From the NCBI GenBank assembly GCA_026770705.1, contig JANJGN010000007.1, forward strand, positions 68,944,001-69,008,000: DNA of 64,000 bases. Reading direction: 5' to 3'. Source of the stretch: Isurus oxyrinchus. Taxonomy: Eukaryota. Of the stretch, positions 1-64,000 are shown in pieces (positions within the stretch are counted from its first letter, which is position 1; each line of letters begins with the position of its first letter). Position numbers and translations under genes: made by a program. The notes under the pieces were generated by a model. That model did no database searches and had not been told where the DNA came from. It saw only the letters and a list, made by a program, of their open reading frames with translations.

Positions 1-115
1 TCTAATGAATTCCTTATTAGATTAACATCTTATATTTATGGATCATAGATTTGAATTCCCCCACAAGTAGAATCATCTTCTCTGCACCTATATCAAATTT
101 GTTCCATAGCTACTA
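1..115 (-). mobile_element. CR1-type LINE 3' region fragment (old)
   Basis: Resembles the antisense CR1 3' text seen elsewhere in the window (gaattcc..attaga..ccccacaagtagaa, compare 31380-31560). Confidence 0.45.
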
Positions 116-444
116 CTCAGAGGCATTGGGGCATGAGCCAATATTTTCACAAATGTTTTTGAATTACCCAGTTCAACAATCTTAGAGCAAACAAAGTGCT
201 TGTGTTTACTGAAGCAATGGTTGCAGTATGTGTATGAGTCAGGTAGGCTGTGAGAAGCTATACTCTCTGGCTACCAATTTCTACAGCTGGCAAAACAGTC
301 CAGGGTATGAACACGTTTTTACCAAAAGGAGGGTGAATCTGCAAGAGTATAGACACTGCTTCTGAAAGCAGTTGTGTGTTTTAAATGAGGAATGGAACAT
401 ATTGTTGGACTAGAGTGGAAGCAGTTCTACTTTGATTCTGAGTA

Positions 445-2784
445 TGTGTATACAGGATGGTTTTCTGGACCAATACGTTGAGGAACCAACTAGAGAATAG
501 GCCATCCTAGACTGGGTATAGTGTAATGAGAAAGGAATAATTGGCAATCTAGTTGTGCGAGGCCCCTTGGGGATGAGCGACCATAATATGATAGAATTCT
601 TCAGCAAGATGGAGAGTGACATAGTTGATTCTGAGACCAGGGTCCTGAATCTTAGTAAAGGAAACTATGATGATATGAGACATGAGTTGGATATGATGGA
701 TTGGGAAACATTACTTAAAGGGATGACAGTGGATAGGCATTGACAAACGTTCAAAGAGAGCATGGGTGAACAGCAACAATTGTTTGGCGCAAAAGTAAAG
801 TAGGAAAGGTGGCCAAACCATGGCTTACAAGGGAAATTAGAGATAGCATTAGATCCAAGGAAGAGGCATGCAAATTGGCCAGAAAAACAACAGACCTGAG
901 GATTGGGAGCAGTTTAGAATTCAGCAAAGGAAGACCAGGGGATTGATTAAGAAGGGGAAAATAGAGTACGAGAGAAAGCTTGCGGGAAACATAAAAACTG
1001 ACTGTAAAAGTTTCTATAGGCATGGGAAGAGAAGAAGATTGATGAAGACAAATGTAGGTCCCTTACAGTCTGAAACAGGGGAATTTATAATGGGGGAACA
1101 AAGAAATCGCTGACCAACTAAATACATATTTTGGTCCTGTCTTCACAAAGGAGGTCACAAATAACATACAGAAATGTTGGAGAACACAGGATTTAATGAG
1201 AGGGAGAAACTGAAAAAAATCAGTATTAGTAGGGAAATGGTGTTGGAGAAATTGATGGGATTGAAGGCCAATAAATCCCCAGGGCCTGATAATCTACATC
1301 CCAAAGTACTTAAGGAAGTGGCCCTAGAAATAGTGGATGCATTGGTGGTCATCTTCTGAGATTCTATAAACTCTGGAACAGTTCCTACAGATTGGAGGGT
1401 AACTAATGTAACCCCATTATTTAAAAAGGGAGATAGAGAAAAAACAGGGAATTATAGACCAATCAACTTGATGTCAGTAATAGGGAAAATTCTAGAGTCC
1501 ATTATTAAAGATTTAATAGCTGAGCACTTGGAAAAGAGTGGCAGAATCAGACAGAGTCAGCATGGATTTACGAAAGGGAAATCATGTTTGACAAATTGAC
1601 AAATCTACTGGAATTTTTCGAGAATGTAACTAGTAGATTTGATGAGGGGAAGCCAGTGGATGTGGTTTATTTGGACTTTCAGAAGGCTTTCGACAAAGTC
1701 CCACATAAGAATTTAGCATGTAAAATTAAAGCACATGGGATAGGGGGTTGTGTATTGAGATGGATAGAAAACTGGTTGGCAGACAGGAAACAAAGAGTAG
1801 GAATGAACAAGTATTTTTTCTGAATGGCAGGCAGTGACTAGTGGGGTACCGCAGGGATCGGCGCTGGGACCCCAGCTATTCACAATATATATTATTGATT
1901 TAGATGAGGGAGCTAAATGTAATATCTCCAAATTTGCAGATGACATAAAGCTAGGCGGAAGGGTGAGCTGTGAGGAGGCTGCAGAGATGCTTCATGGTGA
2001 TTTGGACAAGCTGAGTGAGTGGGCAGATTATTATTATCTGAATGGCTATAAATTTTGAGGGGAATGTGCAACGAGACCTGAGTGTCCTCATACACCAGCC
2101 GTTAAAGGTAAGCATGCAGGTGCATCAGGCGGTAAAGAAGGCAGATGGTATGTTAGCCTTCAGAGTGAGAGGATTCGAGTACAGGAGCAGGGATTTCTTG
2201 CTGCAATTATACAGGGCCTTGGTGAGACCATACTTGGAATATTGTGTGAAGTTTTGGCCTCCTTATCTGAGGAAGGATGCTCTTGCTATAGAGGGAGTGC
2301 AGCAAAGGTTTACCAGACTGATTCCTGGGATGGCGGGACTGACATATGAGGAGAGATTGAGTCGGTTAGGATTATATTCGCTGGAGTTCAGAAGAATGAG
2401 GGGGGATCTCATAGAAACCTATAAAATTCTAACAAGACTAAACAGGGTAGATGCAGGAAGGATGTTCCCAATGATGGGTGAGTCCAGAACCAGGGGTCAC
2501 AGTCTGAGGATATAGACCATTTAGGACTGAGATGAGGAGAGATTTCTTTACCCAGAGAGTGGTGAGCCTGTGGAATTTGCTACCACAGAAAGTAGTTGAG
2601 GCCAAAACATTGTATGTTTTCAAGACGGAGTTAGTTATATCTTCTTGGGGTGAAAGGGATCAAAGGATATGGGGAGAAAGGGGGAGCAGGTTATTGAGTT
2701 GGATGATCAGCCATGATCATAATGAGTGGCGGAGCAGGCTCGAAGGGCCAAATAGCCTACTCCTGCTCCTGTTTTCTATGTTTC
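445..2784 (+). mobile_element. CR1/HER1-type LINE, 5'-truncated, decayed ORF2 (end of APE endonuclease plus RT) and 3' UTR
   Basis: Fragmented ORFs carry CR1 ORF2 motifs SDHNMIEF, KSPGPDNLHPKVLKE, VYLDFQKAFDKVPH, GVPQGSALGP, KFADD, LVRPYLEYC, RRMRGDLIETYKIL. Ends in cctactcctgctcct..ttctatgtttc. Confidence 0.95.
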
Positions 2785-3337
2785 AATGTGACATTGTCAT
2801 TGGCCTCCAGGTTAAGTAAAGGGTCTATATCCCAGCACTGAGAAGCAACAAGCAAAAATCTTACATTTGAAATTGAGAAAAATATAATCTATTGGGTTAT
2901 CATTGGAACATAAATAATTTAGTCAAACTCAGTGCAGGTGGTAGGGCTCCAGGAAGGCATTGAAATGCATTGCTTCAAATAGAATTTCTTCCACTCTGCT
3001 GTGAGAGCTACAACAATTAATAGACTCAAGTTTTTCTTTCTATTTGATAAAAAGTCATCAAAAGCACTTTACAGTCAGGACTTTTCTTTGCAGTGCACAA
3101 AGTTGCTATCTGAGCACTCTCAATTTAAGGTAGAAGATATACTCTTCCGTGCATATTGCTAGTCCCTAAGAGCAGGCTCTGGGTTTAACATGTGCCCTTG
3201 AATGTTTTGAGGGCTGCTGTGAGTGCTTGTGCATCACAATATCTAATTCACTGCAGGTTCTTTGAAGGTGAATTAAAGGAGGCTGTTGCGATGAGAGGAT
3301 TTATTTTCAAAATTACTAAAGCCTCACCACAAAAATA

Positions 3338-3405
3338 TTTCTGATGACAGGTCATTAACCAGAAACGTTAACTCCATTTCTTTCTCTACATATTCTGCCT
3401 GAATC
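3338..3405 (+). ncRNA. Minimal type I hammerhead-ribozyme relic of a Penelope-like element terminus
   Basis: CTGATGA (3341-3347), short stem II, GAAAC-GTTAAC, followed by tctctacatattctgcctga, which resembles the PLE tail at 50830-50860. Confidence 0.55.
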
Positions 3406-3431
3406 CTCTGCCTTTAATTCTGTTATCATGT

Positions 3432-3840
3432 GGCAACCATGATTCAATTGGTAGCACTCTTCCCTCTGAGTCAGAAGGTTGTGGGTTCAAGTCCCACTCC
3501 AGGCTTAGGGAGTACTACACTGTTAGAGGTGGTGTTCTTTGCCTGAGGCACGAAACCAAGGCCCTTCAGCCCTCTCAGGTGGACATAAAATATCCCATGA
3601 TGCTAATTTGAAGAAGAGCAGAGAAGTTATCCCCACCGTCCTGGCTGATATTTATATTTCAATTAACATCATAAAAACAGATCTGGTCGTTATTACATTG
3701 CTGTTTATGGGTGCTTGCTGTGCAGAATTTAGCTATTGCATTTCCTACATTACAACAATAACAACACTTCAAAATAAATAAGTAAAGCACCTAGGATATT
3801 CTGTGGTCTTGAAAGGCACTATATAAATACAATTTTTTTT
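3432..3840 (+). mobile_element. tRNA-derived SINE (SacSINE1/DeuSINE-like)
   Basis: tRNA head with B box ggttcaagtcc, central body, and L2-like tail gaaaggcactatataaatac. Same family as 44337-44772. Confidence 0.85.
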
Positions 3841-4699
3841 ACTTTATTGTTTAATTTGAATCTCTTTGCTGTTTGCTTAATAAATAGATTTTCTTGGCTG
3901 TATCATATAATGTTGGCTGTCCCACCTCCAGCTCATCGGTTGGCACAGTAGTCTCAATACTCATTTTGCATTCTTTTACACTGGCTTCTGTTGAAATCCA
4001 CTTCCATAGCAGTCATGTGGAATCCCCTGTGACCAACATCAATAAGAGTAGCACAGAGGGTCATTGTGGGGCGGGGCGGGTGGGGGGAGATCGGAGTGGG
4101 AGTGGGGGGGATGGTAGTGTTGTCAGCCTGAGGCTTCAAGTGCCAAGACATAAATTAAGTTATTTACTTAAAGTCATGCTTGATTTGCTTGCAAATAATT
4201 GTCTTGAGATGGAGGAATATTTTGTTCAGCTGATTGTTCTCCCCAGCCATTTTCCATTTCCTGCTGGCAGAATGTCACTGGATCATACACTCCCATGACT
4301 GAATCACACAGTAACAAGCTGTTGCCAGGACCCATGCACTCAGAAAAATAGAGGAATATTATGGTCCTAAAATTGACTTTCCCGACCAGATTTAATTAAC
4401 TAAAAATGGACTGTCCAGCCACAGAAGGACAGGTGTCAAATCTGCGAACAGCGGAAAATTGGCTTTGCATAATCACCAAGTCAAACTGTGTAATGAAGCT
4501 CGATTAACATCAGTAGAGATACAGTTATTAGCATAGGGTGCAGTAGCCACTGAGTTCAATAAAATGAAGCTGGATCAACATTAATCGTCAAGTACTTAAC
4601 ATGTTCATTTGATACTCTTCTCTTCTTTATTTCAATCTCAAATGGAGTTCAAATCATGAACGGAAGAAGGCCATACAAACACAGGAAGATTCATCTGTT

Positions 4700-5450
4700 A
4701 ACATTAGCAACAGTAACTTCGCAAGTTGCCAAGTTCATGAGCTCAGTGATGGAGGGGGTCTAGATCACCATGATACAGTGCTGCAGCGCAAATATCTATG
4801 GTTTCCTTAAGTGGAACATTGGTGATTAGGCCAGCAATGTCAAGTGAGCACAGGGTCACAGTATTGCTATCGATATGCAAGTCCTGTATGGTCTTCGCAA
4901 ATATGAAGGAATTCTTCACTGTGTATCTGGAAAATTTGTTCAAAACTGGTGTGACAATTCACCCAACCATTTGACCAATTCATGTTGTGTAGAACTGGTC
5001 ATAGATAAGATAGGGCGTAAAGGGACATCGCTTTTTTGTGCCTTGGGCAATCCATATACACGTGGACGCAGTGAGCCATGAGGATGAACTTTGTCATAAA
5101 TATCACACAGCAGCTCATCGCTCCTGCACAAATCCAGCAAGCATTTTTTTAGCTTACTTTCAAGCAAGGCTGTCTGGCCATGTTGAGTGGCAGGTCCAAG
5201 AAGTATGAATTTGGACCTGTCATTAAGAATGGCGTGCACTTAGTTCATATAGTCACACTTGTTAAGGATGACTATTCCCGTCCCTTTGTCAGGTTTACTG
5301 AAGTGTATAACCAGGTTGGTCTTAAGGCCTCGCGACACTGTAACACACCTGTGTTGCGTGTGAAAATCAGACAGGTCATTCAGAATCCCGCAACATACAT
5401 GCGTGAGATCAGCTAGGCATGCGAGAAGGAATTGTTACAACAGCCAATAT
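4700..5450 (-). mobile_element. Penelope-like element reverse transcriptase fragment
   Basis: Minus ORFs give PRVYGLPKAQKSDVPLRPILS and SLDIAGLITNVPLKETIDIC, decayed versions of the PLE RT motifs YGLPKxHK..PLRPI and SFDVxSLFTNVP. Confidence 0.85.
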
Positions 5451-7076
5451 GTGTCTATGAGTGGACCAGTGACTTCAATGAGTCTCAACTAGGTTGCTTC
5501 ATAGAATGAATCAGTATGGCTATTTGGCAGACAGAATTTCAGAGAGGCTGCAAAGTCAGTTATGGAAAACAATTAACCTCATGCCATCTACAACTACTGT
5601 AGATATAGTCTCTACCATTCTTTTTAGGCTGTTCATTTGCTTTTCTTACTTTGTTTATTGAGAATTTAAGAAAATTATGCCTTAAAAGTTATTTTCCTTC
5701 AAAATCCAAGAAGTGAATAAAAGAAAATACTTAGTGATTTGCCAAAGGGTTATGCATCTTGGAACCAAGACAACAATGTTCACAGTAGTAGCAATCATAA
5801 ACCTGAGGAATTTAGGCAATGTTTAGCAGCCATTTCAAACCTAATAGCTGTTACATTGGAAGAGCAGACTTGCATATTTATTCTGTTGTAACCAGGTTAT
5901 ATTTCAAAGCCCATAATTAAACTTGCTATTGTAAAATATGTCACTAGTCTGGAACTCTTAAGAGATTATTAATTACTTACTCAGCCTACATTAGAAAAAT
6001 TATTTTATCTTTCCTTGTTCTCGATGCCACTTGCCATTGGACAAGTATCTTGGAGTTCTTGACTGAGCTGCCTTCTGGATCTGGGAGGATTTCACAAGTC
6101 CTTTTTATGACACTGTTGCCTGTGGATTTTGTCAATGCACCCCCCCCCCCCCCCACCCCCGCCACCTTCCCAACACACGCCCACGACACTAAAACAAAAA
6201 TGTATTTTTGAAAAAAATCTTTGCCAAACCTTTCTCCTACTTATCCATGTGGGAGAAAGCCATATGTTACATTTGTCACACTGATGTTATGTGCAAGGAG
6301 TTCAGTGATGTTTTTGAACACAATGTCTAAAATAACTTACTGGGTTTTTTGCCTTGTCAATGTTCTCTCCTCTCCTAATGATACTAGCACAAGTGCACAG
6401 TTCCAGAAGTACCAGCAGCCTGTCTCACCCAAGTTCTCATTATTTGCATGTATACCAAGACAGCTGTTAGCCCCTCATTCACTTTAGGAAGACATCACAG
6501 CTGAGCCTGAGTCTGAGCAAAGCATCGGCATCTAATTCTTTGATGATACAGATAACAATATACAATATGAACTGCTAGTTATTATCATTTAGCTTCTGCT
6601 CCATAGTTTATTGTTGGAGACTGGTGCCACAGAAGCTACAAAGTGTTCCAGGGTTGTATGATTACTGAAGGATGCACAATTATCATAAAACAAACAGCAC
6701 AGGTTTATCGAGTTATAATCTGTGGTTTATTAGCAGAAAATAGGCACTGGTGGACATGAATAACAAAGTGGGTAGCTGTGTTGTGGTTTGGAGTAGATAC
6801 TGACCTTTCATTGAACTCACTGTAAGTGTTCCATATGGACTGAATTTGGACCATTCATTTGAGGTCCAGGGTATGAAACTGCCTTCAATAAGGTACGCAT
6901 TGGTATCATGTTGGCATTTTCTATCACAGAGATGATAGAAAAGCCAATGTTAGAAATAAAACAATACTCAACGAAGCAATAGAGTCGTTCACTTGAGCTT
7001 TGGCAGAGCAGAGAAACCTTTATTTTGAATCTTTACCCGGGATTTCTTGATGCAGACGACAGTTACCAGGATAATA

Positions 7077-7473
7077 GGGGGGAGTTTTAACATGGGTGAG
7101 CAGGTAGGATTGGATGTGAGTGGGAAGGTTAAATGGATAAAAAAATCTGAGCATGTCAGGAAGCTGCCACCAACTCACAAGGGACAAGTAGTCAATCCTC
7201 CCCAGGCTGGAAACTTTGGATTTAATCACCTTTGTAGGTTTAACTGTGGCTGGCAGAGTTTCAATCCAGCAGCTGCTTTGAGGTGAGACTAGCCTTGGGG
7301 AGATGGCAGGTCCCTTCACAACAGTCCTTGTAGGCCAGGAGGAGGAGGAGTGCTTCATCCCAGTACTCCAAGCTACCCACCAGCCGCACTCCCACCCCAA
7401 CCAGGATCGGATGCCATCCACCCACCCCATGGCCCATCTCTTTCTCCCAATGCACCAGCAGGTAAAAAAGGCC
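7077..7473. mobile_element. Degenerate GC-rich MITE-like element (Harbinger-like)
   Basis: Ends ggggggagttttaac ... ggtaaaaaggcc resemble the termini of the other MITEs in the window; non-coding. Confidence 0.4.
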
Positions 7474-7574
7474 GCAACAACATATTTCACCTTGATGGGC
7501 CCAGTAATAATCACAATCCGTACTATTTGATGTAACTGAGTATTATAATAATGTTTGCATAATTATGTAATTAT

Positions 7575-7800
7575 TTGAATAATTTAACAACAACAATTTG
7601 TCCTTAAGCATGTAGAAAAGCATCCCAAGACACTTCAAAGCTGGCATCAGACAGAAGTGGATGCCAAGCCAAATAAAGCAATGTTAAATTTTTGGTCAAA
7701 GAGGTAGGTTTTAAAGAGAGTCATAATAAGCAGCAGGAGGTGGAGACGCACAAGAAACTTAGTGTTAATGTGATTCCAGCTGGTTGGTGAAGCTGAAACA
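7575..7800 (-). mobile_element. L2-type LINE 3' end fragment
   Basis: Antisense L2 tail (caacaacaatttg..catcccaagacacttca..ggtcaaagaggtaggttttaa), similar to 45030-45200. Appears to resume near 9250-9330 after the Tx1 insert. Confidence 0.55.
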
Positions 7801-7869
7801 GAAACATAGAGCTTTTCTTTATTGAAAGTGTTTATTGACTTATTCAGTCTCAAGCAGTCCTTCCACTCA

Positions 7870-8995
7870 ACCCAGTGTCCCAGGTAACCCCTATTTATAG
7901 ACTCTTTTGATGAAAAAAAATCAATAAATTAAATAAAAGGTCAATAAATCAGAGGGTTGACAGCCCCTGGTGGGGCACCGTATATAAAGCAAAACATCAA
8001 TGGAAACTTACAAAATCAAATCAAAATATCATTTCCGAGCTGATGATGCACCCCAGGCCCCTCGGTGCCCACTGATCACGGAAGTCTCTAATGTACCAGT
8101 GGACACTGTGTGCTCCCTCTCCAGGGCCACCCAGCCGCAAACATAGTCGCAGTCGAGAGGCAGACAGTTGGGTTGGACGACCCCCTTAAACACCTGATAC
8201 TCGAACCTGTTGATGGCCACTTTGGCCAGGCCGAGGAGCAGGCTTACGAGGAGGGTCTCCTCTCTCCCTGCCCCCCTCTGCATCAGGTGACCAAATATTA
8301 GGAGCCTGGGGCTGAATTGCAACCAGAAATTGAAGAGCAGCCCCTTCACATAATGAAAAAAGGGTTGCAACCTTGGGCAATCTACGACAAGTGGAACACG
8401 GACTCTCCTTAGCTGCAGAAAACACATGTGGCCTGGGAGTTCATGAATCACCCTAACCCCCTATTGCATGGCACTGCTGCTTGCAAAACCCTCCATGCCT
8501 AGCCCCCGATGGAAAAAGGGAAGACTGCCAAGTGGTGAACTCTCCTCAGGGGACCTCCCGCATTGCCAGACAGCAGGACAGAAGGCCATGGTGTGTCCTG
8601 GTGGTGGAGGAAGGCAAGGAAGTGAAAAGTGTGCAGCAGCAGTCCATACAGCAAACCATTCCATGCCAAATGGAAAGGCACAGAGTGAATTTAGACGAGA
8701 TGGCTCAAATTGTGGAGTTGAGGCTCCTGAGGGAGGTATCAGAGCGCAAGACTAATGTGGAATTCCGTCCGAATGGAGTTCAATTCAGACGGAATTCCAC
8801 TGCACATTTGAGCTGCTTCGAGGCCACGAGTACCGTCAGGTCTGAGCACCATCATTTTCAGGCTGTGGATGGCTTTGGCCGTGAGCTGGACATCAACAGA
8901 TGCATGCCTAGCAATTTCCTGCGGCGTCATCCAGCCTGCTCCTCTGCTATCCAGCACATCCCCATCTCTAGTTGCCCCTGCGACCAAGCCCTCTC
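7870..8995 (-). mobile_element. L1/Tx1-clade LINE, ORF2 C-terminal region, decayed
   Basis: Minus ORF 8029-8451 contains CPRLQPFFHYVKGLL..LLVSLLLGLAKVAINR..LEREHTVSTGTLE, typical of the Tx1/L1 ORF2 C-terminus. Confidence 0.7.
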
Positions 8996-9002
8996 TTCAG
9001 CC

Positions 9003-9104
9003 AGCCATCTGCCAAGGCAGGATTCGAACCCAGGTCCTCAGAACGTTACCTTGGGTATCTGGATTATTAGCCCAGCGACAATACCACTACATCATCACCT
9101 CCCC
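9003..9104 (-). mobile_element. Isolated tRNA-derived head of the SINE/LINE family at 15708 and 11700-12005
   Basis: Reverse complement contains A box (gatgtagtgg), B box ggttcgaatcc and the family-specific gcagatgg. Confidence 0.75.
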
Positions 9105-9333
9105 TATAAAGCTATTGTTCCAGGATCTGGAGATGGAAAGTTGCCACTTGAATACCCATCACCTGTTTCTCTTAACCTCACAATGAAATTGGCATGACAT
9201 TAACAAACTTCAACAATGTAACCGCCAAGATGTTAACATTTAGGATAGGAATTACAGAACTTGGAGCCGAGAAGGCTGAAGACAGCTGCAAATGGTGAGG
9301 CAAAGAAAGGGGAAATTGCAAAAATGTCAGAGT

Positions 9334-12005
9334 CAGAGGGAGTGAGTGTTTGTGGATGGGGCACCAATTAAATGGGTGGCTTTGTCCAGGATGGTGTCAA
9401 GCTTCTTGAGTATTGTTGGAGTTGCACTCATCCAGGCAAGTGGAGAGTATTCCATCACACTCCTGACTTGTGCCTTGTGTAGATGGTAGATAGGCTTTGG
9501 GGACTCAGGAGGTGAGTTACTAGCCACTGATCTGCTTTTGTAGACATAGTATTTATATGGCTCGTCCAGTTCAGTTTCTGGTCAATGGTAACCCCCAAGA
9601 TATTGATAGTGGGGGATTCAGTGATGGTAATGCCATTGAATGTCATAGGCAATGGTTAGATTCTCGCTTGTTGGAGGTGGTCATTGCCTGGCACTTGTGT
9701 GGAACGAATGTTACTTACCACTTGTCAGCCCAAGCCTGAAAATTGTCCAGGTCTTGCTGCATTTGGGCATGGACTGCTTCAGTAGCTGAGTTGTCACGAA
9801 TGGTGCTGAACATTGTGCAATCATCAGCAAACATCCCCACTCCTGACCCTATGACGGAAGGAAAGTCATTGACAGAGCTGCTGCAGATGGTTGGGGCTAG
9901 GATACTACCCTGAGGAACTCTGCAGTGATGTCCTGGAACCAGATGATTTACCTCCAACAACCACAACCATCTTCCTTTGTGGTAGGCTTTGACTCCAACC
10001 AATGGAGAATTTTCCCGATTCCCATTGACCTCAGTTTTTCTAGGGCTCCTGATGCCACACTCCGTCAACTGCGGCCGTGATGCTAAGGGCAGTCACTCTC
10101 ACCTTTCCTTGGGAGTTCAGTTCTTTTGCCCATGTTTGAAGCAACGCTGTAACGAGGTCAGGAGGCAGGTGGCCCTGGCGGACCCAAACCGAATGTCAGT
10201 GAGCAGGCTATTGCTAAGCAAGCGCTGCTTAATAGCACCATTGATGACTCCTTCTATCAGTTTGCTGATGATGGAGAGTAGACTGATGGGGCATTAATTG
10301 GAATATTGTGCAGGCCCATTGCCTTTGTAGTATCCAGTGCCTTCAGCCATTTCTTGATATCATGTGGAGTGAATTGAATTGGTTGAAGACTGGCATCTCT
10401 GGTGCCGGGGACCTCAGGAGGAGGCCGAGATGGATCCATCCACTTGGCACTTCTGGCTGAAGATTGTTGCGAATGCTTCAGCCTTACCTTTTGCACTGTC
10501 CTCCCCCTTCACTGGGGATGGGGATATTCGTGGAGCCTTTTCATCCAGGGCATTGTTTAATTGTCCACCACCATTCCCGACTGGAGTGCAAAGCTTAGTT
10601 CTAAGCCATCAGTTGTAGAATCGCTTAGCTCTGTCTATCGCTTGCTGCTTATGCTGGTTAGTATGCAAGTAGTCCTGTGTTATAGTTTCACCAGGTTGAC
10701 ACCTCATTTTTAGGTATGTCTGGTGCTGCTCCTTGCATGCCCTCCTGCACTCTTCATCGAACTAGGGCTGATCCCCTGGCTTGATGGTATTCGTACAGTA
10801 GGGGATATATCTGGCCATGAAGTCACAGATTGTTGGTGAGTACAATCCTGCTGCTGCTGATGGACCACAGCGCCTCATGGATACAAAGTCTTGTTTGAAG
10901 GGTATCCCATTTAGCACGTGGTAGTGTCACACAACACGATGAAAGGTATCCTCAATGTGAAGACGGGACTTCGTCTCCACAAGCACTGTGCAGTGGCCAC
11001 TCCAACTGGTACTGTCATGTACAGATACATCTGCGACAAGGTAGACTGGTGAGGATGAGGACAAGTATGTTTTTCCCTCTTGTTTCCTTCACCACCTGCC
11101 ACAGGCCCAGTCCAGCAGCTACGTCCTTTAGGACTCGGCCAGCTTGGTGTGTGGTGGTGCTACTGAGCCACTCTTGATGAAGAACATAGAAGTCCCCCAC
11201 CCAGAGTACATTCTCTGCCCTTGCCACCCTCAGTGCTTCCTCCAAGTGGTGTCCAACATGGCTAAGTGCTGATTCATCAGCTGAGGGGACATGGTACATA
11301 GTAATCAACTGGAGGTTTCCTTGCCCACGTTTAAACTGATGCCATGAGACTTCAGGGTCCGGAGTCAACGTTGAGGACTTCCTGGGCAACTCCCTTCTGA
11401 CTGTATACCCCTGCGTCACCACCTCTGCTGGGTCTGTGCTGCTGATACTGATGGTGGTGTCTGGGCCATTATCTGTAAGGTATGATATGGTAAGGTATGA
11501 TTCTTTGAGTATGACTATGTCAGGCTGTTGTTTGACTGGTCTGTGAGACAGTTCTCCCAATTTTGGCACTAGCCCCTAGATGTTAGTAAGGAGGACTTTG
11601 CAGGGTCGATGGGTCGAGTTTGCCATCGCTGTTTTCATTGCCTTGGTTGATGCCAGATGGTCCGTCCAGTTTCAATCCTTTTTTGAGACTTTGTGGCAGT
11701 TTGATACATTTGCTAGGCCATTTCAGAGGACATTTAAAAGTCAACCACGTGCTGTAGGTCTGGAGTCACATGTAGACCAGTACACGTAAAGAAGGCAGGT
11801 TCCCTTCCCTAAAGGACTATTGGTGAACCAGATGGGTTTTGGGGGGTTTTTGTGGTTAATGGGTTTTTGTGGTTAATTCCAGATTTTTATTGAATTTAAA
11901 TTCCACCATCTGCTGTGGCAGGATTCGAACCCGCTTTCCCATATCATTCTCCTGGGTCTCTGGATTACCAATTCAGTGACAGCACCACAAAGCTACGCCT
12001 GCCCC
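9334..12005 (-). mobile_element. CR1-group (Zenon/Crack-like) LINE with intact 5' end: tRNA head, UTR, APE endonuclease, RT; no ORF1
   Basis: Minus ORFs: KQQPDIVILKESYL..WVGDF..TRGKNIL (APE), VPQGSILAP..MFADDCTMF, NILGVTIDQKLNW, KAQVRSVMEYSPLAW (RT). tRNA-like head at 11900-12005. Internal deletion and missing 3' end. Confidence 0.9.
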
Positions 12006-12049
12006 CTAAATCAGCTGCTGGTGTTGTGAATAGTTGGCTTCAATTTGAA

Positions 12050-12800
12050 ACAGTGACCAAGTAGGCTTGGAGACACAGGTATGGAGTTTGGGGGCCAAAG
12101 ACAATAGCTTTAGTCTTCTCAGTCTTTAACTGGAGGAAATCACTGCTCTTCAAAGACTGAATGTCAGATAAATAGTTTCAAAACACAGAGGGGTCAAGAG
12201 GGGTAGTGGAGAGGTAGAGCTGGGTGTCATCAGCATACCATGTGGTACCTCACACCAATTTTCAATGACATTGCTGGGGGACAGCATGAAAATGAAGAAA
12301 TGGAGGAGGCCAAGGATAAACCCTTGGGGTACTGGTGAAGCAATACTCTAGGTAAAGAAGAGAAGCTAATGCATGGATGATGTGGCCATGATTACATACA
12401 TAAGAGTGGCAACAAATGAGGACAGTTCCACTTTAAAAGAGAGGCATTGGAGAAGGGCAATGTGCTTGACTACATCCAAGGCTACAGAGAAATTGAGAAG
12501 GATGAAGAGTGATAGAGCACAGTCATAGAGAATGTAATTGATGACTTTGTTTAGAGCTGTTTCAGGGTGGAAATCTGATTGGAGAGCTTCAAATGCTATG
12601 TTGTGTGAAAGCTGGGCACAAATTTGCAAGGCATCAACACGTTTGAGTAGTCTGGAGCAGTAAGGGATATTGAAGATGGGATAATAGCTTAGAGATACAG
12701 AGGAATCGGGTGGGCTCTGTAAGTAGGCTGATGAGCAATGGCAGACATTTTCAAAGTGAGGGGAGCAATATGGTGTGAAACTGGGCCATAAAGATTCAGT
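12050..12800 (-). mobile_element. L2-type LINE RT fragment (old)
   Basis: QSDFHPETALNKVINYILYDC..SLFILLNFSVALDVVKH is a decayed L2 motif (QSGFR..STETAL..LLDLSAAFDTVDH). Confidence 0.8.
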
Positions 12801-13169
12801 GGGTTCCCACTTCAAATGCCATTATTCATTTATCTCAGCCAAGGTGGGGAATGGGGTTGCTGCAATGGTTTCAACATTTTGTGATTTGGGAGAGGAGGAT
12901 CAGGCAGAATTTCTCCTTTCATATTCTGTGACTCCTACCAGCAGAGTGACAAGAACTTACACTTGTATCTTCCCAGGGAATTCTACAGAGAGGCGAGTGG
13001 AAATGAATGAAATAGATATAGAAATGGAGGCTGAGACCTAATGGGGAAGTAATTGAAAGCTCAGTTAAAAGATGGCTTTAGAGAAGCATTTTAAACATGG
13101 ATAGAAAAATGCAGAGACTGGAAGAGTTCAAGTTGCTATTTCCATAGAGTAGGGTTGAGGGATCAGTTG

Positions 13170-13672
13170 GGACTAGATTTTCCTCTGCTATACCAAATAG
13201 TGGTATAAAATTGAGGTAAATGAAGTGGAGAGAGTGACTGCCGAATCCCCATTGGTTGCAATGTACTTTCTCCCACCCAACAGGGATCTCAGTCTATAAC
13301 AGACTTCCTCATTGCATTTAAATAATGGAGGGGGCACAGGGACTGGGAAAGTAGATGATTTCCCTGTGCCCCTCCCTCTGTAATTTATGACCTCTGGGAC
13401 TGCCAGGGGAGGAGCAGTGCTGATCGTAAATTAACCTGCCATTACTTCGATTGGATGGAGTAGGTCTATTAATGGCCATTTCTCCCTGTGTAATAAGCCC
13501 AGACAGTTACTACTTCTGGGAGGTTCTTCCCTATAAGTAATTAACTACCTCTTCATTATACTAAAGAGGAGAAGGGACATGGGTCAGGATCACAGTGGGC
13601 CTGTGATGGCAGTCAGAAATCTTATCCCTCCCTTTGTCAGTGGCAAATAAGCCCATAAGGAAACTCCAGGCC
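13170..13672. mobile_element. MITE with imperfect TIRs and internal palindromes (Harbinger-like)
   Basis: Termini ggactagattttcc ... ggaaactccaggcc; internal inverted pair ggggcacaggg / ccctgtgcccc. Confidence 0.55.
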
Positions 13673-13689
13673 AAAAGCGCTATTCAATC

Positions 13690-14090
13690 CCTAGATGAAT
13701 GGTGAGTGAGATGCACAAAAGGCCAAGTTGAAGGCTGGAGGATGTTGAAGATGGAGTGAGGCCCTGGATAAATTTGAAGATAAGGATGAGAATTTAAAGT
13801 TCAGTGTGATGGAGGACAAGAACCCAATGTAGGTCAATGTGAATGGGGTGACCCAGTGAGCAGAACTTAGTGTGGGAGAGGATATGTGCCAATGTGTTTT
13901 GAAAAAGTTGCAGATTGTGAGGGGTGTAGAAGAGGCCAGCAAGGAGCATACTGGGGAAGTTGAGTTTAGGGTTGGAGGAGAGTTTTCAGTGATTATGGGA
14001 CTGAAGTTGGAATGGAGGTAGGCAATGTCAGAAGAGTAAGTGAGTTTGTAGAAAGATACCACAAATCTGCACTGCAGAGTCATCTACTGG
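13690..14090 (-). mobile_element. L2-type LINE C-terminal RT fragment
   Basis: Decayed L2 HITP..LHWLP..FKIL region (AHWVTPFTLTYIGFLSSITLNFKFSS in a shifted frame). Confidence 0.6.
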
Positions 14091-15166
14091 CCAGGACCTG
14101 AAAAGAGACTGACAGTTGGCATCGTAAAATTGACTGAGGAATGTTGACTAAACAATTTATAACGGTAAAGCTTCACAGAGAAACATGACTCAAAATTTAA
14201 GCAACAGAAAGTTAGTTTTCTGAATGGGAGAGAGAGAGAGGCAAGGTGGTGAGAGATAGAAAAACATTTTTGAAATATATGGATTGTGTTTAAAAAAAAG
14301 CCAATATCAAGCGCTTTATGTAATATCTAGCATTGCCACTACTCAGATTGTTTCTAGACTGGGAACCACTTCATTAATCCAAGTTATCTTGTAATTTTTC
14401 TGAGGGAGATGGATAAGTTAGATTTTCATATGTACTGTAAATCCATTTATAAAGAACACATTTACAGTTTTTTGAAAATCACACAGGAAATTTTTCCCAA
14501 ATGGTAACAACCAAGATAGTGGCTAACAAAAAGCTCTAGTTCTTGCCATTAAATGTGTGCTATTTTCATCCTTTTTAAAGGCTCCATTGGCCAGTTGTAC
14601 CAGAAAGAAATATCATATTCCCTGTCGCAAAGCCAGGCAATGACAGCTGTTTTTAAAAAAATCTTTGGTGAGCCCCAATTGTTGCCCTCACCACTGGTTA
14701 AAATACTCTTGGTTCTTTCTCCAGTAAAAGTAAATTATTTAACAGAAACCTTTCCACATTGTTGAGCTGAAAGCAACTGAGATATGTGTGGAATGTAAAT
14801 TGGGAACTGAACACTAGCTGGTGCCTTGATGGGAGTGAACACATTGCAACAATTATATTCACTTGTGTATCTGTTTCTTTTCTTTCTTTGACAAAATATT
14901 CCAGTTTTGTCTGGAAATAAAAGTAGCTAGTTATTACTGCAATAATTCAAATATTTATTCAGGCAAAATGGCAGTGTCTCTTTTTAATTGGTCTGTAAAC
15001 AGATTCATTAATTACCTGGCTGTTTTCAACTGGCATGTGTTCCATCTGCTCTAGCCTCATGTCATTAAGCAAAGCACTGATGCTAGATTTGACCCCTCCC
15101 TCCAAAAGCCATATTCCCTTTTTTTAAACTGGTTATCTTTTGATGAGGCCTGACGCCAGTTCTGTC

Positions 15167-15196
15167 TGTGTGTGTGTGTGTGTGTGCGCGCGCGCG
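15167..15196. repeat. (TG)10(CG)5 alternating purine-pyrimidine microsatellite
   Basis: Read directly from the sequence. Confidence 0.95.
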
Positions 15197-15707
15197 CATC
15201 TTTCGTTTCCATAGCTCAGAATCAATCAATGCAAATGTAAATCTAGTTTGGAGCAGTGAATGTTCAAATGTACACCAGAGTGTTAGAAACTAGCATTGAG
15301 ACTGAAACTTGCTAAACTGGCAAAGTCAGTTTTCCAATCTCAGGCTGTGAGCATTAGGAAAAGAAGGAGTTCAGCAATGGCACAAGGGAACCAGCTGGGT
15401 TTCACAAAAACAAGTCTATTATATTTCCCAACTCCCTGCCCCCCACTCCTTTCCAATTCCACGTCCTTCTCCCAACACCCTGCCCCACTTCTTCTTTCAA
15501 CTCCCCACCCCCTCCACTTCTTCCCAATTCCTCGCCCCTTCTTCCCAACTCTCTGCCCTTCTTCCAGGGCTCAGGAGAGGGGGTGCAGGTGGTGCTAAAC
15601 ACCAGGACCCAGAGCTAAGGGGAGACCAGGCTTAGTGTTTTAAACAGTATTCTCAATGCTCCGGATGACTGAGTAGCCAGAGCTTCAGATCTGAAAGACC
15701 AGCTTAA

Positions 15708-16062
15708 GGGAAGGCGGTGTCGTAGTGGTGTTGTCACTGGACTAGAACTCCAGAGATCCAGGGTTATGCTGTGAGGACCCGGGTTCGAATCCCACCACAG
15801 CAGATGGTGGAATTTGAATTCAATAAAAATCTGGAATTAAAAGTCTGATGATGACTATGAAACCATTCACTTGTCACAAAGACACATCTCGTTCACTAAT
15901 GCCCTTTAGGGAAGGAAATCTGCCACCCTTACCTGGTCTGGCCTATATGTGACTCCAGACCCACAGCAATGTGATTGATTCTTAAATGTTCTCTGAACAA
16001 GGGCAATTAGAGATGGGCAATAAATATAAATAAAAATAGGCAGCAATGCCAATATCTCATGA
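15708..16062 (+). mobile_element. Bipartite tRNA-headed SINE (5' ~290 bp plus 3' ~60 bp of the CR1-group LINE)
   Basis: A box tgtcgtagtgg and B box ggttcgaatcc. Body matches the reverse complement of 11700-12005. Tail caagggcaattagagatgggcaataaat matches the LINE 3' end at 23297-23372. Confidence 0.9.
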
Positions 16063-16319
16063 ACAAAACAAAAACTGGAACCGCTTTTTTTTTAAGAGCC
16101 ATTCTGTCAGTTTCACTGAGTTGCTGCACTCTGCTTCCAATCTTTGGGCAGTTGTTTTGAAAAGCCTGCCAGGAAACCACAAAGCTGCCAAGGTCAGCAG
16201 CGCAGCAACTGTCGAGAGAGAGCAAGTAAGTGAAATCCCTGTAATTTTACAATCAGTTGGATGCTGTGTGTGGTGGTGTGATGGGAGGGGGCGTTGGCAG
16301 GTGAAGGAGTGTGTTTTGG

Positions 16320-16480
16320 AGTGGACGGGTGAAGGTGGAGGTTGCAGGGAGTTGGGGGAATGGTTGGAGGGGGTGGGAGTTGGGGGAGAGGTTGGAGGTT
16401 GGAGGGGGTGGGGGTTGGGGGTGGGCGTGAGATTGGGTGGGCGGTTTGGGGTTGGGGTGATGGAGGGAGGGTTGGGGGTG
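16320..16480 (+). repeat. G-rich low-complexity tract with G-quadruplex potential
   Basis: Many GGG-GGGGG runs separated by short loops. Confidence 0.8.
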
Positions 16481-17961
16481 GCACTTTTAAGGTTTAGTAC
16501 CACAAAATTAGTATGCTTCTCAAAATTCTCTTTTGAATTTAAACCACCATATAAATAGCAGCCTAAATTTTTATTACGCCCTAAAGTAGATGCAATTCTG
16601 ATGACATGCTGTGTTGATGTACCAGATGCTTGATAGTCTTGGGCCTCATCAAAATAAATGCAAGAAACTGAAAACCGGGAGTGATGCAAAACAGGGTGTT
16701 GACCCACTATCACCCATTTTATTACTCTTGTAAAGTCTGGGAATGAAATCCCTATTTGTCACACAGAGATTGCTTAAAGAAAGATTTTACAGAACTCTAC
16801 TCCATCCTAGGTTCACCCCATGCTACACCTTCCTGTTTAATATCTAACATAAGGTGGTCACACTGTGGAACTAAAATTTCTCTGAAGGTGAGGATTCCTG
16901 ATCATCCATCGTAACTTTGGCAAAAAAAATCAATTGAAATCCCAGAGAAGCTACATCAAGAGCTTTTTACCATAAAGGATATTTATAGAAATCCAATCAT
17001 ATGATTTAATTATTTTTAGAAATGATTTTCCTTGGGATTTTGCTGTCACACACTATTTTTTCTGTTGGAGTTTTTTATTTATTATATTTTTCCACTTAAT
17101 TTGCCTGTTTCTCTCTCACCTCAAACAGCAATTAGAATTTCGTTTAAATACTGTTCGCACATTTATTTAGTACAAATATAATGCATCATCATATGGAATC
17201 TGTGGCTAGGCAGTAAATTTATAAATGGACAACACAATTGTATAGCAGTGGGATGGCGCCAGAGAACTCAAAATAGTAAGGTTGTATTAGCTACAGAGTT
17301 GAATTGTTTTGTAAATGTAGTAATTTCTTTATAGCCACCTTCCTAACATCAGTTGATTGCTCTGTGATTAATTATGCTTAGAGCCCCAACATTGGGCCTC
17401 CAATTTTGCCATTGTTACAGTCACTCTGCCTACTGCATGCTGGTGTAATGAAAGAAAGACAAAACCTACATTTATATAGCACCTTTCACAATGTCCCAAA
17501 TCGCTTTACAGCCAATTAAGTACTTTTGAATTGTAGTCACTGGTATGATGTAGGCAATGTTATCAAATGGCCTACTCCTGCTTGTAATAGGTATGTTTGT
17601 ATGTCATTCTGGATGAATGAGGTGAGCTGAGGGGGAGGTGAGATGATTAAGGAGAAAGTGGGGATAGGCGAACGAGGAGCCCGGAACAGGAAAAGCACCA
17701 GGGTCCATGATTTCTCAGCCTGGCCCTGCCTACTTCCCAGCTCCCTGTCCTCCTCCTTCCTTACTGCCTGACTCCCTCCCCCTTCTTCCCAACTCCCTCC
17801 CTTCTGACTCTCCCCCGCCCGCCCCCCCCCCCCAGCAAACTTTCCACCTTGTACTGGAGGTTTAAGCTCTATCAAAATAATAATTTAAATGTTTGCTGAA
17901 TGGTTTTCTGTTTACCACAAACACAGCAATGAAGGGAAACTTTTGCTTCTTAATATGCCTG

Positions 17962-18000
17962 TGACGTTATTCACAACAGGGAAGGGCCCATGATGACGTC
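17962..18000. promoter_or_regulatory. Pair of CRE/ATF-like TGACGT sites downstream of a GC-box-like C tract
   Basis: tgacgt at 17962 and tgacgtc at 17994; cccccgcccgccc near 17812-17833; lies in non-repeat sequence. Confidence 0.3.
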
Positions 18001-21000
18001 CTGAGCTCAGCAGCAGGCTGAGGCAGTAGCAGAAGGATCTGCTTTGTCACAGATGGTGAAGTCCTATCTGCTATCACAGCAGCTCCAATTGTTGCTGCAG
18101 AAACCAAGAATTTGGCACATCTTCAACAAAATTAAAATGTGAGCATCAGTGGGCCAAGGATAATTGTGCTTACACTGTACCAGACCTCACTGTACCAACC
18201 TGACATAGGGTGCATTTCGCTTTCTTTGTTTTTACCGCAGAAAGTTCTGAAAATCTTTCCCTCCCAATTTATTGTCATTTATAACCAATCCCACCATAAG
18301 GCACCTGTCATTTTTGAACGACTTATTGTGTACTTCCTCTTCCAGCTCACAAATATTTCTGATCTTTGGTTTACCTGGTATTGTGCCTTGGTTCACTAAC
18401 ACCCTAAATTCAAAGAGTTAATGTGTTGATCTCAACAGGACTGTAGAACATCTTCAGTGTTGAAGGCCAGACAGCAACAGGAAGCCATGGGTCTGTGTGA
18501 GGGCAGAGAATGAATAACCTCACTGTCCTTACCCAGCACTGCAGGAAAAATTACCCCGGCATCTGATAGCTCTGCCAAGGTAAGCTCACTACAGTCAGTT
18601 CCCTTTACAAATATACAATATTGTACTGAAGGTTGCAGAGGACACAGGGCATTGAAAATTTGATCCATCAGAATTCTAGAGAGACTAAAAAGAATTCTTG
18701 CACACCATAAAATGCAATTTTAAAAAAGTCAAATCTTTTTGATTTGTGTCCATTTTGAGATTAGATCTCAAAATGGTCTGTTACGCATTATAATAATTAT
18801 AACATGGTTATTTAATTTTGTACCATTTTCCCACAAGAATGCAAAATATAATAAGGCTGCAGGTCTTCTCTTTGTTTAGACAATGATTACCAAAGAATAA
18901 TTTTTTTGCGTGAAGAAATGCCCTGTGATCTCTTGATTTCCTTGATTCATGTCACATGATAGAATGAAAAAGATTCAAGTAAACCAAAGTTAGGAATACG
19001 GCACAACTATAATCTTAGCACATAGCACTGTGGAGAAGTCTGAAATTGCAGGTATAAGTGAGTATCCAAGCACACAAAAGAAACTCTTTTGAATAATCTC
19101 ATTTGTTAATAAAATCACAAAATTCAGTTGTTATAAGAGTCGAGTTGGAATCTTTTTGGCTGGTTGTGGTCCCATGGTCTTAGAGATGTTAGTGACATTT
19201 TCCAGCAGTCACATCAGCTAACAGTGTTTGTGAATTTTCAGATGATAATGTTACTGATAAACAATCTCACTGGACAGTAGTAATTAGGTGAGCTTGTCTG
19301 GTTTTTCCATCACTTAGCAATCTCAACGACTAATTATAAGAATGCGATGAGCCTAATTGTTCTGTATTACATCAATTTTGGTAACTTGCTCATTGATTTT
19401 GACTGATGTGAGAGTCTTACTGAAAAATTACATCTGTCATTCGCCCTTGGTAACTACTGGTCTTTCAAAGATAATTATGTGACCGTTACAGTGACAAAGT
19501 CTTGTAATTTAGCTGCTTCAAATGTTTCTATTTCAGATGCAAAAGAATTCCTTTCAAAAAAGTATATGGAATATAAATTAATAAATTTTTCTTCTCATTT
19601 ATAATAAAATTAATAAAAAATCTGTGGTGTGAAGGAGAAACAAGGGGATAGGGAGAGAATTAACTTTAGATTATTGCAGCAAAGAACCAACACAGCCGCG
19701 ATGGACTGAATGGTTTCTTGCTGTGCTCCAAATTCATAGTTAATCATGTTGGTCCTTCCAACATAAACAGCCACAAATAACTTCAATTGCACACTTCTAA
19801 ATTGTAGTTGGACCCCTGCTGAGGTCTATAGAAAACTTTGTTTGGGAAAAATCCACATATATTTTAAATTTTATAAGGTCATATGCAAGTGAATACAGTG
19901 CTTTGTTTTATGCTGTACGGTACGTTTATGAACAAATGAGGAAAGGATTGGGAAATTCATAATCACTTGTTGCTCAGAGGGATCTGTATACCATATGATT
20001 GAATTAACATGTCTCAAGGTCTGAGGTTGGGTGGACAGCAGAAGCTGTGCACATGTAAAACTGTCACCTCGCCAGACCCTATATTCAAAGAGTGATACAG
20101 ATGTATCATTGTGAAGCAACAAAAGTTCTTTTGATGATGGGAGGAACTGGGATTTGAGAGTAGGAAAAGGTGATTTTTTTTCTTGACAGGGTCAGCATTC
20201 CTTTGCCTGGTGTTCCTAATGAAGGCAATACCAGTAGAGGATAATTCCAGCATGTTTAATGAATCTACAGAACTAAAAGGTAGCCAGAATTACATTTTAT
20301 ATCATGTATGCCAATGATTTGCAGGCACTGCAGACCATGCTGGACAAGTGCACCATCAAACTAACAAACCTTTCCATCTGTTTGACCTTGTGATTTCAGT
20401 TCTAAATACACAAACAAGATTTTCAGTTAACTCGTATGTTTGACATTTTGAAGAACCTATGGCTTCATCAGTGCAAAGATTTATTAAAATGACAGTGGCT
20501 TTAAAACGAAGGTTGAGTGCATCTTTTGTTGACAGGTAGCAATTTTTTCTTATAATTGCAGATGCTGCTTTCAATCACCTTCCTGCTTAAAATACCACTT
20601 TTGCAGAGATGTATTGAGTTAGACTCATTCTCTGAAAATGAATATAAGTTTCCTTTCTTTTTCTTTCTCAATTGCTTTCCTTCTACACCAACCTCTATAT
20701 TCTATCTTTCCCCTCCATCTTTCCTCTGTCATTGTCGTCTTTTGCTCTTTGCCTCACAGTTTTCCATTTTGTTTCTCTCTCCAAATGCTAAAATGTTTAA
20801 GGTAAAACAGGTTCAGGAAAAAGATGTGTTCTGAAGCAAAGCTGTTGATTACCATCTGATGGAATCAGGCTGGGTAGAACAGGCGCAACCATCTTGAGGA
20901 AAGGAGGAAAAAGTGGTTAAACTATCTCATTTAATTTAGAAAATAGGGAACTATTACTGACCACATTAATGGTCAGTTAATGAGCATAGTTTAGAAGTAT

Positions 21001-21269
21001 CCTGATCTATCCAGAGGAAGGCAGAATACCTCAGCCATCACTATAGCTACTAATTTCCAGTGTTGTAGACATATCTAACTGAACTATTCCAATAACCAAA
21101 AGCTGATTGTATGCCTGTAGCTTCACGAGTCAGAATTGACACAGATGATCCAAATCCTTCTCACATGATGTGTCAAAAAGGATCTTGTGCATGAAGGTAT
21201 TGTCAGTGGTTGCACAAGCATGGTGCAAGCAGGGAATTGTGACAAAATAAAACAATGAATTTGTTTTCT

Positions 21270-21944
21270 TTATTCTTTCAGGGAATATGGGTGCCACTGG
21301 CTAGGTCAGCATTTATTACACATTGTTAATTGTCCTTGAGAAGGTAGTGATGAGCTGCCATCTTGAACATTGCAGTCCTTGTAGTGTAGGTACACCCACA
21401 GTGCTGTCAGGGAGGGAGTTTCAGGATTTTGACCCAGTTACAGTGAAGGAATGGTTATATGGTTCCAAGTCACTATAGGGTGTGGCTTGGAGGGGAACTT
21501 CAAGGTGGTGGTGTTCCCGTGTGTCTGCTGCCCTTGTCCTTCTTGGTGGTAGAGGTCATAGGTTTGAAAGGTGCTGTTGAAGGAGCCTTGGTGAGTTGCT
21601 GCAGTGCATCTTGTTGATTGTATGCACTACTGCCACTGTGTGTCGTGGTGTAGGGAGTGAATGTTGGGGGTGATGGAGGGATGCCACTCAAGAGGGTTGC
21701 ATTGTCCTGGATGGTGCCCAGCTTCTTGATGTTGTTGGAGCTGCACTCATCCAGGCAAGTGGAGAGCATTCCATCATACTCCTGACTTGTGCCTTGTAAA
21801 TGGTGGACAGGCTTTCGGGAGTCAGGAGGTGAGTTACTCGCCACAGAATTCCCAGCCTCGACGTACTCTTGTGGCCACAGTATTTATATGGCTGATCCCG
21901 TTCAGATTCTGTCAATGGTATCCTCCAGGATCCTGATATTGGGA
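21270..21944 (-). mobile_element. CR1-group (Zenon-like) LINE, 3' part of host copy
   Basis: Antisense 3' end plus LSTIYKAQVRSMMECSPLAW; collinear with the segment resuming at 23373. Confidence 0.9.
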
Positions 21945-21946
21945 GT

Positions 21947-23372
21947 AGCTGTTCCAGTACAGCTACAACATTTGCATCTACATGGCAATGTGGAAAATTG
22001 CCCAAGTACGCCCTGTACACAAAAAGCAGGTCAAATCCAACCCGACCAGTTGCCACCCCATCAGTCTACTTTCGATCATTAGTAAAGTGTTGGAAAGGGT
22101 CATCAACAGTGCTATCAAATGGCACTTGCTCAGCAGTAACCTGCTCACTGATACTCAGTTTGGGTTCCACCAGGGTCACTCAGCTTCTGACTTCATTACA
22201 GCCTTGGTTCAAACATGGAAAGAAGAGCTGAACACAAGTGATGAGGTGAGAGTGACTGCCCCTGACATCAAGGCAGCAGTTGACCGAGTGTGGCATCAAG
22301 GAGCCCTAGCAAAACTGGAGTCGATGGGAATCATGGGGAAAACTATCTGCAGGTTGGAGTCATACCTAGCACAAAGGAAGAAGGTTCTGGTTCTTGGAGA
22401 TCAGTCAGCTCAATTCCAGGACATCACTGCAGGAGTTCCTCAGGGTAGTATCCTAGGCCCAACCATCATCTGCTGCTTCATCAATGACCTTCCCTCCATC
22501 ATAAGGTCAGACGTGGGGACATTCACTGATGATTGCACAATGTTCAGTACCATTCACGACTCCTAAGATACTGAAGCAGTCCTTGTCCCAATGCAGCAAA
22601 ACCTGGACAATATACAGGCTTGGGCTGACAAGTGGCAAGTAACATTTGCGCCACACAAGTGCCAGGCAATGACCATCTCCAACAAGAGAGAATCTAACCA
22701 TCCCCCTTTGACATTCAATGACATTACCATCGCTGAATCCCCCACTGTCAACCTCCTGGGGGTTACCATTGACCAGAAAGTGAACTGGACTAGCCATACA
22801 AATACTGTGACTAGAAGAGCAGGAATCTTGTGGCAAGTAACTCACCTCCTGACTCTCCAAAGCCTATCCAGGTGTGTGATGGAATACTCTCCACTTGTCT
22901 GTATAAGTGCAGTTCCGACAACACTCAAGAATCTTGACACCATCCAGGACAAAGCGACCCACTTGATTGAAATCGTATTCACAAACATTCACTCCCTCTG
23001 CCACTGACACACAGTAGCAGCAGTGTGTACCAGCTACAAGACGCACTGCAGAATCTCACCAAGGTTCCCTAGACAGCACCTTCCAAACCCACGACCGCTA
23101 CAAGGGCAGCAGATAGATGGGAACATTACCTGGTAGTTCCCCTCCAAGCCACTCACCATCATGACATGGAAATATACCGCCGTTCCTTTACTGTTGCTGG
23201 GTCAAAATCCTGGAACTCCCTCCCTATCAGCATTGTGGGTGTATCTACACCACATTGCCTGCAGTGGTTCAAAAAGGCAGCTCACCGCCACCTTCTCAAG
23301 GGCAATTAGGGGTGGGCAATAAATTTTGGCCTAGCCAGTGACATCCACATCCTGTAAATGAATTTAAAAAAA
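21947..23372 (+). mobile_element. CR1-group (Zenon-like) LINE, 5'-truncated copy inserted in opposite orientation into its own family
   Basis: ORFs 21982-22566 and 22591-23007 (PISLLSIISKVLE, QFGFHQGHS, GVPQGSILGP, TFTDD, LGVTIDQKVNW). Ends with the family 3' UTR and an A-rich tail. Confidence 0.92.
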
Positions 23373-25370
23373 GATTCAGCAATGGTAACCCATTGAATGT
23401 TAAGGTGAGAAGATTGGATTCTCTCTTGTTGGAGAAGGTCATTGCCTGGCACTTGTATGGCACAAATGTTACTTGCCACTTCTAAGCCCAAGTCTGAATG
23501 TTGTCCAGGTCTTGCTGCTTATGGACATGGACTGCTTCAGTATCTGAGGAGTCACGAATAGTGCTGAAAATTGTGCAGTAGTCAGCGAACATCCCCTTAC
23601 TTTGGAGGGAAGGTCATTGATGAAGCAGCTGAAGATAGTTGGGCCTCAGATACTACCCTGAGGAACTCCAGTGATGTTCTGGGAGTGAGATAATTGACTT
23701 CCAACAACCACAACCATCTTCCTTTATGCTAGATATGACTCCAACCATTGGAAAATTTTCCCACTCATTCCCATTGACTGCAGTTTTTCCAGGGCTCTTG
23801 GATGGCACACTAAGTCAAATGCTGCCTTGATGTCAAGGGCAACCACTCTCACCTCACCTCGGGAGTTCAGCTCATTTGTCCATGTTTTGCCAAGGCTATC
23901 TTGAGGTCAGGAGCTGAGTGCCCTGGCGAAACCCCAACTGAGTGCCAGTGAGCAGGTTATTGTTGAGCAAGTGCCACTTGATAGCACTGTTGATGACCTC
24001 TTCCATCACTTTACTAATGATCGAGAGTAGACTGATGGAGTGGTAATTGGCCAGGTTGGATTTGTTCTGCTTTTTGTATACAGGACATAACTGGGCAATT
24101 TTCCACATTGCCAGGTAGATGCCAGTGTTGTAGCTGTACTGGAACAGCTTGGCTAGGGTTGTGGCAAGTTCTAGTGCACAAGTCTTCAGTACTATTGCCA
24201 GAATATTGTCCAGACCCATATCCTTTGCAGCATCTAGTGCTTTCAGCCATTTCTTGATGTTATGTGGAGTGCATCGAATTGGCTGAAGACTGACTTCCGT
24301 GATGCTGGGGACCTCAGGAGGAGGCTGAAATTGATCATCCACGTGGCATTTCTGGCTGAAGATTGTTGCAAATGCTTCAGCCTTATCACAGAATCACAGA
24401 ATTTTAATGGCACAGAAGGAGGCCATTCAGCCCATTGTGTCTGCACCAGCTCTGCAATGATCATTATGATCTAGTGCCATTGTCCTGCCTTTTCCATGTA
24501 CCCCTACACATTGTTTCTATTCAAATAATCGCCCTCTTGAATGCCTCAATTGAACCTGCCTCCACCACACTTCCAGGCTTTTGCACTGCTGTGCTGGGCT
24601 CCCTATCATTGAAAATGGGGATATTTGTGGAGCCGCCTCCTCCAGTGAATTGTTTAATTGTCCACCACCTAGATGACTAGATGTGGCAGGATGCAAAGCT
24701 TAGATCTCATCCATTGGGTGTGGAATTGCTTAATTCTGTCTAACACTTGCTGCTTATGCTAATTGGCAAGTTATAGTTTCACCAGGCTGACATCTCGTTT
24801 TTAGTTTTGCCTGAGGCTGCTCTTGGCATGTCCTCCTGTACTTTTCAATGAATCAGGGTTGATCTCCCGGCTTGATGGTAATCATAGAGTGGGAGATACG
24901 TCTGGCCATAACGTTACTTATTGTGGGCATATACAATTCCACTGTTGCTAATGGCGAACAGCCTTTTATGGATGTCCGGTTTTGAGTTGCTAGATCTGTT
25001 TGAAATCTATTCCATATAGCACGGTGATGGTGCTGCACAACACACTGGAGGGTATCCTCAATGTGAAGATGGGACTTCCTCTCCACAAGGAGTGTGAGAT
25101 AGTCACTCCTAACAATACTGTCATGGCCAGATGCATTTGTTACAAGTAGATTGGCGAGGACAAGGTCAAGTAGGTTTTTCGCTTTTGTGGCTCCTTCACC
25201 ACCTGCTGCAGACCCATTCTCGACTCGGCCAGCTCGATTAGTGGTGCCCCCAAGCCACTCTTGGTGATAGATTTGATGTCCCCACCCAGAGTACATTTTG
25301 TGCACTTGCCACCCTCAGTGCTTCTTCAAAGTGGTGTTCAACATGGAAGAGTACTAATTCATCAGTTTGC
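23373..25370 (-). mobile_element. CR1-group (Zenon-like) LINE, RT/APE part of host copy
   Basis: Minus ORFs 23896-24342 (LKTCALELATTLAKLFQYS..NYHSISLLSIISKVME) and 24853-25432 (APE). Confidence 0.9.
24385..24577 (-). mobile_element. Short CR1 3'-end insertion inside the Zenon-like LINE
   Basis: atcacagaatcacaga tail repeat plus ggcacagaaggaggccattcagccc. The host text gcttcagcctt..cttttgcactg is continuous in the copy near 10480. Confidence 0.8.
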
Positions 25371-26310
25371 GGGCGTGGGGGGGTGGCGTGGGTGGTGGTT
25401 TGTGGTGGATGGTAACTGCCTTTTGTGAACATGTGGAGTAAAGGAAGAAGATGTTCCTCTTTCTCTGCTGGTCCCAGGTGAGTTATTTGGCCAATCCAAG
25501 CCAGTTGTCAGTGAGCACGGGCCTATAACTTAAAACTGATCTTGATTTGATACTAAACTGGCAATGTCCATCTCAGTAGCTGCATAACATGTGTAGTGGA
25601 GAATGTGAAAACGTTACACTGATGCAGTTATTACTGCTGCGCTGAGTTTGGGGCTCAGGCACATTGCTGGTAGATTAGAGGGACCCTAGGGTCTTATGAT
25701 GTGGACAGTGAATACCCAAAGTAGAAAGTGTTCATTCTCCTATAGGTATGCCTCAATGTGCAAGTTTGGAATGGAAACAGACAAACTCTAAATTGCCACT
25801 TTATGAAATTTGTAGCCTTGATTGCTCGCATGACAAGCACTACCACTGGTAGACAACAAGCCTTTCGCATGAGCCAAGAGGAGCACCTCAAGGAAATGTC
25901 ACCACAGGCCATTCTCTCTCAATTCCTCATAGCTGCTTAAAGACGAGCGTCAGTTGTAGCCGAAGGAGAAGTCTAGCCTTCAGTGGAGGAAGGCATGTGG
26001 CACAGGAGACTGTGGGATGGGAGAAATCAACCAAATCAAAATAACATGCTAAAAGTATGAAGAAATAAAATTGAAAACAGTTGTGACAGGCATTACTGAT
26101 TAGGTTTTAATAGAAATTTAATAGAGCAATATCAGCAGTGGGTGGAAATCTAGACATGTTTTTATACTTTATCTGACTGAAAATGTCGAGAGCATGATTC
26201 CCCAGCACAACTGGAGCAATTGTTCAAATGCTGCATTTATTTCATTTCCATATTACTGAAATCCATTACAGAGTTTGTCCTGAATTTATTTCAGGGGTTT
26301 AAAATTTTAT

Positions 26311-26499
26311 GGGCCCTATTTTAACTCTGTGCAAGTTTTGAGTGAGTTAAAATCTCACCCTATGGCCAGGATTTGCCCGTCTCACCCGCCGCAGGACCAG
26401 AAATTCCCACCCAAAGTCAACAGACCTTTGGCTGGCCTGTCAAATTTTCCATCCCGCCCATGTCGATGCCACTGTGGACGGGACCAGAAAATCCCAGCC
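26311..26499. mobile_element. Two adjacent short MITEs (26311-26360, 26364-26499), each bounded by TAT (PIF/Harbinger-like)
   Basis: tat[gggccctattttaactc..gagttaaaatctcaccc]tat[ggccaggattt..aaatcccagcc]tat: imperfect TIRs and 3-bp flanking repeats. Confidence 0.65.
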
Positions 26500-26859
26500 T
26501 ATGTCTCCAAAAACTACTAGTGAAATGGCTATGGATATAGAGTTCTTATGTTGAATAATATTTAAACAATGTTATTAACTTGAAATAACTGATCTCTCAT
26601 ACAAATGAGAAAAGTTATTTGAATGCTGGCAGTGTTTCCTGGAGGTCTTCACCTTTCTGGTATCAGGATAAACTGACAATATTGGAATCCCAGAAATGCA
26701 CACAACTGCACAAATGACAGCATGCTGCAAGGCCTAACTAGACATTGTTGAAGCAGAGTCCAGATGCACCTTCAAAATAGAGTTAGATGGTGACTGAAAA
26801 AATAGGACTGTTAAACTGTACAAGGAAACATAAGAAAGAAAGATAGAGGGAAAGATAGA

Positions 26860-27275
26860 TTGTATTTATTTAGCGTTTTTCATGACCACCAGATGTCTCA
26901 AAATGATTTACAGTCATCGAAGTTCTTTTGAAGTGTAGTGTAATGTTGGAAACAGGGCAGTCAGTTGTGCACAGCAAGCCTCCAGAAGCAGCAATGTGAT
27001 AACTGTTTTTGTGATGTTGATTGAGGGATAAATATTGCCAAAATATTGAGGATAACTAACCTGTTCTTTTTTGAAAGAGTGCCATGGGTTTTATTATGAC
27101 CGGATCCTTGGTTTAAGCCTAATCTGAAAGACAGCACATTCTACAGTGCAGCACTCCCTCGGTATTGCACAGGAGTGTCAGCCTTGATTTTTGTGCTCAA
27201 GTCCTAGAGTGGGACTTGGACCCAGAATCTTGTGACTTAAGAAGTAAGAGTGCTATTTAATGAGCCATTCCTAAC
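26860..27275 (-). mobile_element. tRNA-derived SINE (SacSINE1/DeuSINE-like)
   Basis: Reverse complement of the 3432/44337 family, including the head (gagtgggacttggaccca) and the tail. Confidence 0.85.
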
Positions 27276-29279
27276 ACAAAAAGTACAAGATTAGACAAGA
27301 GGTCTGGTGTCAATAAAACACCAATTCAGACCTGATGTGCAAAATTATCTGTTTGTGTGGCAATATTCTGTAATCCTACGTGCACTTGAAAGTTTCTACG
27401 CTATAATTAAGTGTGCAGACACCATACATTGTTGTCCTACTTACTTCTTCATAATGGTGACCACTGTTAGTTTCATTTATTATTAATTAAAAATCTGGGC
27501 CAATACTTTTAATGATTTCAAACTTCAGTTAGACATCCCTTTTCCTTTGAAACAGGAAGGCTTCTTTCCTCCCCTTCCTTTGCACATTGGCCTTTCATTG
27601 ACACTTAAGAAGAACACAGTTCTGCCAACCATGCCTGGTATATTGGTCCCTGTTCTATTTTCATGTGCTGACAGACTGTGTGCTTGATTTTTTTCTGTTT
27701 TTATTTTACGTTTGCTCCATTAACAGTTCTCCCTTTTTACTTGTATGTGTATCCTTGCAGGCTTTTATTTTGGAAATTATTTAGCTGTGTTTGTGAGTTT
27801 TGATATTTTACTGGCTTCTAGTTGCATCCCTAAGAACATCTTTACATATCATCTATCATTTTTCATTTCTTTTCAGCTCTTTGCTTAACCAATTCTTTGT
27901 TTTGTTCAACCCTATTAAAGGGGCTCCCACATCTTTCAGTTTCCCTTTCTGCTGAACGGTTCACATTTAGATAGAAAGAACTTTCATTTATATAGCAACT
28001 TTCACATTCTCTGGCTGGCCCAAAGCATTTCATAGCCAACTAATTACTTGTGAAGTGTAATTATCACCAATCTGGAATTGAAACTTGCTGCTTAACATAT
28101 TTTTATATAGACTGCTTGATGAATCTTGAAATTTTCTTTCTATAGAAAGAAATGTATATTCAATTACCAAGGAAGCAGCTCAATAGGACAATTACAATAA
28201 CAGCAGTGAGCCTAAGCAAGCGTGTGTTATGCAGGTCAAGCCCAACAAACTAATTGGAACAGTTTGAAAAGGCAACAGAATAAATACATATATGAATATG
28301 ATTTATATATTTGGGCTTTCTGAAGCTATTTGATAAGATGCCTCACAAGACACTGTGATGTCCTGTTTGGCTCAAAGAAGAAGTTGTAATTTGGGTTTTA
28401 TGTTGGATGGGTAGCATGCAAGGCAACCAAGACTACTGCTACCCTTGGATCTTTAACCAAATGTGAGTCAGGAGAAAACATGGAGGACGAAACAACAACT
28501 GTAACTGAGAGAACAGATTAGCAATCTGTTCCCACATGGTCTCCATTTGTGGTATTCTGAGATAAGTAATGATTTTCTCTGCCTCCCTGTGGATACACAG
28601 CTGCTCTCCTCTCACCATTTCCTGACAACAGTTCAGCTAAGACTAGTGACTCAGTGGAATGGATAATGTCCTATCCTCATTTGTGAGGATAAACAGTGGC
28701 TTGTCATAGGTTAACTAAGAGTGTGTGAATTATTGCGTGTATGTATGGGACTGAGGCATTTGTCACAACTGAGCCTGATCCTTTGCTAATACTTATGTAT
28801 TATGCAGTAAATTGAGCAAGTACATCACTGAGTAATCATTCTTTCCCTATTCCAACCCTATTCCCTATTTGCAATCTCTAGTTGAGATAAACTAACTCAA
28901 CAAAGACCAGAGCTTAAGCCTAGGTCCTCCTGATCTAATAGCTGAGGACCACATCCAATGACAAGCTTGGAATAACAGTTATTGTTGGGCAAGAGAATTT
29001 CACAACAATTTATTGATAGATGCCTGCTATTCATTATATTTACTTACAATGAAGGAAGATGTTGTAAATAAAGTTGACAAAAAGTAGCATATTTTAATGA
29101 GAGCAATGAATGAAGGAGACATACAGAAATATAATTACTGGACTCATCCATTGTCAGGGACTATATAGCATTGGTTATTCATGCTAAAATGGCAAAATAA
29201 AGAGTGCATCAGAAACAATTTGCATTTCTTGAGCACTTCTGATATGCAGTAAGGCATTTATAATTTTTTTTAAAGTGGA

Positions 29280-29760
29280 TGCAGCGCAGAGGGTGTCAGG
29301 AAAACTATCAGATTACAGATAAAAGGCACAGACAAAGAGAAGAGGTGTAACAGGAATTGTTTTGGACTGTGATTGAGCGTCAAAGTCAACCATCATCTCA
29401 TTATATGGCAATGACTGACAAGGCAAACAGAATGTTAAATGCAGTTAGTATAAAGCATTTTGTCCCATTTTGAGAAGGCAGTCTGGAAAATATTTGAAAT
29501 GAGGGTGATAAGAATATTTCAGGTGTTAGATTACTGAACTATAAAAGAAGGCCTAAAGAGCATGGATAATGTGATTGCAAGTAGATGTTTAACTTAGTAT
29601 GAGGAATTAGAGGAGCCAATTGCAAAATTAACAAGCACCACACTAGAGTAAGCATATAAAGAAACTTGTAATTTTGCACAGAATAATGAGTTAATGCAAT
29701 GGATTCCCAATCAAAACAGTAAATGAGTCTCTAATTAAATGGACAATAAAAATGGTCCAA
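29280..29760 (+). mobile_element. Very old CR1 RT 3' fragment
   Basis: Decayed CR1-like text (aaggcaaacagaatgtta, gagggtgataagaatatt, atgaggaattagagg). Confidence 0.45.
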
Positions 29761-30229
29761 AATAAGCAACTTAAGTGGCCATTAATTGGCACACTCTTCC
29801 CTCGCCACTGGTAAAATTGCAGCAGGGGTGGGCAGGGAGACATGGTTATTACACCCATGGCATTTTACAGATGCCCTTCTGGAGGAAGAAGGACCCCCCC
29901 CCACCCCCAAAAGCCTGCAAATCCACCCTGGGATGGCTATAAAATCCAGCCTTTGGTGTGCCAAGATGTGCAAACTCTTGCTATCAAATTCCACATGAAA
30001 AGCTGAACTTAAATTAAAGCAATGGGAATTAAATGTAAAACCTGCTGAAAGTTGGTTGAATATGTATCCTTTGTATTTTGGTGCCCCAAAGCTAAACATC
30101 ATAGAAAAGGTGTGGTCTGAACAGAGTGCCATACTGTTTTAGCATTGCATCCTCCAACTTGTTCTCTCCTGGCTTTGCTTTCTAATTCAGTATTCATTTT
30201 TTATGTTAATCTGTCCTCTTTGGTGACTG

Positions 30230-31180
30230 GCTATTCAGGTCTCTTTCTTGAGAGGACTTGCTAAGTAGTGATATTGGAAGGAAGTGGGATACTGTGTGGA
30301 TACTCCAAGACTCAGTACTAGTATCAGTACCATTGTTAATCTACATTAACATCTTGGATTTGGAAGCTCAATACACACTGGTCACAGAAAATATCTAACT
30401 AGAGGAGGCTCTGGAACCTGGTATTGATTTTTGTTAGCCAAAGGTACTCAGGTATATGGGGGTTAGGCTGCAGATTAGTCATGATGTCATTGAACAGCAG
30501 AACAGACCTATGGGGGCTAAATAGTCTACTCCTGTTTCTATGTTGTCATCTGAAGATGCAGCCGAAGAATATGTAAATTGCCTGACAGGTGGCAGGTGAA
30601 ACAATGCAGATAAGTGTAAAGTACTGCACATTAAAAAGTAGATGTTTTATATATATATATTCAATAAATCATGTGGAATTGACACAGTGAAATACCAAAA
30701 GACATGAATGTCCATTTGTAGCAATGAACGCAGCAAATCAATTGCTGAATTACATAACCAAAACATCAGCGTACATGTCAAAGGCTGTAATGTGAAAACA
30801 GAACAACACTCTAATTAGACCACATCATAAGTGCTGTGCCGAGCTTTGGCTACCAAATCACAAAGGAAGCAATGTAGCCTTAGAGACATTACAAAGAGCA
30901 GCATAGCTGACCTCCAGCATTAGTGAATTAAGTTAGGAAGAAAGACTAAAAATACTTGGACTAATCTGTCTCAAAAGTAACAAATTAATAAGTGATTGTT
31001 ACTTAAAATAGCAAACTAGAAGAAAAGGTTAATCTGGAAGTAGTACTTTGACAATAATCATGGCACTTGGATGAGAGGACACAAGTTCAAACTGGAAAAG
31101 GCCAATTTAGGATTGAAATCAGCAAGTTCTTCACACAAAGGGTGACTAACATTGAATGGATTTCAGGATAGGGTAGTATC
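30230..31180 (+). mobile_element. Old CR1 RT fragments with an inserted CR1 3' end (~30410-30545)
   Basis: Decayed QDSVL, DKCKVLH and LIRPH motifs; gaggacacaagttcaaactgg..ttcttcacacaaagggtg. Confidence 0.6.
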
Positions 31181-31650
31181 ACATGGAATACACAGCACAG
31201 AAACAGACTATTGGCCCAATTTTGTGATGCCAGTGTTTATACACCATATAAGTCTCCCTCACCCCTCAGCATAGCCTTCCTTCCTTTCTCGTGTTTAGCT
31301 CCTCCTTCAATGCCTTTACGCTAATCGCCTCAACTACTCCTGGTGGTAGAGAATTCCAGATTCTAACCAAAGGTTTCTTCTGAATTCCCTATTGGATTTG
31401 TTAGTGTTTTTTTTATTCATCATGGCATGTGGACGTTGCTGGCTAGGCCAGCATTTATTGTCCATCCCTAATTGCTCTTGAGAAGGTGGTGGCGAGCCAT
31501 AAGTGCCTATTATATATTAATAGCTCCTCTTTTGGATTCCCCCACAAGTAGAAATGTTTACCCTATCAGGTCACCCTTCAGTCTTCCCCTTTCTAAAGAA
31601 AATCACCCTAACCTGTTCAATCTTTCCTTTTGGGTGTAAGCACTCAGTTC
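31180..31650 (-). mobile_element. CR1 3' end (antisense) interrupted by a Zenon-like 3' tail fragment (~31410-31500)
   Basis: cacagcacagaaacag..ggccc tail; gacgttgctggctaggccagcatttattgtccatccctaattgctcttgagaaggtgg is the antisense Zenon-like 3' end. Confidence 0.65.
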
Positions 31651-31774
31651 TGGTATCATTCAGTTGGTGCAAAAAATCCTGAATTGACCTAGGAAATGGA
31701 GACTGTGAAGGGAGCATACCGTAAAAAGAAAAATAATTTGCATCTGTATAACACCTTATCATGATTCTTGACAC

Positions 31775-32080
31775 TTCAGATACACTTGAAGTGCAGTGAC
31801 ATGGACACAATTTGGATATTGAAGCCTTACAAACAGCAATGAGATGAATGACCAGTTAACCTGTTTTCCTTGTGTTGGTTGAGGGATTGATGTTGACTTT
31901 GTAGAAAGCTGCCAGTTCTTTTTAAGCAATGTGATGGAATTTTGAACGCTTTCCTCAACATGCTGATGGGCACCTTTGACAGTAGAACATCCCCTCAATA
32001 CTTCACTGAAGTATGATCTTAAATTATCAGCTCAATTTAAACTCCCAACTTTTGACTTCAGGTGGGAATGCTACTCAGCC
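31775..32080 (-). mobile_element. Degenerate SacSINE1-like SINE
   Basis: Matches the antisense family text (ttgaagtgcagtgac..cagcaatgagatgaatgacc..ggttgagggattgatgttg). Confidence 0.65.
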
Positions 32081-32224
32081 AAAATTTTGTATGAAGGTGT
32101 TTGGATGGGCTGTCTCTTTTTATGTTGTCATCCATGAAGTGCACTGGTTGCTAGGACTAAGAAAATGTCTTCCCTGGAGAGCAAACAGCCAAAATTTAAT
32201 AGTGGAGAAGGAAAATATTGTAGG

Positions 32225-32335
32225 TGCTGAAAATCTGAAGTAAAAAAAGAAAATGCTGGAAATACCTAGCAGGCCTGGCAGCATCTGTGGAGAGGAAAGC
32301 AGAGTTAATGTTTCAGGTCTGTGGCCATGCATCAT
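32225..32335 (-). mobile_element. Penelope-like terminus relic with decayed hammerhead
   Basis: Reverse complement tgatg..gacctgaaacattaactctgctttcctctccacagatgctgccaggcctgct..ttccagcatttt parallels 50790-50910. Confidence 0.7.
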
Positions 32336-32537
32336 AATAATTGAGGCGTGGGAGTCAATAAGTCCTCTGGAGTTTCATTTGGTTTTCTCTGCGGGTGGGA
32401 ATAAGTTTTGCAGACCTCTCCTTTAAGAGGTTAAATGAGTCCATAGTTGAGTAAATGTCGTATGACCTAGGAAAGGGGTGAGCTAGATGGGCTATGTGGT
32501 TTCACGCTTTCTCTTGTTCTTAAGCAATCAATTGATT

Positions 32538-32872
32538 TCACACATGTCGCTATTCATGAGCCAGCCTACAGAGAGTTGGTAGGTTAATGGAAGCTGAGCA
32601 CAATCTTGTCCTCTCAACCCAATGTTTATGTGTGTATTCCCTGCAAAAATTGGAGGAAAGCTGTCAGGAGTAGGACTCTGCTGTTTTTCGCCCTCCACAG
32701 AGATACTCGGGCCAATTTTCAGGCCCCTTCTTTCTCCCAGCAGCAATCATCCAGTTTGTCATAGACTTGGGATTGAAGGACCTTCCTGCGCTGTGCGATA
32801 CCACCACTCACAGTCTTAACCTGCAGTGATTCATATTAGGAAATGTCCTTATTTAAGTGAGGACATAATTAC
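32538..32872. repeat. Local direct duplication, copy 1 (partner 34117-34460)
   Basis: About 335 bp alignable throughout, e.g. ggagtaggactctgctgttttt and caattttcaggccccttctttctcccagc are identical in both copies. Confidence 0.92.
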
Positions 32873-34116
32873 AATTGATTTCTTGAGATATAGTTCATGT
32901 TTGTAAAGATATTTATGTTGAGCGTAAGATAACTAGGGTATATGATTAATTAGAAACAGCAAGCTAAGTCAAATTTTAGGACCAACTCATTTATATTTGG
33001 AGTTTAGAATACACTGACTTGATCACCAGTGAACAAAGACTTGAACCATTCCCAGTTCAATATGATGTGCACGGTTGTTAAACATGAGCTGAATGAATTT
33101 TTCTTATTTACGTCTTCCAACATTTTAAACACAAGTACCACTGAAATGTGAAGCGCGTTTCTTGATAGGCTGAGATTAATCTTATGTAAGTTTTGTTCTT
33201 ATGCAGAGTAACCTTCTGACATTTATTTATGGAATTGAACCTACTCCCAAGAAATTAAATTCTCTCCTCTAGCTCACTTATGATTACCCCATCTCCAAGT
33301 TAGCGTTTCCCACCCATATGTTTTACACATTGTGCCTCTTTTTTTTTTGAATTCTCTCAGTCACTTTGATTTGTCCCTGCAACTCACTCCTCACTTTGTT
33401 ACTTTTCTGTCTTTCACCTGCTATTATCACTTCGCTAACTCAATTCTTTTTAGTTTGCCTTTACAAGGCAGTTTTATATCTTAGCCTGAATCAATTTCCT
33501 TACCTTACTTTGTCTACCAGACTGGGTATGATAACATGATAATTAACAGACTCTATTGTGCTCAGAAGCTTGTGAATAATCAGTTGCTTTGAAGCAAATT
33601 TCTCTCCTACAGTGTTTTAAATTAGATTCTAAGAATTTAATGGTTCTCTTATCAAAACTTGCAAGTGTTGCTATGTAACATTTGGGGAGTATTTTTTTAA
33701 ATTTGTGTTTAAAATTTAGGAAATGTTTTGCCTGATGATTCAGTGGGCAGTGATTCAGTGCTCAAAGGCTGAGTGCAGTACTGATCTGTGCACAACAGGG
33801 AGGGTGAGAATTAATCATTTGTCTGTGTTGAATTAGCTGCTGTCAGCCAAAATAACAGAAGGGGCCAGATAGTTGTTCTGTGTAGCTTGTTAGAATTTCG
33901 AAAGTGCAAATATAAGTCAGTACATTTATTAAAGGCAGATTTAGATGAGACAATTTCTCATTCAAACAATATCCAAGTTATCAAAACGCTCTCAAAAATA
34001 TTTCAGTTGAAGGCCTTTTAGAAATAATTCTTTCTAGCCACTTTTCATTTCTCCTCTCCTGAAGGTGGTGACTTCTTAGTAGTATATGGTTACACTGGCA
34101 CCAGACATCTGGTACC

Positions 34117-34460
34117 TCACACATGTCACCATTCATGTGCCAGACTACAGAGAGGTGGTAGGTTAATGGAAGGTATCACAGCTGAGCATAATCTTGTCCT
34201 CTCAGCCCAGTGTTTATGTGTGTATCTGCTGCTAAAGTTGGAGGATAGCTGTCGGGAGTAGGACTCTGCTGTTTTTTTCCCTCCACAGAGATACTCAGAC
34301 CAATTTTCAGGCCCCTTCTTTCTCCCAGCTGTAATCCTCCAGTTTATCAAAAACTTGGGTTTGAAGGACTTTCCTGGACTGTATGACTCCACCACTCACA
34401 TTCTTAACCTGCAGAGACTCATACCAGGAAATGTCCTTATTCAAGAAAGGACATAATTGC
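34117..34460. repeat. Local direct duplication, copy 2 (old SINE-like sequence plus start of the adjacent CR1)
   Basis: Aligns to 32538-32872. Confidence 0.92.
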
Positions 34461-34960
34461 ATTAGAATTGGTTCAGAGAAGGTTCACTCAACTGATTCCT
34501 GGGATGAAGGAGTTATCCTATAAGGAATGGTCAGACAGTTTAGACCTGTATCCATTGGAATTTAGAAGAATGAGAGGTGATCTTATTGAAACATATAAGA
34601 TCCTTAGGGGACTTGACAAGGTGGATGGTGAGAGGATGTTTCCCCTTGTGGGAGAGACTCGAATTAGGAGAAACAGTTTAAAAATTAGGAGTCTCCCTTT
34701 TAAGATGGAGATTAGGATAATTTTTTTCTCTGAGGGTTGGGAATCTGTGGAATTCTCTTCCCCAGAGTGAGGTGGAGACTGAGTCATTGAATATTTTTAC
34801 GGCAGATGTGGATAGATTCATGACGAATAAGTCAAAGTGGGTAGGCAGGAAAGTGGAGTTGCGGCCACCATCAGATCAGCCATGACCTTATCAAATGGCA
34901 GAGCAAGCTCGAGGGGTCAAATGGCCTATTCCTGCTCCTAATTTGTATGTCTGTTCCTAA
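34430..34960 (+). mobile_element. CR1 LINE 3' end
   Basis: VQRRFTQLIPGMKELSY..RRMRGDLIETYKILRGLDKVD followed by the 3' UTR cctattcctgctcct. Confidence 0.92.
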
Positions 34961-35759
34961 GTTCCTAGTAAAGGGAGAATGAAACAAGATGAATTTTTCA
35001 ATCTTTTATTATAAATTAAGGGAAATAGTTTCAAAATTGATTAATTTGGAAGCCTTGACTAATTCAGTTAAAGTCTTCAAAAGTTCACTAACCCAAAGTA
35101 TGTTGCTTTTCTTCTTCTTCTGTTGAAGAATCCACTTAACAATGTCATAAGTCCAATAAATATTGTAAAAGAATCAAAAGTTGCCTCACACCAATATCTA
35201 ATAATTTACTCGTTGTAAACTGGGGAGTGAGTAGGATTAATCATATTGCTATTAGATGAGTAATTGCATTTTCTTCCTTATTTCTTTTACTCTGTATGAC
35301 AAAAGATTATAGTCCAAGTTGATTAGTTCTATGAAACCACATACTATTCACAAACATTGTTTCATATATGAGGACAGCAGTCTTCTTCAGTGTCTTGTCT
35401 TACTGAGAGTCTTTCTTGAACTGGTTAGAAATAGCAGCCTACAGTACTTGGCAGTCACATGACTACAGTGAGCTATGTAGTACACTTAGTAAGATTGCAT
35501 TTTCAAAACCCCAAGCACCCCCCTTTTCATATCTAGCAAAAGGTACAAACATGCCCCTTTTCCTAGCAAACAAAAACTCATTTGCATGCACGATCCTGTG
35601 TGACTGTGAGTTACCCAAGTTACCCACTATACACCCGCTGTTTTCATGGGCTAACAACTGTTTGTTCCATTAATCAGACACTGCACATGCATTGCATACA
35701 TAGTCTTTAAATCATGCAGGTCTCTTGATGATGCATGTGCACGTTAAAATTGGCCGTTT

Positions 35760-37214
35760 GTCTGGGTGATGTTCTTTGTCCGGAGAGTGTTGTTCCCGAG
35801 GCCATTGTTGCCTTGTATACATCTGTGCTGGATTTGCTCGTTTTCTCAATGAGAACTTTGGCAATTTTCATTGCTGCCTCAGCCTTTCCATGCAACTGGG
35901 GATAGTGCGGAGACAATGTATTTGCAGAATTTCCCAATCCTATGTGAATTGGCTGAACTCTTCACTTATGAACGGAGGGCTATTATCACTCATCATCTGG
36001 AATGCCATCCTGACTGAAGTGGACTTTCAAGCATTCAACTATTTCTCTCATCATCGTTGAAGTCAGCTGGTCTAACTCCCAGTAGTCAGAATAGTAATGC
36101 ACAGTTAATCAGTTAACAAGATAATCAGTTCCTGCCAAAATGAAAAGGTCTACTCTCAGCTTCATCCATGGTCCATCTGGGATGTCATGCGTCACCAATG
36201 ACTCTCTAGCTTGTTTAACTTGGCACTTGGTACAAGCACCACACTGGCCAATGCAGTCTTTAATTTTATTATTCATGTTTGGCCAGTAAAGCACATCTCC
36301 TGCCTTTATCAGGGTCGATCCAATTCCTTGGTGACTTGCATGGATACGCTGCAGCATCTCCCGTCTCATCTCCTGAGGGATGATGACTCTATTTCTTTTG
36401 TTCAAGATGCCATCTTGAGCTGTCAATTCAACTCAATATGCCCAATATGCTCTTTTGATCACAGATGTGTCCTTGATGCTCTTGGGCCATCCTTTCATCA
36501 TTACTTCTTGTAGTGCTTGTACAGTTGTATGAGTTGGGTAGTTCGCTTGATTTGAGCAACATTCTTTACAGTCACTTTGGAGCAGATAGTAGCGGTTTGT
36601 GAAAAATGCTCTGAAGAGGCTTGTGGTTGGACTCCACTGTTACTTTGTCTCCCCCAAGTAGGTGTTGATGAAAATGCCCACAGGCAAAAATAATAGCCAG
36701 GCTCTCTTTCTCAATCTGAGTGTAGTGCCGTTCTGTTTGCATTAGTGCCCTGGGTGCAAATATGACCGGTCTTTGCTGTATCAGAGTTACTCCCAGATCT
36801 GTCTCGCTGGTGTCACACTGCAAGGTGACTTCATCATTGACATCATAGTACTTCAGCACTGGCACTGTTGTCACTAGCTGTTTGATTTTCGCTGTTTCTT
36901 GTTCTGTTCCCTAATACCACAGCACATCCTTGGCAGTGAGGTTGCGTAATGGTTCACACTCAGTTGACAAATTAGGCAAAAATTTAGCTAAATAATTCAT
37001 GAATCCAATAAATCATTGCACTGCTTTCACATCTGTTGGTCACTGCATTGCTGCTAGAGCTCTCACCTTGTCAGGATCCGGGCAAAGACCTTTTACTGTC
37101 AGTACATGACCTATGTGCATGATATTTCCAGTTGCAATTTGTTCTTGTTCAGCTTCAGATTCATCTGACGGGCTCTCTCCAGCAGTCATATTAAATTTTG
37201 ATCATGGTCCGCTA
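35760..37214 (-). mobile_element. Ty3/Gypsy LTR-retrotransposon pol remnant (RT end, RNase H, integrase)
   Basis: PVLKYYDVNDEVTLQCD..HYTQIEKESLAIIFAC..ESNHKPLQSIF (RNase H) and IHASHQG..YWPNM..CGAC..PWMKLRVDLF (integrase zinc finger/core). Order RT-RH-IN is Gypsy-type. Confidence 0.92.
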
Positions 37215-38094
37215 TAGAAACTAGGAGCAGGAGTAGGCCATTCGGCCGTTCGAGCCTGCTCCGCCATTCAATATGATCATGGCTGATCCTCTACCTCAAC
37301 ACCATATTCCTACTTTCTCTCCATAACCCTTGATGCCCCTAATATCGAAAAATTTATCAATTTCTTCCTTGAATATACTCAATGGCCCGGCCTCCACAGC
37401 CTTCTATAGTAGAGAATTCCACAGGTTGACCACCCACTGAGTGAAGAAATTTTTCCTCATCTCCATCCTAAATGGCCTGCCCCGTATCCTGACACTGCGG
37501 CCCCTGGTACAAGACTCCCCAGCCAGGGGAAACATCCTCCCTGAACCTAGTCTATCTAGCTCTGTTAGAATTTTATACGTTTCAATCAGATCCCCTCTCA
37601 TTCTTCTGAAGTCTAGTGAATACAGGCCTAGTCGAACCAATCTCTCCTCATACAACAGTCCTGCCATCCCTGATATCAGCCTAGTGAATCTTTGCTGCAC
37701 TCTCTCCATGGCAAATACATCCTTTCTTAGGTAAGGAGACCAAAACTGCGCACACTACTCCAGGTGTGGTCTCACCAAGGCGCTGTATAACTGCAGGTAA
37801 GACATCCCTACTTCTGAACTCAAATCCTCTTCCAATGAAGACCAACGTACCATTTGCCTTCCTAATTGCTTGCTGCACCTGCCTATTTACTTACATTGAC
37901 ATGTGTGCAAGGACACCCAGATCCCTTCGTACATCTGCATTTCCCAATATATCACCATTTAAGTAATACTCTGTCTTTCTGTTTTTCACACAGAAGCATA
38001 TAACTTCACATTTATCCACGTTATACTGCATCTGCCATGTGTTTGCCCACACACACAACTTGTCTAAATCACCCTGAAGCCTCCTTGCATCCTC
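37215..38094 (-). mobile_element. CR1 LINE copy A (3' part; its 5' stub lies at 40251-40279)
   Basis: ERVQQRFTRLISGMAGL..RGDLIETYKIL..FFTQWVVNLWNSL and the CR1 3' UTR. Confidence 0.92.
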
Positions 38095-40250
38095 AAAGAA
38101 CAAAAGAAAAGTACAGCACAGAAACAGGCCCTTTGGCCCTTCAAGCCTGCGCCGATCATATTGCCCATCAACTAAAACATTTTGCACTTCCGGGGTCCGT
38201 ATCCCCCTATTCCCATCCTATTCATGTATTTGTCAAGCTGCCTCTTAAACACCACTATTGCACCTGCTTCCACCACCTCCTCTGGCAGTGAATTCCAGAC
38301 ACTCACTACCCTCTGCATAAAAAACTTGCCCTGTACATCTCCTTTATAGTTTTCTCCTCTCACCATAAATCTATGTCCCATAGTAATTGACTCTTCCACC
38401 CTGGGAAAAAGCTTCTGACTATCTACTCTGTCCATGCCACTCATAATTTTGTAAACTTCTATCAAGTCGCCCCTCAATCTCCGTCGCTCTAGTGAGAACA
38501 GTCCGAGTTTCTCCAACCTCTCCTCATAGCTAATAACTTCCAGACCAGACAGCATCCTGGTATACCTCCTCTGCACCCTCTCCAATGCCTCCATATTCTT
38601 CTGGTAATGTGGTGACCAGAATTGCCCGCAATATTCCAAGTGTGGCCTAACCAAAGTTCTATACAGCTGCAGCATTACTTCCCAACTTTTATACTCAATA
38701 CCCCTGCCAATGAAGGCAAGCATGCCATATGCCTTCCTGACTACCTTATCCACCTGCGTTGCCACTTTCAGTGACCTGTGGACCTGTACACCCAGATCCC
38801 TCTGCCCGTCGATGCACTTAAGGGTTCTGCCATTTACTGTATAATTCCTGCCTGTATTAGACCTTCCAAAATGCATTACCTCACATTTGTCCAGGTTAAA
38901 CTCCATCTGCCATTTCTCCGCCCAAGAGTCCAACCGATCTATATCCCATTGTATCCTTTGACAATCCTCTTCACTATCTGCAACTCCTCCAACCATAGTG
39001 TCATCTGCAAACTTACTAATTAGCCCAATTACATTTTCCTCCAAATCATTTATGTATACCACAAACAGCAAATGTCCCAGCACTGATCCCTGTGGAACTC
39101 CACTAGTCACAGTTCTCTATTCAGAAAAGCACCCTTCCACTGCTACCCTCTGTCATCTATGACCAAGCCAATTCTGTATCCATCCTGCCAGCTCACCTCT
39201 GATCCCATGCGACTTTACCTTCTGTACCGGTCTGCCATGAGGGACCCTTGTCAAAGGCCAAAATGAAATCCATGTATATAACATCCACTGCCCTTCCATC
39301 GTCGATCATCTTTGTCACTTCCTTGAAAAACTCGATCAAGTTAGTGAGACACGACCTCCCCTTCACAAAACCATGCTGCCTCTCACTAATATGCCCATTT
39401 GCTTCCAAATGGTTGTAAATCCTGTCACGAAGAATCTTCTCCAATAATTTCCCTACCACTCACCTGTAATTTCCTGGATTATCCCTGCTACCCTTCCTAA
39501 ACAATGGAACAACATTGGCCATTCTCCAGTCCTCTGAGACCTCACCTGTAGCCAGTGAGGATACAAAGATTTCTGTCAAGGCCCCAGCAATCTCCTCCCT
39601 TGTCTCCTTCAGTACTCTGGGGTAGATCCCATCTGGCCCTGGGGATTATCCACCTTAATATTCTTCAAGACGCCTAACACCTCCTCTTTTTTGATCTCAA
39701 CATGATCCAGGCTATCTACAAACTCTTCCCTAGACAAATCGATCACTAGGTCCTTCTCTTTGGTGAATACTGATGAGAAGTATTCATTTAGTTTCTCTCC
39801 CATTTCTTCTGGCTCCATACACAGATTTCTACCTTTGTCCCTGAGTGGGCCTACCCTTTCCCTGGCTACCCTCTTTTTACATATGTATAAAAGACCTTGG
39901 GATTTTTCTTAATCCTGGTTGCCAGTGACTTTTCATGACCCCTTTTAGCCCTCTTGACTCCTTGCTTAAGTTTCTTCCTGCTTTGTATTCTCCACGGGCT
40001 TCATCTGTTCCCAGCCTTCTAGCCCTTACGAATGCTTCCCTTTTCTTTTTGATTAATCTCACAATATCCTTCGTTATCCAAGGTTCCTGAAACTTGCCAT
40101 GCTTATCCTTCATCCTAGCAGGAACATGCTAGTCCTGAATTCTTATCAACTGACGTTTGAAAGCCCCCCACATGTCAGTTGTTGATTTGCCCTCAAACAT
40201 GCATCTCCAGTCTAGATTCCTCAGTTCCCTTCTAATATTGTTATAATTAG
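38095..40250 (-). mobile_element. CR1 LINE copy B (younger), nested in copy A; 312-aa open RT segment at 38172-39110
   Basis: GVPQGSVLG..YINDL..KFADD..LVRPHLEYC..RLRGDLIEVYK; upstream QHGFVKGRSCLTNLIEFF. Confidence 0.95.
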
Positions 40251-40277
40251 CCTCCTCACAACTCATAACCCCGCCCA

Positions 40278-40360
40278 GCTATGGCTTCTTCCATTGTGTT
40301 TCAACATCCATAGACTAGTAGATCATCCACTATGGCTCCCACTCCAGGAAGATCACTGAT
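40278..40360 (-). mobile_element. Gypsy RT catalytic segment, continuation of 35760-37214
   Basis: Reverse complement reads ISDLPGVGAIVDDLLVYGC*NTMEEAIA, which joins IADHDQNL..LERARQMNLKLN at ~37214. Confidence 0.8.
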
Positions 40361-41084
40361 TACCTTATGTTATCTGCGTTGACTGCCTTCTGAAGCCATG
40401 GAAATGCATATGCAACTATCTGTATCTCCCGAACAGCATCCAGAACGTCATTAGAGAGTTGTTGCTTTCATCCAGATAAATTGGTCATAAGCATGAGAGA
40501 CCCTTCATCAAGTCCATGAAGTAAATTTTGCAATTCCTTCCCCAGTCAAATTGAAAAGTGATGCATGACAAAGCTGGCAGCTTTTCCAATTACAATGGCA
40601 AAACTACGAGATTATAAAAGACTATTTAACAAGCCTGAACCTATGGATGTGTTCAATTGACAGATTTATTAGCAAGCGTCTAATCAGGCTCAGATAAACA
40701 TCACTAGACCCATCTAACAACAGCTGTTGACCAAATAGGCACAAAATACTAGCCAGTCACTACATGGCACAAACAGAACAAAAAGTTGGAGCCAGCAGAT
40801 CTTGCCTTGTTGTCCAGAGCAAGATTTACAACTTTTGGTATTTTGTTTCATGGATTACCTTCTAAATACTTTGTATAACTCCTACAGCAGTTCGCTCAAT
40901 AATAATTTCAACTACCCTTTGGCAGGGAAAAAATTTGGAAGTGTATGACACGTGCAATAAAAAAAATAGTGCCATGGAATCTTTTGCAATTACCTAAGTG
41001 AGAAAATGACACTCTTTTAAAAAGCAATTGCAGGATTTGCATACAACAACCATGATGACCATGAATGAAAGGAAAGAAAGCCTT

Positions 41085-41680
41085 ACATTTTAAATTGCCT
41101 TTCAGGGTGTCAGGGCTTCCCATAATGTTCACAGCTATTGAAGTACTTTTGAAGTGTAGTCACTGGTGTAATGTATGAAGTGTAGCAGACAAATTGCACA
41201 TAGCAAGCTTCTGCAAACAGCAATGTGATAATGATTTAATGATGTTGATTGAGGAATAAATATTTGATAGGGGTTAACTCTCCTACTCTTCTTTGACATA
41301 GTGCCATGGGATATTTTATATCCATCTGAGAGAAAATATGGGATTATGGTTTAAAGTCTCATCCAAAAGGCAGCATCTCCAAAAGTGCAGCACTCTCCCT
41401 CAGCAATGCTTTTCTAAAAATTTTGTTGTTGTGTATAGCAAGTTTTATCAATGCCCGTAACTGTGAAATTTTATGTGCAACCATGCAGGCATGGTGTTTA
41501 GCATAGAACAAAGCCTGCACACATGCAGGCCACAGGCTCACATGTGGCCACAAATACAAACGTTTTAACAGAACGTACTACGTTGCATGGACTGTCAAGC
41601 TACATTTTTGTGCTTCAGGGCCTCAAATGTGACTTGAACACTCAACCTTCTGATTTGGAGGCAAGAGTGCCACAGCTGTT
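41085..41680 (-). mobile_element. SacSINE1-like SINE interrupted by an ~190-bp insert (41405-41595)
   Basis: Antisense family text on both sides (agtgcagcactctccctcag ... tttttgtgcttcaggg..gtgacttgaacactcaacc). Confidence 0.75.
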
Positions 41681-42599
41681 ACTACAAATACCAGAAATAC
41701 CTTTAAGAGCCCCCTTGCTCAAAAGACAAGCCACTGCAAAATACAACTCCATTTGCCTAATATGGGGTTTGTGAGAAATTAGTTCAATGCCTCATCAATT
41801 TAGAGCAACTCTGAGATTCCCAATTGAAAGCAACCTGAACATAAATTTAACTTCAGTAAATGATAATGCCTTTGAAGTTTGTTCCTGACATTCTGGCTTC
41901 TCTGAAGGGACCTCCCCCTTCTTGCGATGTACTGTTTCAGCCCACTCCTGCCTGGTTTAGAGAATACATTACTGAAGTGGTGAGATCGATTGCCTATCTT
42001 GTGAATTCATCTTAATTCCTGAAATGAATTCATCCAACCAGCGTAATTGAATCTTTCACTTCTGTATGATAGGGGGAAGGGATAGTAGTTGGTCAATATC
42101 AGTTTAACCAAGATGCAAGTCAGGGAATTATTTTTTGTGGAGACAGTGTTAACAACCATCATCGTGTTGTCATCTTTGTTTCAAGGTTTATAAATCATTT
42201 TCCCATTATCAATTAAGCAAGGCTTCAGAAAGAAAGATGACTTCAGGACATCACAAAACGCTAATGACAGTGAATAACTTTTGAAATCTAATCACTGACT
42301 GCCATGCTTCTCTCCATTGCAACAATGTCACATTGCTGATTGTGGGAGTTGGCTGTGCGCAATTTGGCTGTCATGTTTCCTACATTTCAACAGTGGCTAA
42401 ACTTAAAAGGTACTTCATTAACTGTAAAGTGCTTTGGTCATGAAAGGTGCTATATAAATGCAAGCCTTTTTTACATATGCATAGCAGGTCCCACAATAAT
42501 AATGAAACTAATGATCTTTTTATGATCACTTGCTATCTCATCTGATGTTGCATCAGCTTCCCTGATGTGGCACAAACAAGATTCTACTGCTTGCACTGG

Positions 42600-43165
42600 T
42601 GAGAACCGTCATGATGGCTGGAAGCCTGCTGTGCATGTATAATAAACCCCTGCCCAGGGAAGCACATACAGATGAAAGCAGCAGCAAGTACCACCCTCCT
42701 GAAACTCTACTTGGAAAAGGGGATTTCCCTTCCTTTCTCAATATCAGATTAAGCCTCCTCCATCTCTTTCCCTCACTCCCTCCAACCTCATCGCTAACCC
42801 CAGGCGAAAAGCTTCGGAATTATTCATCACAAAAATTGACTATTTATGGAGCTCCCTTCTCAGCCACTCCCTTCTTATCACCTCCAATTCTGATGCCTTC
42901 TACATCCCCCACCCCCAAATCTCTCCCTTATTTCAGCTTTGATTCCACACCATTCTCCAGCTTCTCCCCCATTCTGCTGTCTATTTCTCATCAGGTTTAC
43001 CACATTCCTTGGTGCTTAGGTCTCTGGTGCTAAAACCTATTTCTTTGACTAAGTTTTTGATTATCTACTCGAATATCCCTTTAGGTGGCTCAGTGTCAAA
43101 TTTTGTTGTACAATGCTGCTGTGATGTGCTCAGGCCATTTTATTAAAGGCAGCACATAAGTTGTA
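42600..43165 (+). mobile_element. L2-type LINE fragments with 3' tail
   Basis: Pyrimidine-rich L2-like text and tail ggctcagtgtcaaatttt..gctgtgatgtgctcagg..ttaaaggcagcacataagttgtagttgttgtt. Confidence 0.6.
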
Positions 43166-44336
43166 GTTGTTGTTAACTTGCTACAGATTACAGGAGGAGC
43201 ACTGAAGATTTACTATGCATTGGATGTTCAGTTTTTCTTGAGGCATCAGTTTGAGCTGCATAATGGAGGCCAGGTTCTGTGCTACTGAAAGAAGGAAGAG
43301 AAAGGATAACTTAGATATTTTCATAAAGATGGTCAGCCTTGTCATCCTCAGGGAGCTCCCACCAACATTCAGTCAGACCTATTTACCTATGGTTGTGAAA
43401 CGTTGCACCCAGACCCAAAGCAGGGTTCAGATAGAAATAAATCATTATTTAAAAAGCCTCATTGGAAATTTGAGACAATCAATCTTTGTGCATTTTGCTG
43501 GACTTCTTCACATAAAAAACCTACCCCATCAGCAAAGTTATACTCAGACAAAGCCAACGTCAAACAGAAATTGAGAATGCCAGTAAGTTTTCAATGGCTC
43601 ATTGAGAAGGGACTGATTTTACAACTGGAGCCTCCACTCTTGCTACTCCACCTCCAACCACCTGACTATCTGCATCATCAAGTTATCATGATCAGGGATG
43701 TGGATTGCACTTCAAAATTAAACCAAAGATTTACAATAGTAGAGAAGGAAATTCAGCTTTTCTAAATAAACCTGACAAAATTTCTAGTCCCTGAAGCACC
43801 TAGTTTTGCCCACAAAGCAACAGACGCTGTGACAGAAAGGCAATCAAATTTAAGTGTTACATCTCAAATTAAACACAGTCATTTAGTGTGTTGAAATTGT
43901 GATAAGGTCAAATTGGAGTACTGAACTTGTTTGCTGCTGCCTGCAGTTAAATGTAGACTGCTGCACTGAAGGAGTTGTTGTCTTTGACTAAAGGCTTGCA
44001 GTGGTGTGGACTGTTAACTGCTTCTCTTCAGCTTCTTAAATGCTGCACTGCGTTCCATTGTACACTAATGATTTTTTGGCAAGCAACTGTTATGCCTGCT
44101 GGCCTGATTTTTGAACTGCTTCATACTTGTGTCAAATTGGCAACTTTCCAACTTTTAGATAGCTAGGTTTATTCTGCTTTGAAAGGCCAAAGGTGTCTCA
44201 TGTTGGATGCTTTTGAGGCCAATGCAGCATTGGTGCCTGCTGTTATTATTATGTTACCAATTATTGTCATTGCACTGGTTGTTTGTTTTCAAAACTCAAA
44301 TTAATTGGTAAGAACAGATCCTAACAGCCTTAAACC

Positions 44337-44772
44337 AGCCATGGCTCAGTTGGTATCACTCTCACCTCTGTGTCACAAGGACCTGGGTTCAAGTTCCATT
44401 CCAGGACTTGAACATAAAAATCAAGGCAGAGCAATACTGAGGGGTGCTGCACCGTTTTTTGGATGAGATGTTAAACTGAGGCTCCGTCTGCTGTCTGAGG
44501 TGAATGTAAAAGTTCTCACGGCACTATTTCAGAGAAAAACAGGGGACTTATCCCTGGTGTCCAGGCCAATATTTATTCCTCAATAAACATAACAAAAACA
44601 GATTCTCTGATCATTATCACATTGCTGTTTGTGGGAGCTTGCTGTGCACAAATTAGCTGCCATATTTCCTACATTACAACAGTGGCTACACTTCAAAAAT
44701 ACCTAATTGGCTGTAAAGTGCTATTAGACATCCTGTGGTTCTGAAGGGCACTTTATAAATGCAAGTCTGTCT
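44337..44772 (+). mobile_element. tRNA-derived SINE (SacSINE1/DeuSINE-like), near full length
   Basis: A box tggctcagttgg, B box ggttcaagttc, central body and tail tttataaatgcaagtc. Confidence 0.9.
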
Positions 44773-45029
44773 TAAATTGATAATATTCTGGGAGTAAACT
44801 TATGCAACATAAACATGGTTGCATTTCTATATTCTTGATAAAGAGTGTAACAACATCAGTGGGCTTAAGAAAACACTTAATCATTCCCCAGAGGAAGGTG
44901 CAGGCTAACATGAGAGTGAAAACAGAAAGCATCATAAGAAAAATATGGATGTGGAAAGTTTGTATGGTCCATCCTTAGCTCATATATCCAACAACACCAA
45001 CTTATATCATGCATTTAAAGTATTGAATT

Positions 45030-45670
45030 TTGTCACAAGGCACTTCACGGGTCCCTTACAAAACAAAATATGACACCAAGTCACATGAGGAGATATTAGG
45101 GTAGACAACCAAAAGCTTAGACAAAGCGTGGATTGTAAGGAGCATCCTAAAGGAGGAAAGCGAGATAAGAGGTGGATAGGTTTAGAGAGCGAATTCTAGA
45201 ACTTAGCATTCATTAATGGAGCAATTAAAATGAGCATTAGAGGTATACACATATCTCAGAGGGTTGTGGGGTTGAAGGAGATTACAGAGTTAGGAGAGGG
45301 TGAGGCCATGGAAGGATTTGAAAACAAGAATGAGAATTTTAACATCGAGGTGTTGCTTAACCAGGAACTAACATAGGTCAGTGATGATGGGTGAATGGGA
45401 TTTGGTGTGATTAGGACATGGGCAGACATCAACTTTACAGAATGTAGGAGATCAAGTTTAGAGGTAGCAAAGACATGGATGAGAGTTTCAGCAACAGATG
45501 AACTGAAGTGGTGGAATCAGGTGATGTTCTCTAAGTGGAAATACGCAGTCTAAAGTAATGTCACAGATTTGTTGTTGGAATCTCTTCGTAGGTTCAAATA
45601 TGACACCAAGGTGATGAGCAGACGGCCTCAGACAGTTGCAAAGGAGAGCAATGGAGTTGGTAGCTAGGGA
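45030..45670 (-). mobile_element. L2-type LINE 3' region
   Basis: Antisense L2 3' UTR and RT end (gaggccatggaaggatttgaaaacaagaatgagaattttaa = LKILILVFKSFHGL). Confidence 0.8.
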
Positions 45671-45699
45671 ATTGATACAACCTAGAGAATTCCCATCCC

Positions 45700-46130
45700 A
45701 TCATAGCATCAGGCTGTTTCTTAAATTATTCCAGGGTATTTGCCTGTACTTAAATATCCACAAGTCCATTCTATGCATTGATTACATTATTAGCCTTTGT
45801 GAATAAAACATACTAGCCTCAGTCCTATAATTAGACTCTCACCAACTTGTATCGCCACCTCTTTGCCATACAGTCATAGTTTAATTTGAAGTAGTGTTAT
45901 GAATTTACCTTTTCTATGCTATTTACTAACTCATGTACCTCTACGAAGTCCTCTCTCAATCTACATTTAGATTGAAATAAAAAGCCTAAGTTTCTTCAGC
46001 CTTTCCTTATAACTTGGTTCTTTGATGTCAGAGATGAACCTCATAGATCTTTTCTGCCCTGCCACCAGGGCTTAAATATTGCTCATGGCCTAGCAACCAG
46101 ACCTGAGCCGATCACTGCTCAGTTTTAGCA
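45700..46130 (-). mobile_element. Very old CR1 RT fragment
   Basis: Decayed antisense CR1 text (aagcctaagtttcttcagcctttccttataac). Confidence 0.45.
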
Positions 46131-46409
46131 CCACTTTCCTTTGAATTTAACTGCTGGTTGGTGAAAGATACTGGCCGATTAGAAGATGGTTGTAAATTTC
46201 TGACTCTGCGTCAGGTGAAAAAAAACCACACAAAATTACTGCCTGTCTTTCCTTTTTAATACTTTGAAATGTGATATATAAAGTGCTGCAAACCTTTGTA
46301 GATAGGTCTTTATTTGATGAAGTTTTTATTGAAGATAGTACTTTAAAATCATGCCCTCTGCCTGCCCTGTAGTTTCAAAGACAGACAATTTCATTTATAA
46401 AATAAATGA

Positions 46410-46822
46410 AGAGAGCACTCAGTAGAGTACATATCTCACTGAAGAGGCTTCAGGCCAATCCGTACCCAACAACCTGCTCTGAAAACTCTGCTCATGTTTT
46501 GACAGCTTTGTCTCAACTGCTGTGGAGAAATTTGTCAATCTCAACATTCTAAAATAATCAATAGCATTCTAAATAAAACACCCCACAGCATTCTAAAAAA
46601 GAATAAATTTGCCCCTATCTCCCAATGTTAATAGATCCTTTAAAAACATTCCAGGATCCTGATCTGCATCTTTGCCAAAGCTCGTTTGTTCTTCCTCGGC
46701 CATACCCTATCGGGTACCAAGTTTCATTCTGTCCATTACTTTTTGAGGTACATTGTTCACAAGCAGACAGACTAATGGAGCAAAAATATTACCTCTGCCC
46801 ACCTTCAATGGCAGAGGTAAAA
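46410..46822 (+). mobile_element. Non-autonomous Helentron/Helitron2-like element
   Basis: 5' gagcactcagtagagtacatatctc, internal ccaagtttcat and cagacagac, and a terminal perfect 11-bp hairpin ttacctctgcc-10nt-ggcagaggtaa (46789-46820). Family assignment from recalled fish elements. Confidence 0.5.
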
Positions 46823-47946
46823 ATGGCAATGTTTAAGAGTTAAATACAATAATAGTAATCTATCAAAATCAAATAAGATCCTCTGTATTTTGTGCTTTTT
46901 GTACATTTGTGTCAACTTGGAACGTTCCTGATTGTTCAGTTGAAAAGAGCTAGGAGCACATCTAATGATATTGTGAATAAGTACCAGAAGCTGACTGAAA
47001 GAAGGATACCATAGTTGGGCTGTGTTGTTTACTGCTCTTTTAAGACCAAATCACCAAACAGCTGTTCATGCTTCTCAAAGAAATGGTAGTTCAATGCCTT
47101 GAGACCTTTAGTAACACATCTACATCACCTTAACAGATGGCTTCGCTGAATCCTTGAATAGCATTTTGTAGTATTTTTCTTATTTTTTATTAATTGAAAT
47201 TCCTAGAGCAAATACCTACAGTTATGTTTTATGGTACATGTGCAGCTTGAAAAAGGTTTAGTCAATATCTCCACATTATATTTGTGCTGAAGTAACCAGC
47301 AAACTGTGTACAGAATGAAGCTTGTGAAACTTATAATCTCAGGAGCTCCAGTAAAAGTTGCAGATTCAAATATTGTTCACATGAGGAACAACATGGTGGA
47401 CGGCCTCACTTTATACTCGTGATCTGCATAATGCTATGGAATAAATGAGCAGGGAAGAGGACAATATATGAAAGTTCAAAAGGCAATTAAAATAGATGCA
47501 TTTTTGGAACATGACAGGACTGAGGCATGTTCTGAGAAGACCAGTAGCTAGCTCTAACTTATCAAAAAGCAAAGAGTTTGTTGGGACTTTTAGTCTTTTA
47601 TTCCTTCTAGAAATTCTTTCTGCACCTGTTTAGTGGTGAACAATAATGAATGCAAGCCCAAATCTTCCAGTCTCCGCATCATTGGACCACTCATTCACTG
47701 ACCCACACTCAAAGACTCGACCTTTAAACTTATGAGATATAATACAGCAGCTAGTGCCATAAAAAGGGAGGGAATGTCTTATCGTCTCCCAATTCTATTC
47801 CAGAGGCCGCTGCGTATTTCTCTGACCGCCAGGATCAGAAGCAGCATTGGGTCAGGAGAATCTTACGCGCAGTAGCAATGTGCCTAGCATTGACACTACT
47901 CACAGGTTTCAGGCTAAAAAGTTCAAATGGGATGCTTTGATTATAA

Positions 47947-49530
47947 AACAAAAACAGAATTACCTGGAAAAACTCAGCAGCATCGGCGGAGAAGAAAAGA
48001 GTTGACGTTTCGAGTCCTCATGACCCTTCAACAGAACTGAGTAAATATTAGGTTGGGGGGGGGGGAGAGAGAAGTGGGGGGGGGGGGGTAGTAGGGACAA
48101 GCAAGCAGTGATAGGAGCAGATAATCAAAAGATGTCACAGACAAAGGAACAAAGAACTGTTGAAGGTGGTGATATTATCTAAACGAATGTGCTAATTAAG
48201 AATGGATGGCAGGGCACTCAAGGCACAGCTCTAGTGTGGGTGGGGTGGAAAGACTAGCAGGGCATACAAGATTTAAAAATAATGGAAATAGGTGGGAAAA
48301 GAAAAATCTATATAAATTATTGGAAAAAACAAAAGGAAGGGGGAAGAAATGGAAAGGGGGTGGGGATGGAGGAAGGAGTTCAAGATCTAAAGTTGTTGAA
48401 TTCAATATTCAGTCCGGAAGGCTGTAAAGTGCCTAGTCGGAAGATGAGGTGCAGTTGCTCCAGTTTGCGTTGGGCTTCACTGGAACAATGCAGCAAGCCA
48501 AGGACAGACACGTGGGCAAGAGAGCAGGGTCGAGTGTTAAAATGACAAGCGACAGGGAGGTCTGGGTCTTTCTTGCGGACAGACTGCAGATGTTCTGCAA
48601 AGCGGTCACCCAGTTTACATTTGGTCTCTCCAATGTAGAGGAGACCGCATTGGGAGCAATGAATGCAGTAGACTAAGTTGGGGGAAATGCAAGTGAAATA
48701 CTGCTTCACTTGAAAGGAGTGTTTGGGCCCTTGGATGGTGAGGAGAGAGGAAGTGAAGGGACAGGTGTTGCATCTTTAGCGTGGGCATGGGGTGGTGCCA
48801 TAGGAGGGGATTGAGGAGAAGGGGGTGATGAAGAGTGGACAAGGGTGTCCCAGAGGGAACGATCCCTACGGATGCCGCCATGGTGGGGTGAAGGGAAGAT
48901 GTGTTTGGTGGTGGCATCATGCTGGAATTGGTAGAAATGGCAGAGGATGATCCTTTGAATGCGGATGCTGGTGGGGTGATAAGTGAGGACAAGGGGGACC
49001 CTATCATGTTTCTGGGAGGGAGGAGAAGACGTGAGGGCGGATGCGCGGGAGATGAGCTGGACACAGTTGAGGGCCCTGTCGACGACCGTGGGTGGAAAAC
49101 CTCAGTTAAGGAAGAAGGAGGACATGTCAGAGGAACCGTTTTTGAAGGTAGCATCACCAGAACAGATGCGACGGAGGCGAAGGAACTGAGAGAATGGGAT
49201 GGAGTCCTTACAGGAAGCGGGGTGTGAGGAGCTGTAGTTGAGGTAGCTGTGGGAGTCGGTAGGTTTGTAATGGATTTTGGTGGACAGTCTATCACCAGAA
49301 ATTGAGACAGGGAGGTCAAAGAAAGGAAGGGAAGTGTCAGAGATGGACCATGTGAAAATGATAGAGGGGTGGAGATTGGAAGCAAAATTAATAAATTTTT
49401 CCAAGTCCCGACGAGAGCATGAAGCAGCACCGAAGTAATCATTGATGTACCGGAGAAAGAGTTGTGGAAGGAGGCCAGAGTAGGACTGGAACAAGGAATG
49501 TTCCACGTACCCCATAAAGAGACAGGCATA
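47947..49530 (-). mobile_element. Penelope-like element, left arm (RT end, GIY-YIG, 3' terminus)
   Basis: YACLFMGYVE..FLRYINDYFG..LPFFD..YKPTDSH (PLE RT) and NLVYCIHCSQCGLLYIGET..RFAEH (GIY-YIG). Confidence 0.95.
47997..48040 (-). ncRNA. Minimal type I hammerhead ribozyme (variant core) in the PLE left arm
   Basis: Reverse complement: agtt CTGTTGA a gggtc-atgag-gactc GAAA c GTC aact, giving stem I, stem II, GAAA and a GUC cleavage triplet. Confidence 0.7.
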
Positions 49531-49660
49531 TGCAAATTTATTTATTAACTACAGCTCCTCACACCCCGCTTCCTGTAAGGACTCCATCCCATTCTCTCAG
49601 TTTCTTCGCCTCCGTCGTATCTGTTCTGATTATGCTATAATCAAAAACAGTTCCTCTGAC

Positions 49661-50410
49661 ATGTTCTCCTTCTTCCTTAACCGAGGTTTTCCACCCACGG
49701 TCGTTGACAGGGCCCTCAACTGTGTCCGGCCCATCTCCCGCGCATCCGCCCTCACACCTTCTCCTCCCTCCCAGAAACATGATAGGGTCCCCCTTGTCCT
49801 CACTTATCACCCCACCAGCCTCCGCATTCAAAGGATCATCCTCCCCCATTTCCGCCAACTCCAGCATTATGCCACCACCAAACACATCTTTCCTTCACCG
49901 CCCCCCCCGGCGGCATTCTGTAGCGATCGTTCCGTCAGGGACACCCTGGTCCACTCCTCCATCACCCCCTTCTCCTCAACCCCCTCCTATGGCACCACCC
50001 CATGCCCACGCAAAAGATGCAACACCTGCCCCTTCACTTCCTCTCTCCTCACCATCCAAGAGCCCAAACACTTCTTTCAAGTGAAGCAGCATTTCACTTG
50101 CATTTCCTCCAACTTAGTCTACTGCATTCGTTGCTCCCAATGCGGTCTCCTCTACATTGGAGAGACCAAATGTGAACTGGGTGACAGCTTTGCAGAACAC
50201 CTGCGGTCTGTCCGCAAGAAAGACCCAAACCTCCCTGTCACTTGTCATTTTAACACTCGACCCTGCTCTCTTGCCCACATGTCTGCCCTTGGCTTGCTGC
50301 ATTGTTCCAGTGAAGCCCAACGCAAACTGGAGGAACAGCACCTCGTCTTCCGATTAGGCACTTTACAGCCTTCTGGACTGAATATTGAATTCAACAACTT
50401 TAGATCTTGA
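49661..50410 (+). pseudogene. PLE ORF remnant: RT thumb/linker plus GIY-YIG endonuclease (249 aa open)
   Basis: PLVLTYHP, CPRKRCNTCP, NLVYCIRCSQCGLLYIGET, EHLRSVR, HFN, RKLEE..LGTLQPSGLN; 5'-truncated. Confidence 0.9.
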
Positions 50411-50786
50411 ACTCCTTCCTCCATCCCCACCCCCTTTCTGTTTCTTCCCCCTTCCTTTTGTTTTTTCCAATAATTTATATGGATTTTTCTTTTCCCACCT
50501 ATTTCCATTATTTTTAAATCTTGTATGCCCTGCTAGTCTTTCCACCCCATCCCCACTGGAGCTGTACCTTGAGTGCCCTGCCATCCATTCTTAATTAGTA
50601 CATTTGTTTAGATAATATCACCACCTTCAACACCTCTTTGTTCCTTTGCCTGTGACATCTTTTGATTATCTGCTCCTATCACTGCTTGCTTGTCCCTAGA
50701 ACCACACCACCCCACCCCCCACTTCTCTCCCCCCCCCACCCCCACCTTAAACCAGCTTATATTTCACCCCTCTCCTAATATTCACT

Positions 50787-50826
50787 CAGTTCTGTTGAAG
50801 GCTCATGAGGACTCGAAATGTCAACT
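50787..50826 (+). ncRNA. Minimal hammerhead ribozyme (variant, more decayed) in the PLE right arm
   Basis: cagtt CTGTTGA aggctcatgaggactc GAAA tGTC aact. Confidence 0.6.
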
Positions 50827-52165
50827 ATTTTCTTCTCCGCCAATGCTGCCAGACCTGCTGAGTTTTTCCAGGTAATTCTGTTTTTGTTTTGGATTTCCAG
50901 CATCCGCAGTTTTTTGTTTTTATCTCTTGCTTTAATTATAAGTTAGTTACAAAGTTAGTTGCCATTATATATTACACCAGTGTTATTATGGCACAGCGCA
51001 TTAGAACTAATACTACTGAAATAGGAAAAGCCAGATGAAAAGCACATGAGGGAGAAAGGAATAACGATTATGCTGATGGGTTTAGACAAAAAATGGAGGG
51101 AGGAAGCTTGTGTAGAGGATAAACGTCAGCATAGACCTGCTGGGCAGAATGGCCTATTTCTGTGTTGTAAAAAAATTCTACTAGATATTGATGCAGTTAC
51201 AACTCAACATGGTTAATCCTTGGTCCCAGGCACCAAGTATTGAGAGGCATTCTTCACAAGAAGAGAGGCAATTGTATATGGAAAGTTTCCAGAGACCAGA
51301 TTGGTACACCTCCAAATGGCTGGTTACACAACAGCATTGGTAGAGTTCTGTTGCTAGGTCACCTGTGCATTTGTTCAGTGAGGGATGATACAGGGACTTC
51401 CTGTCTTGAAATGCTTTTATGCTCTTGCTTTCCAAAGAAAGCATATTTTATAGTCTGCCTTTTTCTGGGGAAGATATAAATGTGACTGTAGAATTCAATC
51501 AGGTCTTCTGATGTTTCAACAAGAAACTACTATCCTACTCACCTACTCAGGGTAGATTTGACAGTGGGGGAGAGGGAGGACAATCTCTTTAGAAACTAGA
51601 AAAAAGATTTACAATTTTTTTGTTTGGCCTCAGGATGAGGATGAAACTGAAATTTACTGACCAGCCAGCCGTAAGAATGTTGCGTTTGGCTGCCTTCTAG
51701 TGACTGTTATTGCTCAGCCACTTCAAAGGGCATTAAAAGTCAGGCACATAGTATAGTACTGGGGTGACATGTAGGGCAGATCAGGTAAAAATGGCAAATT
51801 CCTTTCCAAAAAGGACATTGATTCAAATAATTTGATTTTTACCGTAATCCAACAAAGTCACTTTTCTTTAGCCCAAAAACTGTGCTTCATCTTATCCTTG
51901 TAATCTGTAATCCTGTGTATAGCAAGATTTTTGGACTACTTCTTTGTAAAACAGCTAATCACCAGATCTTGTCTTGGTGGGCAATCTCAGGGAAATTATA
52001 GTAGGATATAATAGTGTTATGGTTATGATATTTGCCTCGTAGCTTAGAAGTTATGACTTCAAATTCTATCTTGGCAAGTTGTGCAATTAAACTTTATAGA
52101 TTTGATAATTTGTGAGAAGCAGTTAACTAGGTCAAATGGGCCACAAAAATGGGAAATACCCATAG

Positions 52166-52742
52166 GGGAGAATTTTCTTCCCATCAGATGAGCTGGGTGT
52201 GAGCGGGCGCAGGTGGGCCCGTAGCCAGTTGCCGCCCCCGATCGGCTGCATGCCACCATTTTACGTGGGTGGGCCAATTAAGGCCCACCCAGCATGATAT
52301 GCACCCAGAAGTGCTCAACGCTCTCTGCATAGAGCTACCTCAGGGAGATTGCTTATGTAAAATTGAAATAAAGAAAGAAAAAATTATTCAAACATGTTAC
52401 CATATGAGCTGGGACATGTCAATGAATGTTAATAAAAAATTTTATTATGTTTATAAACCCACCATGAAACCTCATCCCACCCGTGGATGAGGCTCCATGA
52501 GAAATGCGAAGTCCGCCTGGGCTTTTCGCCTGCCCACCAACCTTAAGTTTGGATGGGCAGCCCTGTTAATTACTTCAATTGCTATTTAAATGGCCTTAAT
52601 AGGCCTTTGACAGTTCAGTGAGTCCACAGCAGACTCTGGTACGTGCCCACTGAATTGAAGATCAGAATGAAGCACGATGACATCGGGATGCACGCCCATG
52701 TCATTTTACGTGTTGGCGAGCGGGGCCCAGAAGATTCAGGCC
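52166..52742. mobile_element. GC-rich palindromic MITE (Harbinger-like)
   Basis: Termini ggggagaattttc ... gaagattcaggcc; internal palindromes gggtgggcc-aattaa-ggcccaccc and ctcatcc..ggatgag. Confidence 0.6.
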
Positions 52743-55700
52743 ATGGTGTTTTTGCACATGATATGCATTTCTGCTGGTCTGCTACAGTGTACAAATTTTT
52801 GCGGAACTGCAATCCACACCGAAGCATGTGGCAGCTCCAACGCTTATGAAGTGAAAACCTTCATGAGTGTGTCCCAAGGAGAATCCTTATGTCGTTGATG
52901 GATCATGAATGCTACCACAGTGATCCGTGGAGGTTATAGACTCAAAGCAATGGGATTATATTGCACATAAGTCAAGGCTTCACTAATCTTCAGATCTGTG
53001 GCCTTACAAAGGTCATTCCCAGTAATAATGACATTTTTGGAATGGTGCTGTTTTACAGAAAGACACCACACATAAGGGCTCATATCAGTCGCCTCCTATA
53101 TCTACATACTGTGGTTAAGTGGTGTGGGCAACCCTAGAAAAAGTCCATTTTATGACTTGGCTGCTGTAAGATGGTGGCCTCCTCAGTGTCAGAAGTTCAG
53201 TAGAGCATTCAGCCATGTCAAGCATACATAGAGGTCATTGCAGTAGTACTTAGGGTTAAGAACCTGTTCTTTATACACTGACACCAATAGAGAGCATGGT
53301 GGTGAGAGGCACTAGGAATGCACCCAATATGTTTTGTATATAAAATTGCAGTTGCACTAAAATTGTGCATACAGATATTGTTCTTTTAAGGTTTTGGAAT
53401 CTATTTGCAACAGATGGCATTAACAGTGCCAAAATGAGGTTGAAGAGAGTTTCACCTGTTTGGAGATGCAAATCTTTGGGTACTGGTGGTTCAGCACAGT
53501 GTACCTTTTCTTCACCTTGATATGCCTGGTATCACTCTTTTGGCTTTATCATAATTTTCCTAATACTTTGGACAGGCAAATCCCATTGAAAATACATTAA
53601 TTCCAGTCATCATGTAGTGAGAAGAGGAAATCGTGTATAACAATTAGCAGAAATGTTGAAAAGAACTTATCAGTCAGCAGGAAGTAAAATAAAACAAAAT
53701 GGTAAAAAAGATCAAAAAGCAATTTAAATACTCCACTACAACTGAACTAAAATGGCTTTTCTCATCATTGCGAGATACATATTATGGGTAGCTCTGTCTG
53801 CCCTGTCTTCTGTCTGCAATTCCCCCAAATCTATATGTTGATTGGGTGGGATGAAGTAAGATGGGAGAAAGCTGCTGTGGAACATAAACACCAACATAGA
53901 CCTGTTGGGCTGAATGGCCTGTTTGTGTGCTGTAAAATTCTATGTAGGTCTTTCTGTTCTCCCAGCAGCTAACAACATCAGTTGTATGTGATACTTATCC
54001 TTGGCATAGTCTTATCTGGCTGCATCACATTATTTAGTTAAATAATATTTCAATGCAACTTACAACTATGCCATCTATTGGTTGCACCATCAAACAGCTG
54101 CATGTAAATGAAAAATTAGTTATCACTTTTGTGGAGGTAATAGGAATATTTTTTTAAAACCTACTCCATAGTTCATTAATTCTTTGAGAAAAACTAATGG
54201 AAAGTGGAATGCATTCATTTCTATGAAAATGTACAAGTTGTCCTTCATGACTATACAATTTTATTTTGCACATTCTCAACTGTAAAATAATTTAGCATAC
54301 ACAACAACAAAAAGCCATTATGCTGTGCATCGTTTCAAAGTGTTGCAGTCCACATAGTGAGTGAGTGGGATTATGGAGAAAAATTGCACTGAACAAGTTG
54401 GGTGCTGAGTTCACTTATGAAAAAGGAAAGGAAAACAAGAATCATATGAGAATACCTAAGCTCACTACCTGTAAGATTGCCATGCCAGGTCAAGGAATTC
54501 TTCACTTGTCAGGCAGCCACTGTACCACAACGAGCAGGAAGCCTGCATAAGGAAAGGTGTTAAAAAGGATTACTTAAGATGACATAGGATATTATAGCAC
54601 AAAACAGTCCAGTTGGCCCAAAATGCCCATACCAGTACTCATGCCCCACTCAGGCTTCCTTCAATCTTTTCTCATTAAAGTAACCTGAATTTTTATTTTT
54701 TATTGATATATCACAACTCTATGAGTCATTACCTATCAATGATAGTATGGAACATATGAACTTACAATAAAAATCATTTGAATTTATACAGCAGCTTTAA
54801 TGTAGTAAAATAGCTTAAGGCACTTCACAGAGGCACAAGCAAAATCAGTGCCCAACAAAAAAAGAAAGAATAAGGGCATGGGGGTGATCAGAACCTTGCT
54901 TCAAAAGCTAGATTTTAAGGGGGGAAACAGAAATGGAATTGGGGCAAGTTGGTGCAATCAACTGTGTTAAAAATTACAGAGCGAGTGAGAAGAATGAAGA
55001 AGGATAATATACCACAGGGACAGACACTGGTTTGTGACTAGTGAGGGACGTTTCAATGATGTGGGAAAGGCAGAAACCGGATTGAAAGCAGAGAGTTGCA
55101 GGATAGATGACCATGGATCTGGTTCCAAACTGTATGGGTCAGTAACCATTATTGATGATACAGGAATAACTCTGGATACGCGGTCAACCCAGAAATCATC
55201 TTCAACAGAACATTGCATCAGTTTTCAATTTGCAGATTGGATCACTGCTGCTTCAGTTTCATTGCTGTGTCCTGTCATAAGTCTTTGGCTGGGAGAAAGA
55301 TAGTTTTCTGTTACCTAGTTAATAAAAGTTAAAATAAATTGGGGTAAATAATTGGCAACGGCTTCTTGGTGGTGTTATTGGATGTTCCTACCTCATGAGG
55401 TGAAAACCACAGCTGCGTCTTCATGGTGAACCAGAAATAACACTGACCTCAGAGATGATAAGACTTATAATGCTGTTGAGTGTGGAGCTTGTTAGCAAGC
55501 ATCGCCCTTGCTCTCCGTCACGTTGTCTGCCAGCATGAAAACTGTTTATCAGGGTAGGAGCTGGTGGGTGAAGGTGTTGAGTTGATAATGACTCTGTTTG
55601 GATCCTTGCGACATTAATCCCACCCACTCTCCACATTTTCCAAAATGAAAATCTCAGCTGTAGGAGGCTGTGAAAAGTAAGCACAGTGGTCATGTCACTG

Positions 55701-55853
55701 ACAGGTGCTAGGTTGAAACAGAGGAAGAAAGAATCTCTCTTCCTGTAAGTTTAGATTCTGAATTAATTGAAGTGATTCAGTCCCATGCACACATTTTTTC
55801 AGCAATCATCATCACTAAAAAAGAAACAAAATGAATTTCTTTATTGAAAAGGT

Positions 55854-57756
55854 CATATGAACATACGAATTAGGAGCAGGAGTAGGCTACTCGGCCCCTC
55901 GAGCCTGCTCCACCATTCCATAAGTTCAAGGCTGACCTGAATGCAACCTCAACCTCACAGTCCTGCCTACCCCGAAAACATTTCACCCCCTTGTCAATCA
56001 GGAGTCTATCTAGCTCTGCCTTAAAAATATTCAAAGGCTCTGCTTCCACGTCTTTTGAGGAAGAGAGTTCCAAAGACTCGCAACCCTCTGAGAGAAAAAA
56101 GTTCTCTTCATCACTGTCTTAAATGAGCGACCCCTTACTTCCAAACAGTGACCCCTAGTTCTAGATTCTCCCACAAGAGAAACATCCTCTCCACATCCAT
56201 CCTGTCGAGACTCCTCAGAATCTTAAAGGTTTCAATTAAGTAGCCTCTTATTCTTCTAACTTCCAACGGATACAAGCCTAACCTGTCCAGCCTTCCCTCA
56301 TAAGACAGCCGCCCATTCCTGATATTAGTCTAGTAAAACTTCTCTGAACTGCTAACGCATTTACAGGAGATCAATACTGTACACCACTCCAGATGTGGCC
56401 TCACCAATGCCCTGTACAACTAAAGTATAACTCCACTATTTTTTTTAATCAATTCCCCTCACAAATTATAACATTCTATTTGTTTTACTAATTACCTGTT
56501 GCACCTGCATACTAACCTTTTGTGATTCATGCACTAGGATAGCCGGATCCCTCTGAATCTCTGAGTTCTTCAATCTCTCACCATTTGCATAATAAGCTGC
56601 TTTTTTATTCTTCTTGCCAAAATGAAGGATTTCACATTTGCCCACATTACACTCCATTTGCCAGATCTTTGCCCACTCACTTAACCTATCTATGTCATTT
56701 TGTAGCCTCTTTACTTCCTCTTCACAATTTACTTTCCTACTTATCTTTGTGTCATCAGCAACTTTAGCAACCATATCTTCGGTCCCTTCATCCAAGTCAT
56801 TTATGTAAATTGTGAAAAGTTGAGGCCCGAGCACTCATCCCTGTAGCAAACCGTCACATCCTGCCAACCAGAAAAAGATCAATTTGTGCCAACTCTCTGC
56901 TTCCTGTTAGCTAGCCAATCTTCTATCCATGCCAATACATTACCCTACATCATAAGCTTTTATTTTCCGCAATAACCTTTGATGTGGCACTTTATCAAAT
57001 GCCTTCTGGAAATCTAAGTACTGTACATCCACCGGTTCCCCTTTATCCACAGCACATATGACTCCTTCAGAGAACTCCAATAAATTGGTTGAACATGATT
57101 TCCCTTTTACAAAACCATGTTGACTCTGCCAGATTGCCTTGAATTTTTCTAAGTGCCCTGCTGTATCATCTTTAATAATCGCTTCTAACACTTTCCCTAT
57201 GACAGAATTGGCCTATTGTTTTCTGCTTTCTGTCTGCCTCCCTTTTTGAATAAAGGAGTTATATTTGCTGTTTTCCAATCTAATGGAACCTTACCCGAAT
57301 CTAGAGAATTTTGGAAATTTAAACCAGCATATCAGCTATCTCACTAGGCACTTCTTTCAAGACCTTAGGGTGAAGTCTATCTGGACCTGGAGATTTGTCT
57401 GCCCGCAGCCCCAACAATTTGCTCAAGACCACATACCTGGTGATTGTAATTTTCCCAAGTTCCTCCCTCCCTTCCGTTTCCTGATTTACAGCTATTTCTG
57501 GGATGTTACTTGTGAAGATCAAAGCGAAAAACCTATTTTATTCATCTGCCATCTCCCTACTTCCCATTATCAATTCCTCTATGGGACCAACGCTCACTTT
57601 GATAACTCTTTTCTTATTTAAATGTCTATAGAAATTCTTACTATCCGTCTTTAAATTACTAGCTAGCTTTCTCTCATACTCTAATTTTTTCCTCCTTATT
57701 AATCTTTTTGTCATTCTTTGCTGTTCTTTATATTCTTTCCAATCTTCTGACCTACC
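55854..57756 (-). mobile_element. CR1 LINE, 5'-truncated, decayed ORF2 plus 3' UTR
   Basis: KSPGPDRLHPKVLKE, QHGFVKGKSC..YLDFQKAFDKVPH, LGPQLFTIYINDL..KVADD; CR1 3' UTR at 55854-55990. Confidence 0.95.
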
Positions 57757-57869
57757 AGATAGACTAAATCAATACTGTGGAGTGAAGGACCCCAGAGCTG
57801 TAACCTACACATACTCTGTGGTAAAGAAATCCATATAACCTCATCTCCCCCCACCTGGGTCCCACTTTC

Positions 57870-58110
57870 TCTCATCAGTGGAATATGCTGTGAGCTTACA
57901 GAGACCAAAAATCTCCCATGTTCGATTCCTAGTCAGTGCTGGGTTTACTAATCCAAGCCAGTGAAGCATTGAGAATCCCTACTGTTGGCCTCAGTGACCC
58001 CTGGTGGGATGGGGAAACATTGCCTGGTATTCTAGCTCCAGATCATGATCCATGCATTTCTGCTGGAAAGTGCATACGTGGACAGGATGAATCTCAACTG
58101 TAATGTGCCG
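57870..58110 (+). mobile_element. Old tRNA-derived SINE (different family; related fragments near 6380-6520, 28700-28950, 33735-33870)
   Basis: B-box-like gttcgattcc followed by gtcagtgctgggtttactaatcc..ggcctcagtgaccc. Confidence 0.45.
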
Positions 58111-59774
58111 CCACTTCCCATCCTGTACTCACTACTGGATAGCCCATTGGCAGGTTAAGAGAGTAAATTGTGATGCACTCTTTGTATGACTGTTAGAAAT
58201 AGTTGATTAAGACAGCTGTTTCAGAACAGTAAATTAAAGTGATTGGCCATTAATTGCATGGAACAGAATGCAGTAGTTTCCAACGCTAGTTAGAAAACTG
58301 CAAGAAAAGCCCGGTACGAGGCAGATATTTATTCAGAAATAAAGTCACGTATGGCAGAAATGACTGCACCAACACTAATTCTGCAATCTGTACATGGGGA
58401 ACTTGCAAAAAATATTCATGCATAAGCGATTTATTTATTTGTTAAGATTTCAAAGCTACACTAATGCATTAAAATGCATCACTTTTTATAATTCACCATT
58501 TTGAACACAGTTTTGTTTTCAATGCAATAAATGATTTTTCTTGAAGTTGCATTCACATCCTGAAAAAGTGATCAGCATGTTTTTCCTTATTCAAGTGATA
58601 CAATGTGATGACATAAGTTGGATTTAAGTGTATAATATTGACACTTTCAGAGGATGCAGTTATGAGAAAAGCAGAAGATATTTTAAGAGGCCCTGCCTCC
58701 CCAAGCAAATGAAGTTTTGCCAAAGAGTCTCTCAGGGAGCCAGCATCGCATTAAATCTGGGCCTCTACAAAGGATTATTACCTTAATAATATTTTTTATG
58801 ATCCCTGTTACCTTAATCGTATTTGCCTGTTGACTGGCTTTTTAATATCATTGTTCAAATGAAGTAGATAAGGGTAATTCAGACAGAACATGAATAAAAA
58901 TGCAGCATTGCCTGAGTAAACATATAGTCCTGTTATGTTGAATCTGCTTTTTTGAAATTGGCTTTCCTCCAGTTGAGCATGTGCACATTGCCTTTTCTTT
59001 TTTTCTATAAACTAATCTAGTGATATTGTAATAACTGTTTAATAAATGCTCTCATACCAAAACATGCTTCCTCTCTGCTCCCCTCCTTTCCCGACTAAAA
59101 CATGCTCCAATTACTCCACTTACTTCACCAGAACTAGATCCAGCATTGCTTCATTATTCATTGGGCTGAAAACATACCAATCAAGAAAGTTCTCTTGAAC
59201 ATGTTTCAGGAATTTGTTCCTATCTTTGCCCTGATATTTTCCTAGTGTGTATGAGGATAGTTGAAGCCCCCATTATCACTGCTGTGAAGTTCTTGCATCT
59301 TTCTGCAATTTTCCTGCAAATTGACTTCTCAGTCTCCTTTCCGTGATTTGGTGGCCTGTAATCACCCAGAAGCATAATAGCTCGTCTATTGTTCTTTAGT
59401 TGTAACCAAATAAATTATTTATTTGAATTCTAAAGTAAATCACCGCCTTTTGGTGTTGGAACAGCATCTTTGATCATTGCAATGCCCCCTCCTCCTTCAT
59501 TCTCTATCTTTACTGAATGCATGGTGGTCAGGAATATTAAGTGTCCATTCCTTTCCTTGTTTGAGTCAGGTCTTCATTATTGCCACTATATCATAATCCC
59601 GGGATTACTTGTGCCTGCAGCTCCCCAATTTACTTATCACACTCTGGGCATTTATGCACACGCATAATAAAGCCCACTTTAGTCTGCCCTCCATTTGATC
59701 ACTCCCATTTCTGAACTGCTCTTTATTCCAATGCCATTTACCTCTCCTGGAGCTCCATGCCCTTGTATTTCCTC

Positions 59775-60580
59775 AGGCTTGGCCTAAATAGCCAAGTGGT
59801 TATGGTACTGGGCTTGTAACCCCAAGATCAAGAGTTCAAATCTCACAATGGCAAACTATGTATCAATGTAACTTCATCTGAATAGGAACAGATGGAAACG
59901 TGTTTGTACTCGAAAGAGTTACATTTTGGTGGCTCCGTAGCTCAGTGGTTAGAGCACTGGACATGTAAACTAGTGGTCGTGAGTTCAATTCTCACTGAGG
60001 CCTCTAGCTACAATTTATGGGGCTTGGCCTAAATAGCCAAGTGGTTATGGTACTGGGTTTGTAACCCCAAGATCAAGAGTTCAAATCTCACAATGGCAAA
60101 CTATGAAACAATGTAACTTCATCTGAATAGGAACAGATGGAAACATGTTTGTAATTGAAAGAGTTACAGGTTTTAGTGCTGGTATTTTTGGGGCTTGGCC
60201 TAAATAGCCAAGTGGTTATGGTACTGGGTTTGTAACCCCAAGATCAAGAGTTCAAATCTCACAATGGCAAACTATGAAACAATGTAACTTCATCTGAAAC
60301 AGATGGAAACGGGTTTGTACTGGAAAGAGTATCAAGAGGGGCTTGGCCTAAATAGCCAAGTGGTTATGGTACTGGGTTTGTAACCCCAAGATCGAGAGTT
60401 CAAATCTCACAATGGCAAAAAAAAACTATGAAACAATGTAACTTCATCTGAAACAGATGGAAATGGGTTTGTGCTCGAAAGAGTATCAAGAGTTCAAATC
60501 TCACAATGGCAAACTATGAAACAAATGGAAATGTGTTTGTACTTGAAAGAGTTACAGCACAAACCGTGAATGTAAAGACT
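59775..60580 (+). mobile_element. Concatemeric tRNA-Thr-derived retro-insertion (4 near-full units of ~140-148 bp, 1 partial unit, 1 tRNA copy) flanked by a 12-bp TSD
   Basis: Units at 59776-59923, 60021-60168, 60192-60330, 60340-60484 and partial 60485-60556. TTGTATTTCCTC occurs at both 59763-59774 and 60581-60592. Confidence 0.9.
59931..60003 (+). tRNA. tRNA-Thr(TGT) copy, probably a pseudogene
   Basis: 73 nt GGCTCCG-TA-GCTC AGTGGTTA GAGC-A-CTGGA CATGTAA ACTAG-TGGTC-GTGAG TTCAATT CTCAC-TGAGGCC-T, close to vertebrate tRNA-Thr-TGT. Has an acceptor C-A mismatch, an anticodon-stem A-A mismatch and U33 replaced by A; no CCA. Confidence 0.85.
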
Positions 60581-61265
60581 TTGTATTTCCTCTCTAATGC
60601 TTCATCCTGTTGCCTCTGCACCTATTAAATTAGTTTAAACACTTCCTTGCAGTATTAATTAACCTCCATGCAAGGACATTGGTCCCAGCCTTGTGAGGTG
60701 CAGTTACTTTCTAGGGCTGTTTAAAGGCACACAGCATGGCTGAGGTAGAGTAGAGTGAACTTAAGTCTGCATACAGTATATGCCACATGTGACCTCGGGT
60801 GTATCAATAATTTTGAAGGTGTTCTAACCCTTTGCGCTGACTTCATTATAACAAGTGGAAAAAATCAGTTTGAAAGTTAAAGTATTTATAATATCTTCCC
60901 ATCTGCTGGAGGAAAATAAACCACCAACACTTACGTTAATTGTGGGAAACAATTAGTCAGCAGATTCCTAGCACCTTCCTCTGCATCAAACATGGTAAAT
61001 TTTCCTTACAAAACATGTTATCAAAGTGCCTGGTATTTGTGTGGACTGCAGTAATTCGAAGGATTTTGGGGGTATTTTCATTAGCACTTTGACAATTAAT
61101 TTTCTAAATTTAGTTACCTAAGATTGGCAGGAGCAGCTTGCTGCTAATTAAAGCCTTGTTTTTGTCCTTTTTATATATTTTCTCAAAGTGTTGCTACATC
61201 AAGATTATTAATATGTTGCCTCCAGCTGTTATCCTATCCTACAGGAACAATCATGCCATATTTTA

Positions 61266-61624
61266 TTACAGGTTAGTAATTGACCAGAGGCAGCAGTAGC
61301 AGGAATAGCACCCAGCCGATTCAATGAGTGCTGATCTTGCTGGATCAGTCTCATTGTAAAAATCTCTGTAAGCTCTTGTGAATGACGCTCCCAGTTGAGA
61401 GCTCACTGTTTGAGGGATGTGGAATCTGGTGGTGTCGTGGGATTTAGTATCCTGCAGCATCAAGTTAAAGGGAGGATTATTTTCTGACAGGACGACTGGG
61501 TAAAGCTTTTCACTTGAATTTGTTGTAGGAGAGAAAAGGTTATATTCCACAGGAGCTGAACCAAAAGATGCTGCTTTCGTAACAGATTGAATCGGTGTGC
61601 CGGAGGAGAGCGTCATTCTGGCAC
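61266..61624 (-). CDS. Candidate terminal coding exon of an unidentified gene (S/T/P-rich, Cys-rich hydrophobic C-terminus)
   Basis: Open frame of ~119 codons in non-repeat DNA after a possible phase-1 acceptor (ctgttag/GT). The stop TAA overlaps AATAAA. No family recognised. Confidence 0.3.
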
Positions 61625-62129
61625 CTAACAGTATTGGCCACACAGATGGACAACACACAGTGGGGGCAGGAGTTGATGATGCAATTTAGTAGTTAATAGA
61701 TTTGGTTAGAAGACATTTCCAGACCTCAGCAAGTCAGCTGTGGTATGCCTGCCCACCGTGACATATTAATTAGCTGTCCAAAGTGCATAGGGCCCATAAA
61801 TTTTCTTCCACTCACACTATTGGTACTTTGAAGGTTAACCATACATGGCCATTATTGCAACAAGGCATGTTTTGCAACAGCAACTTACATCTGTAAATGT
61901 TCCTTCAGACATACCTTCAAATGGTTCACCAAAGCAAATCTCCATTTTAAAAGCATGCTAATGTTATCACAATGAACTGCACCATGAAAATTGGGTATGC
62001 CATCCTTGCAGTTTTAATTTCTCACTTCAGCTTCTCAGTTTGCAGGTGGAAGCTGTACAAAACTGATGAGAGCAGGTCCCATTTGGAGAGTCCCCTCAAT
62101 GCTGCATCAGAATCAGTAATGCTGAAATA

Positions 62130-62970
62130 GGAAGACCATCTCTGATCACTTCATTGTATCACTCCCCTTCCCAGCCCTCCTTCCTTTTATGGCCACCCTG
62201 GAAAGAACTCTCTCCATTCACTTAAAACTTTAATCTTCAAACTTCATTTAAAACTTTAACCTTAAATCCCAACTATCTACCACTTTTTCCATCTGTTCAC
62301 TATGATCTGCTACCAATCTGTTGAACCACAACTTCACCTCTACTTTGTTGCCCTAGTCCCCATTAAAACCATACTGTCCCTCACCCTGGTTGATCTCCTG
62401 TGTCTCTTAAGTCCAAGGGATGCAGAGTTGAATGGATATGAGCCATTCACCACCTGACCTGAATGGATACAGCTATCAGGTCCTTCTCTCATCTGCCAAA
62501 ACTGATCACTATTCCAGCATCACCCTGGAATGCAAAAATGACTGCCAGCTTCTGCCCTCCATTGCAAACTGTTGTCTTGAATCCCTCTCAACCTTCACCA
62601 TCATTAACAAGTGCAAGAAGCTTATGAGCTTCTTTGTTACTAAGATTGAAAACATTCATTCAGCTGCCCCTGTCACTTCCCCTAACTCATTGGGCCAAAC
62701 CTCCTTTAAGGACTTTCCCTACCTTAGCCTTGAGCCTGCACCTTTCTCTAGTTTCTCAATCATCTCTCCTTATACTCTCCTGAGTTCATCTAGTCCATGA
62801 TATCCACTTCCTCCTCTCTCGACTGCACTCTCCTGGTTCCACATTTATCTATTCAGAGAATCACCTACAATCGTTTCTCTTCCACCTAGTTAGTTTGATA
62901 ATGCTCCTGTGAAGCGCCTTGCGAGATTTTACTGAATTAAAAGTGCTATATAAATATAAGTTGTTGTTGA
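62130..62970 (+). mobile_element. L2-type LINE fragments with 3' tail
   Basis: LLSSAKTDHYSS..CKKLMSFFVTKIENIHSA (L2 pre-RT region) and tail gctcctgtgaagcgccttg..aaagtgctatataaatataagttgttgttg. Confidence 0.8.
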
Positions 62971-63247
62971 AATAAGAGCCCTCACCCCAGCTTAAGCTTA
63001 GTGCTTGCTTCTTTCCCAAGCACTTCCTCCTCGCACTACTCACCTACTCGCTCTGTGTCACCAAAATCATAAACTCAAGCACAGGATCATGTACTTATTA
63101 TGCTGTAGGCTATAATTCAAGGTTTGCTTTGATAACAACATTGCAACTACATTCTTTCTTTGGAAAAACCAGGAACCTGAACTACGGTCAATGGTGTAGT
63201 GCTGCCAGAGCACACCTGAGCACTGCTTCAGTACCTTCTATTTAAAG

Positions 63248-63420
63248 CAGGCTTGTCCAACTCAATGCGGCCCGTCCAACTTGGACGTTCAAGTGACTTG
63301 TATTTGAAAAATTATGTAAAGCTGCTCATCCAATGACAGGTTGGTTATTCCCTGCATTTGCTGTTTATAGGCACATGCAGCAAATGCAGACAGAAACCAG
63401 TCTATGATTGGACAAGCAGC
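63248..63420. mobile_element. hAT-like MITE relic
   Basis: Starts caggcttgtccaac..gcggccc (hAT-type terminus); partial inverted match attggacaagc near 63407. Confidence 0.35.
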
Positions 63421-63819
63421 AAAGAGTGGGAAGGTAAGTTTTGAAGGCAAGTTCCAGGGCTCAGAGCACGAGGCAACCAGAGCAGCGCCCTAGGTGAAGC
63501 AGCTGGAGCATCGGGGTCTAGGTGAGGTAGCCAAAGCAGCAGGGCATGGTGGGGGGAGAGCATGAGTATGAGGGGGCAGAGAGTGATTCACATTAATTCC
63601 TTGGCTGTGATGGCCCGAGAATGTGAGCCACAGTATAGTGTTTGTATTCCCCGCTGGCAGCTTTACATGAAATTACAACACAAAAACAGGCCATTTGGAC
63701 CACCCCATCTATTTTGTGTTTATGTGTTTTCTCTCGTCCTTCTTGATTACACTATCAGGGTAACCTTCAGCTTCTTTCTTCCTCATGTGTTTATGAAGTT
63801 CCTTGAATGTATCTATTAC

Positions 63820-64000
63820 TAGAATCATAGAATGGTTACAGCACAGAAAGAAGCTATTCAGCACATTGTCCCTCTGTTAGTCCTCTGCAACAGCAACTTA
63901 GCTAGCCCCAATCATCAACCTTTTTCCTGTAGCCCTGTAAAATCTTTTCTCTTCAGATAATTATCCAGTTTCCCTTTGAAAACTACAGTTGAATCTGTCT
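63820..64000 (-). mobile_element. CR1 LINE 3' end (continues beyond the window)
   Basis: tagaatcatagaat tail repeat followed by acagcacagaaagaagctattcagc. Confidence 0.8.

Follow-up and report, generated by a model that had tools for sequence, protein, structure and literature searches.

An 806-bp insertion in Isurus oxyrinchus, likely written by a Tx1-clade LINE reverse transcriptase jumping across about five Pol III transcripts

Structure of the 806-bp insert

The window analyzed here, a 64,000-nt stretch of a 4.98-Gb genome (G000:C7:68944001-69008000), holds an 806-bp insert enclosed by an exact 12-bp direct repeat, TTGTATTTCCTC, with copies at 59763-59774 and 60581-60592 of the plus strand that we read as a target-site duplication (TSD). 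The insert interrupts an old LINE relic whose minus-strand translation is a decayed endonuclease, which its motifs assign to the CR1 type; its left part spans 59200-59762 and its right part 60593-60700, both on the minus strand. Paralogous relics are 69-82% identical to the left part, and both flanks aligned in 8 of the 11 paralogs, showing the two parts to be colinear; at L107, L109, L111 and L112 the flanks are continuous over the site, where the repeat-like sequence occurs once. The layout given in a preliminary description of this stretch, 806 bp between exact repeats within a CR1 relic, was thereby borne out.

All pieces of the insert lie head to tail on the plus strand. The first, U1 (59776-59927), consists of nt 1-148 of a short interspersed unit followed by TTTT, a likely Pol III terminator. 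It is followed by a tRNA-Thr(TGT)-like transcript copied in unprocessed form (59929-60019), with a 2-nt leader, a tRNA body at 59931-60003 and a 16-nt trailer, without CCA; ARAGORN placed a whole gene at 59931-60004, and the Rfam tRNA model scored it at 49.6 bits. U2 (60021-60189) is a unit with a 21-nt trailer, and U3 (60192-60338) is a 3′-truncated copy of dimer type, in which unit nt 1-144 run into nt 52-59 of a second unit. The remainder, a module of U4, U5 and a tail, occupies 60339-60586, with U4 starting at 60340 and U5 (60485-60556) being headless and internally deleted (unit nt 52-91 joined to 117-148). Where five near-identical units had been described, four are full and the fifth is this partial copy. 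The linkers had also been called dissimilar, and they are unlike one another, although the supposed first linker is in fact the tRNA-Thr-like gene, which had been overlooked.

The four full heads had been reported as tRNA-like with TGT at the anticodon position, and our scan agreed: each has TGT there and scored 23.7-30 bits against the Rfam tRNA model, with only 1 above the gathering score. Two further Rfam hits, Plastid-ycf2 and psbNH, fell below gathering and were dismissed, and the many long-intron tRNAs called by ARAGORN with introns allowed were disregarded as spurious. TRF reported no tandem array at the insert, and no internal TSDs were found around U1, the tRNA or U2. U4 has a repeated ATCAAGAG on both sides, which could be the TSD of a nested insertion.

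Absence of the insert from a related species

We found the empty site in organism B, a related species, in 3 of 3 sequencing runs from three studies (X5, X7 and X14). In each of these runs a single contig contains the sequence matching 59100-59760 and, only 3 letters further on, that matching 60581-61300, leaving a single copy of the 12-bp repeat. Between the window and organism B, the flanks differ at 9 and 7 positions (16 substitutions in ~1,380 nt, ~1.2%). The empty allele that the preliminary description had proposed to look for is thus present in a relative, and the 806 bp are a single insertion absent from that species. The insert combines the features of a template-switch chimeric retrocopy, namely parts from different transcripts, one orientation, one TSD and an empty pre-insertion site.

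The SINE unit and its Tx1 LINE partner

The exact 23-nt head of the unit occurs in 17,470 copies genome-wide. Over 58 nt the unit head is 72% identical to the window tRNA-Thr copy, and it carries sequences that fit the A and B box consensus; given these features, its interspersed distribution and its flanking TSDs, we classify the unit as a tRNA-Thr-derived SINE, presumably transcribed by Pol III with trailers that end at T-runs. The first 100 heads on contig C1 fell into 53 loci, with 19 of the 53 holding 66 of those heads. Among 79 complete clusters, which are fetched loci including ones chosen for a T-run, 47 had an exact TSD of 10-18 bp, most commonly 14 bp. In 38 cases the TSD abutted the unit, and in 34 of these TAC occurred within its first 5 nt, overlapping the last bases of the unit, which suggests that short base-pairing serves as priming. 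The 3′ end of the unit forms a small hairpin whose loop is GAAA; inspection by eye revealed no hammerhead-type core in the unit. Most insertion sites are unrelated to each other, with one site in another repeat being struck repeatedly (L005, L011, L024, L142, L174, L179 and L192), which may or may not reflect a target preference of the kind common in the Tx1 clade.

The 3′ 97 nt of the unit (nt 52-148) continue the 3′ end of a Tx1 LINE at 27 of 30 loci, of which one is the query's own locus and two look like duplicates, and the remaining 3 LINE ends keep only 5-12 nt of the unit. This partner, which had escaped the preliminary description, is a young LINE with 2,127 candidate copies, the best of them 98% identical. 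Of 11 copies that were extended, 8 are ~7 kb long; L117 has an open ORF2 of 1303 aa and L123, a LINE copy wholly enclosed by a TSD, has an ORF1 of 716 aa. The Exo_endo_phos and RVT_1 domains in ORF2 scored above their cut-offs and zf-RVT below its own. Over residues 400-900, ORF2 is 61% identical to Xenopus Tx1 (YTX2_XENLA; P0014; E=1e-199), and in a separate search it matched human L1 ORF2p at E=5e-79, the clade assignment being one by similarity. Xenopus Tx1 likewise has an ORF1 and an endonuclease-reverse transcriptase ORF2 of matching size (1308 aa), whereas the LINE described here carries SINE sequence at both ends: in 5 of the 8 full-length copies the 5′ end is unit nt 1-144 joined to nt 52-63, and the other 3 follow another LINE end. 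The LINE may have gained these SINE ends by template jumping. Because SINE and LINE share a tail, the Tx1 enzyme likely recognizes the unit.

Origin of the insert pieces

Comparison with other loci indicates that the pieces of the insert match at least three separate places on other contigs, flanking sequence included. The 21-nt U2 linker occurs at only 2 genome places at ≤1 mismatch, the window and the SINE copy L037 on G000:C1. At L037 it is the TSD and 3′ flank of that SINE, ending in T5 exactly where the window linker ends. Over 60072-60190 the two are identical at 115 of 119 positions, and their heads differ at 3 of 58 nt. For the tRNA piece with its 2-nt leader and 16-nt trailer, the best match of 39 other scored loci was L039 on G000:C26 (87/91 identical); both have the same changes in the anticodon arm, and a large tRNA-Thr gene family has flanks in common with L039.

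The tail behind U5 is found at 7 genome places, each in a different context. L191 on G000:C11 holds it as its own 16-bp TSD and 3′ flank, and it recurs in six insertions (the window, L032-L035 and L192) with differing end points and neighbors, including L034, which stands alone within a new TSD. U4, U5 and tail form one module at L191, L034 and L035, the U4 head is identical to the L191 head at 82 of 82 positions, and the last 6 nt of the L191-type tail overlap the right TSD of the window insert. The expectation that linkers would map to the 3′ trailers of source loci was borne out at L037 and L191, and the same unit and linker order, which the preliminary description had named as evidence against its proposal, did not turn up elsewhere at the 2 places of the U2 linker or the 7 of the U5 tail. 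We likewise found neither the shared unit order nor the homogeneous repeat at many loci that would mark a fixed multimeric SINE family or a SINE-derived satellite.

No source was found for U1 or U3. U1 has close siblings at L002 (151/152 identical) and L003 (150/152), each with the same unit followed by TTT(T), which we rejected as sources; a diagnostic pattern of 37 nt matched at 13 places, 3 of them exactly, and at no locus with a fitting TSD. In a separate case, L026 was considered as the source of a linker in L027 and rejected, being itself a TSD-flanked array.

Where the source is known, the junctions contain at most 1 extra or shared base. The jump from gaaagagt back into atcaagag, previously noted at the ends of units 3 and 4, is a widespread subfamily junction (unit nt 144 to 52) seen at many loci; since it is already present in the source L191, it was inherited and not made in the window event. 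The pieces diverge from their sources by ~3-4%, more than the ~1.2% by which the flanks of the insert differ between species A and B; the excess must come from source alleles, paralogs, CpG decay or lineage sorting. U2 and U4 are also each one repeat shorter than their sources, and these repeat and head mismatches require either one more homologous switch or a change that the source underwent afterwards.

Recurrence of transcript capture in other arrays

Head matches preceded by TTTT numbered 1,524 genome-wide, against 625 preceded by AAAA, both raw counts inflated by overlapping matches. A further comparison used 115 loci chosen without regard to T-runs, linkers or tRNAs, leaving out 24 TSD-like, 8 nt-52-type and 14 unclassified linkers. 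TTT ended 20 of the 42 unique internal linkers, compared with 9 of 54 sequences before array-first heads (p=0.0016), and AAA ended 2 of 42; the other 22 of the 42 lacked a TTT end. After repeated linkers were collapsed by hand, TTT ends remained at 13 of 33 (p=0.023).

We found pre-tRNAs in 6 of 27 loci selected for T4 and in 2 of 20 unselected loci, one locus being in both sets. The tRNA copies, which have leader and trailer and lie in or directly before arrays, comprise Lys (L128), Asp (L130), Ser (L134), Asn (L150), Val (L152), Arg (L156) and Met (L176 and L003). Isotypes were assigned by ARAGORN except for the last two kinds, which we presume to be Arg and initiator Met. Of 12 fetched matches to the L156 tRNA, 3 (L195, L196 and L194, the last being L156 again) show an intron-bearing tRNA-Arg joined directly to a SINE head. 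Its leader measures 5 nt and its intron 16 nt, and its trailer of ~75 nt stops at the first TTTT of the clustered genes on C40 and C73. In 20 loci with long linkers, Rfam at the gathering threshold returned only tRNA-family hits and no U6, 5S, 7SL or Y RNA, in a scan that was non-exhaustive, as it missed a 112-nt tRNA-like linker in L121.

A second process also acts in the family, producing arrays in which the same TSD is repeated between units, as at L005, L024, L145 and L171.

Discussion

We consider it likely, at a probability of roughly 80%, that the 806-bp insert was written by a Tx1-clade LINE reverse transcriptase that was primed at the target and jumped across about five Pol III transcripts. 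Tx1 ORF2p would have cut the CR1 relic, and 6 nt of the cut target would have base-paired with the end of an L191 SINE transcript, comprising U4, U5 and tail, to prime cDNA synthesis from its 3′ side. On reaching the 5′ end of each template the enzyme would then have resumed at the next RNA's 3′ end, passing from the L191 transcript to U3, to U2 with the L037 trailer, to a pre-tRNA-Thr from the C26 cluster and finally to a U1 transcript ending in TTTT, before second-strand cleavage left the 12-bp TSD. Most insertions in the family may prime right behind the SINE hairpin and so lose the trailer, while jumps would land on the physical 3′ end of an RNA and keep it. The preliminary description had likewise proposed that a reverse transcriptase joined several separate Pol III transcripts; the separate sources stand, U4 and U5 would be one transcript instead of two, and the enzymatic step is the probable part of the account.

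The strongest alternative, although an unlikely one, is that the RNAs were first ligated into one chimera by an RtcB-type reaction and then reverse-transcribed once, a history that sequence alone would render identical to end-to-end jumping. The captured pieces retain full 5′ ends and the tRNAs their leaders, as expected of primary transcripts with a 5′-triphosphate, and the window insert would need four serial joins of unrelated RNAs. RtcB does join U6 to L1 RNA, such chimeras retrotranspose and ligation accounts for some U6/L1 chimeras, with the reaction needing a 2′,3′-cyclic phosphate and a 5′-OH, as one study reports (PMC6789731). Cleaved RNAs bearing such a 5′-OH might account for the pieces that begin at unit nt 52.

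Still less probable is a series of separate insertions at or into one site, sequential or nested, even though arrays alternating TSD and unit are common in the family, as the repeated-TSD loci and the 24 TSD-like linkers above attest, and are reported for SINEU-3 (PMC4494074) and bivalve SINEs (PMC11481361). The repeat on either side of U4 would fit such a history, U4 being the one possible exception among window pieces that otherwise lack a TSD of their own. Against it, the window linkers are TSDs and flanks of other loci, and the U4-U5-tail module already existed as one piece at L191, L034 and L035.

Events at the DNA level do act on these arrays, as seen in higher-order tandem duplications (L022/L124 and L121) and in the homologous mixing of heads visible among copies, yet we regard a fixed composite element, or a DNA copy or recombinant of genomic clusters, as very improbable here: the sources lie on three other contigs, the pieces start at or near transcription starts and end at T-runs or trailer ends, the U2 linker has only its two occurrences, and the insert is bounded by a clean 12-bp TSD and matched by an empty site in organism B. 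An assembly artefact from collapsed repeats is scarcely credible, as contigs of organism A (run X1) bridge both outer junctions, the only ones with such read support, the pieces bear their own substitutions relative to the sources, and unit-to-unit joints and loose LINE-tail ends recur in the organism-B runs.

The jumping that we favor belongs to a known class of mechanism. L1 ORF2p jumps templates into concatemers in vitro (PMC10830420). LINE template-switch chimeras (U6/L1, WEIRD-MgSINE-MGL in Magnaporthe and B2-U6-L1 in mouse) resemble the window insert in joining RNAs head to tail in one orientation within one TSD of ~12-16 bp; their tripartite forms are single finds (1 beside 33 bipartite chimeras in Magnaporthe, and two in mouse; PMC2104539), unlike the window insert with its ~5 templates and no LINE piece, in a family where arrays are routine. 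R2 jumps in vivo to U12 snRNA and to mature tRNA with CCA (PMC3414825), and the tRNA/L1 chimeras at 21 loci are mostly antisense tRNA halves (PMC11838501). In both systems, as proposed here, the reverse transcriptase of a non-LTR element moves on from its template to a small RNA of the cell, tRNA included, whereas the captured pre-tRNAs described here are whole, sense and unprocessed, with leader, trailer and even an intron. Two other papers (PMC2912911 and PMC3415434) added nothing decisive.

The crocodilian SINEU/Tx1-Mar system, likewise a SINE family served by a Tx1 LINE, shares with ours TSD-separated tandem copies and small RNAs repeatedly added at the 5′ end, ascribed there to template switching (PMC4494074); its preferred target in another repeat may also have a counterpart here. 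SINEU differs in having U1/U2 heads, and no LINE with the SINEU-1 3′ end was found; the unit here has a tRNA-Thr-like head, a tail shared with its LINE and copied trailers of source loci. Bivalve tandem SINE arrays (PMC11481361) and the SINE-derived satellites (sSats) of squamates (PMC10702118) are also head-to-tail SINE multimers, in which the same TSD or SINE portion is repeated, as ascribed to recombination or satellite growth, in contrast to the mutually unlike linkers from other loci found here. Searches of full-text literature found no description of this SINE family or of the capture of primary Pol III transcripts from multiple templates; the consensus may be described in Repbase, Dfam or SINEBase, in subscription papers or in supplements. 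While the class of mechanism is known, its scale here appears to be new, as do the unprocessed state of the captured transcripts and the possibility of tracing where they came from.

The array itself is most likely a selfish by-product, with no host function evident. Template jumping is well established in vitro, but in genomes it has been known mostly through rare two-part chimeras, and here a single insertion would join ~5 RNAs. We think it somewhat more probable than the reverse that the Tx1 reverse transcriptase routinely strings together entire nascent Pol III transcripts, among them SINE RNAs with locus-specific trailers, unspliced pre-tRNAs and even LINE RNA, and that the resulting variable arrays, at thousands of loci, preserve across the genome a fossil record of Pol III activity in the germ line. 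That unspliced pre-tRNA is captured suggests that the substrate is nascent RNA in the nucleus. Copied trailers name their source loci, so that active SINE copies become identifiable from sequence, as with L191 and its 6 daughters. Chains of this kind would record which small-RNA genes are active in the germ line and make the ends of primary Pol III transcripts there readable, including leader length, the terminator used and any retained intron. As an open ORF2 exists in L117, the enzyme can be assayed, and a reverse transcriptase prone to end-to-end jumping would be of interest for RNA library methods. If routine joining holds true, parent-daughter links between loci would be traceable across the family, and the genome would encode a natural enzyme unusually active in template jumping.

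Ends of the Tx1 LINE and its insertion sites

Both ends of the Tx1 LINE, the autonomous partner of the 148-nt tRNA-Thr-derived SINE unit, consist of SINE sequence in the full-length copies L113, L116, L120, L122 and L123, and approximately 12 nt (unit positions 52-63) are found on either side of the LINE body. The B box of the SINE lies within the tail that SINE and LINE have in common (unit 52-148). This arrangement may date from the insertion of a Tx1 LINE at the B box of a SINE dimer, with both halves retained; alternatively, the LINE may have acquired its SINE ends through the proposed end-to-end template jumping of its reverse transcriptase. Tx1-related 3′ ends that carry the same terminal motif, AAGAGTTA, without the SINE tail were found at three loci (L011:1170-1338, L168 and L175), and these are probably sister subfamilies older than the tail swap.

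SINE and Tx1 copies also accumulate at one site within another interspersed repeat, presumably Harbinger-like (loci L005, L011, L024, L141, L142, L168, L174, L179 and L192), and a remnant of this site's target site duplication is present in the 5′ end of the Tx1 LINE itself. At L005, L150 and L156, SINE units have been joined or interrupted by a distinct short repeat that has inverted arms.

tRNA sequences, linkers and large arrays

For the SINE copy L191, alignment with three of its daughter insertions (window 60581-60588, L032 and L033) revealed a T directly past the trailer end, where the source has an A; the change may stem from uridylation at the RNA 3′ end or may be coincidental. On contigs C20, C26, C38, C40, C42, C49, C50 and C73 of the Isurus oxyrinchus assembly, tRNA-Thr and tRNA-Arg gene copies form large families with flanks in common; many members are degenerate, and the tRNA-Arg copies there all contain a 16-nt intron. 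One tRNA-Arg copy lies directly behind a Tx1-like 3′ end (L198:1440-1760), with its T4 run broken and the sequence running on into a second tRNA that we take to be Tyr-like, possibly a captured read-through transcript with two tRNAs.

Within the window, 15 long stop-to-stop frames at 2042-50410 were inspected by eye; most resemble retroelement relics, including what we assume are a CR1-type reverse transcriptase (38172-39116) and a Penelope-type frame (49484-50410), and no host gene was recognized in the vicinity of the insertion. Elsewhere in the genome, a 112-nt linker in L121 is tRNA-like yet missed by Rfam. The arrays at L121 and L022/L124, with 28-37 unit matches and higher-order tandem duplications, are possible satellite seeds.

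Follow-up and report, generated by a model that had tools for sequence, protein, structure and literature searches.

The tRNA-Thr(TGT) found inside a SINE array in a 64,000-nucleotide stretch of the Isurus oxyrinchus genome (hereafter the window) is probably a copy of one defective tRNA-Thr gene on contig C26, bounded by its leader and its likely Pol III stop and held within a single SINE insertion, which a Tx1-type LINE reverse transcriptase would have made from the unprocessed transcript by jumping end-to-end between templates. The inserted stretch (59775-60580, 806 bp) contains SINE units arranged head-to-tail, and the array and its borders are laid out as follows:

59763..59774, + strand: left target-site duplication, 12 bp; the same 12 bases stand at 60581-60592, and organism B has one copy
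59776..59923, + strand: SINE unit 1, with a tRNA-Thr-derived head and a hairpin tail (by sequence comparison)
59924..59927, + strand: TTTT, from its sequence the likely terminator end of the unit-1 transcript
59928..59930, + strand: 5' leader of the pre-tRNA; GT as in the source, the first G as in the sister locus L004 and not as in the source locus L002
59931..60003, + strand: defective tRNA-Thr(TGT) copy without CCA (ARAGORN, RF00005 and comparison with the source at C26:1718742)
60004..60018, + strand: 3' trailer ending in TTTAT (60014-60018), a weak Pol III terminator of the T3VT type (comparison with the source; terminator class from PMC3141230)
60019..60168, + strand: SINE unit 2 (by sequence comparison)
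60169..60189, + strand: trailer with a terminal T5, from read-through of a SINE copy on C1 (pattern present here and at C1:209431865 only)
60190..60337, + strand: SINE unit 3, ending where an internal repeat starts (by sequence comparison)
60338..60556, + strand: SINE unit 4 with internal partial repeats (same form in L233)
60557..60580, + strand: read-through trailer of another SINE source (recurs on C3 and C12; missing from the empty site)
60581..60592, + strand: right target-site duplication, the 12 bases of 59763-59774

ARAGORN places tRNA-Thr(TGT) at 59931-60004, its sole tRNA call in the 64-kb window, and Rfam RF00005 matches 59931-60003 over the full model (49.6 bits, E 1.3e-7). Both programs and the sequence itself agree with the original prediction of a complete 73-nt tRNA-Thr(TGT), without CCA and preceded by GGT, and the tRNA and its trailer lie, as it had claimed, between units 1 and 2 (59776-59923 and 60019-60168). 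Completeness holds for the length of the copy but not for its state, as this is a defective variant with five departures from the majority gene type (position 31 T>A, the invariant U33>A, 41 C>T, 44 G>T and 68 G>A), broken pairs at 31-39 and 5-68, and a poor fold (z of -0.79 versus -2.88 for an intact paralogue). The U33>A change, the two mismatched pairs and the weak fold rule out a functional tRNA-Thr(TGT) gene. The trailer as first quoted is present but too short, since the match to the source continues 3 nt beyond it to 60019, a G compatible with both the tRNA source and the SINE head. The leader measures 2-3 nt and the trailer 15 nt; the T3VT motif is reported as a weak terminator for human Pol III, with TTTAT among the weakest (PMC3141230). 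A tailless retropseudogene is ruled out on two grounds: the full body and 15-nt trailer are present rather than a copy 3'-truncated within the RNA, and the tRNA has no duplication of its own.

The array is missing at the orthologous site in the related organism B, where contigs in 3/3 runs (three studies) pass from 59760 through three letters to 60581 with a single copy of the duplication; 59775-60580 is therefore an insertion. The three letters read ACC, although they come from a mixed consensus of 3 contigs (agreement 0.64-0.69) and are suggestive only. No internal copy of the 12-bp duplication was found inside the window array, and the flanks of the insertion match none of the compared loci. 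An assembly artefact is unlikely, given that the tRNA copy differs from its source at 4/91 bases and that the site is empty in organism B. The left array junction is contained in a contig of an organism-A run, which may come from the very sample that was assembled; among the contigs listed none spans the tRNA junctions.

The best other place for the tRNA copy is C26:1718742 (L002), which is 96% identical over 91 nt (the best of 40 scored of 273 candidates in a DNA search). The match spans 59929 to 60019 with 4 differences, and L002 has the same five departures from the majority gene and the same trailer. In the 4.98-Gb genome a diagnostic 17-mer spanning the altered anticodon arm is found twice, in the window and at L002 (control 0), so that a source locus with the same trailer does exist. 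L002 is part of a DNA-duplicated segment of at least 3 kb that is 78-92% like 27 of the 28 other Thr loci; none of the flank of this segment was carried into the window, and no SINE unit was found within 40 kb around L002. The window copy begins 2-3 nt before the tRNA and stops at TTTAT, though the L002 segment extends on, and such limits without duplicated flank point to the limits of a transcript rather than to DNA breaks. The window tRNA very probably came through RNA from the C26 gene or from a lost twin of it. A conserved upstream box about 45 nt 5' of the tRNA is common to the dispersed tRNA-Thr segments L002-L030 except L026. Both single sources that could be pinned (Thr on C26; Lys on C35, L245) are sequence variants, and the copies captured from them stop at TTTAT and not at T4; aberrant pre-tRNAs may be captured more often (n=2).

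The remaining spacers of the array can be followed in a similar manner. Only one other genomic place, C1:209431865, has the spacer that follows unit 2; there it is made up of a SINE copy's right duplication and the adjoining flank as far as T5, beyond which the flank continues. The SINE at C1 has an internal repeat that is absent from unit 2; C1 can therefore be the source of the unit-2 trailer only if this repeat has been either gained or lost. Arrays on C3 and C12 carry the 24 nt that precede the right duplication, again behind this form of unit; on C3 these 24 nt are followed by the 7 bases with which the right duplication of the window begins. This overlap is likely to be the microhomology used for priming, and pairing of the RNA end with the target by 7 nt would account for a window site without the usual TAC of the family. 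Exact TAC-starting duplications are present at 19/47 loci tested, and with 18 of these 19 measuring 13-17 bp the 12-bp duplication of the window, which lacks TAC, is atypical.

The SINE itself is abundant, its head 19-mer having 18,928 exact matches in the genome (control 0), and among the 55 clusters listed on C1, 20 of the first 40 contain more than one head. Its tail folds as two hairpins (z of -4.2), and its heads score about 30 bits with RF00005. As originally claimed, the unit heads align to the same tRNA type as the window tRNA (71-72% over 58 nt). The head scores 79 with intact Thr(TGT) genes, 70 with the window copy and 59 with the best isotype not derived from Thr (Lys), in a comparison that included no Gln, His, Gly, Trp or true Val or Cys gene. 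By these scores the head derives from the Thr(TGT) type, which makes this a tRNA-derived SINE (SINE2). The further idea that the progenitor type and its derivative occur side by side stands only in part: the type is that of the head (79 vs 59), but the window copy lies farther from the head than intact Thr genes do (70 vs 79), which on sequence grounds identifies it as a passer-by and not the progenitor of the SINE, and of the 19 tRNA loci found with a motif common to Thr and Lys, 12 are Lys and 2, the window included, are Thr. That a Thr tRNA should stand beside a Thr-derived SINE is likely a coincidence.

LINE pieces are interleaved in the arrays, and the best of 6 matches is to Xenopus Tx1 ORF2 (39%, E 5.8e-84). 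Their RT region is 57-61% like Tx1 and a Pfam zf-RVT match falls below the cutoff, the Tx1 assignment being one from protein matches to LINE pieces. The LINE shares the terminal hairpin and target bases with the SINE (L197, L201, L032, L039), while the native LINE end (L197, L201) has only the short terminal hairpin in common with it. From these shared features a Tx1-type LINE likely moves the SINE. A variant of the LINE ends in the last 97 nt of the SINE including the B box (L035, L039, L049, L053, L054, L056, L082, L084), and a preferred target inside another repeat is common to SINE and LINE (L036, L044, L047, L048, L072, L147, L168, L183, L197, L200, L203, L211, L217, L228). Unrelated arrays have certain unique trailers of truncated SINE copies in common (L041, L049, L144, L223, L227; L191, L210), marking active source loci. 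Also seen were inverted units resembling twin priming and a compound locus in which several pre-tRNA-Tyr copies occur together with 5S (L042, L055, L074-L077).

The window tRNA is not a fixed part of the family. It is present in 0/29 other family loci, which were chosen by likeness to unit 2, and a genome-wide search for a Thr-type T-arm followed by the exact SINE head gives 1 match, the window only. With the 17-mer at 2 places, these counts rule out a composite SINE subfamily with a fixed tRNA module. Taken with the existence of a source that has the same trailer, they favor the claim that an unprocessed pre-tRNA was co-mobilised with the SINE.

Sister arrays contain a wide range of other Pol III RNAs, as the original prediction had proposed to look for: pre-tRNAs of at least 12 isotypes, 5S and U6. 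A search for the SINE tail followed within 5-35 nt by an A-box 8-mer common to Thr and Lys gives 26 matches at 22 loci, 19 of them tRNA (control 0). By manual reading these 19 loci, found with a Thr/Lys A-box motif, comprise at least Lys 12, Thr 2, Phe 2, Tyr 2 and Ala-like 1, the two Thr-type captures being the window and L067. A T-loop followed within 12-42 nt by the SINE head gives 81 matches (control 0), of which 64 loci were examined and 17 matches left out as repeats in the same array, SINE self-matches or loci already counted; this search adds Glu, Ser, Asp, Asn, Arg, Pro, Ile and more Lys, Tyr and Ala, as well as other SINEs. An iMet capture comes from the C1 sample. Introns are kept in the captured Tyr, Arg(TCT) and Pro copies, and no spliced copy of these was seen among the examined loci. 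Several captures are chained: SINE-U6-preIle-SINE (L175), U6-prePro-SINE (L164), 5S-preAsp-SINE (L133) and SINE-prePhe-preArg-SINE (L128). Three further sources were checked, and for 3/3 the captures are bounded like the window copy: the Tyr capture has a 7-nt leader, keeps its 18-nt intron and ends inside T5, three Pro captures begin at the same base and end in the T-run, and the Lys capture (98%) ends at TTTAT as in the window. Pre-tRNAs were captured at 3/40 C1 loci and 0/29 unit-2-like loci, or 3/69 (~4%, 95% interval 0.9-12%), which extrapolates to some hundreds of captures genome-wide from about 10,000 loci (55 clusters per 100 matches). Clustered tRNA-Pro genes with an intron of about 18-20 nt are present at L235-L237 and L240-L243 (C37, C40, C50), with tRNA-Pro captures at L155, L164, L167, L179, L238 and L239; among vertebrate tRNAs with introns, Pro is unusual. 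Pieces of about 100 nt without a match to any Rfam family at the gathering score were captured at L070/L071 (1511-1620) and L186.

Junctions between tRNA and SINE head carry the marks of transcript ends. TTT lies at most 7 nt from the head at 43/51 tRNA junctions versus 4/53 junctions with host DNA (p 3e-16; background for the TTT window 12.6%), leaving 8/51 tRNA-to-head junctions without TTT, and an added CCA is found at 0/51. The 51 junctions were hand-picked, one per locus, with other-SINE, self, duplicate, unidentified and headless cases left out. Among 11 further Thr/Lys A-box loci 5 have no head nearby and 3 of the 6 others end in TTT, as does the L064 junction, which stands outside the 51 counted. 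The target motif shows the reverse distribution, TAC preceding the head at 2/51 tRNA junctions and at 38/53 host junctions (p 9e-14), which rules out SINE insertion next to tDNAs as the origin of the tRNA-SINE junctions; of the two with TAC one is the window, through a base that differs from L002. A single duplication encloses tRNA and SINE in 6/14 other arrays tested, and the other 8/14 have no exact duplication. An extra A or AA is present at 10/43 RNA-RNA junctions and 3/19 RNA-DNA junctions, a weak hint that both junction types form during copying.

A single target-primed event, read from right to left, most likely produced this arrangement. Synthesis of cDNA would be primed by the nicked target, paired over 7 nt with the SINE read-through transcript of units 4-5 at its U-rich 3' end. 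On reaching the 5' end of an RNA the enzyme would add some bases without a template (mostly A in related enzymes), and these would pair with the next free Pol III transcript at its U-ending 3' end, so that any U-ending nuclear Pol III product might be accepted as template and mostly-A addition would itself select such transcripts. The jumps would lead to unit 3, to unit 2 with the C1 trailer, to the pre-tRNA and to unit 1, with a final jump to the target DNA. L1 ORF2p is reported to form concatemers by template jumping in vitro (PMC10830420), and for R2 untemplated bases, mostly A, are described as needed for jumping (PMC8857657), although L1 chimeras in cell assays are there attributed to preligation.

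The same RNAs might instead have been ligated before copying, by an RtcB-type activity, and then copied in one pass. RtcB requires a 5'-OH plus a 3' or cyclic phosphate, and the captures start at a fixed leader base, as expected of primary transcripts with a 5'-triphosphate. Ligation predicts the same sense and the same end-to-end order, is the reported route for U6/L1 chimeras (bioRxiv 2025.02.02.635956; PMC8857657), and U6 is among the captured cargo; against this, the window array would require four successive ligations, and similar extra bases appear at RNA-DNA junctions, where no RNA ligase acts, albeit in small numbers. From DNA sequence alone the two routes cannot be told apart completely, yet on these points we regard prior ligation as unlikely. 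Re-creation of the array from a SINE that once stood in the tDNA trailer, with read-through from the tRNA promoter carrying both (5' transduction), is very unlikely. The window trailer does have TAC at the usual target distance, and some Tx1 families are described as target-specific (PMC4494074), but there is no SINE in the 40 kb around the C26 source, the diagnostic motif has no third genomic copy, no unit is followed by the second copy that insertion into the trailer would leave, the trailer of unit 2 traces to a locus that is not a tDNA, TAC stands at only 2/51 such junctions, and the SINE upstream of the tRNA is left unaccounted for.

Units and tRNA might also have arrived by separate insertions at a regenerated target, as described for tandem SINEU-3 (PMC4494074), and the target duplication does recur between units, often at the same length, in many sister arrays (e.g. 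L032, L056, L223, L225). Such recurrence reflects either re-insertion or, within a single event, new priming once the target overhang has been copied by the enzyme; from the number of these arrays, re-insertion probably also shapes this SINE family. For the window, with neither an internal duplication copy nor one of the tRNA's own and with spacers that are traceable trailers, separate insertions are slightly more remote again than 5' transduction. The least probable explanation is that the tRNA-Thr was recruited specifically by its likeness to the SINE head: the head is derived from Thr(TGT) and two captures are of Thr type (window, L067), but Lys outnumbers Thr by 12/19 to 2/19, the junctions are end-to-end and outside the homologous part, and the unrelated 5S and U6 are captured too.

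The window family works like the U6/L1 chimera and differs in scale, cargo and chaining. Chimeras of U6 or other small RNAs with LINEs are ascribed to template switch, with double and triple cases known (Doucet et al. 2015, PMC4476161; Law and Burns, bioRxiv 10.1101/2025.02.02.635956), and as in U6/L1 a whole small RNA lies in sense 5' of the retroelement with one duplication around both (PMC4476161). The window array has the enclosing duplication, the empty site and the sense 5' small RNA bounded by transcript ends. Human tRNA/L1 chimeras (21 loci) are reported as mostly half-length and antisense (bioRxiv 10.1101/2025.02.02.635956), whereas the shark captures are whole and in sense, keep leader, trailer and intron, lie between SINE units, are chained, and occur at ~4% of sampled loci. 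The crocodilian SINEU-1/2/3 (Tx1-Mar; Kojima 2015, PMC4494074) resemble the window family in their Tx1-type partner, a preferred target in another repeat, tandem copies that sandwich the duplication, and repeated 5' additions ascribed to template switch or jump; however, SINEU heads and additions are U1/U2 pieces, and the accessible text of that paper reports no pre-tRNA, 5S or U6 cargo and no terminator-bounded chains. Tailless retropseudogenes (Noll et al. 2015, PMC5322556; Schmitz et al. 2004 cited there) are likewise LINE-made tRNA copies, some of them unprocessed, and are primed when the end of the RNA pairs with the target, which would hold for the rightmost RNA of the window as well; unlike these 3'-truncated single RNAs with their own duplication, the window tRNA reaches its terminator and has none. 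Serial jumping by R2 and L1 in vitro also joins separate templates into end-to-end concatemers with the help of untemplated bases (PMC8857657, PMC10830420), but its physiological role is doubted (PMC8857657), and the window family would be a frequent in-vivo case for Tx1. Blood clam SINEs form direct arrays with as many as 15 units, in some cases from more than one family (PMC11481361); there unequal recombination between duplications is invoked and host tRNAs were filtered out. A literature search, with Repbase, Dfam and most subscription papers outside its range, found neither this SINE nor arrays of whole pre-tRNAs described.

In vivo, non-LTR reverse transcriptases may jump from one RNA to another or may copy RNAs that were ligated beforehand, a question described as open (PMC8857657); with natural multi-RNA junctions that number in the hundreds and have traceable sources, and with a candidate enzyme, this family makes it testable. 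From the sequence patterns, we lean towards the view that a Tx1 reverse transcriptase routinely jumps serially end-to-end in the germline nucleus, and that the genome would thus keep hundreds of nascent Pol III transcripts as full-length fossils (pre-tRNAs complete with leader, intron and trailer, along with 5S, U6 and SINE read-throughs), which record start sites, weak terminators and the transcription of defective tDNAs, in an assembly line that places new Pol III promoters before a mobile SINE tail. Introns kept in the captures imply that templates are recruited in the nucleus; for an animal in which such data are lacking, the copies chart where germline Pol III starts and stops, and they show how new SINE heads arise. 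Annotation of tRNAs in the Isurus oxyrinchus genome will count captured copies as genes. Elsewhere in the window, an inverted repeat of 1.3 kb with 91% identity and a 300-bp spacer occupies 47945-49239 and 49547-50890.
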